Shown here piece after piece: positions 1 to 64,000 of a DNA stretch of 64,000 nucleotides. The first letter of the stretch is position 1, and the number at the start of each line of letters is the position of its first letter. This DNA is from Salinispira sp. (GTDB taxonomy: Bacteria > Spirochaetota > Spirochaetia > DSM-27196 > Salinispiraceae). A program made the translations under genes and the position numbers. The stretch covers positions 544,001 to 608,000 of the forward strand of contig OZ271918.1 in NCBI GenBank assembly GCA_965602015.1, written 5' to 3'. The notes under the pieces were generated by a model that was not told the origin of the DNA, ran no database searches, and worked only from the letters and a program-made list of their open reading frames with translations.

Positions 1-1
1 T

Positions 2-991
2 CTGCCCTTTCATCCCAATGGAATGCTGTTTGAAGCTCTCGACGCCCATGCGCGGCTAATGGCCGATTGGACGGTGTACAGCACTGGCGGCGGCGCTCTT
101 TCCGAAGGGAAGCCGGTAGACGGAAACAGCGAAGGCGATATCTATCCGCTCACCAATCTCAGCGATGTAATCTCCGAATGCGCCCCGAACGGCGTTGAGT
201 TCTGGGAGTATGTGGAACACATTGAGGGACCGGGAATTTGGGATTTCCTCGCTGATGTCTGGGAGGCAATGATGCATTCGGTCGACCGGGGCCTTGAAAA
301 CAGCGGCGTCCTTCCCGGTGGTCTCGGAGTGTCGCGAAAGGCTTCGGCGTTGTACCGAAAGGCCCAACTAAGCGGCGGGCAGTCCAACAGAACCGGCTTC
401 CTGGCAGCCTATGCCCATGCGGTTTCCGAGGAAAATGCCGCTGCGGGAATTGTCGTCACCGCGCCTACCTGCGGATCCGCCGGAGTGGTTCCTGCAGTGC
501 TGAGATACCTCCACGAAACCATAAGCTGTGATAAACGGGTGTTTCTTCAGGCGCTGGCAACCGCCGGTCTGGTGGGCAATGTGGTGAAGCACAACGCTTC
601 CATCAGCGGAGCCGCGGTAGGCTGCCAGGGGGAAGTCGGCGCGGCCTGCGCAATGGCCTCGGCGGCGGCGGCCCAGGTTCTCGGGGGAACCGTCCGGCAG
701 ATAGAATACGCGGCGGAAATCGGCCTGGAACATTTCCTCGGGCTGACCTGCGATCCGGTAGCCGGTCTTGTGCAGATTCCCTGCATTGAACGCAATACCT
801 TCGGCGCCACCCGGGCGATGAGCGTTGCGGACTATGCGATGTTTACCGATGGGTACCATCGTGTGAGCTTTGACGAGGTGGTTCATGTGATGAAAAAGAC
901 CGGTCATGATCTGCCTTCATTGTACCGGGAAACCTCCGAAGGCGGGCTTGCGGTGCATCTTTCTGATCCCCGGTTTCGCCCTCTCCAGTAA
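2..991 (+). CDS. sdaA: L-serine dehydratase (Fe-S, single-chain type), 5'-truncated by the window edge
   Basis: Frame is open from base 2 (LPFHPNGM...). Motifs VVTAPTCGSAG, ASISGAAVGCQGEVG, EHFLGLTCDPVAGLVQIPCIERN and YRETSEGGLA. Confidence 0.93.
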   Translation: MPFHPNGMLFEALDAHARLMADWTVYSTGGGALSEGKPVDGNSEGDIYPLTNLSDVISECAPNGVEFWEYVEHIEGPGIWDFLADVWEAMMHSVDRGLENSGVLPGGLGVSRKASALYRKAQLSGGQSNRTGFLAAYAHAVSEENAAAGIVVTAPTCGSAGVVPAVLRYLHETISCDKRVFLQALATAGLVGNVVKHNASISGAAVGCQGEVGAACAMASAAAAQVLGGTVRQIEYAAEIGLEHFLGLTCDPVAGLVQIPCIERNTFGATRAMSVADYAMFTDGYHRVSFDEVVHVMKKTGHDLPSLYRETSEGGLAVHLSDPRFRPLQ

Positions 992-1049
992 CAGTCAATG
1001 GGATTACGGCTCCCCGGTGTGACCTTCCCACTCCCGACATCTACCCATG

Positions 1050-2744
1050 TTAGGTAAGAACAACAGCGGTATGGACTTTGCCGGCCCGCTCGTGGCTGGC
1101 GGTAAGCATTAGTTCAGTTCCGCTCGGTGCCTTGATGACCCATTCCACACTCGCCCTATCCGGATAAAACTGTCCCTGAAACATGGTCCAGGGAGTAACC
1201 GCAGTATGGGAATATGAGCGGCCCTCAAGCTGTTCTCCGATAACCCGTTTCTTTCCCGAAAGCAGGGCAGCGCCCTCGGGAATATCAATTTCATAACAGA
1301 CGCCCCGGACGATTTTTTTCTCAATCGCCTGTTTGGATACATATGTGGGGAGCCAGCCGTTGTTTTGCACCGACATTTTCACAAGCCAGGAATCCTGGCC
1401 CGTCTGTTCCACCTCGGTCTTGAAAATCTCCAGGCAGGGGGAAATGGCGAGATGCCATACCAGCCAATCGGTAAACGGCGCAATTTCCGCCTCGAGGTAG
1501 GCGCCGGGGGGATTTCGCCAGCAATAAAGATAGTCCCATCCGCCGAGCTCCACGCTGCCTAGATCAGGATGCTCGAAGGGGTACCAGTCGATGTATCCCT
1601 TTCCGTCGAGTTTTTCATCGCTCCATTTTATCATCTTTATATCGTCTTCAATCGGATGATTGCGGTACCAGTCTATGTAGTGTTTCGGTTCAACCCCGGC
1701 CTGACGCTGGGGACTCCAAATTTCCACCGTCCAGGAAAACAGGCCCAGGTGGGAGAACAGCCATTCATCAAAACCGCCGGTAATAACCTGCTTGGGGTGA
1801 TAGCGAAAATCATGGTACACCGAGTACACCGGATAGCCGGTTATTTCTGTCGCCTTTTCACCGATCTCCTTGTATACCCACAGATCTTCAGGAGCAAAAT
1901 CATCATCAGGGTGGGTCTCGAAGGGTCGCAGGATGACTCCGCTCCAGGTATGAAAGGCGACGCCGCCGGTAATATTCCGGTGAGCAGTGATAAAATCAAC
2001 GGCAGCCCGCACTTCAGGTTCGGATCCGGGGTAGGGACCTGCGCCGATTTGTTCACCTTCGCCTCTCCAGTTCGCCGGAAAGTTTCTGTTGAAATCCAGG
2101 CCCTGTTTTTTCTTGGCCCAGTCGATTCTGATTCCGTCGAAATCCTTTACCCGGCCCTCACGGAGTACCCGGTAATACTGACCTCCGCTTTCCGCCGGAT
2201 CTCTTCTTACCATTAGTCGGGGGTCTGCTTCCGAGGTCTTCCACTGCCCGTCGGGATCGGGAATACGCATGGAAAGAATCCGGCCGTCACCGTCAACATC
2301 CCGGGCTTCAAGCCCTTCTGTGGGATCCTCGTCAAACGGCCAGGGGCGGGTTCCCGAACGAACCTCTTCGAGCCGGTCTGAGAGAATGAGCTCAGCACCG
2401 TCGGGGTTAAGCCGGGGACAAATATAAAACGCCCGGGTGTCCAAAACGCGGGTAATTTGGGGATCCTGGCCATATCTGCGAATCAGTTTGTTAATCGCGT
2501 ATAAGCAGGCCGAAGAGGGTGCGAGCTCCGTGGCATGAATATTTCCATCCACCCACATCGCCGGCTTGTCAGCCGCTGGCCCGGTCTTGCTGTTGGTTAT
2601 TTCTACGAGCGGAATACTGCGGCCCTCATGACTTGTACCTATTGAAACCAGAGTGCACAGCTGCGGATACTCAGACTCGAACTGCTTCAGGATTCCGGTG
2701 AGATCATCATAATTGTAGTAGCGGTCAAACTGCACGTCAGCCAT
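1050..2744 (-). CDS. M14-family zinc metallocarboxypeptidase
   Basis: Zn ligand motifs GNIHATE and AFHTWSG, plus LNPDG and DFNRNF. Start moved to ATG 2744, which follows a GGAGG RBS. Confidence 0.88.
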   Translation of the reverse strand: MADVQFDRYYNYDDLTGILKQFESEYPQLCTLVSIGTSHEGRSIPLVEITNSKTGPAADKPAMWVDGNIHATELAPSSACLYAINKLIRRYGQDPQITRVLDTRAFYICPRLNPDGAELILSDRLEEVRSGTRPWPFDEDPTEGLEARDVDGDGRILSMRIPDPDGQWKTSEADPRLMVRRDPAESGGQYYRVLREGRVKDFDGIRIDWAKKKQGLDFNRNFPANWRGEGEQIGAGPYPGSEPEVRAAVDFITAHRNITGGVAFHTWSGVILRPFETHPDDDFAPEDLWVYKEIGEKATEITGYPVYSVYHDFRYHPKQVITGGFDEWLFSHLGLFSWTVEIWSPQRQAGVEPKHYIDWYRNHPIEDDIKMIKWSDEKLDGKGYIDWYPFEHPDLGSVELGGWDYLYCWRNPPGAYLEAEIAPFTDWLVWHLAISPCLEIFKTEVEQTGQDSWLVKMSVQNNGWLPTYVSKQAIEKKIVRGVCYEIDIPEGAALLSGKKRVIGEQLEGRSYSHTAVTPWTMFQGQFYPDRASVEWVIKAPSGTELMLTASHERAGKVHTAVVLT

Positions 2745-2808
2745 GGAAGCCTCCTGGTATTTGCTATGAAAGTATACCATGAGACAATCCGGCTCAGCGA
2801 AAAGATTA

Positions 2809-3266
2809 GCTTCAAGTCCAGATGCTTATCGATAAAAAAAAGCTTCCAGATCCTTATAGATCTGAAAGCTTTTTTTGATGCGGCGAACTGGACTTGCCCT
2901 CCGGTCGTCGCCATCGTGGCTCCTCCCTCCGGGCCGCCTCCGTCGCTAAATCGCCGTCCAGGCGATTTGCGCTCGCAGCGCTCGCGCCGCTCCTCCGTTT
3001 CAAGTCCAGCTATTTGGCCATAAAAAAAGCTCGTCGATCTAAAGATCAACGAGCTTTCTTTGCGGCGAACTGGACTTGGTCTACAGCCTTCGGCGTCCTG
3101 CCTCAGGCTTCCGACCCGTCTCAGCTCCTGATTTGCCATCCCGGCAATTCGCGCTCCAGGTGTTCGCGCCGGAGCTTCGCTTCAAGTCCAGATGCTTATC
3201 GATAAAAAAAAGCTTCCAGATCCTTATAGATCTGAAAGCTTTTTTTGATGCGGCGAACTGGACTTG
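2809..3266 (-). repeat. tRNA-linked repeat array: 3 copies of [tRNA-Leu 3' 18 nt + terminator + CTGGACTTGAA] separated by two 102-bp spacers
   Basis: 2809-2896 and 3179-3266 are identical over 88 bp; a variant copy lies at 2999-3078. Each contains tgcggcgaactggacttg, the reverse complement of the tRNA 3' end. Confidence 0.95.
3204..3246. terminator. Bidirectional intrinsic terminator directly after tRNA-Leu (copies at ~2834-2876 and variant ~3022-3061)
   Basis: A8-gcttccagatc-cttata-gatctgaaagc-T7 hairpin with A- and T-tracts on either side. Confidence 0.85.
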
Positions 3267-3332
3267 AACCAGCACGTCCTAACGGACACTAGCCCCTCAA
3301 GCTAGCGCGTCTACCAATTCCGCCACCGCCGC
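3249..3332 (-). tRNA. tRNA-Leu(GAG)
   Basis: Reverse complement GCGGCGGTGGCGGAATTGGTAGACGCGCTAGCTTGAGGGGCTAG...GGTTCAAGTCCAGTTCGCCGCA. Anticodon arm CTAGC-TTGAGGG-GCTAG, long variable arm, CCA not encoded. Confidence 0.97.
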
Positions 3333-3383
3333 AGGTAGACATTTTCGCGCACTGCCTAAAAGCCGCCGCGAAATGTAAGCGTG

Positions 3384-3412
3384 ATATTATCGAAGCATTG
3401 CGAACGTGTCAA
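3384..3412 (-). promoter_or_regulatory. sigma70-type promoter of tRNA-Leu
   Basis: TTGACA-N17-TAATAT on the minus strand, ~50 bp upstream of the tRNA. Confidence 0.7.
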
Positions 3413-3434
3413 CAGAAAATAGTCAAAGCCACGC

Positions 3435-4109
3435 TTAGCCTTTATCTTTGGTTTTCCGCTGTGTTGACGCCAGCTCATCAATGCTGATTCCGCGGTAATC
3501 CGTAATTGTTTTGAGGCAACCTGCGGCCCTGAGCTCCGATCTGCTATGGGTGCTTTCAATACCAATAACCCGTACACCCAAGTGACGAGCCGCCTCAATT
3601 CCCGCGAAGGAATCTTCGAAAATGACCGCTTCATCGGGACGGATATCCAATAACGACAGGGTCCTGGCAAATATTTCCGGATCGGGCTTTCCTTTAGTGA
3701 TGTCCTGGCTGCCGCTGATAGCGTTAAAATAATCGCGAATTCCAAGACCGTCTAGAATAAAATCAATATTCGGTTTGTCCCCCATGGTCGCCAACGCGAT
3801 TTTGAGGCCACAGGATCGGGCTTCCGCAAGAAAGGCCGATAGTCCCCGTACTTCCTTCATCTCCGGTTTATACATCTTCCTGTAGAGCTGCTCTTTTTCC
3901 TGCCCCAAAGAAATGAGTTGTTGGCGGTCCGTGTCGATTCCGAAAAACCGGCCGATCACCTCATCAATGGTTCCCTGGATGGCGCGTTGAGCATCAGCGG
4001 CCGTCAGATGCACCCCGTGACGGCTGAGAAACTCGATCCATGAGCGCTGATGGACATGCATGTTATCAACCAATGTGCCGTCCATATCAAAAATCAAGGC
4101 GCGAATCAT
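3435..4109 (-). CDS. HAD-family phosphatase (beta-phosphoglucomutase-like)
   Basis: Motifs FDMDGTLVD, GKPDPEIF and FEDSFAGI. Confidence 0.9.
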   Translation of the reverse strand: MIRALIFDMDGTLVDNMHVHQRSWIEFLSRHGVHLTAADAQRAIQGTIDEVIGRFFGIDTDRQQLISLGQEKEQLYRKMYKPEMKEVRGLSAFLAEARSCGLKIALATMGDKPNIDFILDGLGIRDYFNAISGSQDITKGKPDPEIFARTLSLLDIRPDEAVIFEDSFAGIEAARHLGVRVIGIESTHSRSELRAAGCLKTITDYRGISIDELASTQRKTKDKG

Positions 4110-4190
4110 TTTGCGATCAAACCCCCGGGGTACCCGCCCAAAACTGTCTGGCCCCGCGGAAATCCGCGAGGCCTGCCTGGACCACCTTTT

Positions 4191-6002
4191 TTATGCAAGT
4201 AAATCTTCCAGCTCGTCCACCAGATTGCCGAATAGTTTCATGGCGTTGTTCACCGGCTCGGGTTTCGACATGTCAACGCCGGCGACCTTCAGGCTGTCGA
4301 TTGGAAAACGGCTGCCGCCGCTTTTCAGAAACTTGAAGTAATCCTCGCGTTCCCCGTCGCCTCCTTCCAGGACACGGGTGCTTAGGGCGATGGCAGCGCT
4401 CAAACCGGTTGCATATTTATAGACATAGAATGCCCGGTAAAAGTGCGGTATTCGAAGCCCCTCCATGCTGGCAAGTTCGGGAATTTCCACATCAGGCCCA
4501 AAATAGGTCTCAAGCAGTTTGCGGTATTCGTCCCGAAAACTCTGAACCGTCATTGCCTGCCCGCCTTCGACGAGTTCGTGGCAGCGCAGTTCATACTCGG
4601 CAAACATGGTCTGGCGGAAAATAGTGCCTATCATATCGTCGACCCTTTTATTCACCAGGTAGGCTTTGAGTTTAGGATCGTCGGTCTTATTCAACATGTG
4701 AGTGAACAGGAGCTGTTCGTTGAATGTGGAGGCCACTTCCGCTTCGAAAATAGTGTAATTGTAATGGGGAAAGGGGTTGCTCTTGGAGGAATACCAGGAG
4801 TGCATTGAGTGTCCCCCCTCATGGGCCAGGGTAAACACATCCCGAAGCAGGTCCTCCTTGAAATTCATAAGAATATAGGGTTCGCCGATAAAACTGCCTG
4901 CGCTGAACGCCCCGCTGCGTTTTCCCTTGTTCTCATACTTGTCGACCCAGCCGCCAGAAGGACCGCCCTTGAGGCCTTTTGCAATGGTTGCCACATATTC
5001 TTCGCCCAGGGGAGCCAATGCCTCGGTGATTACTTCAACCGCCTGGTCATAGCTGTGGTTCATCGTCACATCGCCAACAAGGGGAACCCGGGTGTCGATG
5101 AGAGAAAAGTCTTTTATTCCCAGTACCTTCTTTCTCAAACCGTAGTATCGGTGGAGCAGGGGAAGCTGATCGTTCACACTGTTTACCAGATTGTGATACA
5201 CCGACGGGTCCACGTTGTCCGGAAACAGGGCCGCCTCAAGGGATGATCCGTACCCTCGTACCCTGGCGCGGTATATATCCTGATTGATGCTGCCGGCATA
5301 TAGGCTGGAAATGGTGTTTTTATGATTTTCAAGTTCGGAGTGGTATTGGGTGAATGCGTTGCGCCGAACATCCCGGTCGCTGCTTTGCATAAAGCTGGCC
5401 AAGGTGCTGTTGGTCAGCGGTTTTCGCCCTTCTGGGGTATCGATCTCGCCAAAATCGATATCTACATCAAGCAACGCGTCAAAGGTCTTGGAAGGAGTCT
5501 GACTGCTTTCTGCCTGCATGGCGAGAAGCCGTTCTTCCTTGTCACTGAGGATGTGGGGTTTATAACGCAATAGCTTGCTGAGGAAAATCCGGTAATCGGC
5601 GAAATCCTCGCGTTTCAACCAGGCTTCGATGCTGCTTTTCTCGATAGTCTGAATTTCCGGGGCTATAAAGCTTGTCGCTGCTTCGGCCTTTGCGGCCACC
5701 TGCATAAAACGGCCCTGACGGGATTGGCTCTCTGAATCACCCTGATCTTCCGCCATGCGGAGGAAGGCATAATACCCCAGGCGCTCGGAGAGCAAGTCGA
5801 GTTTGAAGTTGAGCTGAAGGCACTCGAGCAGTTTTTCCGCCGAATTACCCAGGCTTCCCTTGTATGCCTCTATGGCGGGGTAGGATTTTTCCAGTTCGGT
5901 AAGGCCGCGTTCCCATTCCTCGGGTCCGTTATACAGGGCGGAAAGATTCCATCTCTGGTCGGCCGGAACGGCGTTTCTTTCGCGCGTGGGATTAATGCTC
6001 AT
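4191..6002 (-). CDS. pepF: Oligoendopeptidase F (M3B)
   Basis: Motifs GKRSGAFS, TLAHEGGHSMH, EAEVASTFNE and PHFYRAFYVYKYATG. Confidence 0.95.
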   Translation of the reverse strand: MSINPTRERNAVPADQRWNLSALYNGPEEWERGLTELEKSYPAIEAYKGSLGNSAEKLLECLQLNFKLDLLSERLGYYAFLRMAEDQGDSESQSRQGRFMQVAAKAEAATSFIAPEIQTIEKSSIEAWLKREDFADYRIFLSKLLRYKPHILSDKEERLLAMQAESSQTPSKTFDALLDVDIDFGEIDTPEGRKPLTNSTLASFMQSSDRDVRRNAFTQYHSELENHKNTISSLYAGSINQDIYRARVRGYGSSLEAALFPDNVDPSVYHNLVNSVNDQLPLLHRYYGLRKKVLGIKDFSLIDTRVPLVGDVTMNHSYDQAVEVITEALAPLGEEYVATIAKGLKGGPSGGWVDKYENKGKRSGAFSAGSFIGEPYILMNFKEDLLRDVFTLAHEGGHSMHSWYSSKSNPFPHYNYTIFEAEVASTFNEQLLFTHMLNKTDDPKLKAYLVNKRVDDMIGTIFRQTMFAEYELRCHELVEGGQAMTVQSFRDEYRKLLETYFGPDVEIPELASMEGLRIPHFYRAFYVYKYATGLSAAIALSTRVLEGGDGEREDYFKFLKSGGSRFPIDSLKVAGVDMSKPEPVNNAMKLFGNLVDELEDLLA

Positions 6003-6097
6003 GATGGCTCCTTGTTGATTATGTAATGATGTATGTGTGTTTTTAGAGTACGAAGCAATCCGGATTCCGGCAAGCAGAATCTCGCGGCTGATTACTT

Positions 6098-6763
6098 CTA
6101 ATTCCCCCGGTCGCTGTCTGCTCCGAGAGATTCCAAGAAGGAGAGAATGCGGCGCGTTGCCTTTGCTCTATGGCTGACTCTGGCTTTTTCTCCAGCCGGA
6201 AGATCGGCCACGCTTATTCCCCGTTCAGGAAGGAAGAAGATCGGATCGTAACCAAAACCGCCCGAAGCAGTTGAGGGTTCAGGGGCGATTTCACCCTCCC
6301 AGGTCTCCTGTGCAGTGAAAAAACGATTGTTATTGATCAACAGGCTCATACAGCAGACATATCTGGCGCTCCGCTTGTTCTTTCCCGCAAGTATTTCTAG
6401 CAGGAGCGCATTTTGCTCGGCAGGGCTGAGCTTTCTTCCAGCTTCCCGGTGGCCGAACCGCGCTGAGAAAATTCCCGGTGCTCCGTCGAGGGCGTCCACG
6501 CAAATTCCCGAATCATCGGCGAGCACCGGCGGTAGAGGGCATTCGGGAAAGCGGTTCTCAAAGGCTTTCTTCCCGGTTCTGCTGGTCAACAGTTGGTATA
6601 GTTCCCTCGCCTTTATCAGGCTATTTTCGAGAAAACTGTTTCCGTCCTCCGTTGGGTCGAAATCCGGGAAGATGGAGCCAACAGGTATTAATTGGTGACC
6701 GGTTAGTATATCCTGCAGTTCTTCAATTTTATGTTGATTATTGCTGGCAATAATAAGGTTCAT
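6098..6763 (-). CDS. rdgB: Non-canonical purine NTP pyrophosphatase (Ham1/RdgB)
   Basis: Motifs ASNNQHK, ADDSGICVDALDGAPGIFSARF, GFGYDPIF and SHR. Confidence 0.93.
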   Translation of the reverse strand: MNLIIASNNQHKIEELQDILTGHQLIPVGSIFPDFDPTEDGNSFLENSLIKARELYQLLTSRTGKKAFENRFPECPLPPVLADDSGICVDALDGAPGIFSARFGHREAGRKLSPAEQNALLLEILAGKNKRSARYVCCMSLLINNNRFFTAQETWEGEIAPEPSTASGGFGYDPIFFLPERGISVADLPAGEKARVSHRAKATRRILSFLESLGADSDRGN

Positions 6764-6790
6764 GCACGCAGAATACCCGCAGACCTGCGG

Positions 6791-7702
6791 TCATTCAAGG
6801 GAAAATCGGGAGAGCTCCCGGAAACCGAAGCCTCCGCGCTCCCGATGCCGCCGCTGAAGACTGAATAAATTGCTGTCCACCGTTCCCTTGGGAATACCGG
6901 TCACCTTTGCAATCTCCCTGTGAGTGGAAAAGAGATTCGAAGCGAACAGATTTTTCTGTGTGCGCCGCATTCTCTCTACCAGAGACAGGCGGCGCCCATC
7001 GCAGCCCTCATAGCCCTTGACTTGGAGAAAACGACTGTTTCTGCATGTAATTATCGACTGTATTCGCTCCATCCGAGGGATGAGCAGGCGGTGAAGCTCT
7101 TGCCTCATGCCTAAAAGGAGTATTTCGGAAACTTTGGTGTATTTTGCCAGCTTGCAAATGATTGAATCATCCCAAAACATCGAGTGTTTGAGGGCCAGGA
7201 GCAAAATACTTTTTCGTTCAGATTTGATATGTTTTAAAGGCTGGCGGTACCTGCTATGGAACGTGATTTGAGGACGCTCGGTCGGCGGCGGATTGACCGA
7301 CAGCTCAAACACCGCCGGTCCGCGGGATTCAGGCCACAGCGAAGCCGAGGTATCGGGATAAAACCCAGTGCTATTGAGTATCACCTGGTAGCTGTCCCGA
7401 AAAATCGAAACGAGCCGTTTCTGCTTGTCGCCCTCCCTGGTCTCCCGCCCCTTGAAGGTCCTGGCCTGGAAGAAAATAATCTTTCGAAGATATGATTCGA
7501 AAGCAAGCCGCTGGAATTTGAAACGCATAATTGCCCGCAGAAGTTTTGGACGAAGGCTGAGATAGAGTTCATCGATTTCCGTGTGTGTCCAGTCCCTTCG
7601 GCAGCCGAGGGTTTCGCGAAAAATTGTTCGCATGTGTAGGAGAATGTCGCTGAGCGTCCAGCAACCCTGTTGGTAGCAGAGAATTTTTTGGGTCAGATTC
7701 AT
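6791..7702 (-). CDS. Hypothetical basic protein with a C-terminal HTH resembling sigma region 4
   Basis: Long ORF with a GGAGGG RBS before ATG 7702. C-terminus STHREIAKVTGIPKGTVDSNL. Confidence 0.65.
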   Translation of the reverse strand: MNLTQKILCYQQGCWTLSDILLHMRTIFRETLGCRRDWTHTEIDELYLSLRPKLLRAIMRFKFQRLAFESYLRKIIFFQARTFKGRETREGDKQKRLVSIFRDSYQVILNSTGFYPDTSASLWPESRGPAVFELSVNPPPTERPQITFHSRYRQPLKHIKSERKSILLLALKHSMFWDDSIICKLAKYTKVSEILLLGMRQELHRLLIPRMERIQSIITCRNSRFLQVKGYEGCDGRRLSLVERMRRTQKNLFASNLFSTHREIAKVTGIPKGTVDSNLFSLQRRHRERGGFGFRELSRFSLE

Positions 7703-7861
7703 GATTCCCTCCGGCATAAATCGTTCGGGAGCGCATTTACACAACCCCCGGTAATAAGGTTCTGCTTGGACCACCGGGCGGATTATTTATTTTTGTACTG
7801 AAAATCGTATTTGTAAAGAGCAAATTGGCTTTTTTATCCGGATTCTCTAATTTATACGTTA

Positions 7862-8845
7862 TTACTTGTTGAGTAGTTCACCGATGCGGGTTCGGATTTT
7901 TTCGAAGGTTTCGCCAAGGGGAAGATCTATGGTAAATCCCGCGGCTCTGGCGTGTCCCCCGCCTCCGAACTCAGCGGCCAGGGCGCCGCCGTCAATCGCC
8001 TGGGACGTGCGGATACTCCCGGTTGTACGGCCGGGAACCTCCTCCCGGAGCACAAGCAGTATTTCCGTCTGATCAACATTCATGAGCTGCTGATACAGGC
8101 TGTCGGAATCCCGGTTTGGCCTGCCGTAGCGGGCGATATCTTCATGGGTCTCCCAGGTGTACAGAAGGCGGCCGTCAAAGTAGGACTCAACTCGCTGCAG
8201 CATGAGTCCCAGGTGTTTTCTGCTCTCGAGACTGACCCCATGGGAAATTTTTTCATATATTTTCCGGGGGGAAGCGCCGGCTTCCACCAGTTTGGCAATC
8301 ATCTGAAAGCTGACATGGGTCCGTTCATCCAGATGCCGGAAAAAACCAGTATCGGTGGTGAACGCGAAGAAAATATATTCGGATTCTATTTGGCTAGGCG
8401 CATAGCCCATTTCCTCGATTATCTGCTGTACCAGGAGGCTCGTTGAGGGGGCCGTCGGATTGATGAAGCGGATATCGCCGAAGGGTTTGCCGGTGCTGTG
8501 ATGGTCGATGATCGCAGTGCTAAGATAGGCAATATCCTCATACAACTCGCCGATCCGGTCGCTGGTAGAGCAATCAAGGACAATTGCAGCGCTATTTTTT
8601 TTATCAGAAAGAAGTTCAGCGGGAATTCTTTTCGCGAACAGCGGCTCGAATTCGTTTATTTCCCTTCGGCCGAAGGGGCCGGGATTAAAATAATGGACGG
8701 ATTTCCCGATGCGCGAGAGGAACTCTCCAAGGGCCAGGGAAGAGCCGACGCAATCACCATCGGGATCGATGTGGGAGATAAGAAAAAACCGCTGGTGGCT
8801 TTCAAAGAATGGTATGAGATCCGAGGGCAGTGATTGGCTTTCCAT
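7862..8845 (-). CDS. nrnA: DHH/DHHA1 phosphoesterase (NrnA-like oligoribonuclease/pAp phosphatase)
   Basis: Motifs SHIDPDGD, IIDHH, TDTGFF and GGGGHARAAG. Confidence 0.9.
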   Translation of the reverse strand: MESQSLPSDLIPFFESHQRFFLISHIDPDGDCVGSSLALGEFLSRIGKSVHYFNPGPFGRREINEFEPLFAKRIPAELLSDKKNSAAIVLDCSTSDRIGELYEDIAYLSTAIIDHHSTGKPFGDIRFINPTAPSTSLLVQQIIEEMGYAPSQIESEYIFFAFTTDTGFFRHLDERTHVSFQMIAKLVEAGASPRKIYEKISHGVSLESRKHLGLMLQRVESYFDGRLLYTWETHEDIARYGRPNRDSDSLYQQLMNVDQTEILLVLREEVPGRTTGSIRTSQAIDGGALAAEFGGGGHARAAGFTIDLPLGETFEKIRTRIGELLNK

Positions 8846-8926
8846 AGTTATACCAGAAAAATACCCCAACTGTGCGTTGGGGTATTTAGCATGAATCTTC
8901 GCCGGTGAAAATGAGAAAGACGGCGG

Positions 8927-9352
8927 TCAATTATAATTGATCACCAATTCCTCTGAAGCAAAGTTCGCTTCGGTATCCTCCTCATCATTGAGCACCGTCC
9001 AGCTGACATGATCATAGGTCGGAATTAAGAACAGGCGCACATGGGAGAAGGCGCCGTCGCGATAGTAGACCTGCATAAACGGGGCCGCTTTGGTCCACGT
9101 GTCAATTTGCTCTGCCTTGCCTGCTGCGCTTCTGAACCAATCGTGGGGGATATACGCATAGTGTAGTCTTCCCCGGCCGTTGCGGTATGTTACCCGGTAC
9201 CCGAAGTCGCCCAGGGCGACCTGACTGATTACCATATTTCTCACATAATAGGCTGAAGTTCCGTCGTCAGCATTATTCTGAGCGCTCAACGGAGCGATGG
9301 ATGCAATCAGCAAGGTTAGAGTAAAGAGCAGAATGAGCGTTTTTTTATCCAC
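8927..9352 (-). CDS. Hypothetical exported protein
   Basis: GTG start after an AAGGAGG RBS, with a clear signal peptide ending ...APLSA. Confidence 0.75.
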   Translation of the reverse strand: MDKKTLILLFTLTLLIASIAPLSAQNNADDGTSAYYVRNMVISQVALGDFGYRVTYRNGRGRLHYAYIPHDWFRSAAGKAEQIDTWTKAAPFMQVYYRDGAFSHVRLFLIPTYDHVSWTVLNDEEDTEANFASEELVINYN

Positions 9353-9444
9353 TTCAACCTCCTTGTCGTACTGCTGATTTAAGTATAGGGCAGCTACTGT
9401 AAATTCTGCAAGAAAAGTTGAAAAATCAAGAGCTTTATTCGGGT

Positions 9445-12129
9445 TTATTCGTCCTCAAAGATGACCTGCTGGACGTCGGCGATCCCTTCAGCGAAATCGA
9501 AACTGATAGCTCTTTTAACTTCCGAAGGCAGTTCGTCGTAATCCTTTTTATTCTTTGCCGGGAGGATTATAGTGGAAAAACCGTTGCGGTGAGCTGCCAG
9601 AACCTTTTCCTTGATGCCGCCGACTGGCAAAACTCTGCCGGTCAGGGTGATTTCGCCGGTCATGGCGCATAGGTGTTTCACAGTTTTTCCGGTGAACACC
9701 GAAAGCAGGGCGCTGGTAAGGGTAATGCCCGCGCTTGGGCCGTCTTTTGGTATGGCTCCGGCGGGAACATGGATATGAACATCTGCATTATGCGACAGAT
9801 TCGCCACTTCGTCATTTCCCGCTTCCTCAAGTATTTTCCTGGCGAGGGAGAGGGCTATGCGGGCGCTTTCCTTCATAACATCCCCGAGGCTGCCGGTAAG
9901 GGTCATTTCACCCTTGCCGTCCCGATTGAGAATGACCGCCTCGACGGGAAGCAGTTTCCCGCCGAGCTGGGTCCAGGCCATGCCGTACACAAGTCCGGGA
10001 GGTGCTTCTTCGTAGAGCAAATCGCTGTCGTATTTTTCCGGGCCCAGGAGCTTGGGTACCAGTCCGTTGGTAACCTTGTAGGCAAACTTCGGATAGTTAT
10101 AGCTGATGTCTTTTGCCGCGGGCAGTTCGGTTTCGCCGGGTTCTATTTTTTGATTATTGTCCTGCTCCGAAGCCCGGTCTGAATTCTCATTGGATTCGGC
10201 CCCTACTTCAGCCTTATTTTCGGCATCGGCATCGGCATCGGGAGCGGCATCGGGAGCGGCATCGGCATCGGGAGCGGGAGCGGCGTCAGGTTCGGGCTCA
10301 GCATCAGCGTCGTTTTCGGAATCGTCCACGGAGGCCGGAAAAATTTCCGTTGAAGGCTCTGAGGGCATTGCGCTGGCCTCCGGCGCTTCGGCTTCGGGCA
10401 CTTCCACGGGTACCGGCACTTTGCCGTCCTCAACAGCCTTGCGGGCTATTTTCCGCACGACCTTGGCTATTTCCCGTTCGAGGTTCCGCACGCCGCTTTC
10501 CCGGGTATAGTGATCGATTATGGTCTTGAGGGCTTCTTCTGAGAATCTGATGTCCGCCCAGTCAAGGCCGTGTTCGGCTATCTGTTTGGGTATGATAAAG
10601 CCCTGGGCTATTTTCCGTTTCTCGATTCTGGTGTACCCGGGGATTTGAATGATTTCCATTCGGTCAAGCAGCGGGTAGGGTATTCCGTCGAGACTGTTGG
10701 CAGTGGTGACAAAAAGCACTTTTGAGAGATCGACCGCGAGTTCCATGTAGTGATCGGTGAAGTTTTTATTCTGCTCCGGATCGAGAACCTCGAGAAGAGC
10801 TGATGACGGATCTCCCCGATGGTCACTGGAAAGCTTGTCGATTTCATCCAGAAGGAATACCGGGTTGGCGCTTCCGGCTTTTTTAAGACCCTGAATGATT
10901 TTTCCCGGAAGAGCGCCGACGTAGGTACGGCGGTGACCCCGGATCTCCGCCTCGTCCCGGACTCCGCCGAGGGATATTCTCACAAATTTCCTGCCCATGG
11001 CCCGGGCAAGGCTCTTTCCCAGGCTGGTTTTTCCGGTTCCCGGAGGACCGACGAAGCAGAGTATGGGACCTTTGAGATTCTGCTTCATTTGCAGAACGGA
11101 CAGGAAATCGAGGATGCGGTTCTTTGGTTCGCTCATGTCGTAGTGATCTTCATCGAGAATGCCCGCGGCTTCATCGATGTCTATGCGGTCGTCGCTGTAC
11201 CGGTCCCACGGCAAATCGGCTATCCATTCGAGATACGAACGGAGTATTCCCGCTTCGGGACTAATGGGTTGGAGTCTTTTGAGCCGCTTTATCTCTGTTT
11301 CGACCTTGGCCTGAACTTCTTCCGGAAGTTCTCTCCCGGCAAAGCGCTGTTCCAGCTCTCCCACGCCGCTGGGATCTTCTTCAGCCTTTCCCAACTCTTT
11401 ATTGAGTTCCTTTATTTGCTCGTTTATGACGAACTCCCGGTGATTGTCATCCATCCGCTGCTTAACGCGCTTGGAGATATCTTTCCGGAGGCTCAAAACC
11501 TGTTTTTCGGATTCGAGTTCAAGGGCCAGCTTGTCCAGTCGGGCGGTGGTATCAGTTTGAGTCAGGAGTTCAAGCTTCCGATCGAAGGCGATTCCGGTCT
11601 GGGAGAGTATCTGGTCGATGAGTGTGTGGGGATTATCAGCCCGTTCTATGGCCTGGAGGATTTCCTTGGGCACTTTTTTGCTATCCCGGGAGAAACTGCG
11701 GAAACTGTCCTGGAGGGCCCGCATTCGAGTCGTAACTTCCGGATTCAGTGAATTATCCAGGGCGATGGGGTTGGTTCGTCCGATAAAAAGGCCGTCCTCC
11801 TCCTGGAGCGAGAGAAGCCGGACCCTGTCGCTGCCTTCCAGCAGAACCCGGGAACTGTTGTTCGGCAGCTTCATTACCTGCACAACACGGGCGAGGGTGG
11901 CTACCTGGTTGAGGTTTTCCATGGTAAGACGGCTGTCCTCGCCGTGAAAATACGCCAGGACTATAGTGCGTTTGCCCGCCATTGCCTTTTCAATCGATTT
12001 CACTGCTGCGGGTTTCTGAACATATATCGGCGCAGCGGAATGGGGAAAGAGCACCATATCCTTTATTGCAATCAGGGGATACTCGGCGCCCTTCACCAGT
12101 GATGATTCATTTTTTTTGAACAATTTCAT
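9445..12129 (-). CDS. lon: ATP-dependent Lon protease with an acidic insertion
   Basis: Walker A GPPGTGKTS, GHRRTYVGALPG, catalytic PKDGPSAG and PVGGIKEK. Confidence 0.97.
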   Translation of the reverse strand: MKLFKKNESSLVKGAEYPLIAIKDMVLFPHSAAPIYVQKPAAVKSIEKAMAGKRTIVLAYFHGEDSRLTMENLNQVATLARVVQVMKLPNNSSRVLLEGSDRVRLLSLQEEDGLFIGRTNPIALDNSLNPEVTTRMRALQDSFRSFSRDSKKVPKEILQAIERADNPHTLIDQILSQTGIAFDRKLELLTQTDTTARLDKLALELESEKQVLSLRKDISKRVKQRMDDNHREFVINEQIKELNKELGKAEEDPSGVGELEQRFAGRELPEEVQAKVETEIKRLKRLQPISPEAGILRSYLEWIADLPWDRYSDDRIDIDEAAGILDEDHYDMSEPKNRILDFLSVLQMKQNLKGPILCFVGPPGTGKTSLGKSLARAMGRKFVRISLGGVRDEAEIRGHRRTYVGALPGKIIQGLKKAGSANPVFLLDEIDKLSSDHRGDPSSALLEVLDPEQNKNFTDHYMELAVDLSKVLFVTTANSLDGIPYPLLDRMEIIQIPGYTRIEKRKIAQGFIIPKQIAEHGLDWADIRFSEEALKTIIDHYTRESGVRNLEREIAKVVRKIARKAVEDGKVPVPVEVPEAEAPEASAMPSEPSTEIFPASVDDSENDADAEPEPDAAPAPDADAAPDAAPDADADAENKAEVGAESNENSDRASEQDNNQKIEPGETELPAAKDISYNYPKFAYKVTNGLVPKLLGPEKYDSDLLYEEAPPGLVYGMAWTQLGGKLLPVEAVILNRDGKGEMTLTGSLGDVMKESARIALSLARKILEEAGNDEVANLSHNADVHIHVPAGAIPKDGPSAGITLTSALLSVFTGKTVKHLCAMTGEITLTGRVLPVGGIKEKVLAAHRNGFSTIILPAKNKKDYDELPSEVKRAISFDFAEGIADVQQVIFEDE

Positions 12130-12147
12130 ATTCCGCCCCGACGGCCG

Positions 12148-13386
12148 TCAGGCAGATTTCTTTTTCCTGACGATGATTTCCGGCTGCTCGCCGTTTTTTA
12201 TTACTTCCTTGCTGATTACCACTTCCTTGCTGCCCTTCATGGACGGCAAGTCGTACATAATATCAATCATAACCGATTCGACAATGGCTCTCAGCCCCCG
12301 GGCTCCGGTTTTCCGGCTAATGGCCAGCTCGGCAATGGCCTCTACGGCGTCTTCGGTGAAATTGAGGTCAACATCATCGAGTTTCAGGCTCGCCTTGTAT
12401 TGCTTTACGATTGAGTTCCGGGGCTCCTGAAGGATTCTCACCAGGTCCTCCCGCTCAAGATCGTTCAAGGCCACATGTATGGGCAGTCGGCCGACGAATT
12501 CCGGGATGAGGCCGAATTTCACCAGGTCGTCGGGATGCAGCGACTTAAACAGCTCGGTAACATCATCGCGTTTGTTGTGAACCCGCGCCCCGAAGCCCAT
12601 GGGGTGTTCGGAAACCCGGTTTTCAATAATTTTATCCAAACCAACAAAGGCTCCCCCGCATATTATGAGGATGTTGCTGGTATCGATTTTTATCATTTCC
12701 TGGCTTGGGTGTTTTCGACCGCCCTGAGGAGGAACCGAAGCGATTGTGCCTTCGATAATCTTCAAAAGAGCCTGCTGCACCCCTTCACCGCTGACGTCAC
12801 GGGTAATCGAGACATTTTCGCTTTTCCGGCCGATTTTATCGATTTCGTCGATGTAAATGATTCCACGCTCGGTGGCGGAAATATCCTGCCCGGCCGCCTG
12901 ATAGAGCTTCAGAAGAATGTTTTCCACGTCCTCGCCCACATAACCGGCCTCTGTAAGGGTGGTGGCGTCGGCAATGGCAAAGGGAACTTTTAACTTCTTG
13001 GCCAGGGTCTTGGCGAGCAGGGTTTTTCCCGTACCCGTGGGCCCCAGCAGGAGAACGTTCGATTTTTCAATCTCCACGTCTTCCTCAATGCGGGTTTTTT
13101 GGGTGATGCGCTTGTAATGGTTATACACGGCTACCGAAAGAACCTTTTTTGCCTGTTCCTGCCCCACTACATACTCATCGAGATACGACTTGATTTCCTG
13201 GGGCGAGGGGACCTCGTCCAGAAACTCTGTGGTGAGCACATCTTCTTCTTCATCGAGGATTTTCTTGCAGACGTTTACGCACTCGTCGCAGATATACACC
13301 CCGGGACCGGCGATGAGCCGTCGGGCGAAATCTGCGGGTTTTCCGCAAAAGGAACAGGCTTTGTTGCTTTCGGTTTTTTTACTCAT
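12148..13386 (-). CDS. clpX: ClpX ATPase subunit
   Basis: Zn finger CSFCGK...[22 protein letters not shown] and GGRKHP. Confidence 0.98.
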
Positions 13387-13391
13387 ATGTC

Positions 13392-13997
13392 CTACTCGTT
13401 TTTATTGCGGACCAGAACGTTGTCTACCAGACCGTATTTAACCGACTCCTCAGAGCCCATGAAAAAATCCCGCTCCAGATCGTTGATTATTACGTCTCGT
13501 TTCTGACCGCTGTGCTTGACCAGTATATCAATCAGCAGATTTTTCAGCCGTACCATCTCTCTGGCCTGTATGCCGATATCGCTGGCCTGACCCTGGACCC
13601 CGCCCCATGGCTGATGGAGCATAACCCGCGATGAAGGAAGGGCGAGGCGTTTGCCTGCAGTGCCTGAAGCCAGCAAAATCGCCGCCATGCTGGCCGCCTG
13701 GCCCATGCAAATGGTCTGCACGTCAGCCCGGATGTACTGGATGGTATCATAGATTGCAAGCCCTGCAGTTACCGAACCGCCGGGCGAGTTGATATACAAC
13801 GAAATATCTTTATCGGGATCCTGGCTTTCCAGGAACAGCAACTGGGCAACGACGATATCAGCATTGATATCGTGTATTTCGCCGTCGAGAAAAATAATCC
13901 GGTCTTTAAGCAGCCGGCTGTAAATGTCGTAGCTTCGCTCGCCGACTCCGGTCTGCTCGATAACCACCGGAACGAGGTTATTGTTCTGAACATTCAT
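13392..13997 (-). CDS. clpP: ClpP protease subunit
   Basis: Motifs [26 protein letters not shown] and MLHQP. Start taken at MNVQNN. Confidence 0.97.
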
Positions 13998-14031
13998 GTT
14001 GTCATCCTGTCTGTTTGGGTATTTCGTAAAT

Positions 14032-15384
14032 CTACGCATTTCCCTGGATGAAGTCCAGATACTTAACCTTCTTGCCCTTCTTCACAGTGTTTTCACCGAG
14101 CAGCTGCTCAATAAGCCGCTTCTCCTTGATGTCCTGTTTGACGTATTCCATCATTTGATTTTTTTCGTAGTAATCCCGGACCTCTTCCTCGGACATCTGA
14201 CTCTGGGCGGCGGTTTTGGCTATTTCGGCGTTGACTTCATCATCGCTAGCCTCCACCTTGCGGTCTTCGATGAGTTTTTGAAGGATGAGCTGAGCCTTGA
14301 GCCGCTTTTCGGCAGCTGGCCGCCACTCAGCGTAGAGGGCTTCCCGGGTGCTGTTTTGGGCACCTAAAAGACTTTCAACCATCTGCTCATCACCGCCGAA
14401 CTGCCGGATGAAGTTTTGCCAGTTAGCCTGCAATTCGGCTTGAACCATGCTGTCGGGTAGAATAATGGGATTCTTCTCAATGAGCTGATCCATGAGACTG
14501 TCGGTCTTCACCTTTCTCAGCTGATTGTCCTTGTTTTCCTCCAGGCGTTTTTTAATATCCTTTTTGAGGTCCTCAAGGGTCTCATATTTTTCGTCCACAT
14601 CCTGCGCCAGCTCATCATCGAGGTTAGGCAGATCCCGCACCTTGATTTTCTTGAGGCTGACCTTGATCTTCTTGGTCTGGCCGGCCAGGGATTTGTCTTC
14701 CTCGTCTTCGGAATAGGTCTTATCGATGACCTTTTCCTCGCCGATCGCCATTCCGATAACTTCGTCGTCTATTTTAAACAGGTTATAACCGCTTCCGATG
14801 GTGAAGCTGTAATCTTCACGTTGGGAATCCGGTACTTCGCTCCCCGAATCATCGAGTTCGCAGTAGTCGATGGTTACGATGTGGTCTTTTTCCGCCTTGC
14901 CCTCGCTCTTTTCCGCGACGATGGCATTCTGCTCCTGGATTTGCTTGAGTTCTGCTTCCAGGGCGTCCTTGCCGATGGTGACCTGGGGTTCTTCAACGGT
15001 GAACCCCTTGATCTCTTTTAGGTCTACTTCGGGGAAAATGTCGTAGGTAACCGCATATGAGAAGGCCTCTCCGGGGGTAAAATCCAGTTCGCCGTCGAGC
15101 TCAGGGGCGGCATATTGAAGGGGCTTTTCATCAATTTCTTCATAAATTGTCTTCATGCTCTCTTCGATGAGCTTCTGAGCCACTTCAACGCGAATGCTAT
15201 CGCCGAATTTCTTTTCGAGTACTGCTGCCGGCGCCTTTCCGGGCCGAAAGCCCTTGATGTGGGCTTTTTTGCTGTATTCCTTGAGCAGGCTGTCGTACTC
15301 TTTTTGCGCGTCGTCCTTTTTTACCGTTACCGAAAGGCGAACCCGACTCTGATCGAGTTTTTCAACATTTTTAGAATCAATCAT
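14032..15384 (-). CDS. tig: Trigger factor
   Basis: Ribosome-binding signature KGFRPGKAP; canonical tig-clpP-clpX-lon order. Confidence 0.96.
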
Positions 15385-15447
15385 GCTCTCTCCTGGAGAA
15401 CGCCGGTGGGATCGCCGGCAATTTTGGATAGTCGTGCGAAATCGCAG

Positions 15448-15480
15448 AAAAAAAAAGCGACCTGGAGTTCACCAGATCGC
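15448..15480 (-). terminator. Intrinsic terminator after the tRNA cluster
   Basis: Minus strand GCGATCTGG-TGAACT-CCAGGTCGC followed by a T9 tract. Confidence 0.8.
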
Positions 15481-15492
15481 TGTATTCGTGTA

Positions 15493-15565
<73 letters not shown>

Positions 15566-15636
15566 AGGATGCTTCTCTGGAGAATACAGTATACCATAAT
15601 CTCCGTACTGCCGTCAGTAATCATATAGAGAGTGGA

Positions 15637-15718
15637 TGCGAGAGGAGGGACTCGAACCCTCACACCGTAAGGCACTAGATCCTAAATCTAGCGTGTCTAC
15701 CAATTTCACCACTCTCGC
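15637..15718 (-). tRNA. tRNA-Leu(TAG)
   Basis: GCGAGAGTGGTGAAATTGGTAGACACGCTAGATTTAGGATCTAG...GTTCGAGTCCCTCCTCTCGCA. Confidence 0.97.
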
Positions 15719-15735
15719 AGACACTGCTGGCAGAT

Positions 15736-15763
15736 ACTATATTAAATTGTTTTTTCCCGTCAA
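15736..15763 (-). promoter_or_regulatory. Putative internal sigma70 promoter for tRNA-Leu/tRNA-Gly
   Basis: TTGACG-N16-TATAGT on the minus strand, just upstream of tRNA-Leu(TAG). Confidence 0.55.
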
Positions 15764-15816
15764 GATACTTTTGCAAGAAATCTTGGGAGATGCTCCTCAC
15801 TATTGTGTGGGGGCGA

Positions 15817-15889
15817 TGAGCCGTGAAGGGATCGAACCTTCGACCCGCAGATTAAGAGTCTGCTGCTCTACCAGCTGAGCTAACGGCCC
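15817..15889 (-). tRNA. tRNA-Lys(CTT)
   Basis: GGGCCGTTAGCTCAGCTGGTAGAGCAGCAGACTCTTAATCTGC...GTTCGATCCCTTCACGGCTCA. Confidence 0.97.
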
Positions 15890-15932
15890 CTGTTGTTACT
15901 TGTGTACTACATGTTTTTTCCCCGAAGGGAAT

Positions 15933-16006
15933 CGCGCCCGGCAGGACTCGAACCTGCGACCCACGGATTCGAAGTCCGGCACTCTATCCAGCTGAGCTAC
16001 GGACGC
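15933..16006 (-). tRNA. tRNA-Arg(TCG)
   Basis: GCGTCCGTAGCTCAGCTGGATAGAGTGCCGGACTTCGAATCCG...GTTCGAGTCCTGCCGGGCGCG. Confidence 0.96.
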
Positions 16007-16058
16007 GTATTACGGTCAAAGTCCGTCTACATACTAATGACGTCCCTGTTCCGCTTAG

Positions 16059-16131
16059 GGTGGATGACGGGACTTGAACCCGCAACAACCAGAACCACAA
16101 TCTGGTGCTCTACCATTGAACTACATCCACC
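16059..16131 (-). tRNA. tRNA-His(GTG)
   Basis: G(-1)GTGGATGTAGTTCAATGGTAGAGCACCAGATTGTGGTTCTGG...GTTCAAGTCCCGTCATCCACC. Confidence 0.96.
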
Positions 16132-16169
16132 GCGTGAGCGCTTATATATATAGTACGCGCAAAGTTTTG

Positions 16170-18419
16170 TCAAGAAATCATGATTGAAAGGATGGAAAGT
16201 CGATACCAGCGCTGCCAGCCGGGAAGACCGGTGGCGGATGCCCCCGGCTGATTCAACGCGCCGGAAATCCCCGTGAGAACCGCATCCAGTTCATCTTTCG
16301 AGAGGCATTTCTCTAATGCGCCGCGATAATCGCCGTTTTCCATCCATTGCCGGATTTGCGATAAGCCGGGCACACGCCCGGTTTCTACGGCAAACAGCTG
16401 TTCTTCAAAGACGTTTTGTCCAACCGGAAGAAAATCCCCGGGTTCGCCAACCCCCTCCTTTTTACGCCGTTCGGTGAAAAAAACCTGTTCGCCCGCGGCG
16501 AGTTTCTCCGCGAGCCTGGTGTCGGCTTGGGGCAGCCGGGAGAACCAATGCGAAAGGGAAGGGCGGATATGGGCAGCTGAGTCAAGCTGGCACATAATCC
16601 CCGGCATATTGTCAGTCCCTTGCTCACCCCACAATGATGTCCCGATTTTCGCCGTTTCCCGGCTGCCGCCAAAAAACAGCATGAGATCTGCCGGCGGAAG
16701 ATCCTCCGGGCTCACGGCGGCATCGAGTATGACCGGTCTTTCCAACTCGGGCGACTGGGCAGCCAGGTATTGTACCCGTTCCCGCTCATCAGAATCGTAA
16801 AAAAGCGCCGAAACCTGTCCTTCGGGACAGCGCCTCAGAGCTTCCCATACCAGGGGGCCGATGTGCTCGCCCGCCAGGATTATGCGGCTGGAGCGGGTCA
16901 TTCCGGTCCGGGTTTCCAGCAGATCAAACAAGGTGTTTCTCAGGTTCTCCAGGCTGGCGGTCAGCGATCCCTCGCTACGCTCGATCCACTGTTCCCGCTC
17001 ACGGCCGCCTCGGCTCTCCCGTCCGGAGTAAGAGAGGATCTCCCGGTACGGGTCGCGATCCAGTTCAAGCTGCAGCTCCCGGCGCCGCAGAACCGACTCA
17101 TAGCGCTGGGCTTCAAATCCGAGCCTTCCCCCGGGGTAAAACACTCTTCCGCGCAAATCGCCGGGGAGGTAATTCTGGGCGACCCAGTGTTCGGAAAACG
17201 CATGGGGATACTGGTAGCCCCTGCCGTGACCGAAGATCTCTTTGTCACGGCTTGCATCTTTCAAGTGATTCGGCACATCGCTGTTGGCGTTTTCGGCCTT
17301 AACGGCTTCCAGGGCATCGAAGTAGCCAAGGGTCGAGTTGCTCTTCGGGGCGGTCGCCAGGTAAATGGCCGCCTGCGCCAGGAAAAACTGCCCCTCCGGC
17401 AAACCGACCCGGTCAAATGCCTTGGCGGCGCTTTCGACCTGAGCAAGGGCATCGGGATCGGCCATTCCGATATCCTCCGAGGCGGAAATCAGCATTCTGC
17501 GGAAAATGAAGCGGGGACTTTCGCCGGCGTGGATCATCCTTGCCATCCAGTAGAGGGATGCGTCGGGATCCGATCCTCGTATGCTTTTGATAAATGCCGA
17601 GATACTGTCGTAGTGATAATCGCCTGACTTGTCATAGAGGACGGCTTTCTGCTGGATGCTGTCCTCGGCAATTTCCAGGCTTATGTGTATATCGCTGCCG
17701 GCGGGCGGCGGGAAGTCCGGAACTGATGTCTCTACTGCAAGTTCAAGAGCACCCAAAAGAGCCCGGGCATCACCCCGGGATGCACCGATGAGATGGTTTT
17801 TGGCGTCTTCTTCTATATATATATGATACTGTCCGTAGCCCCGAACCGGATCGGCCAGACATTGTTGTAATATTTTATCCAGATCCCCGGAAGTCAGGCT
17901 CTTGAGCTGAAAAATACGGCTTCTTGAGACCAGAGCCGCATTTACTTCGAAGTAGGGGTTTTCCGTTGTGGCCCCGATGAGGATAAACGTACCGTTTTCC
18001 ACCCATGGCAAAAGAGCATCCTGCTGCGCCTTGTTCCAACGGTGAACCTCATCGATGAACAGGATTGTTCGGCGGCTGTAATACGCCTTTTGGTTTTTTG
18101 CTTCTTCAATGGCTTCCCGGATTTCTTTGACTCCGGAGAGGACGGCGTTGATGCTTTGGAATCGGCTCTTGGTGGTTTCGGCTATGATGCGGGCTAAGGT
18201 GGTTTTGCCGGTTCCCGGCGGGCCGGAAAAAATAAGCGAGCTGAGCTGATCTGCCTCGATTGCCCTTCGAAGAAGCCTTCCTGGAGCGAGAATGTGCTCC
18301 TGACCGGCGAAATCCTCAAGGGTTCGGGGACGCATTCTGCTTGCCAGAGGTTCGCCCGGACCGGTACCTTGATGATTGCCGGTGTTTCCGGTAAAAAGAT
18401 CACTGGACCCTTTGCTCAT
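16170..18419 (-). CDS. rarA: Replication-associated recombination ATPase RarA/MgsA with a ~290-aa C-terminal extension
   Basis: Motifs PLASRMRP, GPPGTGKTT, DEVHRWNKAQQD, GATTENP, SAFIKSIRGSDPD and YQYPH. Confidence 0.92.
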   Translation of the reverse strand: MSKGSSDLFTGNTGNHQGTGPGEPLASRMRPRTLEDFAGQEHILAPGRLLRRAIEADQLSSLIFSGPPGTGKTTLARIIAETTKSRFQSINAVLSGVKEIREAIEEAKNQKAYYSRRTILFIDEVHRWNKAQQDALLPWVENGTFILIGATTENPYFEVNAALVSRSRIFQLKSLTSGDLDKILQQCLADPVRGYGQYHIYIEEDAKNHLIGASRGDARALLGALELAVETSVPDFPPPAGSDIHISLEIAEDSIQQKAVLYDKSGDYHYDSISAFIKSIRGSDPDASLYWMARMIHAGESPRFIFRRMLISASEDIGMADPDALAQVESAAKAFDRVGLPEGQFFLAQAAIYLATAPKSNSTLGYFDALEAVKAENANSDVPNHLKDASRDKEIFGHGRGYQYPHAFSEHWVAQNYLPGDLRGRVFYPGGRLGFEAQRYESVLRRRELQLELDRDPYREILSYSGRESRGGREREQWIERSEGSLTASLENLRNTLFDLLETRTGMTRSSRIILAGEHIGPLVWEALRRCPEGQVSALFYDSDERERVQYLAAQSPELERPVILDAAVSPEDLPPADLMLFFGGSRETAKIGTSLWGEQGTDNMPGIMCQLDSAAHIRPSLSHWFSRLPQADTRLAEKLAAGEQVFFTERRKKEGVGEPGDFLPVGQNVFEEQLFAVETGRVPGLSQIRQWMENGDYRGALEKCLSKDELDAVLTGISGALNQPGASATGLPGWQRWYRLSILSIMIS

Positions 18420-18449
18420 TCCCGCACTATATCACGAGGTGGTGCTTCA

Positions 18450-20129
18450 ATGGTACACGCCAGATACTTCCGTCTTAGCCTTCTCTTCGCGGTGATATTC
18501 TCTCTTTCGCCGGCGATCTCCCCGCAGGAGGATGGGCCCGGGTCAGATAATGCAGGTCCTCGGGTATATGTGTCTTCCTGGTCGTCAGAGTATCACCATG
18601 CCCTCGACAGAGCCGTCGAACTGTTGCTTTCACAAGATGTATCTCAAGATATACGAGAAGCCGGCGGAGCATTGTCCGCCTGGCGGACCGAGTACCAACA
18701 GTCCGCCCTGCTGTTGTACCGTGAAATTCTTCCCATCGGCGAAGCCCATGACGATGCGCCGCAAATCAGCGATTCCGGCGTTGATGTGATAAGAGGCCGC
18801 ATTGAATCAGCCCGCAATGTGCTGACGGTTCTGGAACGGGCATCCCGCAGTTGGGAGGATGCAGGCGCAAAGCTGTGGGGGGAATCCCTGGGAGAACTGA
18901 TTGCCATTTCGATGGTGCTCATGCGTCCCGATATTACCCCCTCGGCTGATTTTTGGCTTTCAATGCTACATCAGGGAGTCGAAGCCTCGGAGTTTTTAAC
19001 AATCTCCGCGCTTGCCTCGCGGCGAAGTCTCAACGAGTATCTTTCCGATGGGGATTATCCTGTGGCATTTATCAATGCGCTGACCTTCAATCCCCAGGCA
19101 GCGCTGGGATTCGAATCGCTGATTCCCGATGTGGTTTCTCATATATATCATTTTGATGGACCGGCAGTGCCGGCAATACGCGACGATTCGGCTCACAGCT
19201 ATAACCGGCTGGTGGACCGCAGGGTCTTCCTGGATATTAGCTCGAGACCCGACAGCCGTTGGCCGGACTATCTCTCGGACTTGAGCCGTTTAGAGAGGAG
19301 TTTGAACAGCATACTCCCGGCAAGTCTTTCCGGTCCGCCCCTAAATGAGCGGCTCTTTCTGCCCGACGGTCAGTTCAGCGATTCATACTGGGCCCTGCTC
19401 AGTCTGCTTGAAAACCCGTTTTACATCACAAACGCAGACCGGGCGGCACAGGTAGAGCAAATATACCTGGGCTATCTGGAGGATATCCGCCGGGTATACC
19501 CCGGCGAACTTGAGCTTTACGCCGCTTTGATTGAACCGTCCGGACAGGGGCCCGAGTTTTCTCTCTCTCCCCTCGGCCAGGCGCGCCGGTACACCCTGGC
19601 GCTGATCGACGGGGAACGTCCGCGGGAGGGGCTCAGTCTTCAGGGGCTTTGGTCGGAGCTGAGCAGGGGCGCCGGAGGCATAAGCCCTGACGACCCCTGG
19701 CATCTGCAAAGCGGGTTGTATGTGGTGCGCCGGGATGCCCTGCCCGCCGACCCGGCAAGTCTGACCGACGGCTTGGCAGCCCTCTCTATGCTGATTTCCG
19801 TCGCCGAGGAACTCGGGGGAGCATTGTCCGGGATCGATACCATGGATCCTGCGATTCCCTACCTGCTTTCATTAAGACGAATGATGATCTTCCAGGACAT
19901 CAGAAGCCTTGTTCTCCAGGAGGGCTTGTGGGACGACGTGGACCTCGAACTGAGGGTTTGGCTCAATTTGAATACGAATCTTCTCCGGCATATTCTCGCC
20001 GGGGAGGCGGTAAACATTCCCTTGGCAATCGAGCAAATCAGAATCGGCGTAAACCGTCCGGAGGCAGAAACCCAGCTGATTGACCAATTAAAGCAGAGAC
20101 TTGCGGGCCGAGTAGGGGATGCGCCATGA
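18450..20129 (+). CDS. Hypothetical exported protein
   Basis: 559-aa ORF with a GAGGTGG RBS before ATG 18450 and a signal-peptide-like N-terminus. Confidence 0.65.
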   Translation: MVHARYFRLSLLFAVIFSLSPAISPQEDGPGSDNAGPRVYVSSWSSEYHHALDRAVELLLSQDVSQDIREAGGALSAWRTEYQQSALLLYREILPIGEAHDDAPQISDSGVDVIRGRIESARNVLTVLERASRSWEDAGAKLWGESLGELIAISMVLMRPDITPSADFWLSMLHQGVEASEFLTISALASRRSLNEYLSDGDYPVAFINALTFNPQAALGFESLIPDVVSHIYHFDGPAVPAIRDDSAHSYNRLVDRRVFLDISSRPDSRWPDYLSDLSRLERSLNSILPASLSGPPLNERLFLPDGQFSDSYWALLSLLENPFYITNADRAAQVEQIYLGYLEDIRRVYPGELELYAALIEPSGQGPEFSLSPLGQARRYTLALIDGERPREGLSLQGLWSELSRGAGGISPDDPWHLQSGLYVVRRDALPADPASLTDGLAALSMLISVAEELGGALSGIDTMDPAIPYLLSLRRMMIFQDIRSLVLQEGLWDDVDLELRVWLNLNTNLLRHILAGEAVNIPLAIEQIRIGVNRPEAETQLIDQLKQRLAGRVGDAP

Positions 20130-20142
20130 TTGAGGATGCGTC

Positions 20143-22023
20143 ATGAATAGACAACTAATCGAAAAAACCTTTTCCCGCAGCCCCCGGTTCAAACTGATCC
20201 TTGCCGCAGCTGTATGGACCATGCTTCTCGCCCTGTTTTCCTGCGACGGGATCTCACAAAACGATGAGCAGACCGACGATTCATCGCAATCGGTAACTAC
20301 TCAAGATGAGCCCGAGCTCCTCGATCCCTGGGAGTCGATAGCCCAGCTTCGAATCCTTCCAGCCTGGTTCACCGTTTCTCCCGTGCAGAACCCGATACAC
20401 AGCAAGTCTCCGGGATTTCGGCTTGATACCTTAAGCGGCGAACTCATCCGGCTGGACAATGAAGCCGCCAGGCAGTACGCCACAGTTGAACTACCGCCGT
20501 CCCTGCTGGAGCCTTCCCTGCCGCCCACCGGGGAGCAGATGTCCTCTACCTGGTATCCGGCGCTCATCGAAAACTACCTTCTTACTCCCGAGCAGCCCGG
20601 CGGCATTACGCTGTACGATGTCATAAACCGCAGCAGCCGAACAGTTTACCTTCCGGGCGGCGCCATAAATTCCGTTTCCTATCAGCCCCTCATACCCGGT
20701 TCCTTGTTCCTCTCAAGCAGATTTGCTGCGGTTTCCCGCATCAGCCTGGATGGCTCGGGCCGCCAATGGACGACGGGGTATGCCAGACCGGTGCGCATTC
20801 TGGGCATCAGCGGCCTGAATCAGGATGACAGCGAGGACGACGGCCGGGACGACGGCCGGGACGACGGCCAGGACGATGCGGTTGAAGGCGCTGAGGGTGA
20901 AGGCGCTGAGGTAGAGGATGAAGATTCCGGGAGAAGAGACGAAGACCAGCAGGCCGGCGACACTCAGGACACGGGAGATAGTATTCAACCGGTGCTGATA
21001 CTGGTCAGCGATAGCGGCTGGTTTGCTATCGTCGATCCGGATAGCGGAGAGCTTATCGATCGCAGTTTGGATATGCCGGGCTTTCGCGCGGCGGCCCTGT
21101 CCGGGGACGGCAATCTTTTGCGGAGCGGAGGCGGAAGCGCGGAGATGCTACGCTTGACCAGAGAGGGAGAAATCCTGTCTCTGGTAAAAACCTCACTTCC
21201 CTGGAGATCTCCCCAATCGGTCGCCCTCAACGGGAACCTGATGCTCGGCCTGGTCCCGGAGGACCCGTCGCCTGAGACTGAAGAAGATGCGTCTGGGACG
21301 GAGCCGGTCAATAAGGCATCAACCCTGATTTTTGCCGTTGATCTGCTGAGCCGCGAGGTTCCCTGGACCTTTGTTCTCGAAGGCGGCTATGACAGGATTA
21401 TCCCCGTGGGCGGCATGGGCTACCTGCTGGAGTCCGATGAACACTTCCTTTTTATGCGCTTGAACGGTTCAGATGCCCGTCGGGATTTTCCGGTCTTCCT
21501 GCATTACCCGGCTTCCACGCCAGGCCGCTCCGGACTGTTTGAAATTTCGCGTCACATCGTTCCCCGGCTCGACGCTCCGGGGTTTGAGGAAATAGTCGGC
21601 CAGACTCTTCGTCCCGAACTACGCCTGGCCTTGCCGGTGAACTCGGTTTCAGAATCATTCGCCCTTGTCTTGGGACCGGCCCAGCTCGAGGCTATCGGGC
21701 GGGCGACCGGCGCCGACGGCAGCGATTTTATTCACAAGGACCGCAACTACCGGTACAGCGTTTCGTCGGAGGTTCTGCCCCTTGAAATAGCGGTTAATCC
21801 TCAGGTGAGAAGGCGGGGGCGGTTTTCCGTGGAGTCCACCCGTCAAATTCTTTTGCGTATTTTTGATGACCGGGGAAACGAACTTCTCTCGAGCCTGGAC
21901 AAGGTTAGTCTGGAGCCCGAACTGGACTACACCCTCGATCCGGGGCAATATGTGCTCCGCCTTGAGGATGCGGGCGGCGAGGTGCCCGAGGATTCGTTTG
22001 TGCTTCTCCACCGGAATTTTTAA
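20143..22023 (+). CDS. Putative lipoprotein, possibly a beta-propeller (PQQ-like repeats) with an acidic linker
   Basis: Lipobox-like LALFSC; segments AIVDPDSGE and IFAVDLLSREVPWTF; Asp/Glu-rich stretch. Confidence 0.65.
   Translation: MNRQLIEKTFSRSPRFKLILAAAVWTMLLALFSCDGISQNDEQTDDSSQSVTTQDEPELLDPWESIAQLRILPAWFTVSPVQNPIHSKSPGFRLDTLSGELIRLDNEAARQYATVELPPSLLEPSLPPTGEQMSSTWYPALIENYLLTPEQPGGITLYDVINRSSRTVYLPGGAINSVSYQPLIPGSLFLSSRFAAVSRISLDGSGRQWTTGYARPVRILGISGLNQDDSEDDGRDDGRDDGQDDAVEGAEGEGAEVEDEDSGRRDEDQQAGDTQDTGDSIQPVLILVSDSGWFAIVDPDSGELIDRSLDMPGFRAAALSGDGNLLRSGGGSAEMLRLTREGEILSLVKTSLPWRSPQSVALNGNLMLGLVPEDPSPETEEDASGTEPVNKASTLIFAVDLLSREVPWTFVLEGGYDRIIPVGGMGYLLESDEHFLFMRLNGSDARRDFPVFLHYPASTPGRSGLFEISRHIVPRLDAPGFEEIVGQTLRPELRLALPVNSVSESFALVLGPAQLEAIGRATGADGSDFIHKDRNYRYSVSSEVLPLEIAVNPQVRRRGRFSVESTRQILLRIFDDRGNELLSSLDKVSLEPELDYTLDPGQYVLRLEDAGGEVPEDSFVLLHRNF
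20835..20876 (+). repeat. In-frame 12-bp tandem repeat (ggacgacggccg x3.5, encoding DDGR)
   Basis: Seen directly in the sequence. Confidence 0.85.
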
Positions 22024-22079
22024 ACTCTGCTTCGAAAAACTGGAAATATTACGGGGTTTTTCGTAGAGTTTAAGCCATA

Positions 22080-23135
22080 ATGCTTTTAGGAAAGCAGGTT
22101 CACGGTGAAGAGTCCACGGCCTCTTCCACATACGCCAGGCACGCATCGAGCGCCTTTAATCGCAGGATGCACAAAATTCTACAGGATCTCTGCAGGGAAA
22201 TTGCCGGCGAACTTTCCGGAAAGCTCTATGCTGTCATCCTCGGCGGAAATTACGGCCGGGGAGAAGGCGGGATCAGACGGGTGGTTGAAGGTCATGGTTC
22301 GGGGGTGTGGTCCATTGGGGAGGCGCCGGCGGAAGATATCGACATCCTCATCGTGTCATGGTTTGACCTTCGGGGACGGCATGATGTCATGTCCGGAATC
22401 CTCAAGAAGTATGAGGGCATATTTACGGTTCCAATCGATCTCGCGCCGGTCATCACCCCGCCCCGTCTGTTTTCCATTCCCCGCCGGTTCAACTGGCTTC
22501 GCCTTATCAGCAACTCCAAGGTTCTCTACGGTCCGCCACGGCTGCCTCAGATCCTCTCACACCGCTATGGCCAGGCGTTCGCCGCAGACCCCTGTCTCGC
22601 ATGGAGCCTGCTTCTGGATCAGGGGCTTCGACTTATCGATGTCATCGCCCTTGAGCAGGGTCTGAAAGAACAGAGCGGCGAGACGAATATCCTGGTCCAT
22701 CAGGGTAAATTCTTCAGGGAAATCGCCCAGGCCATTATCATCGCCGCCGGCCGCTATCAGCAATCCGGAGATCTCCAGCTTCATGAATACATTGTTCTTA
22801 TCGATGAGGAAATACAAAGCCACGAGCATTTGAAGCTCTTGAAAACCCTGCTTCCCAAAGCCCTCTCTCTTCTGAAGGAGCCTGAACAGATGGCTCTCGA
22901 TATGCCGGAGAACTGGTTGTTTCATCTGAATTTATGGCTTGAAGCATTTACCTATTGCCAGGAGCACATAAAGCCCTGCGCCGGTTTTCTTCTTACCAGG
23001 CGGCTGGGTAAATGCCGAAAGGCCATAACTGAAATCGCGGCAAATAAGGGCGTTGTAGCCCCGCAGACCATCAGACTCGTTCAAAAACAAATAAAACTGC
23101 TTCACTGGATACGGCATCACGTCTTCTTCGCGTAA
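22080..23135 (+). CDS. Hypothetical protein with an N-terminal Pol-beta-like nucleotidyltransferase motif
   Basis: AVILGGNYGRGEG...EDIDILIV. Start uncertain (22080 or 22167). Confidence 0.6.
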   Translation: MLLGKQVHGEESTASSTYARHASSAFNRRMHKILQDLCREIAGELSGKLYAVILGGNYGRGEGGIRRVVEGHGSGVWSIGEAPAEDIDILIVSWFDLRGRHDVMSGILKKYEGIFTVPIDLAPVITPPRLFSIPRRFNWLRLISNSKVLYGPPRLPQILSHRYGQAFAADPCLAWSLLLDQGLRLIDVIALEQGLKEQSGETNILVHQGKFFREIAQAIIIAAGRYQQSGDLQLHEYIVLIDEEIQSHEHLKLLKTLLPKALSLLKEPEQMALDMPENWLFHLNLWLEAFTYCQEHIKPCAGFLLTRRLGKCRKAITEIAANKGVVAPQTIRLVQKQIKLLHWIRHHVFFA

Positions 23136-23141
23136 TGCGGA

Positions 23142-24287
23142 TTACTGCAGATCTGCTTCGTCTCCCCGGATTTTCCCCTGAGATGCGATTTCCTTGTCCA
23201 GATCGGAAATGGTTTTTTTCACCCTGTCGATCTGTTCCTTCAAGTCATCGTACTGCTTTGTGAGTTTGTCTTCTTTCAAGCTGAATCGTGCCTTTTCTTC
23301 TTGCAGGGCAAGAATCTTCTGAGCCGCCTGCAGTCGGCGGATTTTTTCTTCCTTCGCCCTATTCTCTTCGATGAGCTGGGTAATATTCCCGTAGAATTCC
23401 GAAAGGGTTTCCGGTGGCTTTGATGAAGTCTCATGGTACAGAAGCCTTCCCGCATCGGTGAGAATTCTTCTCTGCTCCTCGTCGACTTCGGATATTCTGA
23501 TCTGTAATTCGGTAATCTGGGCGTCCGGTTTGCTCGAGCCGACCTGTTTGGTCAGCTCCGCGCTGATTTCCGTCAGTTGCTTGTGCTGTTTTTCGATGAT
23601 CTTCTGGATCTCATCGATTTTGCTCTGCTGTTTGACAACCGGATCCATTATGCCCTTCAATTGTGATGATTGGCTGTCCGACGCAGCTGCTCTGTTCTTT
23701 ACCAGATCTGCGCCGGTTTTTTCCAACGCTTCGCTGATTTTTTTGGCAAGGCCTTTGTGCTGATTCTTTTGGAACTGAAGCTTTGTCTGGCTCACGAGCC
23801 GCTTTATGATCGGATCTGACTCGCTTTTCTTTTGGAGCCCTTCTATCCGGGATTCTACATTGAACTGATCGCGATGCAAGCTGTCGAGTTCGGAAAACCC
23901 CGGCGCCAGCGGGAGGTAGCTTTGAGGCGATGAGGCATACAGCTCGAACGCTTTCGCGCCGAAATCCCGCAGCATCTCCCGGTATTCACTCCGGAGTTTA
24001 ACTATCTCGTCTTCCCGCCCTTTTATGCTGCCCTCAACATCCTGCTGAGCATTTACCAGTTCTTCAATTTTTCCGATATGGGCGATAAGTTCGTCTTTTT
24101 TGGAGTTGTGATCCCCTGCGGTTTCCAGCAGCTCGCTGAGATTTTTTTGATTTTCATCTTTTACCGGCTCTGCGAGGTCTTTGTGCTCCATGACCGCCGT
24201 TCCGATATGCCAGTATTCCTGGTTGATGATGTTTTTGTTTATCGTGAGATCTCTCTCGTAGTTTTGGATTTGCGCGCTGTAATCCAT
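23142..24287 (-). CDS. Hypothetical coiled-coil protein
   Basis: 381-aa ORF rich in E/K/Q/L heptads, with a GAGGAG RBS. Confidence 0.75.
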
Positions 24288-24488
24288 GCCTTTGCTCCTC
24301 AGCTGGGTAGGGTCGTGAGCGAAACTATCTTCTTCCCCAATTCAAGTGTGACAGATAGGACGGCTATATTCCAGAGTTCTACCCTTATATTTGCCCATGA
24401 TCAAGGTTCTTTGTGTTTCGCAAAATCGGTGGATGATCCCGGGTTCATACCGGTGGACGTCGGCCAAATTTATTTTTATTTTTTCACC

Positions 24489-24881
24489 ATGAGCGACAAG
24501 AAAGAGAAAATCATCAAAGACTGGAAGAACGTGCTTCCCGTCGATGTGTACGAAGTGACCAGGAATAACGGCACCGAGCCTCCGTTCACCGGCAAATACT
24601 ATCTGGAAGAACGGGACGGCACCTATTGCTGCTCAAATTGCGGTACCCAACTGTTCAGTTCGCACACTAAGTATCACAGCGGCAGCGGATGGCCGAGTTT
24701 CTTCCAGCCGGTTTCACCTGACGCAGTAGTCGAGATTCGCGACACCAGTCACGGCATGGTTCGCACCGAGGTGCGATGCGCCGCTTGTGATGCCCATCTT
24801 GGACATGTGTTCCCCGACGGACCGAAACCGACAGGAATGAGATACTGCATCAACTCCCTCAGTCTCGACTTGGAAGGGTAA
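24489..24881 (+). CDS. msrB: Peptide-methionine (R)-S-oxide reductase
   Basis: Motifs [26 protein letters not shown] and RYCINS. Start at MSDKK. Confidence 0.95.
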
Positions 24882-24969
24882 AGCGCCGGTATCTAAAACA
24901 GAATTGTCTCCTCTTTTATCGACATTTCCCGATATCCCCTCTTGGTCGTTTTTTTCTGTAAAATTTTGG

Positions 24970-25047
24970 TTGACAGCTACTCTGACTGGCTATAGCATGG
25001 TGCCTGAACTTAACCGGTTTACTAAAACGATTTACTAAACCGGTCTA
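24970..25047 (+). promoter_or_regulatory. sigma70 promoter and three tandem LacI-type operators of the sugar ABC operon
   Basis: TTGACA-N17-TAGCAT (24970-24998). Palindromes taaccggttta, taaaacgattta and taaaccggtcta have CG centres at 25015/16, 25028/29 and 25041/42. Confidence 0.75.
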
Positions 25048-25104
25048 CAAAACGCACTTCCTTCTCATAACCAATGAGAAGGGCAATCTACTAGGGGGTA
25101 GACC

Positions 25105-26322
25105 ATGAAAAAACTTCTCGTGCTCGCTCTGGTACTTGTTGTTGCAGCTTCTGCGGTTTTCGCAGAGGGCGGACAGGAAGGCGCCGGATCCGATGAAGTT
25201 ATGATTACTCTGTGGACTCAGGAAGGTGAGTCTGACGGATCGCTCCAGTTCATCCTGGACAAGACTGATGAGTTTATGGCGGCAAATCCGAACATTACTG
25301 TTGAAGTAGTGCAGAAGGATACCGAAGCTCTTCGCGAAGATTTTCAGACCGCATCTCTTGCTGGCACCGCTCCTCAGCTTCTGTGGACCGTTTCCGACCA
25401 TGCAGGTCCCTTCACCGCTGCAAACCTGATCCAGCCCGTTGACGGCCTCTATGATGCAGATGCATACGTAGAATCCGTAATCCTCGACGGCCGCACCTGG
25501 GCAGTACCCATCTTTGTTGGTAACCACCTGATGCTGCTGTACAACAAAGACATTGTTGCCGAAGCTCCCGCTACTTTCGAAGAACTGATCGCTTTTGGTC
25601 AGGATTTCACCGATGGTGAGAACTACGGTCTTGTATACAATGTAACCGAGCCCTTCTGGATGGTTCCCTTCCTTGGCGGATACGGCGGCGGCGTTTTCGC
25701 GGCTGACGGCGTGACTCCCAATCTGAACACTCCCGAAATGGTTCGGACTCTTCAGTTCATGTCTGACCTGAAGTTCGAGTATGGCATCACCCCCGCTGAA
25801 GCGGACTACGGCACCATGGATACCCTTTTCAAAGAAGGAAAAGCTGCTTTCATCATCAACGGTGACTGGAGCCTCGGCGACTACCAGGGCGTCCTCGGCG
25901 ACAGCCTCGGCGTTGCTTCCATGCCCAGCCTTCCCGGCGGCGACATACCCCGGCCCTACACCTCCGGCAAGTACTTCATGATTGCCAACGGTGTTTCCGG
26001 TGCTGAACTCGAAGCTATCGGTCAGTACGTTGAGTTCATGATCAGCGATGCAGTCCTTCTCGAAGGAACCGCTCTTCTGAACCGTCTTCCCGCTTCTCTG
26101 AGCGCTCTTCAGGATCCCTCAATCACTTCTAACCCGATCCTCGAAGGTTCTGCAGCCCAGCTGGCTACCGGCGTTCCCATGCCCACCGTTGTTGAAATGC
26201 GTGCGAACTGGGATGCCATGAAGCCCGAGCAGAATGCTGTGCTTGCCGGCACCAAGACTGCTGCACAGGCTGCAGCGGACATGCAGGTTGCTGCTGAGAA
26301 CGCAATCGAAGCTCTGCAGTAA
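25105..26322 (+). CDS. Sugar ABC transporter substrate-binding protein (maltodextrin-binding family-like)
   Basis: Signal peptide; LMLLYNKD, LFKEGKAAFIINGDW and PMPTVVEMRANW. Confidence 0.88.
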   Translation: MKKLLVLALVLVVAASAVFAEGGQEGAGSDEVMITLWTQEGESDGSLQFILDKTDEFMAANPNITVEVVQKDTEALREDFQTASLAGTAPQLLWTVSDHAGPFTAANLIQPVDGLYDADAYVESVILDGRTWAVPIFVGNHLMLLYNKDIVAEAPATFEELIAFGQDFTDGENYGLVYNVTEPFWMVPFLGGYGGGVFAADGVTPNLNTPEMVRTLQFMSDLKFEYGITPAEADYGTMDTLFKEGKAAFIINGDWSLGDYQGVLGDSLGVASMPSLPGGDIPRPYTSGKYFMIANGVSGAELEAIGQYVEFMISDAVLLEGTALLNRLPASLSALQDPSITSNPILEGSAAQLATGVPMPTVVEMRANWDAMKPEQNAVLAGTKTAAQAAADMQVAAENAIEALQ

Positions 26323-26358
26323 GCCGGACTTTAACAGTCGTTCTTGAGTTAAAGGTAT

Positions 26359-26396
26359 GGGCACCGATACTGCTAAAATATCGGTGCCCTTTTTTT
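26359..26396 (+). terminator. Intra-operon terminator/stabilising hairpin after the binding-protein gene
   Basis: gggcaccgata-ctgctaaaa-tatcggtgccc followed by T7. Confidence 0.85.
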
Positions 26397-26410
26397 GGGG
26401 GTAATAGCAC

Positions 26411-27478
26411 ATGACCTTGTCCTTTATTTTACAAAGTTTATCGGATGTACTGCCTACGATAGTTGTCATCGCAGCGGCGATGGTTCTCGTCGAAATAGGC
26501 TTGTACTTCCTTCTGTACCGGGCATTGAATTACCGTTTTGCCCTTCCGTTTATGCTGGTCGCTCCCGCTGCGATCGGTTTATCCGTCCTGGTGATCTATC
26601 CCATTATTTACAATGTGTGGATTGCTTTCAGCGATGTCAGTCCTATGGCCGGGCGATGGTTCACCATTGAAGGTTCCATTACCTATGGATTGGCTCCATT
26701 CTGGAACAATATCGTCACGGTATTCACCAGACCGATACTGCAGCAGCAAACATTTTTTCCCGTTCTGTTGCGGACCCTCGCCTGGACTTTCGTACAGGTA
26801 ACCTTCCATGTAACCCTCGGTTTCTTCCTCGCCTCGCTGATGAACCGGCCGATGAAAATGCGCGGAATTTACCGAACGCTTATCCTCTTTCCCTGGGCCA
26901 TTCCCCAGGTTATCGCCGTTCTGGCATGGAGAGGGGAGTTCAACTTTGAATATGGATACTTCAACATAATGCTGAGAAATCTTAACCTCACGCCGGTCAA
27001 CTGGATGTCCGATCCGGTGTGGAACTGGGTGGCGGTGAATATCACCAACATCTGGCTCGGGGTTCCGTTTATGTCGGTAATTCTTCTTGGCGGACTCCAG
27101 TCCATCGACTCCTCGTACTACGAGGCCGCTGAAATGGACGGTGCAAGCAAGATGGATCAGCTGCGGAATATCACCCTGCCACTGATGCAGCCGGTAATGA
27201 CTCCGGCAATTATCCTTGGAGTCATCTGGACATTCAATCAGTTCAATGTTCCGTTCTTTATCAACCAGCAGGAGCTGGAGACTTCAGACATCCTGATAAC
27301 CGCCCTGTATCGGGCAGCTTTTGAGTACAACCGCTATGCATTTGCTGCGGCCTTCGCCCTTGTAATTTTCGCCATACTTCTGGTATTCACGTTAATCTAC
27401 ATGCGGGTTACCGGATTTGAGCTTCAGGTCGGCGAAGAGAAAAAACGACTGGCTGCCGCCAAGGCTGTAGGAGAATAA
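26411..27478 (+). CDS. Sugar ABC permease (MalF-like)
   Basis: Transmembrane segments and EAA motif YYEAAEMDGAS. Confidence 0.9.
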   Translation: MTLSFILQSLSDVLPTIVVIAAAMVLVEIGLYFLLYRALNYRFALPFMLVAPAAIGLSVLVIYPIIYNVWIAFSDVSPMAGRWFTIEGSITYGLAPFWNNIVTVFTRPILQQQTFFPVLLRTLAWTFVQVTFHVTLGFFLASLMNRPMKMRGIYRTLILFPWAIPQVIAVLAWRGEFNFEYGYFNIMLRNLNLTPVNWMSDPVWNWVAVNITNIWLGVPFMSVILLGGLQSIDSSYYEAAEMDGASKMDQLRNITLPLMQPVMTPAIILGVIWTFNQFNVPFFINQQELETSDILITALYRAAFEYNRYAFAAAFALVIFAILLVFTLIYMRVTGFELQVGEEKKRLAAAKAVGE

Positions 27479-28404
27479 TGATGAGTGATCGCGCAATTAG
27501 CTCAATAAAAGCTCCCACTGAATTCGATCTCATGCGGAAATACGGTTTCGGCAGGTGGTTTTTCCAGCGGGCCAGGGGGGATTCCCCATTCAAGCGGCTG
27601 CTGATACATCTCGTGCTGATATTTACGGTTATTATTGCTGTATATCCCGTACTCCGGGTCGTGTCCGTATCGCTTCGTCCGGGAAGCCGGCTTTTGTCGA
27701 CATCGCTGGCCATCATCCCCGAGGATGCGAGCTTCGAGAATTATTACAACGTTCTGTTCAACAGGGATTTCTTTCAGTGGTTGTGGAATAGTTTAGTCAT
27801 TACCGTTTCGACAAGTATTATCGGCGTCATGATTGCCTCGACCTCGGCATATGCCTTCTCCCGATGGCAGTTTCCCGGACGTAATCCTTCGCTGATCTTC
27901 CTCTTTGCTACACAGATGATCCCCGGCCCCATGTTGATGATTCCCATTTTCATCCTGGCGGCCCGGCTCAATCTGATCAACACATGGAGGGGATTGGTGG
28001 TTGCCTATTCGGTGTCTGCGGTACCCTTTAGTATATGGATACTCAAGGGCTACTACGACTCGATTCCCATGGAGCTTGAGCAATCAGCAATGGTCGACGG
28101 CGCAACGAGAATGCAGGCTTTCTTTAAGATTATTCTGCCCTTGAGTACGCCGGCCCTGGCTATCGCATTTCTGTTCAACTTCACCCAGGCCTGGAATGAC
28201 TTCCTCCTGGCGCGGATTATGCTGCAGAGGACAGAGCTCTATACCTGGCCCCTCGGCCTGCAGAGCATGCAAAGGCAGTTTACCACCCAATGGGGTGAGT
28301 TCTCCGCCGCTGCTCTTATGGTCTCGGTACCGGTTATGATTCTCTTTCTCACATCGAGCAGGTGGCTTATATCCGGTCTTACTATCGGTTCTGTAAAGGG
28401 CTGA
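27478..28404 (+). CDS. Sugar ABC permease (MalG-like)
   Basis: KGYYDSIPMELEQSAMVDGA; C-terminus ISGLTIGSVKG. Confidence 0.9.
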   Translation: MMSDRAISSIKAPTEFDLMRKYGFGRWFFQRARGDSPFKRLLIHLVLIFTVIIAVYPVLRVVSVSLRPGSRLLSTSLAIIPEDASFENYYNVLFNRDFFQWLWNSLVITVSTSIIGVMIASTSAYAFSRWQFPGRNPSLIFLFATQMIPGPMLMIPIFILAARLNLINTWRGLVVAYSVSAVPFSIWILKGYYDSIPMELEQSAMVDGATRMQAFFKIILPLSTPALAIAFLFNFTQAWNDFLLARIMLQRTELYTWPLGLQSMQRQFTTQWGEFSAAALMVSVPVMILFLTSSRWLISGLTIGSVKG

Positions 28405-28506
28405 TTCCTGTTTCCCAACGCTGCGGCTTCGGCCGCAGCTGAGGGAACTTGTTTACATCACATATGTGTTCACTAATGCTCGAACTTCACACAAAGGGGC
28501 ACCGCT

Positions 28507-29532
28507 GTGCGGGTTACCATAAACGACATCGCAAAGGCCTCGGGCTTTTCCAAGACATCAGTCTCTTTCGCCTTCAACGATCCGAAACGGATCAGCAAGG
28601 AAACCCGCAGTAAAATTCTTAACATCGCCGAAAGCCTTGGCTATGTGCCCGATCCCGTGGCCCGCAATTTGTCCATGCGAAAGGTCGGCACCATCGGTTT
28701 CCTGGTGCCCCAGGCGATTAGCCAGGTGTTCCTCAATCCCTATATGAACCAGATTCTGTTGGGAATAGGGGAGGCCTGCCAAAAGCATGAGTACTCCCTC
28801 ACCGTGGTGCCTCCGCTCAAGGGTAGGATATTCGACGGCGCACGCACCGCCGCAGTGGACGGTTTTATCACCATGGGCCTGCATCCTGAAATGAAGGTGG
28901 TGCAATTGATACGCCGCCGGCACATTCCCTTTGTCACCATAGACGGTACCCCTGCCTCCGACATCCCCGGAGTAAACACCCGGGATGAGGATGCGGCATA
29001 TGCAATGATGAAGCGCATCCTCGATTACGGCCACCGGAACATTGCGATTTTCGCCCTGGAGTATGCAAAAGGCAGTGAAGACCGGGTGTACACCGGAGCC
29101 CGGGATTGGCGGATGGACGGGTTCAAAAAGGCTCTTGCGGAGTGTGGTCTGGATCCGTACTCGGTGCCGGTGTACGACACCGAATCCAGTCTGAGGGGAG
29201 GGCGAAGCGCCGTTGCCCGGATTATGGAGGACTATCCTGACACCCGGCCGACGGTTATCGCCTGTATGAGCGATATCTGTGCCATCGGCGCCTTGCTTGA
29301 ACTTGCCGACCGGGGGGTTTCGGTGCCCAATGAGATTTCAGTTACCGGATTTGACGATATTCCCGAAGCATCACTGGTTAATCCAAGGCTGACCACCATC
29401 GCCCAGCCCGGCTACGATATCGGCCTGACCTCCGGAAGCATGCTGTTCGAGTTGCTGGAGGAGCGTCACCCGGAGCACCACGTGTATTTTGAATCCCATC
29501 TGCTCGAACGCGAATCACTTAGGCCCATATAG
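28507..29532 (+). CDS. LacI-family transcriptional regulator
   Basis: N-terminal HTH VTINDIAKASGFSKTSVS; LGYVPDPVARNL; ISVTGFDD. Confidence 0.95.
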   Translation: MRVTINDIAKASGFSKTSVSFAFNDPKRISKETRSKILNIAESLGYVPDPVARNLSMRKVGTIGFLVPQAISQVFLNPYMNQILLGIGEACQKHEYSLTVVPPLKGRIFDGARTAAVDGFITMGLHPEMKVVQLIRRRHIPFVTIDGTPASDIPGVNTRDEDAAYAMMKRILDYGHRNIAIFALEYAKGSEDRVYTGARDWRMDGFKKALAECGLDPYSVPVYDTESSLRGGRSAVARIMEDYPDTRPTVIACMSDICAIGALLELADRGVSVPNEISVTGFDDIPEASLVNPRLTTIAQPGYDIGLTSGSMLFELLEERHPEHHVYFESHLLERESLRPI

Positions 29533-29588
29533 ACTATCCTTTCCTGCGGTATACACTTAGCGGGCTTTATTGTATATTCGCCTCAACT

Positions 29589-31430
29589 ATGAAGAAATTT
29601 ACTGATTTTGATTTACATCCCGATTTACAGCGGGGTATTGATGATGCCGGCTTCGAACATTGTACGCCGGTCCAGGAAGAAACTTTCGCCGCAATTTTCA
29701 GCGGTCGCGACGTTACAGTAAAATCCCAAACAGGTACCGGAAAGACAGCAGCCTTCCTTATTTCCCTTTTTCAGACCCTCATGGATGAACGGCAGAAACG
29801 CGCCGAAAACGATGCCAATGCTACACCGGAGAATGAACAGGTTCTTGTGCTGGCTCCGACCCGCGAACTGGTTGTTCAAATAGAGGAAGAAGCGGAAATG
29901 CTCTCCGAGCACCTCGATTTCAAGTTCGCCACGGTATACGGCGGGGTGGGCTATAACAAGCAGGAAGATGAACTGGCGGCGAATCCCGATTTTATTATTG
30001 CTACTCCCGGTCGCCTAATGGATTTTATGCAGAGCCGCAAAATCGACAACCGGCGCTTCGGCTATCTCGTTATTGATGAAGCAGACCGGATGTTCGATAT
30101 GGGTTTTTATCCCGACATTCAAAAAATCCTTCGGGGTATGAAACCTCCGGGAGAACGTCGGACCCTGTTGTTCAGCGCAACCCTGGGAACCCGGGTCTTG
30201 AATATCGCCTGGGAACATATGAATAACCCCGTCGATATCGAAATTGAACCGGAACACATAACCGTCGAAGCCATCGATCAGACCCTCTATCACGTTTCGA
30301 GAGATGAAAAAATGTCCCTGCTTTTGGGGCTCATTAAAAAGCATCAGCCCGAAAGCGCCCTCTTTTTCACCAACACCAAGCGCATGGCCGAGGAGTTGTC
30401 AAACCGCCTTCGGGCCAACAATTTTACCGCCGAGTTCATTATGGGCGATCTACCCCAAAAGAAGCGCCTAAAAATCATCAATGCGGTCAAGCACAAGGAA
30501 ATCCGTTTCCTCGTTGCCACCGACGTGGCTGCCAGGGGACTGCACATCGATGATCTCGAGATGGTGTTCAACTATGACCTTCCGGAAGATTCAGAAAATT
30601 ATGTTCACCGTATCGGCCGAACTGCTCGAGCCGGTGCGACCGGCAAGGCAATCAGTTTGGCCGATGAGCACTCGGTGTACAATCTGAGCTCCATCGAGTC
30701 GTATGTCGGCGTTAAAATTCCCGTCGATACGGTAAGCGACGACCTGCTCGCCGAGGATCTGAGCCGGGGCATGAGAATGCATTCCGAGTACTACGGTTCC
30801 GGTCGATCCGATGGCGGTCGTGGGGGCTCAAGAGGCGGCGGGCGCTCAGGCTCTCGCGGCGGAAGGTCCCGCGGTCGGGGAGAAGGCAGAAGCGGCAGCC
30901 CGCGTTCTTCGGCGGGCTCCCGTGCCCATGACGGCCGGGATGAAAAGCCGCAGGAAAAGAGCCGAAGCGGACGCGGCGGGGGACAGGACCGTCGGGTGAA
31001 AAGCCGCGGTCATAATGATGGGGCAAAACCCCGCAGCGGAGCCAAACCAAACAAGCCGGTCAGTAAAATGTCAAAAGAAGAGCGGCTTGCGTACTATGCC
31101 GAGAAGTACGGAGAGGACTTTGGCGGAAAACCGGGCAAATCCGGTTCAGCCAAGCGCAGAAAAGGCGGGAAACCCCGCAGCGAACAGTCAAGGAACAGAT
31201 CGCAGCAGAGTAAATCCACGGCCGATACCAAATCATCACAAGGGCAAAGCAACGACAGGCGCAAATCCGGCTCCAAGAAAAAAGGGCATTCAGCCCCGAA
31301 TACATCACGACCTCAGGGCAAGCCGGTCAACAATTCCGCTCAGCAGGGAAGACAGGAAACAAAGGCCGCTAAATCACCGCGCTCAAAGGGATTGTTCGGC
31401 GCGATAAAGCGGCTCTTCGGCGGTGAGTGA
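29589..31430 (+). CDS. DEAD-box RNA helicase with a long basic disordered C-terminal tail
   Basis: Motifs TGTGKT, PTREL, DEAD, SAT, ARGL and HRIGRTAR. Confidence 0.95.
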   Translation: MKKFTDFDLHPDLQRGIDDAGFEHCTPVQEETFAAIFSGRDVTVKSQTGTGKTAAFLISLFQTLMDERQKRAENDANATPENEQVLVLAPTRELVVQIEEEAEMLSEHLDFKFATVYGGVGYNKQEDELAANPDFIIATPGRLMDFMQSRKIDNRRFGYLVIDEADRMFDMGFYPDIQKILRGMKPPGERRTLLFSATLGTRVLNIAWEHMNNPVDIEIEPEHITVEAIDQTLYHVSRDEKMSLLLGLIKKHQPESALFFTNTKRMAEELSNRLRANNFTAEFIMGDLPQKKRLKIINAVKHKEIRFLVATDVAARGLHIDDLEMVFNYDLPEDSENYVHRIGRTARAGATGKAISLADEHSVYNLSSIESYVGVKIPVDTVSDDLLAEDLSRGMRMHSEYYGSGRSDGGRGGSRGGGRSGSRGGRSRGRGEGRSGSPRSSAGSRAHDGRDEKPQEKSRSGRGGGQDRRVKSRGHNDGAKPRSGAKPNKPVSKMSKEERLAYYAEKYGEDFGGKPGKSGSAKRRKGGKPRSEQSRNRSQQSKSTADTKSSQGQSNDRRKSGSKKKGHSAPNTSRPQGKPVNNSAQQGRQETKAAKSPRSKGLFGAIKRLFGGE

Positions 31431-31431
31431 C

Positions 31432-31460
31432 TTGACAGCGGCGCCGCGCATTGATATTGT
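31432..31460 (+). promoter_or_regulatory. sigma70 promoter of rpsD
   Basis: TTGACA-N17-TATTGT. Confidence 0.7.
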
Positions 31461-31521
31461 AGCGATTCAAATCTAACCGGCCTGCAGGGTAAGACCCTGT
31501 AGCGTCAAGGAGTACGTGCAA

Positions 31522-32136
31522 ATGGCAAAGAACAGTACAGCCAGAGGTAAAATCGTACGCCGGTTCGGGCTAAATATTTTCGGTAATCCGAAATATGACA
31601 GGCTTCTCAAGAAGAAGCCTGCTCCTCCGGGAGAGCCTAAAAAGGGCCGGCCGCGACAGTCCGAATACGGTCGGCAGCTTGCAGAAAAGCAGAAAATCAA
31701 ATTTGCTTACGCACTGTCCGAGCGTCAGTTCCGCAACGTTTTTGAAAAAGCAAAGCGGATGAAGGGTGTTGCCGGTCACAACATGTTGATCCTGCTGGAA
31801 CGCCGGCTTGACAATGTTATTTACCGCCTCACCATGTCGGCCAGCCGGGCTCAGGCTCGGCAGCTGGTCAGTCACGGTCACATCTATGTGAACGGCCGTC
31901 GATTAAACGTTCCGTCCGCCCTGGTCCGCGCCGGTGATGTCATCACCATCAAGGAAAGGGAGGGGTCCAAAGAACTCGTTCGCAAGACCCTGTCCGAAAA
32001 TAATGGGCGTCCCATTCCCCCCTGGCTCACTCTCGAGGCTGACCAACTTAAGGCCGGCGTTAAAGTGCTGCCTACCCGGGACATGATTCCCACAATTGCG
32101 GAAGAACAGCTTATTGTCGAATTCTACTCCAAGTAA
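31522..32136 (+). CDS. rpsD: 30S ribosomal protein S4 (zinc-free type, stand-alone)
   Basis: SEYGRQLAEKQK, LERRLDNV, ARQLVSHGH and LIVEFYSK; no CxxC motifs. Confidence 0.97.
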   Translation: MAKNSTARGKIVRRFGLNIFGNPKYDRLLKKKPAPPGEPKKGRPRQSEYGRQLAEKQKIKFAYALSERQFRNVFEKAKRMKGVAGHNMLILLERRLDNVIYRLTMSASRAQARQLVSHGHIYVNGRRLNVPSALVRAGDVITIKEREGSKELVRKTLSENNGRPIPPWLTLEADQLKAGVKVLPTRDMIPTIAEEQLIVEFYSK

Positions 32137-32175
32137 TTCGTCGTACTGGTATTTCGTTCCCTCAGGGGATATTTG

Positions 32176-32204
32176 GCCCGCCGTGCACCGGCGGGCTTTT
32201 TTTT
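32176..32204 (+). terminator. Intrinsic terminator of rpsD
   Basis: gcccgccg-tgcac-cggcgggc followed by T8. Confidence 0.9.
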
Positions 32205-32312
32205 GTCCGATCCAGCAGTTTACGTCGGCCCACAGAGGGTCGCAGCGTAAAGATTTATGCCCAGCGGCCGATGTATAATGAAGAAAACCATCTGTTTACT
32301 TCAGGAGCACAT

Positions 32313-33662
32313 ATGCAGAAGCTTGCCGTACTCAGTTCCGACAGCGAACTCAACGATAGAATCTCCCTGATTTGCGAGAGGTTCAATAATTATTTCGAAC
32401 CCCATTTTTTCAACAATGCGGATCCTGCTATTGAGTTTCTGAAGTATGAGCTTCCTGAGGTAAATATTATCAATTTTTCCGATGACAAGATTGATCACGA
32501 AAAGCTGCTGACCACCATCAAGGAAGACCCGTGGCTGCATTACGGCGGAATTATTTTGGTTCACAAGGGAAAAGACCGCAAGGAAGTACACGATATCACT
32601 CCGTCGCTCAATGTGGTGGCGACCATGACCCGTGCGGAATTCGTAAAATCATTTTTCAGAGTTTTGAAAATTCTCGTGCAAAACCGGCAAATCCTTTTTC
32701 AGCGCGATTTGCAGAAATATCTGATGAAAAGCATATCCGGCTCTTTGACCATGGACAATGACCCGTTTAACGTCGGCACCTATGCTAACCTCATCCCCAA
32801 CTACCTGTACAACATCGGGTATATCGATCTTGAACTCAAAGACAAGATCCATGTCTCCCTGTTTGAAATGCTGATGAATGCGGTGGAACACGGAAACTGC
32901 AATATCAGCTATAACGAGAAATCCGCCTGGCTCGAGGAGCATGGTGACATCATCGAATTGATTCGGAAGAAAAACCGGGATGATCGCATCAAAAGCCGAC
33001 ATGTCTTTTTCTCCTATACTCTTACGCCCGAGCGGTCGAGATACACCATCCGCGATGAGGGCAGCGGCTTTGATTGGCGAAGCTACCTCGCGGGTAAAAA
33101 AGACGATATGGCCCTTCATGGACGGGGAATCATGATGACCGGGGTTTACACGGAAAACCTGGAGTACAATGAGCTGGGAAATGAAGTGAGCTTCGAAGTA
33201 GTTCACAACAAAATGCAGAAGAATATGGTTCCGGCGATTTTTCAGGATCAGGAAGAAACCCTATTTGCCGATGGGGATATTGTTTTCCAGGAAGGCGAAG
33301 CCTCTAATTTTATGTACTACATTGTCAGCGGGCAGCTGAATATCTATCGCGATGAGACCATGGTTTCCCGCCTCACCCAGGATGATCTATTTCTCGGCGA
33401 AATGTCGTTTTTACTTTCCAATACCCGATCGGCGACGGTGAGGTCCCACGGAGAATCGCGTTTAATCAGAATATCAAAGAACAGTTTTGTTAATTCCATA
33501 AAAGCCCAGCCGCATTACGGTATACTGCTTGCCCGCCTTCTCGCCGGCCGCCTCGACAGGCTAAACGACTATGTCGCCAGGCTCAAGGGAAGCGGTGCTG
33601 CCCAGGAGCAAACCGAGGATGTCCTCGAAGATGTTGAGGACATCACCAGCGTCAGCGGCTAG
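32313..33662 (+). CDS. Signalling protein: degenerate receiver + RsbW-like HATPase + cNMP-binding domain
   Basis: EMLMNAVEHGN, IRDEGSGFDW and HGRGI; C-terminal GDIVFQEGE...FLGEMSFL...RSATV. Confidence 0.8.
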   Translation: MQKLAVLSSDSELNDRISLICERFNNYFEPHFFNNADPAIEFLKYELPEVNIINFSDDKIDHEKLLTTIKEDPWLHYGGIILVHKGKDRKEVHDITPSLNVVATMTRAEFVKSFFRVLKILVQNRQILFQRDLQKYLMKSISGSLTMDNDPFNVGTYANLIPNYLYNIGYIDLELKDKIHVSLFEMLMNAVEHGNCNISYNEKSAWLEEHGDIIELIRKKNRDDRIKSRHVFFSYTLTPERSRYTIRDEGSGFDWRSYLAGKKDDMALHGRGIMMTGVYTENLEYNELGNEVSFEVVHNKMQKNMVPAIFQDQEETLFADGDIVFQEGEASNFMYYIVSGQLNIYRDETMVSRLTQDDLFLGEMSFLLSNTRSATVRSHGESRLIRISKNSFVNSIKAQPHYGILLARLLAGRLDRLNDYVARLKGSGAAQEQTEDVLEDVEDITSVSG

Positions 33663-33875
33663 GTCATTTTTCTACAATAGAGTATAAACCCCTATTAATC
33701 TGTGTCATAATGAATCATCCGCAGCATTTCCAGCGCAGGCCAGGAAGCCGGTTTCTGGGTAATTATGCCACAGTTTATCGACCGTATAGCAGATATCTCC
33801 CAGGTAAGCAAACCACTCAATTTTGTAAATCACTATAGTATAATTAATTATGATCGCTTCATTCGTTGCGCCGAT

Positions 33876-33891
33876 TGGCACGGACTTTGCA
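33876..33891 (+). promoter_or_regulatory. sigma54 (-24/-12) promoter of the hsp20 pair
   Basis: TGGCACGGACTTTGCA matches the TGGCAC-N5-TTGCW consensus, 42 bp before the start codon. Confidence 0.85.
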
Positions 33892-33933
33892 TTATTTTGT
33901 ACATATACTATCGCAATAGCGAAGGAGGTTGTT

Positions 33934-34338
33934 ATGAGTGATTCGATTTTACAGAATCTCTATGAGCTGAGCCGTGAGATGACCCGGATCTTTGATGATG
34001 ACCAGTACCGCGGGGCATTTAGATGGCCGGAAACCAACATGTATGAGAGCGAGGATGCCTTCGTCCTGGTTTCAAAGCTCCCGGGGCTATCGAAGGACGA
34101 TATCGAGATTAGCGTGAGCGATAATACCCTGACAATTTCAGGGAAGCGTGAGCTGCCGGACCATAAAAAGGACAAGCTGCATATGAGCGAACGATTTTCC
34201 GGCAGTTTCGAGCGGAGTTTTATGCTAAACCGCCGAATCGATTCGAAGAGAATTAAAGCCGAAGCAGAAAACGGTCTGCTTATTATCCGGCTGCCCAAGG
34301 CCGAGGAAGCCCGGCCCCGCAAAATAAAAATCGCTTAA
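33934..34338 (+). CDS. Hsp20/alpha-crystallin small heat-shock protein
   Basis: LPGLSKDDIEI, ERFSGSFERSF and AENGLLIIRLPK; AAGGAGG RBS. Confidence 0.93.
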   Translation: MSDSILQNLYELSREMTRIFDDDQYRGAFRWPETNMYESEDAFVLVSKLPGLSKDDIEISVSDNTLTISGKRELPDHKKDKLHMSERFSGSFERSFMLNRRIDSKRIKAEAENGLLIIRLPKAEEARPRKIKIA

Positions 34339-34353
34339 TCTAAGGAGGCGTAT

Positions 34354-34749
34354 ATGAACTCAGTAGAAACGTCGCGCAATAAGAGCAATTCCATGGTTGA
34401 GAACCGGAAAGGAAACAGTTATCGGACTCCCCCGGTGGATGTATTCGAAAATAGCGCAGAATATGTGCTGTATTTTGATGTCCCAGGAGTTGAGAAGGAC
34501 GATATCGACTTGACCGTCGAACAGAACTCCTTGAGCCTTCTGGCTGAATGCAGAAAATCGCCGGGAGACGGATATCAGCTGTTGAGAGATGAACTTGTGT
34601 ATTCCGGCTTCCGCCGAAAATTCGACCTTGGAGATACCGTTGATCCGGGCAAAATCAGCGCCGAGTATCGAAACGGCACCTTAAAAGTCGTATTACCAAA
34701 ACAGGAAAGTCAGAAACCCCAGCGCATTAGCATCGGCGAGGGAAAATGA
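34354..34749 (+). CDS. Hsp20/alpha-crystallin small heat-shock protein
   Basis: PPVDVFE, DVPGVEKDDI and AEYRNGTLKVVLPK. Confidence 0.93.
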   Translation: MNSVETSRNKSNSMVENRKGNSYRTPPVDVFENSAEYVLYFDVPGVEKDDIDLTVEQNSLSLLAECRKSPGDGYQLLRDELVYSGFRRKFDLGDTVDPGKISAEYRNGTLKVVLPKQESQKPQRISIGEGK

Positions 34750-34785
34750 GAACGCTGACTCTTTGTCAGGCCTTTTACACCACAA

Positions 34786-34820
34786 CGCCTCCGGATTCTC
34801 CGGAGGCGTGACACTTTTTT
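34786..34820 (+). terminator. Terminator after the hsp20 pair
   Basis: cgcctccgga-ttc-tccggaggcg followed by a T-tract. Confidence 0.7.
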
Positions 34821-34844
34821 GCGGCTATCGCGAAGTAAGGGGAG

Positions 34845-35129
34845 TTACCCGCCGAAGTTGTCCACATCCTTGCTGTTTAAAACTGCAGAGTACCCGATTT
34901 TATCTACCAGCTTGACGATTTCATCGATGGTCTCATCGCGTCCATCGTACTCGAGCTGGATCTGGCTGGTATTTCGGTCTACGTAACAGTCCACCACCCC
35001 GTTTATTTTGGCTCCCACATGTTCAATGGTATACACGCAGCTGGTGCAGGTGGCGCCGTCTACGTCGATGAGGGCTTTTTTCGTCTGGACAATCGGGGTT
35101 TTTTTATCCTTTTTGCTTTTCCAAATCAT
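34845..35129 (-). CDS. Heavy-metal-associated (HMA/CopZ-like) protein
   Basis: VDGATCTSCVYTIE metal-binding motif. Confidence 0.8.
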   Translation of the reverse strand: MIWKSKKDKKTPIVQTKKALIDVDGATCTSCVYTIEHVGAKINGVVDCYVDRNTSQIQLEYDGRDETIDEIVKLVDKIGYSAVLNSKDVDNFGG

Positions 35130-35306
35130 GTGAGAAATATAGTGATTTTCGAATGCTGAGTAAAGCAGGAGACATGCAAGAGACCGTTCCTCCGTGATCG
35201 GCCGACGGCTTGACATGCAGGCCGGCATCCTCTACAAAGGGACGAAACATACAACGTGTACCCGCCAACGCGAACAGCGCAATACCATCTTTTCGGAGAA
35301 GATTTT

Positions 35307-36941
35307 ATGATAACCGTATCGGACCTGTCTCTCACATTCGGCACCCAGCCGCTCTTTAAGGAAGTAAACCTCAAATTCACACCGGGCAACTGTTACGGCG
35401 TCATCGGAGCCAACGGCGCCGGTAAATCGACCTTCCTCAAGATTCTTTCTGGAGAAATAGAGAACTATTCCGGCGAGCTCAGTATCGATAAAAAAGCCCG
35501 ACTTTCCGTATTGAAGCAGGACCAGTTCGCGCACGACGAATTCAGCGTTATGAACACCGTCATCATGGGAAACAAAGAGCTCTATGAAGTCATGATCGAG
35601 CGGGAAGAACTGTATTCCAAGGCTGATATGACCGAGGACGAGGGGATGAGGGTCGCGGAGCTCGAAGGCACTTTCGGAGAGATGGGCGGGTATGAAGCCG
35701 AATCCGAAGCGGGAATCCTGCTTTCCGGTTTGGGAATCGATACGGACCTTCACTACAGCGACATGAAGGATCTCGACGGGCCGCAAAAAGTCCGCGTTCT
35801 CCTCGCCCAAGCCCTCTTTGGGAATCCGGACATTCTGCTGCTTGACGAGCCCACCAACAGTCTGGACCTGGAGAGCATCAACTGGCTCGAGGATTTTTTG
35901 AGCAAATTCGAAAACACGGTTATCGTGGTTAGCCACGACCGGCACTTCCTCAACCAGGTGTGCACCCATATTTGCGATATCGATTTTAACCATATCCGCA
36001 TGTACGTGGGTAACTATGATTTCTGGTACCAGGCCAGTCAGCTCGTGGCGAAGCAGAAAAAAGACGAGAAGCGACGGGCAGAGGACAAGGCCGCCGAGCT
36101 CAAGGATTTTATTCAGCGCTTCAGCTCAAACGCCAGCAAGGCAAAGCAGGCCACAAGCCGAAAAAAAATGCTGGAGAAATTAAACCTCGACGATCTTCCG
36201 GCTACCAGCCGTCGCTTTCCCTACGTCGCCTTCAAAGCCGACAGGGAATGCGGTAAGGAAGTGCTCCATCTTCGCGGTGTGAGCAAGACCATAGACGGCG
36301 AGAAGTTCTTTGATTCGCTTGATTTGACCATCAACCGGGGCGATAAGGTCGCCCTGGTGGGACCGATGAATCAGAAAAAGAATGTGTTTTTCGAAATGAT
36401 CTCCGGCGAACTGGAACCCGACAGCGGCGAAATCGAGTGGGGGACCACCATAAAATCGAGCTACTTTCCCCGGGACAACACCAATTATTTTAGCGGCAAG
36501 GAAAGCATCTTCGAATGGCTGCAGCAGTACTCCCCCGAGCAGGACGAGGCCTATGTTCGGGGCTTTCTCGGCAGAATGCTGTTTTCCGGAGAAGATGCCC
36601 TCAAGCCCGTCAATGTACTTTCCGGCGGCGAGAAGGTGCGCTGCATGCTCAGCAAGATGATGCTCAGCGGCGCGAATACCCTTGTTTTCAATGAGCCGAC
36701 CAATCACCTGGACCTGGAGTCTATTACCAGTCTCAACAACGGCATTATCGGCTTTTCCGAGGTCGTTATATTTAATAGTCACGACCATCAGTTTATTTCA
36801 TCGATTGCGAACCGCATCATCGAGTTTACTCCCGGGGGAGTCATCGACCGGATGATGCCCTTCGATGAATATGTCGAGAACGAGGATGTCCGGGCTCTCA
36901 GGGATGAAATGTGGCACGGTCATCATCGCGTTGAAATATAG
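35307..36941 (+). CDS. ABC-F family ATPase (YbiT-like translation factor)
   Basis: Two nucleotide-binding domains (GANGAGKST, LLLDEPTN, VSHDRHFL, LSGGEK) and no transmembrane segments. Confidence 0.92.
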   Translation: MITVSDLSLTFGTQPLFKEVNLKFTPGNCYGVIGANGAGKSTFLKILSGEIENYSGELSIDKKARLSVLKQDQFAHDEFSVMNTVIMGNKELYEVMIEREELYSKADMTEDEGMRVAELEGTFGEMGGYEAESEAGILLSGLGIDTDLHYSDMKDLDGPQKVRVLLAQALFGNPDILLLDEPTNSLDLESINWLEDFLSKFENTVIVVSHDRHFLNQVCTHICDIDFNHIRMYVGNYDFWYQASQLVAKQKKDEKRRAEDKAAELKDFIQRFSSNASKAKQATSRKKMLEKLNLDDLPATSRRFPYVAFKADRECGKEVLHLRGVSKTIDGEKFFDSLDLTINRGDKVALVGPMNQKKNVFFEMISGELEPDSGEIEWGTTIKSSYFPRDNTNYFSGKESIFEWLQQYSPEQDEAYVRGFLGRMLFSGEDALKPVNVLSGGEKVRCMLSKMMLSGANTLVFNEPTNHLDLESITSLNNGIIGFSEVVIFNSHDHQFISSIANRIIEFTPGGVIDRMMPFDEYVENEDVRALRDEMWHGHHRVEI

Positions 36942-36964
36942 AGGCAGAAGTATTCCAACAAGCG

Positions 36965-38488
36965 CTAATATGACCAACGCTGTGCATACTCTTTAATCTT
37001 GAATTTTCTCTCAAGCCCCTTGTCATTCATGTACCGCAGCTTGCCGAAGACCCCGCGCTCGGTCCAGCCGCGGTCATGGGTGCCGAAACACCAGGAGATT
37101 CCCGCGTAGCCGTTCTCGTCCCTGCCGTCAAGCTCGTACTTGTCGTTGAGGTACTTCAGGGATTCGAAGGCTTCTTCGGCGGTTTCGGACCATTCGATTA
37201 CCTTCTTTCCCCAGTACATCCTCATATAGCCGTGCATCTTGCCCCTTACGAGCATTTCACGTTGACAGGCATTCCAGTACGGATCGTGGGTTTTGGCCTT
37301 TTCGAGCTCCTCCCTGCTGTAGATGTATGCCCGCTGGTCTCCCCGGTGTTCCTCGATGGTTTTTTGAGCCCACTCGGGAATGCCCTTGATGCTGTCGTAT
37401 TGGGGATTATAGAGCACGAAGTTTCTCGCCAGTTCCCGGCGGACGATGAGTTCCTCCAAATAGGCTTCCAGACTCTCGTCCGGGACGGCTGAGGGCGCCT
37501 TTTTCGGGTTCTGTTTGAGGTCCGCTGCGCTTGATACCGCTTCCCAGGCTATCCGTAGGGGGCTGATCATCCCGAAATGCAGGTATGGGCTGATTTCGCT
37601 CTGAGACGGATCGGCCGGATCATTTCGGCCCTGTCCGTATCGGGGGAACACATCGCTGAGAAAGCGGGAGAGTCGCTCATGGGCTTCATCTTCACCGCCG
37701 TGAAAATCTTCAGAAACCGGAACATCCTTGTCGGGCAGCGGCAGCTTGTGTTTGTGAAGCAGCTGCATGAAGTCTTCGGGAGTGCCAAGCGATTGGAGCT
37801 CATCGGGAGTGAATACGGGAAACTGTTCAGTGCCGACAAGGGGACTGGGGGCATCTTCATTGGTCAGGGATTCCCTTGAGACATATTGCTGGGGCTCACC
37901 CATGTAAAAACCTTCGGCCTCCTCTTCCCCGTGCAGATAATCGAGCCATTGTCCGGTTATTTTTCGCCGGATTGTGGCGGCGGCATACTCCTGCTTCTCA
38001 CTGACAAGATCGCAGGGCACAACGACCTCCGACTCCACCTGGAAAAGGGGCACTCCCTTATTGCCCAGGACTTCGGCGGTCTTTTTTCTCCAAGCCCGAA
38101 GATGCCGAAGGTAGGCCCGCTCGGTTATTACCTCCGAAAGCTCCTGTATTTCCGGAAGGACTTCCCAGGGCGGAGCGGCATACACACAAAAATTGATTCC
38201 TGCGTCGGCAAACTTTTTGCTTAGTTGTTTTATGCCTTCCATCATGAACCAAAAATGGCGCAGGTTTGCCGACGGATAAGAAGTGCTGAGGAAGAATGCG
38301 ACCGAGAAGGGAATACCATCGTCGCTGCTGCGCTTGAGGGCGTAGTTCAATGCCATATTGTCGCTGAAGCGCTGGGCGCTTTGCATCCAGTATACCCGCT
38401 GTCCGGAAGCCGGCTTTTCTGTTTTTCGGTCATCATCTCCGGGGGAATTTATCAGTGTCACCCGGTGGTCAAAACTCGGAATAGTCAT
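36965..38488 (-). CDS. phrB: Class II CPD DNA photolyase
   Basis: VYWMQSAQR, SPYLHFG, EELIVRREL, MHGYMRMYWGKK and LDGRDENGY. Confidence 0.92.
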   Translation of the reverse strand: MTIPSFDHRVTLINSPGDDDRKTEKPASGQRVYWMQSAQRFSDNMALNYALKRSSDDGIPFSVAFFLSTSYPSANLRHFWFMMEGIKQLSKKFADAGINFCVYAAPPWEVLPEIQELSEVITERAYLRHLRAWRKKTAEVLGNKGVPLFQVESEVVVPCDLVSEKQEYAAATIRRKITGQWLDYLHGEEEAEGFYMGEPQQYVSRESLTNEDAPSPLVGTEQFPVFTPDELQSLGTPEDFMQLLHKHKLPLPDKDVPVSEDFHGGEDEAHERLSRFLSDVFPRYGQGRNDPADPSQSEISPYLHFGMISPLRIAWEAVSSAADLKQNPKKAPSAVPDESLEAYLEELIVRRELARNFVLYNPQYDSIKGIPEWAQKTIEEHRGDQRAYIYSREELEKAKTHDPYWNACQREMLVRGKMHGYMRMYWGKKVIEWSETAEEAFESLKYLNDKYELDGRDENGYAGISWCFGTHDRGWTERGVFGKLRYMNDKGLERKFKIKEYAQRWSY

Positions 38489-38585
38489 AGCTTCAAGATA
38501 CTATCTTCATTGGCGGAAGGGGTATTTTATGCCTGATGCTTGATGATTGGCAGCACAACTCCTATGCTGTATGTGGGGATGTGAC

Positions 38586-40031
38586 ATGGCTGATAATTTC
38601 GCGCATAAAATACTGATCGTGGATGACGAATATCCGACTTCGCGGCTGTACTCTGTTATCCTCGGGGAAAACGGATTTCGCAACGTATTCACCTGCGAAG
38701 ACAGCCGGGAAGCCCTGGGAATAATCGAAAAAGAAGACATCGATTTAGTCCTCACGGATCTGATGATGCCTAACATGGACGGCAGGGAACTGCTCATGAA
38801 GATTTCCGAGCGTTTCCCCAATGTGCCGGTGATTATCCTGACGGCACAGGACAAGGTTGAAACCGCCGTCGAGTGCATGAAGGTGGGGGCCTTCGATTTT
38901 ATGACCAAGCCCGTCGACCCCAACAGGCTGTTGTCAGCGGTTCATCACGGCATAACCATCCGCGATCTCAAAGCGGAGGTCAGCATCCTCTCCAGCGAGC
39001 GCACCCAATGGGATCTTTCGCGGCCGGATGTCTTCGAGCCCATAATCACCCGCAGCGCCAAAATGAGGAAAATATTCGCCTACATGGAGGCAATCGTTCA
39101 CAGTCCCAAGGCAGTGCTCATAACCGGCGAAAGCGGCACCGGAAAAGAGTTGATAGCAAAGGCAATTCACGATTTGCGGGGCGGAAAGGGCGACTTCGTG
39201 GCGGTGAATGTTTCGGGCCTTGATGACGCGGTCTTCAGCGATTCCCTGTTCGGACACCGGAAGGGAAGCTTTACCGGTGCCGACGAACCACGCAAGGGAC
39301 TCATTGAGCAGGCGAACCGGGGCACCCTCTTTCTCGATGAGATCGGGGACCTTCAGGCCCAGAGTCAGGTCAAGCTGCTTCGCCTTCTCCAGGAGGGGGA
39401 GTATTACCCCCTGGGAGCCGATAAACCCGAGACCTCCGATGCCCGAATTGTGGCGGCAACTAACGCCGACTTGCACCAGAAGCAGGAAGACGGAAGCTTC
39501 AGACGGGATTTGTACTATCGTCTTATCGCTCACCACATTGAGTTGCCGCCGCTGAGAGAACGACCGGAGGACATACCCCTCCTCATCGACTACTTCCTCA
39601 AGGAAGCGCTGGTTTCCCTGGGAAGGCCGTCCAGCGATTGCCCGGAGGAGCTTCCCGAACTGCTCAAGGGCTATTATTTTCCCGGCAATGTGCGGGAGCT
39701 CCAGGGCCTGATGTACGATCTTGTCACCGCGAGTCCGGGCAGCCGGCTTGACAGCTCAATCATCAGGGAATACGTCTTTTCCCATCAGGAAGCCCAAAAT
39801 GATAGCGAATCGCCGAGCATTGAGTCCCTCCAGCAGCGTTATCTCGAGGGACCTGCGGGGATTCTTGTTCCCAGGGACCGGCTTCCCCCCATGAAAGACC
39901 TGGAACATTTCCTCTACGAGGCTGCCCTGGAACGAACCAACGGGAACCAAAGCAGGGCCGCCAGGCTCCTGGACATCAGTCAGTCCACCCTGAGCCGCTG
40001 GAAGCAGCAGATCGCGGGAAAAGGCAGTTAA
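38586..40031 (+). CDS. sigma54-dependent response regulator (NtrC family)
   Basis: Receiver (IVDD, TDLMMP, KP), GESGTGKE, GSFTGA, FLDEIGD, PGNVREL and a Fis-type HTH. Confidence 0.94.
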   Translation: MADNFAHKILIVDDEYPTSRLYSVILGENGFRNVFTCEDSREALGIIEKEDIDLVLTDLMMPNMDGRELLMKISERFPNVPVIILTAQDKVETAVECMKVGAFDFMTKPVDPNRLLSAVHHGITIRDLKAEVSILSSERTQWDLSRPDVFEPIITRSAKMRKIFAYMEAIVHSPKAVLITGESGTGKELIAKAIHDLRGGKGDFVAVNVSGLDDAVFSDSLFGHRKGSFTGADEPRKGLIEQANRGTLFLDEIGDLQAQSQVKLLRLLQEGEYYPLGADKPETSDARIVAATNADLHQKQEDGSFRRDLYYRLIAHHIELPPLRERPEDIPLLIDYFLKEALVSLGRPSSDCPEELPELLKGYYFPGNVRELQGLMYDLVTASPGSRLDSSIIREYVFSHQEAQNDSESPSIESLQQRYLEGPAGILVPRDRLPPMKDLEHFLYEAALERTNGNQSRAARLLDISQSTLSRWKQQIAGKGS

Positions 40032-40155
40032 TACCTGTATTTTGGCCCGCTTACGGGTATAATTCTCGAGGAGACAGAGAGAAATTCGAGAAAATGTGAC
40101 TGGAAAAAATCCGGTTTATTGTTTACATTTAAAAGATAGAGATGCAGGAGTTAAG

Positions 40156-40593
40156 ATGAGAAGCAAAGGTGATTTCCCCAGTATTAATGAAAAGGACCCC
40201 GAAGGAATAAAGCCCGAGGGCACGCCCTACAAGGTCCTTATTGTTGACGATTCAATGTTCATCGCAAAGCAGCTCAATCAGATTCTTACCTCCGCCGGGT
40301 TCGAAGTTGTGGCCACCGCTGCGGACGGGGAAGAGGGCCTTGAGAAATACAAGGAACTGCATCCCGGAATTGATCTTGTCACCATGGATATCACCATGCC
40401 CAAAATGGACGGGGTTACGGCCCTTGAAAAGATCATGGAATTCGATAAGGACGCCACTGTTGTGATGATTTCCGCCCTGGGTAAGAACGATCTTGTCAAG
40501 GACAGCCTCATGAAGGGGGCAAAGAATTACATCGTCAAGCCGCTAGACAGGGCCAAGGTCCTTGAGCGCATCGTCAATAGTCTCAATCAGTAA
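40156..40593 (+). CDS. cheY: Single-domain response regulator, spirochaete CheY-like
   Basis: N-terminal extension DFPSINEK; VDDS, TMDITMPKMDG and YIVKP. Confidence 0.8.
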   Translation: MRSKGDFPSINEKDPEGIKPEGTPYKVLIVDDSMFIAKQLNQILTSAGFEVVATAADGEEGLEKYKELHPGIDLVTMDITMPKMDGVTALEKIMEFDKDATVVMISALGKNDLVKDSLMKGAKNYIVKPLDRAKVLERIVNSLNQ

Positions 40594-40605
40594 CAGTCCG
40601 GACAT

Positions 40606-41535
40606 GTGAATATCCCCTCCCTCATTATCCGACGGTTTACCCGCCTGGTCTTTACGGTACTGATTGCCAGTACCGCTGTGTTTTTTCTGTTAAGAGTCAT
40701 CCCGGGTGATCCCGCAAGGATTATCGCCGGCATGGATGCGGGTTCTAATCCCGAAGTGTTGGAGCAAATCCGAAGCCAGCTCGGTCTGGACCGCAGCATA
40801 ACCGCCCAATATGCCGACTGGCTGTGGTCCACCATTACCCTGAATTTTGGCAACTCGTTCCGCAACGGCCGTCCGGTGATGCAGCTTTTGCGCCAACGCT
40901 TGGGCGTAACATTGCTGCTCGCGCTGTTTGGCATGATTATCTCGTTGCTCATTGCCGTCCCCGTTGGCGTCATGGCCGCCGTAAAAAAGGACGGGCCCGC
41001 CGATCGCGTTCTGATGGGCTCCTCCCATGTCCTATTGGCGGTGCCGGAGTTCTGGCTCGGAATTATCCTTCTACTCCTTTTCTCCGTATATATCCCGCTT
41101 TTTCCCCTGTTCGGATCGGGTAGCCTGATGCATTTAATTCTGCCGTCCTTGGCCCTCGGCCTGGGTCGGGCAGCATTTTTGAGCAGGCTCGTTCGAACCT
41201 CGGTTATTCGAGAGCTTAAGCAGGATTATCTGCTCTTTCTGCGCCATTTGGGGGTTCCGCGCGGCAGAATTATTCTCAGGCATGTGCTGCCCAACGCCAT
41301 GATCCCCATTGTGATTCCCGCAGCCATACAGTTTGGCTACCTCCTCGGCGGAGCCATCATCATTGAGCAGGTGTTCGGAATGGGGGGCACCGGAAGGCTG
41401 CTGCTGCAGGCAATTCAAAGCCGGGATTTCCCCCTGATACAGGGAGGCGTCATCGTCCTTGCGATTATCTTTTCAACGGTTAATTTTGCCGCTGACATTC
41501 TCACCGCCGTCGCCGATCCACGGAGCCGTATATGA
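40606..41535 (+). CDS. Peptide/nickel ABC permease (DppB-like)
   Basis: PGDPA, LGLDR, HVLPNA, IEQVF and RDFPLIQG. Confidence 0.9.
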   Translation: MNIPSLIIRRFTRLVFTVLIASTAVFFLLRVIPGDPARIIAGMDAGSNPEVLEQIRSQLGLDRSITAQYADWLWSTITLNFGNSFRNGRPVMQLLRQRLGVTLLLALFGMIISLLIAVPVGVMAAVKKDGPADRVLMGSSHVLLAVPEFWLGIILLLLFSVYIPLFPLFGSGSLMHLILPSLALGLGRAAFLSRLVRTSVIRELKQDYLLFLRHLGVPRGRIILRHVLPNAMIPIVIPAAIQFGYLLGGAIIIEQVFGMGGTGRLLLQAIQSRDFPLIQGGVIVLAIIFSTVNFAADILTAVADPRSRI

Positions 41536-42521
41536 ACGAAAATTGTATAGCGGTGAAGAACCTCAACCTGGAGGCTTCCGGGGTTACGATCCTGCGGGAA
41601 ATCAGTTTCTCCATATACCCGGGGGAGGTGCTCGCTCTGGTTGGTGAAAGCGGTGCCGGAAAAACCCTGCTCATGCGCGGCATCGCCGGAATATTGCCGG
41701 AGGGGAGTGATTTCTCCCTCTCAGGCAGCATACAGATAGCCGGAGGAAGCATCGATGTAAACGATTGCGATGATTCGCCGCTGCGTATGGCGATGATTTT
41801 TCAGGACCCGGGCAAATTCCTTAACCCGGGAATTCGCGTCGAAACACTGCTTCAGGAAATAATCCGCTATTCACCGGATGGGGGCTCCCGGCTGCGAACT
41901 TCCCCTGCCGGGGGAGACCGGCGCGGCGACGATGTCATTTCCTCATTGCTGCAGCAGGTTCAGCTCCCGGACAGCAGGCGGCTTCGCCGGAGCTTCCCCC
42001 ACGAACTATCCGGGGGTATGAAACAGCGGCTTGTAATAGCCGCCGTCCTCGCCTCGGACCCCCAGCTTATTATTGCCGATGAGGCCCTTACCGCCCTGGA
42101 TTTTCACACCGGAAGGGAAATTCTCTCTCTCTTTCGGCGGATAATCGGGGGAACCCGGCGTTCGCTGGTGTACATATCCCACGACCTCAAGTCAGTCGAA
42201 TCCCTGGCGGACCGGGTCGCGGTGATGTACGCCGGCAGAATTGTGGAGGAACGGGAAGCCGCTTCGTTTTTTTCTGCGGCTCGTCACCCCTATTCCCGTG
42301 ACCTGATGCTCAGCCATCCCTCGTTGAGGGACAGGGGAGGCCGCCTGCCGGAGATTCCCGGCGATATCCCCTCTGCGGGCCGGGATTTTCCCGGGTGCCC
42401 CTATGCGCCGCGTTGCGCGGCAGCGAATGCCGACTGTACGCAGGGTTTTCCGCCGGCAGTTACGGATACATCGGGGACCGTTTTTTGCCGGCATCCGCTG
42501 ACGCTTCCGGAGGGCCCATGA
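41532..42521 (+). CDS. Peptide ABC ATPase (DppD-like)
   Basis: GESGAGKT, PHELSGGMKQR and a C-terminal Cys cluster. Confidence 0.9.
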   Translation: MNENCIAVKNLNLEASGVTILREISFSIYPGEVLALVGESGAGKTLLMRGIAGILPEGSDFSLSGSIQIAGGSIDVNDCDDSPLRMAMIFQDPGKFLNPGIRVETLLQEIIRYSPDGGSRLRTSPAGGDRRGDDVISSLLQQVQLPDSRRLRRSFPHELSGGMKQRLVIAAVLASDPQLIIADEALTALDFHTGREILSLFRRIIGGTRRSLVYISHDLKSVESLADRVAVMYAGRIVEEREAASFFSAARHPYSRDLMLSHPSLRDRGGRLPEIPGDIPSAGRDFPGCPYAPRCAAANADCTQGFPPAVTDTSGTVFCRHPLTLPEGP

Positions 42522-43357
42522 ATCCCACGCTGCTTGAAATCCGGGAGATAAGCCTCGCATACGAAAGCGGTGGATTCGGCGGCCTGGGGACCGAAGTACA
42601 CCAGGTCTTAGACCGAATTTCACTGACGGTACAGCGGGGGGAAGTCCTGTCGCTCTTGGGTGAGTCGGGCTCTGGGAAAACTACACTGGCCCGAATAATT
42701 AGCGGTTTGGTGAAGCCCGGCGAAGGCGATGTGCTGTTCGAGGGCAAGCTGCTGGCGAGCGCAGACGTAAAGCCCGAGATCGCTCCCGGCAGGCGCCGGT
42801 CTCTTGTTCAGCTCATACCCCAGGCGACGGAAAACAGCCTGGCACCGAATTTCACTCTGGAGCGTCTGCTCTCTGATGTACTCCGCCGGATTTCGTCTGA
42901 TGATGTACAGAGCAGAATCGGCCAGCTAATAGACATGTGCGGGCTTGACGCGAGTCTGCTGGACCGCAGGCCTGGCCAATTATCCGGCGGTCAGCGGCAG
43001 AGGGTTCTCATCGCCCGGGCTATGGCGATGAATCCCCGTCTGCTAATACTCGATGAGCCGGTGGCAAGCCTGGATGTCTCAATTCAGGCCCGCATATTAA
43101 ACACTCTCCGGGACCTTCGAAGCGCCCGGGACTTGACGATGATATTCATTACCCACGATCTTGACATTGCAGAATATATAGGCGACCGTATGGCGATAAT
43201 CAGGCAGGGCACCATTCTCGAAAGCGGAACGGTTTCCCGGCTAACATCCCAGCCCCGGCATCAATACACAAAAGACCTGCTCAAGGCGGGCCTTGCAAAA
43301 AGCCTCTGGCTTCAATCAGCGGCGGATACCCGATGGCCGGGACTGTCAGGAGATTAA
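42518..43357 (+). CDS. Peptide ABC ATPase (DppF-like)
   Basis: GESGSGKTT, LSGGQRQR and LDEPVASLD; ATGA overlap with the upstream gene. Confidence 0.9.
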   Translation: MNPTLLEIREISLAYESGGFGGLGTEVHQVLDRISLTVQRGEVLSLLGESGSGKTTLARIISGLVKPGEGDVLFEGKLLASADVKPEIAPGRRRSLVQLIPQATENSLAPNFTLERLLSDVLRRISSDDVQSRIGQLIDMCGLDASLLDRRPGQLSGGQRQRVLIARAMAMNPRLLILDEPVASLDVSIQARILNTLRDLRSARDLTMIFITHDLDIAEYIGDRMAIIRQGTILESGTVSRLTSQPRHQYTKDLLKAGLAKSLWLQSAADTRWPGLSGD

Positions 43358-43360
43358 ACT

Positions 43361-44899
43361 ATGAAAACGTATACAATACCGAGAACTGCATGGCTGCGAG
43401 GCGCGGCCTTCGCTGTTGTGGCTGTTCTGATAATCATGGTCGGCGCCTGCTCTTCCGCCTCGGAAGAGCAGGGATTCACGGTGCGCCTTGCCTTGTCCGG
43501 CAATCCGTCCACCCTCGACCCCCATGCCACTACCGAAACCCTGAGCTTTCAGGTCACCAAAAGCCTGTACGACACCCTCCTCGAACCCGATGAAGACGGA
43601 ATCCTGAGGCCCGCCCTTGCTGAAAGCTGGACAATCGGCGATGACAACCGCTCGATCACTTTTTTTCTCCGCAGGGATGTGCAGTTTCATGACGGCACCA
43701 GCATGACCTCCCGGGATGTTGAGTCCAGTTTTGCCCGCATTCTTTCCGAGGATTATGCCTCCCCCAACGCCGGCGAGTTCAGCGTCGTTTCCGACATAGA
43801 GTTGCTTGACGATTTCACCGTGAGATTCCTTCTAAGTGAACCAAGCGCTCCGCTGTTGTACAGTCTGGCAAGCGGATGGGCTGCAATCCTCCCGGCGGCA
43901 GCCATTGAGAGCGGACATGATTTCGCAACTGAGCCCCTTGGTACCGGACCCTACCGGATGCTCGAATGGCGGGCCGATGAGTTTATCGACCTGGAGCGAT
44001 ATGAAGCCTATTGGGGCAGCGCGGGTCCCGATGCCGTGAGCTTCAGAATCATTCCCGAGCCGTCTGTTCAGGTACAGGCCCTGCTGTCGGACCAGGTGGA
44101 TATACTCTACATTGTCAACGAAGAGGATGTGCCTATTCTCCAGGCTCGGGGTGATGTTACCCTCGAGACCCTGGACAGCGCGCTGGTTCTCGTAATGGCT
44201 ATCAATACCAGCAGGGATGTTTTGGGCGACCTGAGAATGAGACAGGCCCTGTCCCACGCTATCGACAAGCAAACCGCCCTCGAGGTGGCCTACGGCGGGG
44301 GCACGGTGATCGGCACCTTCAACGATGTTACCAGCGGCTTTTATGAGGATTTTAGCGACCTTTACGACTACGATCCGGCTGAAGCCCGCCGACTTGCCGC
44401 GGAGGCAGGGTACGGCGATGACCGGGTTTTCGATCTGGTGTTGCCTCAAAACTTCGCGCCCCATGTCACCGCCGGTGAGCTGTACCAGGAAATGCTGCGG
44501 GAATCGGGTATTTCGAGCCAAATCCGGCTCGTCGACTGGTCAACCTGGATTTCCGACGTGTACGGCAACGCGAATTACGATCTAACGGTAATCGGTCACA
44601 CAGGCAAGCTGGATCCCGACGGACGCTTCATCGGATACGGCTCCGGCAACATGTATGTGCGTTGGGAAAACTCCGAACTCGATGAACTGATTAACCGAGG
44701 CCGTCGAACCATCTCCATACCCGAGCGCCGGGATATCTACCGGGATGTTCAGAGAATTTTTGCGGAAAACGTCCCCTTCGTTTTTGTGGGTTCACCCCAG
44801 CGCCGCATCGCGTTCCGCAGCTCAATTGACGGATTTGTGATGACCCCAAACCTGGACACCTTCGATTTCCGCATGGTGACCAGAGATGAAGTCCAGTAA
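43361..44899 (+). CDS. Peptide ABC substrate-binding lipoprotein (family 5)
   Basis: Lipobox VGAC, TLDP, LAESW, FHDG and GTGPY. Confidence 0.92.
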   Translation: MKTYTIPRTAWLRGAAFAVVAVLIIMVGACSSASEEQGFTVRLALSGNPSTLDPHATTETLSFQVTKSLYDTLLEPDEDGILRPALAESWTIGDDNRSITFFLRRDVQFHDGTSMTSRDVESSFARILSEDYASPNAGEFSVVSDIELLDDFTVRFLLSEPSAPLLYSLASGWAAILPAAAIESGHDFATEPLGTGPYRMLEWRADEFIDLERYEAYWGSAGPDAVSFRIIPEPSVQVQALLSDQVDILYIVNEEDVPILQARGDVTLETLDSALVLVMAINTSRDVLGDLRMRQALSHAIDKQTALEVAYGGGTVIGTFNDVTSGFYEDFSDLYDYDPAEARRLAAEAGYGDDRVFDLVLPQNFAPHVTAGELYQEMLRESGISSQIRLVDWSTWISDVYGNANYDLTVIGHTGKLDPDGRFIGYGSGNMYVRWENSELDELINRGRRTISIPERRDIYRDVQRIFAENVPFVFVGSPQRRIAFRSSIDGFVMTPNLDTFDFRMVTRDEVQ

Positions 44900-45695
44900 A
44901 AAACGGACCGCCGCCCTGTTCTCCGCCGGATTTCTCATGATTCTTGCGGCGGCAGCGGCATTCCCGTCTCTTCTCTCGCCCTACGATCCGTCAGATCAGG
45001 ATCTCCAGAACCGATTCGCCCAGCCCCTCAGCGAGGGGCATCTCCTGGGAACTGACAGTCTGGGGAGGGATGTGCTCTCACGGCTGATATTCGGAGGGCG
45101 CTCCGCCCTGGTGGTCGGCGGGGTCAGTTGCGCGGTGGCCCTGATTCTCGGCGCAATGGTTGCGATTCCAGCCGCCTACGGCCCGCGCTGGCTGGAAAAC
45201 GGCCTCATGCTGCTTATGGACGGGGTCTTGGCCATGCCGGCCATACTCCTGGCGGTCGCCATTGTAGCGGTGTTCGGTTACGGTCTTGTGCAGGTGATGC
45301 TTGCCATGGGGATCATCTTTTCGCCATTGATTGCCAGGCTGCTCAAGGCAGAGCTACAGAAAGCCAGGCGACAGGATTTCGTGGATGCGGAAATACAGCT
45401 GGGCCGGCCGCGGCTTTCGGTTTTTTGGTATATAATCCTGCCCCAGGTCATCGGGCCGCTGATGGTTCAGCTCACCAGCCTTTTCGCCGCGTCAATTACC
45501 ATTGAGGCCAGCCTGAGTTTTTTGGGTATAGGAATCCAGCCGCCCCGCTCGAGTTGGGGAATTATGCTGAACAACGCCCGGGATTTCCTGATTTCAGCGC
45601 CCTGGCTGGCCTTCCCGCCGGGCATTGCCCTCGCTCTCACGGTGTATTCCCTGAACATGCTAGGGGACCGGCTCAGCGAGGAACTTCAGCGCTAA
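44886..45695 (+). CDS. Peptide ABC permease (DppC-like)
   Basis: LLGTDSLGRDVLSR, EASLSFLG and SWGIML. Confidence 0.9.
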   Translation: MKSSKKRTAALFSAGFLMILAAAAAFPSLLSPYDPSDQDLQNRFAQPLSEGHLLGTDSLGRDVLSRLIFGGRSALVVGGVSCAVALILGAMVAIPAAYGPRWLENGLMLLMDGVLAMPAILLAVAIVAVFGYGLVQVMLAMGIIFSPLIARLLKAELQKARRQDFVDAEIQLGRPRLSVFWYIILPQVIGPLMVQLTSLFAASITIEASLSFLGIGIQPPRSSWGIMLNNARDFLISAPWLAFPPGIALALTVYSLNMLGDRLSEELQR

Positions 45696-46788
45696 AACGC
45701 TCATGCCATGTCAGCCAATGAGCGGGATATTCGCCCGATGCAACGATTTCCAGTATTTCACGCAGGGGCAGAGCGTCGCAATGAGTGAGGGCGCATGGAA
45801 GATCGGCATCCTCCCCCGGCACATTATTCCTCAACCCGTGATCTCCCAACTCGCTGGGAAGGCCCGGGTAATTCTCCGGAGGATCGCCTCCCTTGAGGAT
45901 TTCCGTAAGGGGCATGCAGACTGCCACCGCCTGCTTAAGGGCCAGATCATATAAATCGTACAGCGAATCGGAGTAGTTAAGACCCTCATCGCAGGGATCG
46001 CACCACTGTTTTCCACCTATGTTAGTAAAATCCACGTCGGGGGGCAGCATCGGCGGGTGCAGCAGGGCAGCCCAGCGTATGGGAATTTGGGGGGAACGGG
46101 GCTGTTCGCAGTAATGGTAGAATCCACGGCTGTCCAGATAGGCGTTTTCAATCCGGCTCTTTAGTTTTCCGTCACCGGCCATTCTCTGGTAACTGCGGCT
46201 CAATGAGAAAATCAGCATATCACGGATGCCCTCGGGAATGACCTCGCCGGCATCAAAGGAATCCCCAAAGGAAAGAAAGTGTAGCGGCTGGGGAGGATAG
46301 TCCTCTGCGGGCGTGCTATCTGCCCCGCGGCTACTTCGGTCAAGACCGCTTCCCCGATATGACCACAGTGCGAGATCTAGTATTCTCTCCAAAAAGGGGT
46401 GGGCGTAACGATATTTTTCGCTTTCCTCGTTCTTTGCATCCACCCATCCGCTGCGGTAGTTGATAAACGGATGGAGGATGCGGTCGAGGATTCCGTGGCT
46501 GATAAAGGCTATAAGGTAGTGGGCCTCAGGGCTCGAAACTCCGCGGTTTTCCGTGAGGCAGAACTCGAGCATTCTGGCGGCCACCGATGCGTAACCCTTG
46601 CGATGGAGCACCGACCCTATGAGCAAGCCCGAAGGCATGCGCCGTTGATTGTGGTAGAAGATGTCCGGCCCTTGGGCTCCCAGGTGCAAGGCGGCATCAG
46701 CGTCGCTCCCGAAATCCCGGCCGAAGGATATTTCCAGCTCAGAAAAAAGGTCGCGGACAAATATGCTGTGACTGATCTGCGATGGCAT
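45673..46788 (-). CDS. Zinc-dependent phospholipase C/P1 nuclease-fold protein
   Basis: N-terminal MPSQISH, LGAQGPDIFY and SHGILDRILHPFI. Confidence 0.75.
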   Translation of the reverse strand: MPSQISHSIFVRDLFSELEISFGRDFGSDADAALHLGAQGPDIFYHNQRRMPSGLLIGSVLHRKGYASVAARMLEFCLTENRGVSSPEAHYLIAFISHGILDRILHPFINYRSGWVDAKNEESEKYRYAHPFLERILDLALWSYRGSGLDRSSRGADSTPAEDYPPQPLHFLSFGDSFDAGEVIPEGIRDMLIFSLSRSYQRMAGDGKLKSRIENAYLDSRGFYHYCEQPRSPQIPIRWAALLHPPMLPPDVDFTNIGGKQWCDPCDEGLNYSDSLYDLYDLALKQAVAVCMPLTEILKGGDPPENYPGLPSELGDHGLRNNVPGEDADLPCALTHCDALPLREILEIVASGEYPAHWLTWHERFSAEVPR

Positions 46789-46902
46789 TGTTCAAATGTA
46801 CCAACTCGCTGTACAAGATGGTAGTCCAATGCTACAATCCGGGTTCAAAATACACCCGACTTAAACTATACTCTAATCAAAGACCATCTGCGGAGGAACA
46901 TT

Positions 46903-48114
46903 TTGGACGCTCAGGCAATTCTGGTAATCAATTGTGGGAGTTCATCCCTGAAATATGAAGTCTACGACATGCCGGGCGGCGAAAGCCTTGGAAAGGGCAC
47001 GGTAGAACGAATCGGCATGGGAACCGGCATGATCACCCAGAAGAATCCGCAGGATGTGAAGTTCTATCTCGAACAGGAAATTCCCGACCATTCGGCAGCC
47101 ATGAGCCTGGTGCAAAAAGCATTGACCGACCCCGAGAAGGGGCTCATTGCCAACGCCGGCCAAATCCGCGGAGTCGGGCACCGGGTAGTTCACGGCGGTG
47201 AGTCCTACGCCGAGTCAGTGGTAATCGATCAAAAAGTTCTTACCGCCATTGAGGAAAATATCGAACTGGCGCCGCTTCACAACCCGGCGAACCTCATCGG
47301 CATTCAGGAAGCGATGAAGCTTTTTCCGTCGGTGAGTCAGGTCGCCGTCTTCGATACGGCCTTCCACCAGACCATCCAGCCATCGGCATATATGTACGGG
47401 CTGCCCCGGGAGTTATACGATAAATACAAGATCCGCCGATACGGCTTTCACGGAACGAGTCATCGCTACGTTAACCGGGTGGCGGTGGAGCAGGTCAAGC
47501 GGGCGGTGGAAAATACCAATGTGATCAGCTGCCATCTGGGCAACGGCGCGTCCATTACGGCTATCAGTCAGGGACGTTCGGTGGATACTTCCATGGGCTT
47601 CACTCCGCTGGAAGGCCTGGTGATGGGGACCCGCTCAGGAGATATTGATCCTGCGATAATATTTTATCTCCTCGACCGGGGCTATACTCCGGAGGAGGTC
47701 AACACGCTTCTCAATAAAAAGAGCGGTGTCTACGGTCTTTCGGGTATTTCCAATGATTTCCGCGATATTCAGGATGCGGTGGCCAAGGGCGACAAGAATG
47801 CCGAGGAGACCCTCGAAGTGTTCGCCCATCGGGTCCGCCGATACATCGGCGCATACATGGCTGAGTTGGTCAAAGTCGACCTTCTTGTCTTTACCGGCGG
47901 CGTCGGACAGTACGATATAGACGTCCGCGAGCGGATTTGCCGGCGCCTTGAGAACCTGGGCATCATCATCGATATCGAGAAGAACCGCAAAAACGGACCG
48001 AGACTCGGCATCATTTCCGCAGATTACTCGCCGGTAACGATTCTGGTTGTGCCCACAAACGAGGAACTGCAGATCGCCACCGACGCGTATGATCTTATTT
48101 TTTCCCGGAACTAA
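46903..48114 (+). CDS. ackA: Acetate kinase
   Basis: INCGSSSLK, GHRVVHGG, APLHNP, DTAFHQT, HLGNGAS and PTNEE; TTG start after GGAGG. Confidence 0.97.
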   Translation: MDAQAILVINCGSSSLKYEVYDMPGGESLGKGTVERIGMGTGMITQKNPQDVKFYLEQEIPDHSAAMSLVQKALTDPEKGLIANAGQIRGVGHRVVHGGESYAESVVIDQKVLTAIEENIELAPLHNPANLIGIQEAMKLFPSVSQVAVFDTAFHQTIQPSAYMYGLPRELYDKYKIRRYGFHGTSHRYVNRVAVEQVKRAVENTNVISCHLGNGASITAISQGRSVDTSMGFTPLEGLVMGTRSGDIDPAIIFYLLDRGYTPEEVNTLLNKKSGVYGLSGISNDFRDIQDAVAKGDKNAEETLEVFAHRVRRYIGAYMAELVKVDLLVFTGGVGQYDIDVRERICRRLENLGIIIDIEKNRKNGPRLGIISADYSPVTILVVPTNEELQIATDAYDLIFSRN

Positions 48115-48134
48115 AGCAATCGGGTCCCGCTAAC

Positions 48135-49718
48135 ATGGACCAGCTATACTCCTACGACGATCTTGTGGTCGGTCGGCGATGTCTGCGCCAGCTTCGCCGA
48201 CGGCTCGAACAGCGCAGCAGCGCAGATGAGCTGCTGCTCTCGCAACTGCCCGAAGCCCCCAAGGGCTCTTCCTCAACCCATCAGTTTCTTGAGCGCAGCC
48301 GAATTGAAAAAGCCTATATCGACTCATTTCTGGAGCAGGAGCCCGGATCGGTTGTTATTCACGCCGGACTGGCCGACAGTCTGATTCAACATCGTGATGA
48401 TCACATTGTAACCCTTTACCGGCAGAGCCAAGCGGCTCTCGATGACCTTAGCACCGGGGCCATACCGGCTTTGGTCAACGGACTGTTTGTCGTCGGTCAG
48501 CGGATAATCCTGGTCGACCGGCTACGGCGCAATGAGTCCGGGGGCTATCGCCTGGAGCTTGCAAAAACCGCATCGAAGCTAAAAGACGGATATGTGCGCG
48601 AAGCCGGCTGGGTTAGCCAAGGGTTGGCGGCTTGTGGTCTCCGGATTGATGAAATTTATATCCTTCTGCTCGACCGCGGATATCGCCGGGGAAGCGCCGC
48701 ATTTTATACCGAGCTTCGACAAAAAAAACGACACAAGTTCCTTCGTCAGGATGCGGCAGACGAGCTCGAGCAGATGATCAGGAAGATTCAAAACGGACAG
48801 GATGGTTCATGCCGCGATGAGAGCTGCCCCGAGTGCGGTGCCGATCGGCCGAGCGCCAATGATTGGGGCAGCATCCACAACCTTCACAAATCAGGAGGCT
48901 TAAGCCGGCAGCTCAGCGAACAGGGCATCCTGTGGGTGGACGAACTCGATCAGGTAAAATCTCCGCTAAAAGAGAAGCTCAAGCCCCATCACTGGATTCA
49001 GCACCGGGTCGAGAAAACCGGAGACGAGCATATAGACAAGCCCGCTCTTCGTGATTTTCTCGACAGTCTTTCATGGCCGCTGTACTTCCTCGATTTCGAG
49101 TGCTTTTTGGAGGCCTTGCCGAGCTGGGATGACGTCGGTGTCTGGGAGCATGTTCCGTTTTTGTATTCCCTGTATCGGATGGATGGCGACTTAACCCTGC
49201 ACCGCCACGAACACCATCTCATCCTGCCCGGAAAGGATCGCCGGGATGACCTGGCGAAGCAACTGGTCGCTGATCTGGGCACCAGCGGCTCTATTTTGGT
49301 ATATGGAATCCATTTCGAGCGCAGCATTATCAAGCGGCTCGGAGAGTGCTGTGCGGTGCAGCGAGAGGCCCTTGCGGCAGTTACCGAACGATTGGTGGAT
49401 CTGCAAACTCCTTTTGCAAATTTCTCGTATTATCACCCCCACCAGTCCGGCAAAATCAGCTTAAAAGTCCTGCTTCCCATCCTCAGCGAGCAGGGCTATT
49501 CCGATGACCAGGTCTCAAGCGGCAGCCAGGCCTTTGTGGGCTACTACTATCTTATGCATCCCGAATTACCGGTGCCAGAACAATGGGATCCATACGCACG
49601 GCACGTACGCGAGGATCCCGAGACCTTCTACCGGCAGGTGGTGGAATACTGCGACACCGACGCATACGGACTGGCCTACTTGGTGAAGGCTCTGATGAAA
49701 AAAGCCGGCATTTCCTAA
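48135..49718 (+). CDS. DUF2779-like protein (RecB-like N-terminal part and RNase H-like C-terminal domain)
   Basis: PLYFLDFE, VPFLYSL, SILVY...FE, LVDL..PF, SLKVLLP and EYCDTD. Confidence 0.7.
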   Translation: MDQLYSYDDLVVGRRCLRQLRRRLEQRSSADELLLSQLPEAPKGSSSTHQFLERSRIEKAYIDSFLEQEPGSVVIHAGLADSLIQHRDDHIVTLYRQSQAALDDLSTGAIPALVNGLFVVGQRIILVDRLRRNESGGYRLELAKTASKLKDGYVREAGWVSQGLAACGLRIDEIYILLLDRGYRRGSAAFYTELRQKKRHKFLRQDAADELEQMIRKIQNGQDGSCRDESCPECGADRPSANDWGSIHNLHKSGGLSRQLSEQGILWVDELDQVKSPLKEKLKPHHWIQHRVEKTGDEHIDKPALRDFLDSLSWPLYFLDFECFLEALPSWDDVGVWEHVPFLYSLYRMDGDLTLHRHEHHLILPGKDRRDDLAKQLVADLGTSGSILVYGIHFERSIIKRLGECCAVQREALAAVTERLVDLQTPFANFSYYHPHQSGKISLKVLLPILSEQGYSDDQVSSGSQAFVGYYYLMHPELPVPEQWDPYARHVREDPETFYRQVVEYCDTDAYGLAYLVKALMKKAGIS

Positions 49719-49727
49719 GCCATCGGT

Positions 49728-49978
49728 CGAAGCGGCGCGCTGGCCGGGCAGCCGGCAGCGAACACCGCCGAACCGGCGCACAGGCCGGGGGCGGGCAGCG
49801 AACACAGCCGAACCGGCGCGCGGGCAGCGGGCAGAGAACATCAGCCGAACTGGCGCGCGGGCCGGCGGCGGGCAGCGAACATCAGCAGAATCGGCGCGCG
49901 GGCATCTGGCAGCGAACACCAGCCGAACCGGCGCGCGGGCAGCGGGCAGAGAACATCAGCCGAACCGGCGCGCTGGCC
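49728..49978. repeat. Intergenic GC-rich imperfect tandem repeat, 6 units of 36-41 bp plus a partial unit
   Basis: Core ggcagMgaacaYcagccgaaccggcgcgcgggc, with gaaca at 49760, 49800, 49836, 49877, 49914 and 49951. Confidence 0.9.
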
Positions 49979-49984
49979 CTGGAA

Positions 49985-50863
49985 CTATCTGAACTCCAGG
50001 TCGACGCTTATGGGGAAGTGATCGCTTGGGTACCGGCCGTTGTAGCGGTTGCGCCAGACCCTTACCGGAGCATCGGCGGAAAAGCCGCTGTTTATCAGAA
50101 TATGATCAATCGCGGGCAATATAGCCAAACCGGCGATGCGGTTCGTGCTTCCCGAAGGCGTAACGAGGGAGAGGCCTATTTCTGCAAAGCTTCGCAGCTC
50201 GGCGAAGCTGGCGGGGGCATTGAAGTCGCCTAGGAGCACCAAGGGCAGGGAATCTTCATTAATGGATTCGATGCGTTTCATCACTAGTTCCGTCGATCTG
50301 ATCCGGTTTCTCCGGCTTGCGAAATCATTGTGCATATTAAAAACGTAAAATTCCCTCTCTGTGTTGAGTTCGCGTAACTTAACCCAGCTGCAAAAATACG
50401 GATATCGGCCATTCCACTGCCGGCTGTAAATCTCATCCGGGGTTTCGGAGAAAAAGAAAAAACCCTGTTCCACCAACTCCAGCCGACGGGAGTCAAAGAG
50501 GATCGGCTGGGTCACCGGAAAGATTTTCGGATCGCCGACGGCTCCGGGGCTGAAAAAGGTGAAGTTTTTGAGCACCCACTCCAATTGTAAATTCTGATCG
50601 CTATAGCTTCCGCCGCCGAAGGTTTCCATCTCCTGGAATGCGATGATGTCGGCTTGCATATCCGCCAAAACCCCCGCGACTGCCTCCCTCCGGTCCAGCC
50701 AATCGTCATTGGGACGCGATGGAACGATATAGCGTATATTGAAAGACACAACGGTAAAGGTCATCTTAGTATGTTCCGGCTCATCTGCCATGCTGACACC
50801 CGTAGCGAGAAAAACGATGGCGGCGAAGATAAATGTGTGGCGGTATCTCACGGTCATTTCCAT
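49985..50863 (-). CDS. Exported endonuclease/exonuclease/phosphatase (EEP) family protein
   Basis: VSFNIR, IAFQE, LLGDFNA, IDHILI and PSDHFP; signal peptide. Confidence 0.9.
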   Translation of the reverse strand: MEMTVRYRHTFIFAAIVFLATGVSMADEPEHTKMTFTVVSFNIRYIVPSRPNDDWLDRREAVAGVLADMQADIIAFQEMETFGGGSYSDQNLQLEWVLKNFTFFSPGAVGDPKIFPVTQPILFDSRRLELVEQGFFFFSETPDEIYSRQWNGRYPYFCSWVKLRELNTEREFYVFNMHNDFASRRNRIRSTELVMKRIESINEDSLPLVLLGDFNAPASFAELRSFAEIGLSLVTPSGSTNRIAGLAILPAIDHILINSGFSADAPVRVWRNRYNGRYPSDHFPISVDLEFR

Positions 50864-50896
50864 TTGATTCCCATCACTGCGCAATCCGCAGCCCAA

Positions 50897-52060
50897 TCAA
50901 GACTGGGCAATGAGGGTAATGATGCCCAAGGATCCGTCGACATGGATCGGGTCTCCGGCGGGGATGTGCTTTCCCTCCGCTACGGCATATACGTGGGGTA
51001 TTCCCCTTATGTGTGCGATAATTGCCCCGAGACCAAACCCGCTTCCGTGAAGCTCAACAATCGCCAGGGCCCTGTCTGCGGTTTCCGCGCTTTGAACGCT
51101 GATCTCATCACATACCAGAATCCCGGTTTCCGAATGTTCCCCCATGCTCAGCGCTCTTCCGGTGGCCCTGCCCGGCGCTCCGGGTTCTCCGATTATTTGA
51201 CGCAGCGCCGGGCCATCGAAAGCAGCAGCGCCGGTATCGGCTTTCCTCGCTACAGGCTGAGTCTGGTAGGCCTGCGGCAATGAGGAAGCTTGAGCCAGAC
51301 GCCACAACTCCCGGGCAGCAGATCCGAACCGGAGTCCGGCCTCATCGAGGAATAATTCCTCATTTCGGACACCGGCCAATACGCTCACCCATTGGAACGG
51401 GGAATCGGGCAAAAGGACCCTGTTGTACATCCGGCCGAACAGGATCCGGGATTCCATTTCATCTCCATGATCCGCCCTGAGATAAGCCCCTAGAGGATCC
51501 TCCGGGTGAAATAGAGCGTCCATTGGAATAATGTACTCGGATGTGTCCGGTCCGATAGCCCACAGCGTGCTTGTACTTTCCGGTGAATCGGGAATCTGCT
51601 CCGCATTTGTGTCAGGAGGCCGTAGGCTAATCTCCATACCCCGGGTAATGGCAGATAGCACAATACTTCGCTTCGCCGCGTCCCGATGAAAGGCGTACAG
51701 GGCGGCCGCCCGAATTTCCCGCAATGCCCGAAGGATTTCCGCCGGGCCTGATGCCAGGCACAGTCCAAAAGGATCGGTTCCGCCGATTGAGATAAGTACC
51801 CGATCAGCCCGATCATCGAGCCATGAAGCCAGGGCTTCCTCCAAAGAACCGGATACCGCGACGTGAAGGGCGGCCGACTCGGTCCGCAGAGCAGTCTCTG
51901 AATTGTCACATTGGGAAAGGAGATTCATCAGTTCAGACTCGTGAAAGCCAAGGGCGTCCCAGCTTATAGCCAAGGTGGGGCAGAGCCTAATCCCGCGCTC
52001 CTGCACAGAAGCAATGAACCTGGCGCGCAGGTCGAGCGGACCATCCCCGAAGACGGTCAT
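50897..52060 (-). CDS. Protein with a degenerate C-terminal PEP-utilising mobile (swivel) domain
   Basis: GAPGRATGRA...ILVC...GAIIAHIRGIPHV...GDPIHVDGSLGII. ATGA-coupled to the upstream gene. Confidence 0.65.
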   Translation of the reverse strand: MTVFGDGPLDLRARFIASVQERGIRLCPTLAISWDALGFHESELMNLLSQCDNSETALRTESAALHVAVSGSLEEALASWLDDRADRVLISIGGTDPFGLCLASGPAEILRALREIRAAALYAFHRDAAKRSIVLSAITRGMEISLRPPDTNAEQIPDSPESTSTLWAIGPDTSEYIIPMDALFHPEDPLGAYLRADHGDEMESRILFGRMYNRVLLPDSPFQWVSVLAGVRNEELFLDEAGLRFGSAARELWRLAQASSLPQAYQTQPVARKADTGAAAFDGPALRQIIGEPGAPGRATGRALSMGEHSETGILVCDEISVQSAETADRALAIVELHGSGFGLGAIIAHIRGIPHVYAVAEGKHIPAGDPIHVDGSLGIITLIAQS

Positions 52061-52527
52061 TTGTCTCCGCCCTGCGCGGCATCCATGGAAGCGGTTTCGA
52101 TGACAAAGACATTTTGAAACCCGGCGACAACGTCGTATCTGCTCACATCGATGCAAAACAACTCGGAGTTTTTTGCAAAATCATCGAGGTTCGGGTGCCT
52201 GGAGCGATAAATGCGTTCATATTGACTGCGCTCGCTGTTTTTCAAAAGGCGGGCCTCCCCCCTGGCTTCAATTCCGCATATCTGTGTTAGACGTTCCGAG
52301 TCGTTGCTCCGGTCATCGACAAAGAAGGAGACCTTGGGATTTTCCATCAGATTTCGATACTTCCTCGTGCTGCTCGGGGTGGGAAAAATGATGCTGCGAA
52401 GATCATCTGCGGGGACGAAGGACACGATGGTGCTGTGCGGACCGCTTCCGTCGTTTGTGGCCAGTACGGCATAGAGCTGATCCCAGAGGATGCTTCGCAT
52501 CTTGATTATGATTTCATGGTATTCCAT
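52057..52527 (-). CDS. Pyridoxamine 5'-phosphate oxidase-like (split-barrel flavin-binding) protein
   Basis: AVLATND..GPHSTIV and TRKYRNLMENPKVSF. Confidence 0.85.
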   Translation of the reverse strand: MEYHEIIIKMRSILWDQLYAVLATNDGSGPHSTIVSFVPADDLRSIIFPTPSSTRKYRNLMENPKVSFFVDDRSNDSERLTQICGIEARGEARLLKNSERSQYERIYRSRHPNLDDFAKNSELFCIDVSRYDVVAGFQNVFVIETASMDAAQGGDK

Positions 52528-53833
52528 TGTTTTCTCCAACATGCTGAATAGCCCGGGCGATCTGAGAAGGTCCGAGCGAACGAATCGTATCTGACCAGGA
52601 GTTAAGCTGTGATATCACCTCCGCAGACTGGATAGTGCGAAGGGCATCGGCGATTACCGTATCGCTGAGGGCATTGGGGTCGCAGACTGCTCCCAGACCG
52701 TAGCGTTCCACGTCCCTGGCGACATTGAATTGATCGCTTGAGAACGGCAAAACCACCATGGGACAACGGCAGTACAGCGACTCAGTGAACGAGCTCACCC
52801 CCCCGTGGTGAAAAATCACATCGGCTGCCGGGAGGAGGGCCCGCTGGGGTATAAACCGATCGGCAAACACGCTCCCCCCGAACTCTTCGTTTATGTCCGC
52901 AGCATGGCTTCCGGCACCGGCAAATATCCTCGCATCGGGACGGGCTGCCAAAATGCCCCGGATGAGTCTTTTTATTACATCGTCCCGGCTTGAAAGAAAG
53001 GTGCCCATCGCAATAATGACCGTGTAGGCTTCGCTTTGCATCCGGGCTTTCCATGTGTCGGGCAAGGTTTGCTCGGTAAAGCTGTGTCCGGTGAACAGGC
53101 GGCCCTTTGACCGTACCGAGGGGAAGGGCGGGTAGTTGCAGATGACTGCCCTGGAAGATGTGCAGGCGAAGGCCGATTCGACCCCGGGGATATTAAAACT
53201 CCCCTGAAGTATTGCATTGAATTTATCGGTGAAATTACGCTCAACTTCCCGGGCCGATTTTTCCAACCGCAGGAGGTCGTTTTTCCCCGGCTTTAAAGCT
53301 CGGGGCCACTGGGGCGGCACACTGTATATCATGGTCCCCGTGGGAATGCTGTGGGGATGGGGCGCGCAAAATGTCATAAATGGAAGACCGAGGCCGACGA
53401 GTGCAAGGGTCGCGCCGTAGGACAACTGATCCACTATCCACAAGGACGGCGATATTTCATGGTCAATTTCCCGGATAGACTCAATAAGCTCTTCAGGATT
53501 AGCAAACATATCGGAAATCCGGTGACGTCCCTGAGTAATAAGGGTCTCAACCGGTCCGAGCCTGGTGGCATCGAGGAACTCAACAAGCCGTCGGGCCTCT
53601 TCCTCAGCCTGTTTTGTTTCGACGGCCACCCCGCGGTTGGCATTCCGGTTAATATGGACTTCACGAAAATCCAATCCAAGATTTATCACATCGCCCTTAA
53701 ATTCCGGAGAACTACCCACAGTAATTTCCGTGCCCCGGTCCCGTAAGGCAGCCGCCAAGCTCATGAGGGGGGTAAAGTGGGAATAAAACGGGGGGGCGAG
53801 GATGCAAACCGACGGGTATTTTACTTCATCCAT
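52514..53833 (-). CDS. GT1/MGT-like glycosyltransferase
   Basis: SHFTPL, AMGTF and FIPQRALLPAADVIFHHGGVSSFTESL...PFSSDQF. GGAGG RBS before ATG 53833. Confidence 0.9.
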   Translation of the reverse strand: MDEVKYPSVCILAPPFYSHFTPLMSLAAALRDRGTEITVGSSPEFKGDVINLGLDFREVHINRNANRGVAVETKQAEEEARRLVEFLDATRLGPVETLITQGRHRISDMFANPEELIESIREIDHEISPSLWIVDQLSYGATLALVGLGLPFMTFCAPHPHSIPTGTMIYSVPPQWPRALKPGKNDLLRLEKSAREVERNFTDKFNAILQGSFNIPGVESAFACTSSRAVICNYPPFPSVRSKGRLFTGHSFTEQTLPDTWKARMQSEAYTVIIAMGTFLSSRDDVIKRLIRGILAARPDARIFAGAGSHAADINEEFGGSVFADRFIPQRALLPAADVIFHHGGVSSFTESLYCRCPMVVLPFSSDQFNVARDVERYGLGAVCDPNALSDTVIADALRTIQSAEVISQLNSWSDTIRSLGPSQIARAIQHVGENNGIP

Positions 53834-55547
53834 GGTTGACCCTCCGGTAAAAATCTGCGAAATCCGCGGCAATCCGCTTCATGGAATAGCGGGTCTCTAC
53901 TGTCCTCGCGGCATTTTTGCCTATCGCCCGGGCCTTTTTGTCCGTAAGTCGGTCACATACCAACAATCTTCCCATTTCACGCTCCAGGCTTTCCGAGCTC
54001 TCAGTTGCGATCAAAAAGCCGTTGACTCCATGGCGGATATAACTCCCCGCCCCGCCTTTCAGGGGAGCGAGAACCACAAGACCCACGGACATGGCCTCTA
54101 AAATGGACAGACCGAACTCCTCTTTTATGCTCGGACAGATGTAAAGATCACCGTGATCAGTCCTGCGCTGCGAGAAATATGCCTGAATAGTCCTGATATC
54201 CCGGTTGCTGCGCCCCGGTAGATGACAGAACCTGCCGCTAAGCTCCGGACGAGGGGCCACGCAGGATCGGATGCCCTCTATGATCTCCTGTTCCTCCCGA
54301 TTCGGGTTTGCAAAATCGCCCCCGATAAGCACGAGGTTGTGGGTCTTCCAGGCATCGGCTGACCAGGCTTTCACCAGGGCAACCTGGTTTTTTATTCCCG
54401 CAAGACGACCCACGCTGAGCACGGTCCGTCGGTCCTGGTGCTCCGCCGTCAGGGCAAATTCCAGTGAAGGCGAGGTAAGCAGTGAAGGAATGTCGATTTC
54501 GGAAGGACTGATATGTGATTGAACGCCCTCATCAATGCCCGCGATTACCTTCCCCCGGGTATCTTCCAATTGAGGATAATAGGGCCACAGCTCCCTCTCG
54601 AGGGTTTTGGTCCCTATGGCCAGGATCCCGTCGGCCTTTGCCACCAGTTCGTCACCGATTAGAATCTTGTTAATATAGTCTATGGCGGTTTCTGAAGGGA
54701 GTTTTTTGATGTTCCCCTTTTGATCGATAATCTGTCTGTGGGGATCCGGGGTGATGGTTGCCACCAGCTTTGCCCCGGCGCTTTTCGCCGAACGGGCCGC
54801 CGCAAGAGATGCATCATCGAGGAATCTGACATGTACGATATCCGGCGACATCGCCGGGTGTCCAAAGGTTCTTCCCACTGAGTTGCCGATGTGAGAGCGG
54901 GCTTCCGGGAAGCCTCCGGGGGCCTCCTGTTCCAATTCGACAGATAGCCTGACAATGCTGTGACAATCGGTCAGGTTTTCCACTGGAACAAAGGGATAAG
55001 AGCTGCGGCCGCGGTCGTAGAGCACCAGGGTTGCAATCCCGCCGGCAGTGGGCGGTATGGCATTGCCCAGCTGGGTCAGCAGGGTGCCGATGCCCCCGCT
55101 TGAGCCCCTGCCGCTGCGCGTAGGATCTCCATAGAACATGCATTGAATAATCGAAACCGGGTGGGCGAGCTGGTGGCTGTATTCGTTGCCGTTTTCCGCC
55201 TCCTGTGCTTTTATCAGTTTCTCAAGTCCGGAAAAACGCGGATTTCCGTTTTTTGATCGGAGGAGATCGGCTGCGTCTTCCCGCCACTGGGGACGGGACC
55301 CGATGGCGTCGCTCAGATAGAGATCAAAGTAGCGGCTCTCGCCGGCGTGCTCGATTAACGAGAACACTTCCTGTTTATCCGACGTGTATCGCAGCGAGGC
55401 TGCCTCCAGGGTTCTTTGTGTTGATAAATCCGGGGACCCGCCAAATAGAGCATTTCCCAACTCCCGCACGCTGTTGCGATGGTCAATGTCCAGGTTTCCG
55501 CTGCGCTGCACATAGAGCCGATGTCGAATCTCAGAGAACGCGTTCAT
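53826..55547 (-). CDS. GT4 (GT-B) glycosyltransferase
   Basis: SVGRLAGIKNQ and CPSIKEEFGLSILEAMSVG; ATGA-coupled start. Confidence 0.88.
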   Translation of the reverse strand: MNAFSEIRHRLYVQRSGNLDIDHRNSVRELGNALFGGSPDLSTQRTLEAASLRYTSDKQEVFSLIEHAGESRYFDLYLSDAIGSRPQWREDAADLLRSKNGNPRFSGLEKLIKAQEAENGNEYSHQLAHPVSIIQCMFYGDPTRSGRGSSGGIGTLLTQLGNAIPPTAGGIATLVLYDRGRSSYPFVPVENLTDCHSIVRLSVELEQEAPGGFPEARSHIGNSVGRTFGHPAMSPDIVHVRFLDDASLAAARSAKSAGAKLVATITPDPHRQIIDQKGNIKKLPSETAIDYINKILIGDELVAKADGILAIGTKTLERELWPYYPQLEDTRGKVIAGIDEGVQSHISPSEIDIPSLLTSPSLEFALTAEHQDRRTVLSVGRLAGIKNQVALVKAWSADAWKTHNLVLIGGDFANPNREEQEIIEGIRSCVAPRPELSGRFCHLPGRSNRDIRTIQAYFSQRRTDHGDLYICPSIKEEFGLSILEAMSVGLVVLAPLKGGAGSYIRHGVNGFLIATESSESLEREMGRLLVCDRLTDKKARAIGKNAARTVETRYSMKRIAADFADFYRRVNHG

Positions 55548-56083
55548 TGAAACTCTATAGTCGGCCGGCTTTGACGAAGCGCCAGATATACAATAAGGTC
55601 GAATGCGAATAAAAAGCCGCCCTGGAGTATTAGAGCTGAGCCAAAACCCGAAAGCCGCGCGGAATCCGGAAGTCCTCGTCTGCTCCGTTCCAGTAAGGCC
55701 CAACCCGCTGCCATGTAGCCAATATCGAGCCCGGCATTAAAGAGAAGGGCGGATTCAAGGCGCCGCTGAATTTCATTGGCTGAAATAAAATCTTCCGAAG
55801 CGTCATTTCGCCCGGTCGTCAAAAGTCCGACCCCGGCAATCGAAAGATTAACCAGGTTCCACGCCGCGTTCATTTGGTGGAAATACCTGGTATCTTCCTG
55901 GGTCGAAAATGACAATGCTGTTCCAATAGCAATATTCCCCACTGCCCAGCCGCCCAGCACCGCCATGCCTCTCTGGGTGGTCACACGTCGCTCTGCAGAA
56001 TTTAATTCTACGGTCTGCCCAAAGATCGAATACGTGATGAGGAAAAACGCAGACAGGGCAATTACTTTGCGGTATTTTTTCAT
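55544..56083 (-). CDS. Membrane protein (DUF6992-like)
   Basis: GMAVLGGWAVGN, YFHQMNAAWNLVNL and LFNAGLDIGY; several transmembrane helices. Family name recalled, not searched. Confidence 0.7.
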   Translation of the reverse strand: MKKYRKVIALSAFFLITYSIFGQTVELNSAERRVTTQRGMAVLGGWAVGNIAIGTALSFSTQEDTRYFHQMNAAWNLVNLSIAGVGLLTTGRNDASEDFISANEIQRRLESALLFNAGLDIGYMAAGWALLERSRRGLPDSARLSGFGSALILQGGFLFAFDLIVYLALRQSRPTIEFQ

Positions 56084-56243
56084 GTGCCAGCCTTCTATGA
56101 AGCCTTCGTCCTGAAGGGCAGTTCGCAGCCCTTCTGTACTTATCCCTTTAACCATAGGTTCAATGGATGGGCTTTGCAAGGACACAGACACGTATCATAT
56201 ACCAATAAATTCAATGTCCGCGCGGAAAAAATGATCTGTGCGC

Positions 56244-56270
56244 TGTCACACGCTGCTATCCATAATCGTC
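56244..56270 (+). promoter_or_regulatory. ECF-sigma-type promoter (TGTCACA-N16-CGTC)
   Basis: Exact motif 47 bp before the two-gene unit that contains the ECF sigma factor. Confidence 0.75.
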
Positions 56271-56317
56271 TAATTACATGAACGGGGGAAAACCCCCATA
56301 GATTGAGGAGGTTTGCC

Positions 56318-56641
56318 ATGGGTAAACACGTGCGCCATCAGATTTTTTTCACCATCCTTCCCGGACGGGAAGACGATTTCAGGGCAATCAAACAGAAAAT
56401 GATTGCCGAATCCCTCACACTTGAGGGTCTGGTCTCAAGCACCAGTGCGAAGGTTTTTGATCTGGATAATACCTGGGTCGACACCATGGTATGGGAGAGT
56501 GCGGAGCATGCATTAGGCTCCCGAAACGCCTTCACATCCCTGCCGAGTGCATCAGGCTTTCTGTCGATGATGGCCGGTCCCCCCATAGCAGAGTATATGA
56601 TGGAGTTTGTCGCCGACGAAAATCCGATTCAAGGCGGATGA
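56318..56641 (+). CDS. Small ABM/dimeric alpha-beta barrel-like protein
   Basis: FTILPGREDDF...WVDTMVWESAEHA; GAGGAGG RBS. Confidence 0.7.
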   Translation: MGKHVRHQIFFTILPGREDDFRAIKQKMIAESLTLEGLVSSTSAKVFDLDNTWVDTMVWESAEHALGSRNAFTSLPSASGFLSMMAGPPIAEYMMEFVADENPIQGG

Positions 56642-56703
56642 GCTCGGATCAACGGGCCGCAATAATTCGGCCCTCGCATTTTTATCGAATTCAGGTGTAA
56701 GCT

Positions 56704-57513
56704 ATGAACATGGATTGGAAAGAACTGTGCGCAAAGGCTTTGGACGGGCACCGCGAAAGTCTCGAAACCTTGATCAAGGAAGTGCAGGACAAGGTGTATT
56801 ATCTGAGCCTGCGAATGTTGGTCAATCCCGAAGAGGCACAGGACGCAAGTCAGGAAATCCTCATAAAGGTTGTTACCAAACTCTCCCAATTCAAAGGCGA
56901 GTCGTCTTTCCCGACCTGGGTTTACCGCATCGCATCCAACACCTTGCTGGACATTATCAGATCTTCCACCGGGCCTAAGGCAATGACCTGGGAACATTTT
57001 CAGGAGGAACTGCATACCGACTTGGAAGATCCCGGAGCCCTTTCTCGCAATCCGGAATACGCCCTCCTGCTTTCGGAAGTGCGAATGGGCTGCACTATGG
57101 CTATGCTGCTCTGCTTAGTCCCTGAGCAGCGGATAGCCTACATCTTCGGGGAAATCTTCGAACTTGAGAGCCGGGAATCATCGGAGGTGCTCGGTATCTC
57201 CGCAGCCAGCTTCCGCAAACGGCTCTCACGGGCGAAGCAGAAGGTGAAGTGGTTTATGGATGTGAATTGCGGTCTGATAAACCCCGATGCCCGCTGCAGT
57301 TGCGAACGCAGAGTAGTCCCCGGGCTACACAAGAAGCGGATTAATTCCCGGGGGCTTTATTACGCCGGACAAAATGGTCCCGAGTATGCCCTAATGAGGG
57401 AACGGATTCGCAATACATCCCGCGAGTTGCGTGCCCACTTCTCCCAACGGGACATACCGGTCTTTCACAGCCCAGAAAATTTCAGCGAGCAAATTCTCAA
57501 GGCTATCAGGTAG
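56704..57513 (+). CDS. ECF RNA polymerase sigma factor with a Cys-rich C-terminal extension
   Basis: EAQDASQEIL, FKGESSFPTWVYRIASN, FRKRLSRA and CGLINPDARCSC. Confidence 0.92.
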   Translation: MNMDWKELCAKALDGHRESLETLIKEVQDKVYYLSLRMLVNPEEAQDASQEILIKVVTKLSQFKGESSFPTWVYRIASNTLLDIIRSSTGPKAMTWEHFQEELHTDLEDPGALSRNPEYALLLSEVRMGCTMAMLLCLVPEQRIAYIFGEIFELESRESSEVLGISAASFRKRLSRAKQKVKWFMDVNCGLINPDARCSCERRVVPGLHKKRINSRGLYYAGQNGPEYALMRERIRNTSRELRAHFSQRDIPVFHSPENFSEQILKAIR

Positions 57514-57534
57514 TTTGTGGTTCTTATTCTCCCG

Positions 57535-57575
57535 CGCAGTGATGGGGCGTTGCAGCTCTTAGTCTCCGAAGCCGA
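57535..57575 (+). repeat. 41-bp direct repeat (second copy at 61078-61118), 37/41 identical
   Basis: cgcagtgatggggcgttgcagctcttagtctccgaagccga versus cgcagcgatggtgcgctgcagctcctagtctccgaagccga. Confidence 0.9.
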
Positions 57576-57602
57576 ATCTCGACAAAAACTATGACAAGAT
57601 AG

Positions 57603-57641
57603 TTGACTATGCATGTAGTCAATGCGACTATGTATGTAGTC
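57603..57641. promoter_or_regulatory. Tandem BlaI/CopY-type operators
   Basis: ttGACTA-tgcatg-TAGTCaa and GACTA-tgtatg-TAGTC, 21 bp apart, directly upstream of the repressor gene. Confidence 0.8.
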
Positions 57642-57661
57642 ATTTTTTGAGGGAGGGTTGC

Positions 57662-58075
57662 ATGTCAGGTAAATCCGATAATAGAAACCGTGAGAGCCTG
57701 GGCGAACGGGAGCTGGAAATTTTAAAAATCATCTGGAGCCACCCGGAGTTGGGGGTTCGGGACATTCACCGACTCGTAGAGCAGGGGGGGAGTGCTTTGG
57801 CCCGAACGACGGTTCTTACCCTTATTCAGCGGCTAGAATCTAAAGGTTTCATCGAAAGGATTGATGGAGAACAGCCTGCACGATACCGGGCCCTTGAAAA
57901 ACGCGAATCCGTGCTGTCGCGGCTTTCAAAGTCCTTTGTCCACAAGATACTCGACGGCTCCCTGAAGCCGCTGATGCAGAGTTTTCTCTCCGATCAACCG
58001 AGCGAAGAGGAACTTGATGCTCTGCAAGCTCTCATCGATGAGCATCGCGAGGTCAAGAGGGGCGATGATAAATGA
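57662..58075 (+). CDS. BlaI/MecI/CopY-family repressor
   Basis: LGERELEILKIIW, LARTTVLTLIQRLESKGFI and ILDGSLKPLM. Confidence 0.93.
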   Translation: MSGKSDNRNRESLGERELEILKIIWSHPELGVRDIHRLVEQGGSALARTTVLTLIQRLESKGFIERIDGEQPARYRALEKRESVLSRLSKSFVHKILDGSLKPLMQSFLSDQPSEEELDALQALIDEHREVKRGDDK

Positions 58076-61000
58076 GTGTTGTACAACAGCTTGGCGTCAC
58101 GGTTTTACATAGCCTATGGCAGGGGTTCTTTGTGTATCTCATTTCCCGAATGCCTGCATTAAAATCATTGGTTGAATCGTCCAGAATACGGCTGATCTTT
58201 GCGCTTATCATCTTTCAGGTGGCTTTGAGCATTGCAACCTTCGGAATAGTTTCCGTATCTCATTTTAACTCGTCTTTCGGTCTGCAAGAGGCAGATCTCT
58301 CAGCGTCTGGCGGGGATCAGATGGAAGGTACCCGCGATTCCCTATCTGATCAGAATCCCGGAGATCTGGTTTTAGGAAATGGCGAAACGTCAGTCGCTGT
58401 TGCGATCGATGAGGGCGGCAGGTTTGCTGGTCTGTGGTCTATTGCAATGAGGTTTGTCGGAATGATGTGGTTTCCCGGAGTGCTGACAAGCATCTTCTTC
58501 TCTCTCTTCCGCCTTTCGGGGACCAAGCGACTGGGTCAACAGCTAACGCCAATTGATCAGCCGGATATCCGGCGGATAAATCAATGCTGTGCCAGTACGC
58601 TTGGTATACCAATATCGGGGCTGTATCATCATAAAAGAATTATGAGCCCCGTGGTTTTAGGATTGCTTCGCTTTAGCATCATTCTGCCGGTGGCCATGGT
58701 CAATTCACAGGATGAGAATTTAATTCGGGCGGTGCTTCTGCACGAATACCAGCACATTTTCTTTCAAGACGGGCTCTGGCAATACCTGGCTGAAATCCTC
58801 GGGGCGCTCTACTTTTTCCACCCCGCCATACGGGAAATGATACGGGAAATGCAGGTTCTTCGAGAAATGAGGGCTGATGACGGTGCCGCAAAGGTGCTCG
58901 GCGATCCCGTCGCATACAGCCAGCTGTTGGTTGACTGGGGCCGAGGAGCCCTTCCCGCCACCATCAAAACCGGCTTAAGCGCGTTTTCTGGTTCTACCGG
59001 GGATCTGCGAAGTCGCATACAGCGGCTTCTTGGTTTCAAGGTTCAGCCACAGCGCAGAAGTCTTTCTCTGGTTGCGCCACTACTTTTGGCTTCGGTGATT
59101 CTTGCGCTGATTTTTGCCGGTGGAATAGGGGCTAGCCGGGGAATAAGCGCCCTTCAACATCAGCAAAACTTGTCGGAGCTGGCAGAAATATCCCAAAAGC
59201 TGGGTACCGGAATAGATGCAGTCCGGGAAATGCCCTACCGGATAGAAGTGCAATACCAAGGCGATTTGGAAGAAAGAGAGCCTCCCCAGCTTCACATCGT
59301 CTATGGTTCAGACCTGATGAGCGCTTCTTCATCCGAAAAAGGAAGAAAACAGGGCGATGTGATTATCTACGAAGGCAGCGTTAATGCTTCCTACATAAAC
59401 TTTTCATTTCAGGACCTGAGATGGGCTCCGTGGTTTTCTCAGCGTATTGCAGAAGTTCCGGAGAGCGGTCGTATCGAGATGTCGGTAAATCTCCTCAAAA
59501 CCGAACCGACCCGCATCGCATTCATTTCCGAATCGGGTTCTCCGGTTGACCTGCCCAGCCTGGTATTTATGTTCGAACCAGTTAATAGTCAAGTATCTGC
59601 TTTTCCCCATATCCCCGTCGATCTACAAGATGATGGAAGTGTTGTGGTTTATACCGATCCGCTCCAGCCATATGCCCTCACGTTTTTAGCCCGTGCTCCT
59701 GGTTATGCAGATATTGAAGAAACAGTAAATCCGGATGGAGAAATGGTTTTTACCTTACACGCAGTGGTCGCCAGTCGCTTTCGCGTTCTTGATTTGAACG
59801 GAAGGCCGATGAGAAACCATGGTTTTTCAGTCATTCCCGGGTATTTTGATGAGATTTCCCATGACCCGCCCGAACAGATTTACAGTGATGAAGCGGGATA
59901 TATTGAGCTGATTCTTTCTCCCCGATACCGTTCAACTGTTCTGTCCTATGGGGGGCCGGAGTTTACCGCTTATGCGGTCATCGACCACGATACCCCTGCC
60001 CGCCGAATTCGATTCGAGGACCAGAGGTTTTCAGGTGCCATTACCGGGGTAATGGGTGACCAGGTCCATATCTCATTTCGCTTTAATATAGACACCCAGT
60101 ACAGCAGTACCAGGCAGGATGAGATAGGCGTTGATATAGAAGCAGGCAAGGCTGAGTTTTCTCTTCCCCTCGAGTGGCCGGTGACCGGCTTCGACGTCCA
60201 TCGCCAGGGGCAGTTTCTCTATGCTGCCGATTGGGACATCCGTAACGACGAACCTGTTGAAATTAGCTTGCAGGAATGGCAACCCGGTCAAGCAGCTGAT
60301 GCTTTGAGCTCCAGGGAAATAGAGTTGGCTTTTCGAACGCCGGAGGGACTTCCTCCGGTAAATGGGAATATTTCCCTGGAGATGCTGGGAGCCTCAAGAT
60401 TCGATGATTACGGGTATGAAAATCATTTTGGTTTTGTCTATGCAGATGTGGTAAATGGACGAGCTGTCATACATCTGCTCAGCAACATTGAGCAGGTAAA
60501 AATCGATAGCTTTGAGGTTTCGGGTTACTACTTCGATTCTTCGCCGATTCCTGTGCCTGCTGAGGCCGGACAGGTTGCCATCTCGTTGCACCCCGCCGCT
60601 TCGGTATCTGGGAGTGTTAGATTCAGCAATGGCTCGGCTCCCAGGAATGCGCATATTGTGCTGCGGGATGAAGATGATAGTATAGTTGACCAGGTAAACT
60701 CGCGAAACGGAAACTATCAATTCTCCAGCTTGACTCCTGGTAAGCGCTATAGCATTTCGGCAAGCGCGGGAATGTCCGGGGATTCTATCCGCAGGTTTAG
60801 AGCTTCAGGTGACGGATCACCAATTTTTGCGGACCTGAGGATTTCCCGTGGAAAGGATATCGTCATCAACCTGATCGATGACGTGGGCAATCATATACCT
60901 GGGGCGACGCCTGAAATTCGCTATGAGCATCGAAATCGAGACGCCAGCGGCCTGGTCAGTGTTTCTGAGTTTCCCTACACTGTGTATAATTTTGATCCCC

Positions 61001-61140
61001 GAGAATTCTCCCATATGATGTTGTTATTCGGGCATGAAGGACGGGCTTTTCAAATTGACCTGCTAGAAAAACTGCGCCGCAGCGATGGTGCGCTGCAGCT
61101 CCTAGTCTCCGAAGCCGAGCCCCGTGAACCGGAAGACTGA
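58072..61140 (+). CDS. M56 (BlaR1-like) membrane metallopeptidase with a large beta-rich extracytoplasmic region
   Basis: HSLWQG, VLLHEYQH, YFFHP, REMRADD and LRSRIQRLL; C-terminal carboxypeptidase-regulatory-like segment. Confidence 0.9.
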   Translation: MSVVQQLGVTVLHSLWQGFFVYLISRMPALKSLVESSRIRLIFALIIFQVALSIATFGIVSVSHFNSSFGLQEADLSASGGDQMEGTRDSLSDQNPGDLVLGNGETSVAVAIDEGGRFAGLWSIAMRFVGMMWFPGVLTSIFFSLFRLSGTKRLGQQLTPIDQPDIRRINQCCASTLGIPISGLYHHKRIMSPVVLGLLRFSIILPVAMVNSQDENLIRAVLLHEYQHIFFQDGLWQYLAEILGALYFFHPAIREMIREMQVLREMRADDGAAKVLGDPVAYSQLLVDWGRGALPATIKTGLSAFSGSTGDLRSRIQRLLGFKVQPQRRSLSLVAPLLLASVILALIFAGGIGASRGISALQHQQNLSELAEISQKLGTGIDAVREMPYRIEVQYQGDLEEREPPQLHIVYGSDLMSASSSEKGRKQGDVIIYEGSVNASYINFSFQDLRWAPWFSQRIAEVPESGRIEMSVNLLKTEPTRIAFISESGSPVDLPSLVFMFEPVNSQVSAFPHIPVDLQDDGSVVVYTDPLQPYALTFLARAPGYADIEETVNPDGEMVFTLHAVVASRFRVLDLNGRPMRNHGFSVIPGYFDEISHDPPEQIYSDEAGYIELILSPRYRSTVLSYGGPEFTAYAVIDHDTPARRIRFEDQRFSGAITGVMGDQVHISFRFNIDTQYSSTRQDEIGVDIEAGKAEFSLPLEWPVTGFDVHRQGQFLYAADWDIRNDEPVEISLQEWQPGQAADALSSREIELAFRTPEGLPPVNGNISLEMLGASRFDDYGYENHFGFVYADVVNGRAVIHLLSNIEQVKIDSFEVSGYYFDSSPIPVPAEAGQVAISLHPAASVSGSVRFSNGSAPRNAHIVLRDEDDSIVDQVNSRNGNYQFSSLTPGKRYSISASAGMSGDSIRRFRASGDGSPIFADLRISRGKDIVINLIDDVGNHIPGATPEIRYEHRNRDASGLVSVSEFPYTVYNFDPREFSHMMLLFGHEGRAFQIDLLEKLRRSDGALQLLVSEAEPREPED

Positions 61141-61236
61141 CAGCGATGACAACGGCATTAATCGAAAATCTCGATTTCACTTGCCTGGCCAACGATTCTT
61201 TGCGATTTTTTCACTCACAATACAAAGGAGTGTATT

Positions 61237-62064
61237 ATGAATCGTATTCTTAGCGTCACCATTGTTCTGCTTATCGCCGCAGGGGCTATTTTCGCCGCAC
61301 CGGCTGCAGAGCAGGAGACTGATGTTTTGCGGGTTGGAATGGACCTGCGCTATCCGCCGTTTGAAACCCGTGATGACGATGGAAATCCAGTTGGAATCAG
61401 CGTCGATGTTGCAACCGCTTTTGCCGAATCGTTGGGCCGACCGGTTGAAATTGTCGACACGAACTTCGGCTCCCTGATCCCCGCCCTGAATGCCGGAGAC
61501 ATCGACATCATTATCGCGTCCATGAGCCGCACCGACGAACGGGACGAAGCCATCGACTTTTCCGACACCTATTTCTATTTCAAGATAATCAGTCTGGTAA
61601 ATGCCGACTTTGCCGAAGCAAACGGCATAACCGAAGATTCACCCAAAGAGTCGCTGTCGGGTAACGACGCGACCCGCTTCACCGGAATAACCGGACAGGT
61701 ATCAGCGAGCATTCCCCAGTCTCTCGGCTTCGATGTGGAAATTGCCACCAACCTCGAGGCTGCGGTATTAAACGTTGTACAGGGCAGTTCTGATGTGCTG
61801 ATGATGAGCGCATTCCCGGTGACCCGCGGAAAGCGCGCCAATCCCGATGATACCATCGTAATCTGGGATCCCTTCGTTTCAAGCCCTATTGCCATGGGTG
61901 TTCGGGACGGTGATGTGGAGCTTCAGATGGCGGCAAACGAGTTTATCGCCACCATGTCCGAACCCGGCGGCCTGTACGAGCAGCTTGCCTCTGATTGGGA
62001 CGACACCATGCGCGAACTTCTCGGAGGGCGCTTCGGCCTCGAGTTTTTCATCAACGAGAACTAG
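61237..62064 (+). CDS. Polar amino-acid ABC substrate-binding protein
   Basis: LRVGMDLRYPPFE, LIPALNAGDID and SMSRTDER..IDFS. Confidence 0.92.
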   Translation: MNRILSVTIVLLIAAGAIFAAPAAEQETDVLRVGMDLRYPPFETRDDDGNPVGISVDVATAFAESLGRPVEIVDTNFGSLIPALNAGDIDIIIASMSRTDERDEAIDFSDTYFYFKIISLVNADFAEANGITEDSPKESLSGNDATRFTGITGQVSASIPQSLGFDVEIATNLEAAVLNVVQGSSDVLMMSAFPVTRGKRANPDDTIVIWDPFVSSPIAMGVRDGDVELQMAANEFIATMSEPGGLYEQLASDWDDTMRELLGGRFGLEFFINEN

Positions 62065-62075
62065 AAGTACTCTCA

Positions 62076-62858
62076 ATGGCTATTACACCGGGCACCGAGC
62101 TCGAAACCAGCAAGTCCCGCCGCTTCGTCGGCGGGCTTGCTTTTCAGTATGGCATGGCCCTGGCGACATTCATCGCCCTGGCTTTATTCGTCGTTCTCCG
62201 CCAGACCCGACCCTTCGATCTGACCGCCGTGCTTCCTTATCAGGATGAAATATTACGGGGCTTTGGCCGCACAGTGTGGGTTTCATTCATTTCACTTGTC
62301 GGATCCACAACCCTGGGGTTTCTTTTCTATCTGCTTTCGGTGTCGAAGGTCCGATACTTTCGGGCTTTCACCGATGTATTCACCGAAATCATTTACGGCA
62401 CCCCGCTCCTCGTCATGATTATGATTATGGCCTTCGTAATCGGCCCTGCCTTCGGCTCGACAAACCGTTCCGCTATGGGAATCATGGGGCTGATAATCTA
62501 TATCACTCCGTACATGACGAACATCTACAAATCGGCAATTTCGAGCATTGGACGCGAACAGTATATGGCGATGGATCTCTTTGGGTTCACCCCCTATCAG
62601 CGCTACCGCTTCATCATCATTCCCCAGGTGGTGCGTATTCTCATGCCCCCTCTGATGAACAATTTCTCGCTGATTATAAAGGGGAGCGCGCTGTTGAACG
62701 TCCTTTCCTACCGGGAGCTCTTCTACGAAGTACAGCTTATGACCAACAATAATTTTCGATTTGTGGAAGGTTTTCTGCTGATGTGGTTCCTTTACCTCAT
62801 GATTACCATCCCGCTGTCACAGCTGACGAAATGGATAGATAGGAGGTGGGGCCTGTGA
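62076..62858 (+). CDS. Polar amino-acid ABC permease
   Basis: GTPLLV, IIIPQVVR..PPLMN and IKGSALL. Confidence 0.9.
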   Translation: MAITPGTELETSKSRRFVGGLAFQYGMALATFIALALFVVLRQTRPFDLTAVLPYQDEILRGFGRTVWVSFISLVGSTTLGFLFYLLSVSKVRYFRAFTDVFTEIIYGTPLLVMIMIMAFVIGPAFGSTNRSAMGIMGLIIYITPYMTNIYKSAISSIGREQYMAMDLFGFTPYQRYRFIIIPQVVRILMPPLMNNFSLIIKGSALLNVLSYRELFYEVQLMTNNNFRFVEGFLLMWFLYLMITIPLSQLTKWIDRRWGL

Positions 62859-63559
62859 AACTCGAATTAGAAAAACTCTATCATCGCTATGACGTCGATG
62901 TGCTCAAAGAAATCAGCCTCGAGTTAGAGGGATATAAATCCATCGCAATCATCGGGGTTTCCGGCAGCGGAAAGTCGACCCTTCTGCGGATTCTATCGGG
63001 TCTCGAAAAGGCGACCGACGGAGACGTCCGGGTCAACGGGCATGATGTGGCCGCCGACGAATACCGGAAGAACATTGGCTTCGTTTTTCAGAGCCATAAT
63101 CTGTTTCCCCACCTGACGCTCGAGAAAAACATCACTCTGGTTCTCGAAAAAACCCGCGGCTTTACCCATGAGGATGCCCACGAGCAGGCCCACAAATACC
63201 TTGAAACCCTTCATCTGTCGGACCAGGCTCACAAGCTTCCCAGGAACGTGAGCGGCGGACAGGCACAGCGGGCATCGCTGGCAAGGGCCCTGTCGGTTGA
63301 GCCTGAGGTGATTTTTCTCGATGAACCGACATCATCCCTCGACCCGGTGCTCACCTATGAGGTTCTCAATGCCATCAAGGAACTTCGGGAGCTGGGTATG
63401 GAGTTTGTTTTGGTGTCCCATGTCATGACGTTTGTTCAGGATTTCGCTGATTACGTGCTGTTTATGAAGGATGGAGTCATTGCCGAACATGGAACGCCGG
63501 ACATACTGAAGGATCCAAAGACCGAGGCCCTGGCTGATTTTATGGCGAAAGTTCCCTAA
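62855..63559 (+). CDS. Polar amino-acid ABC ATPase
   Basis: GVSGSGKST, FQSHNLFPH, SGGQAQR and DEPTSSLDP; GTGA overlap start. Confidence 0.92.
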   Translation: MKLELEKLYHRYDVDVLKEISLELEGYKSIAIIGVSGSGKSTLLRILSGLEKATDGDVRVNGHDVAADEYRKNIGFVFQSHNLFPHLTLEKNITLVLEKTRGFTHEDAHEQAHKYLETLHLSDQAHKLPRNVSGGQAQRASLARALSVEPEVIFLDEPTSSLDPVLTYEVLNAIKELRELGMEFVLVSHVMTFVQDFADYVLFMKDGVIAEHGTPDILKDPKTEALADFMAKVP

Positions 63560-63604
63560 CCGGGCTACACTTACTAACCTAAAGTTCAGCTCATCAGGAA
63601 TACA

Positions 63605-64000
63605 ATGCTGTTTTTTGAGCAGGTACGCTTTCGCCAGTCCCGCAAAATACACGCGCTCACGAACAAGGTCAAATCCTTTGCCTCGAGCAGGCTTGAACCG
63701 GCAGATGATGTCATATCCTGTCTTCTAAGCGGTAGTTTGGCCCGGGGAGACTACTGGCCCGGAAGTTTCGGCGGAGCTGTGGACCTGATTATCTTTGTTC
63801 GAGATGTCACGGTCTTTGCCGCCGAACAATACCTCGGCCCTGATCTTGAAGAGCATATTCCCGGTCACTTCGCTTCTATTGATGGTGAGTACTATCAGAT
63901 AAAGATTTATGACCGGGAATACCTCGATAGCTTCGCAAAGCAGGATGAAGCGGAAAAATATGCGTTTTTCGAGTCCGTCATGCTTTTTGACAAGAGCGCA
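63605..64000 (+). CDS. Putative nucleotidyltransferase-fold protein, 3'-truncated by the window edge (absent from the ORF track)
   Basis: Frame open for 132 codons from ATG 63605: MLFFEQVRF...CLLSGSLARGDYWPGSFGGAVDLIIFV. Confidence 0.7.
   Translation, partial: MLFFEQVRFRQSRKIHALTNKVKSFASSRLEPADDVISCLLSGSLARGDYWPGSFGGAVDLIIFVRDVTVFAAEQYLGPDLEEHIPGHFASIDGEYYQIKIYDREYLDSFAKQDEAEKYAFFESVMLFDKSA

Follow-up and report, generated by a model that had tools for sequence, protein, structure and literature searches.

We analyzed a window of 64,000 nucleotides from a Salinispira sp. contig, in which two spacers of about 100 bp (2897-2998 and 3079-3180) had been singled out by a first-pass annotation as a candidate structured RNA. 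That annotation had missed their context: the spacers lie on the minus strand, downstream of tRNA-Leu(GAG), and the informative strand is this tRNA-sense minus strand, which corrects the earlier reading. On the minus strand, the tRNA is followed by a terminator-like hairpin (A), an inverted copy of tRNA positions 54-64, a first spacer (core a) and the last 18 nt of the tRNA. A second hairpin (B), a further inverted copy, the second spacer (core b) and the last 18 nt come next, and then hairpin A again and an inverted copy that runs into unrelated DNA. The features are, in this order:

3384-3412, minus strand: sigma-70-like promoter match upstream of the tRNA (10/12, consensus match only)
3247-3333, minus strand: tRNA-Leu(GAG), the intact target gene (tRNA prediction)
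3249-3266, minus strand: last 18 nt of tRNA-Leu(GAG), C56 to the discriminator, repeated by the array
3204-3246, unstranded: terminator-like hairpin A, with A/T runs on either side
3181-3191, minus strand: inverted arm 1, the exact reverse complement of tRNA positions 54-64
3079-3180, minus strand: core a (second spacer of the first-pass annotation), with G.A-closed hairpin A1, hairpin A2 and domain B
3130-3150, minus strand: hairpin A2 of core a, GGA loop
3079-3115, minus strand: domain B stem-loop of core a, GGA loop
3061-3078, minus strand: direct copy 1 of the tRNA 3' end, 18 nt, lacking T54-T55
3022-3061, unstranded: terminator-like hairpin B, unlike hairpin A in sequence
2999-3009, minus strand: inverted arm 2 (tRNA positions 54-64)
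2897-2998, minus strand: core b (first spacer of the first-pass annotation), fold as in core a
2948-2968, minus strand: hairpin A2 of core b, GGA loop
2897-2933, minus strand: domain B of core b, CGA loop
2879-2896, minus strand: direct copy 2 of the tRNA 3' end, 18 nt
2834-2876, unstranded: second copy of terminator-like hairpin A
2811-2821, minus strand: inverted arm 3, with no core behind it, last unit truncated

The array contains two complete units and, behind them, a third that is truncated. A unit spans 180-190 bp and comprises a tRNA 3' end, a terminator-like hairpin, the inverted T-loop copy, the core and, in direct orientation, a further copy of the tRNA 3' end. Blocks 2810-2896 and 3180-3266 are identical (0 differences in 87), and the array from 2867 to 3208 is reproduced with 0 differences in DNA contigs from one sample, which is possibly the source of the assembly itself.

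We re-measured the two spacers. Each is exactly 102 bp long, and their ungapped alignment has 64/102 identical positions, as previously counted by hand; base shuffles gave a mean of 31 and a maximum of 52 (n = 100,000). The reported changes between the stems at 2948-2968 and 3130-3150 (A-T to G-C, C-G to T-A, and one new mismatch) are all present, as are the 3-bp stem change from gcc/ggc to ggc/gcc and the change from ccc/ggg to gtc/gac at spacer positions 1-3/35-37. Compared with shuffles, the two spacers alone fold only modestly better (z -1.3 to -2.5). Folding them together with their flanks improves the score to between -2.5 and -4.2, because a 9-bp inverted pair closes each spacer. The spacer pair by itself is weak evidence for structure, and it is the alignment of the family that decides. 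The Rfam search proposed with the first-pass annotation returned tRNA as the sole family at the gathering threshold and no match for the spacers; over positions 2700-3400 at E<=10 there were 21 matches, with only tRNA near threshold.

A covariance model built from 11 copies was used to search genomes. The source genome (G000) contains 15 cores, 12 of which are located directly behind 9 of its 47 tRNA/tmRNA genes; the other three sit on fragments of tRNA-Leu(CAG), displaced to the distal end of a 51-kb integrase island. The model has matches in 33/60 relatives from the same order. At the best loci of these relatives, ARAGORN places a tRNA just upstream in 24/29, four loci are at contig edges, and in the remaining one the tRNA end is visible, having been missed by ARAGORN. 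A pattern scan of genome contigs yielded 84 loci, mostly in records titled as spirochaetes, with a tRNA within 700 nt in 67; five of the pattern hits (L043, L045, L067, L073 and L087) had no counterpart in the model search and were discarded as chance, and L078 was excluded since it overlaps L077. A second model has matches in 15/150 further Spirochaetota genomes, and a matching T-arm is found upstream in 10/11 of the loci inspected, the other one being partly masked. This model also detects 21 copies in a record titled Nitrospinota, 6 in an unclassified record, and matches 2/151 genomes in the phylum of a record titled Desulfatibia. Among 46 metagenome loci, a matching T-arm is found within 200 nt of 35, 8 belong to arrays, 2 lie at contig edges and the last is an array member just beyond the 200-nt cut-off; genes inside the unit were found in 0/46. 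Altogether, the pooled copy sets hold 174 distinct full-length copies.

Units are arranged in tandem, from one to 6-7 per locus, in arrays that carry mixed terminators. Their length is 178-230 bp in the arrays measured, and the distance from arm to direct copy is 102-107 nt in 57/77 units. Seventeen or more tRNA types carry units, in a patchy distribution. A terminator-like hairpin usually precedes the core, and some units have no terminator ahead of the arm. Three pattern scans of viral contigs gave 0, 0 and 4 matches, the four being chance, and we found no true copy in these contigs; BLAST searches gave no match in phages and two short chance matches only in plasmids. Our literature searches found no description of the family; Rudd 1999 may already describe the inverted arm.

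The core folds into a closing stem and two domains: domain A contains a G.A-closed hairpin (A1) and an 8-bp hairpin (A2), and domain B is a long stem with G.A loops. In a plain MAFFT alignment of the 11 copies, 19/34 base pairs change on both sides, a number reached by 0/500 shuffles, and RNAalifold agrees on 20 pairs. Among 101 non-redundant copies (under 90% identity), 25/34 pairs covary significantly (E<0.05) in a custom tree-aware test, which is modelled on R-scape and is not R-scape itself, and whose alignment was fitted to the model and is biased towards it. The selection on secondary structure postulated from the two spacers is thus borne out by the family: the structure is real and under selection. 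Five further column pairs alternate between Watson-Crick and G.A, unpaired columns on the minus strand correspond to tandem G.A, and G.T outnumbers A.C by 97 to 48 in the cores. The G.A/Watson-Crick alternation and the G.T excess together indicate that the tRNA-sense strand is the folded one. The folded nucleic acid may be RNA or single-stranded DNA. In 70 model-found copies, GGA is present in the A2 loop of 67 and the B loop of 49, the model itself favoring these loops; 47 copies have two GGA loops, 22 have one and 1 has none. The inner loops of hairpin A1 are GNNA-not-GNRA in 14 cases, GNRA in 4 and UUCG in 0, with related copies counted repeatedly. Loops of the GNNA-but-not-GNRA type fit stable DNA loops better.

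We investigated how the inverted arm relates to the tRNA in front of it. An intact T-arm is present upstream of 84 among the 116 distinct copies; a filter of 6 matching arm positions out of 10 is passed by 81 of these first units. In the 81 units, complementarity between arm and tRNA is 93-100% at every position from 54 to 62, drops to 63% by position 65 and reaches background by position 70. The direct copy matches the tRNA from position 56-57 to position 73 (86-99% identity per position over 57-73), and T54-T55 are absent from it (5-6% match). At six variable positions the arms of the 84 units match their own tRNA at 5.1/6 and other tRNAs at 2.8/6, in a test whose anchor was picked on the own tRNA and is slightly biased towards it. 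These units represent 50 distinct T-arm 12-mers. Where copy and tRNA disagree, the arm sides with the tRNA in 40/42 cases. As an exception, the arm at tRNA-Arg(TCT) of the source genome matches a variant tRNA piece between unit and gene; this locus (L002, G000:C1:970650-970800) contains, between the intact gene and its unit, a pseudo-tRNA-Arg 3' half whose T-stem differs and whose T-loop houses a hairpin module. In a predicted folding equilibrium of the precursor, the arm pairs with the T-arm of the tRNA at a probability of 0.99 and with the downstream copy at one of 0.001. Since some 50 T-arm sequences are tracked, which a site recognized by protein only would not need, pairing may be the simplest reason for the arm.

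These findings change the earlier picture of an unannotated RNA or single-stranded DNA family in part. A selected fold that has no Rfam match is retained, and a free-standing noncoding RNA family is not, as the spacers are the cores of a repeat that is bound to tRNA 3' ends and has its flanks copied from the local tRNA. In the reading that we propose, each spacer forms the folded core of a tRNA-linked repeat that carries no genes and is likely a small mobile element, predicted to enter the T-loop as a folded single strand; we give this reading a probability of roughly one half. The unit would leave as a single-stranded circle of ~185 nt, with its arm paired to the unit's own tRNA piece. The arm would then pair with the T-loop of a target, including T54-T55, which the unit itself does not carry, and a putative enzyme acting in trans would join the unit between approximately positions 55 and 58. 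Joining would restore the tRNA and push its old 3' end downstream, where it would persist as the direct copy. Such a restored gene, with a 3' piece displaced, marks integration at tRNA genes (PMC4383910). The terminator could shield the tRNA transcript from the antisense arm, and recombination between direct copies could grow or shrink arrays and swap core halves between units. As a second role, read-through RNA may bind CsrA via the GGA loops.

A precedent for the single-stranded step is the CTX phage, whose folded single-stranded attachment site is formed from two sites 90 bp apart (PMC4246890). This precedent, together with arm pairing as the simplest reason for the arm, leads us to favor a folded single-stranded intermediate. 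As in our units, the Xer-dependent attP(+) has two inverted target-like sites ~90-100 nt apart that could fold into a duplex site, and the phage inserts in tandem (PMC4246890). In contrast, the target of our units is the tRNA T-loop and not dif, they carry no genes, and their arm differs with each target. An element that exploits Xer in the CTX manner, with a dif target and XerC/XerD binding sites, was rejected, since tRNA T-loops are the targets here; the likeness is one of layout only.

We searched for an enzyme that could mobilize the units, with a negative outcome for every candidate. An integron integrase is present in 11/33 carrier and 11/27 non-carrier genomes, showing no association, and there is no replication-strand bias (4/10 carrier tRNAs are co-oriented with replication versus 21/37 others), which argues against integron attC sites or cassettes. 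A large serine recombinase occurs in 6/61 genomes and is absent from the source genome, as are reverse transcriptase and Y1 transposase. An IS110-family mobilizer was rejected, the nine copies in the source genome having unrelated ends and sites. In the DNA contigs searched, the search being confined to contigs, there was no circle or excision junction.

The main competitor, which we regard as possible and rather doubtful, is a small RNA kept by the host and made by read-through of the tRNA. It would soak up CsrA, a role suggested for E. coli RrA/B/F, and would have spread by local duplication and gene conversion, its arms being processing signals. GGA is found in at least one loop of 69/70 model-found copies, csrA is encoded in the source genome, and some units lack a terminator before the arm. 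This reading leaves unexplained that the arm is matched to the intact tRNA, T54-T55 included, and not to the downstream copy, which would be its pairing partner in the released RNA. It also fits poorly with the GGA missing from 21/70 B loops, the terminator-like hairpin usually lying ahead of the core, the patchy spread over 17 or more tRNA types, and A1 loops that are mostly of the type better suited to DNA. E. coli repeats speak on both sides: rrB is the most alike of the 14 that we tested, and RrB binds CsrA in vitro through GGA loops, yet 19/22 E. coli tRNA-linked repeats score <0.01 as CsrA binders (PMC8144298). The mobile-element and CsrA-binding roles can coexist. Ten RNA runs contained only 4-5% of the sequence words, and the one that was mapped held mainly tRNA of other organisms, so these runs have no bearing on transcription.

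A cis-acting antisense switch appears unlikely. Here, on read-through, the arm would invade the T-arm, and the tRNA precursor would decay or mature late. The arm matches the intact gene at positions 54-62, and the predicted preference for the T-arm over the downstream copy agrees with such a switch. It gives no reason, however, for the direct copy or for arrays of up to 6-7 units, in which distal arms have no adjacent intact tRNA, nor for the units found on displaced tRNA fragments at island ends.

We similarly disfavor, as improbable, the notion that the units are scars of genomic islands that integrate at the T-loop, with the core as a remnant of the attachment region after gene loss. A displaced 3' tRNA fragment is a hallmark of tDNA islands, which commonly use T-loop/junction sites (PMC4383910), and some cores do lie at island ends. 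Size is tightly held, however (102-107 nt in 57/77), and covariation is strong, unlike decay; a gene-bearing version between tRNA and arm was seen in 0/46 metagenome loci. At island ends, the tRNA fragment that goes with the cores is longer, beginning upstream of the T-arm, and the whole unit lies behind it; we conclude from this that another island displaced these units. Compared with tDNA islands (Islander), with which they share the restored tRNA and the displaced 3' fragment, our units have no integrase or cargo, are <250 bp, and carry an inverted arm that tracks the target. Finally, the first-pass annotation had named a match to a known REP/MITE family as something that would overturn its reading. 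A MITE with 9-bp terminal inverted repeats around a 102-bp spacer is most improbable, because, although a 9-bp inverted pair flanks each spacer in the window, the ends vary with the target tRNA (50 T-arm types), which refutes a classical MITE, no short target duplication is present, copies are confined to tRNA ends, and the IS110-family copies of the genome differ in ends and sites.

We compared cores between loci and genomes. Between genomes, the target has little influence on core identity, cores on the same tRNA being 0.63 identical and those on different tRNAs 0.61, and the nearest core sits on a different tRNA for 84/112 units. A tRNA-Pro(GGG) and a CAT-anticodon tRNA carry cores that are 89% identical, and in both units the arm matches the local tRNA. 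A tree was built from 79 cores, whose 102-nt length leaves it poorly resolved. Some signal of target class is preserved on it, with 49 changes of class compared with 57.8 in shuffles (0/500), the minimum being 16. A recent jump between tRNAs inside one genome was not seen, the highest identity there being 85%. Domain B of core a is identical at 38/41 positions to that of a unit at the same tRNA in the relative G002, and domain A differs, which points to swapped core halves and to old units, in part vertically inherited. Six family genomes differ in their occupancy of tRNA-Leu(GAG): there are 2, 1 and 3 cores in some, an arm without a core in another, and none in two. The locus with the coreless arm (L145, in G003) has a terminator and a tRNA-matched arm followed by a different sequence without a model match, either a remnant or another type of core. 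At tRNA-Leu(CAG), inspected by eye, G002 has two units between the tRNA and sequence resembling the island end, and in G000 the integrase island follows the tRNA directly. The arrangement of these two sequences fits insertion at the tRNA and would look identical after precise loss; the pattern of presence and absence can be explained by precise loss alone.

The claim that the family is new has to be qualified, as the E. coli tRNA-linked repeats (TLRs), a class already described, share its layout. TLRs, first known in 1978 and in 2021 still without a known function, form 22 units at 10 loci, each ending in 18-19 bp copied from the end of the gene upstream, according to PMC8144298. They include the tyrT repeats (RtT, RF00391) and rrA, rrB and rrF, and like our units they are gene-less and occur as one to several units behind a tRNA (or 5S) gene. 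Our copies lie directly downstream of tRNA in 12/15 cases in the source genome and at 24/29 loci of relatives, and the 3'-end copy in the window has 18 nt, compared with 18-19 bp in E. coli. We fetched five K-12 regions, and by eye the tyrT, proK, lysQ and argV repeats likewise show an inverted copy of the T-arm, which is imperfect, and a 3' stem-loop resembling ours. Their order is the same as in our units: inverted T-arm copy, G.A-closed hairpin, second hairpin and 3' stem-loop. A test for exact matches of at least 7 letters recovers the inverted arm only at lysQ, plus short proK matches at the terminator, and the word 'inverted' is absent from the main text of PMC8144298. In RtT, a covarying helix frames tandem GA (PMC8250186), and RtT as well as RrA/B/F were shown to be transcribed and processed into discrete RNA.

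The two groups also differ. Compared with E. coli TLRs, the core here is longer and a GGA loop is nearly always present, the direct copy begins at position 56-57 (58-59 in E. coli), and the family is centered on Spirochaetota, occupying 9/47 tRNA/tmRNA genes of the source genome. The RF00391 model has 0 matches in that genome at E<=10, and our family models reach at best E 0.08-0.8 on the K-12 loci, such that the models do not cross-detect. Local scores on the same strand exceed shuffles for 14/14 E. coli repeats in a crude test with inflated z; the similarity is modest and highest for rrB. Judged by sequence layout, the family works like a TLR and has the arrangement by which TLRs are recognized, and the resemblance is only suggestive of homology. 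It is conceivable, and we say so with considerable reserve, that TLRs from E. coli to spirochaetes represent one cross-phylum class of gene-less mobile units that would use a T-loop pairing guide, be retargeted by rewriting of the arm, be inserted by an enzyme, and give CsrA-binding RNAs via tRNA transcription.

Two further RNA systems are alike in parts. CsrB/RsmZ-type sponges have GGA motifs in hairpin loops, and CsrA binding by our units is a prediction only. TwoAYGGAY (RF01731) is a multicopy structure with two GGA-loop hairpins on a basal stem, for which CsrA binding and mobile-like spread have both been proposed; the portion of the source consulted describes no tRNA link (bioRxiv 10.64898/2026.09.22.753630). 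We rejected it as an identity for our family (PMC2864571): its model has 0 matches in the source genome at E<=10, and the strict AYGGAY motif occurs in only 16/70 A2 loops and 0 B loops.

The family is thus an unexplained known class, TLR-like, in a new form, and its spacers are a real, selected structure. It adds >170 distinct copies with clear covariation to the TLR question, together with one sharp rule, that the sequence of the inverted arm tracks positions 54-62 of the intact target tRNA. The long-standing TLR puzzle now yields testable predictions, namely a circular single strand with a set junction, insertion governed by pairing between arm and target, and loops that bind CsrA. If pairing sets the target, the units would constitute an integration system that is programmable and very small. 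Should the RNA bind CsrA, they would be sponge RNAs for a phylum in which csrB/csrC homologues have been reported missing (for Leptospira, in PMC8668096). If neither is true, they are an unannotated repeat family that deserves an Rfam model.

Several additional observations were made in these genomes. The island at tRNA-Leu(CAG) (G000:C1:3600300-3651300) is ~51 kb long and of lower GC; it encodes a tyrosine integrase adjoining the tRNA and another recombinase, and an att-like repeat is found inside it at ~3611800. At its far end (L001, G000:C1:3600100-3603050) lie two displaced tRNA-Leu(CAG) 3' halves that have gained hairpins in the variable arm and whose T-loop/terminator/arm section is reduced to a short hairpin, with both sides changed together. 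The nine IS110-family copies (G000:C1:237067 and eight other sites) are near-identical and have sub-terminal inverted repeats; at least six adjoin the same short repeat, and one directly follows a tRNA terminator. An integron integrase above the family cut-off is encoded at G000:C1:1742714-1743973, and in G047 (L151) one is found ~700 bp from a unit behind tRNA-Leu(CAG). The tRNA-Pro(CGG) array of G002 (L136) and L005 of the source genome contain hairpin modules in the middle of displaced acceptor-strand copies, and along the array units of two types take turns. A second hairpin module, whose purine-rich internal loop is conserved, is inserted into some of the units, follows the ends of certain tRNAs, and occurs at sites apart from tRNAs as well; in one place it replaces a T-loop, and in two it is nested within a module like itself. 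Its sites on G000:C1 are 1482812, 1617030, 2939792, 2939905, 2939632, 970757, 1925367, 1935956, 2188178 and 2191366.
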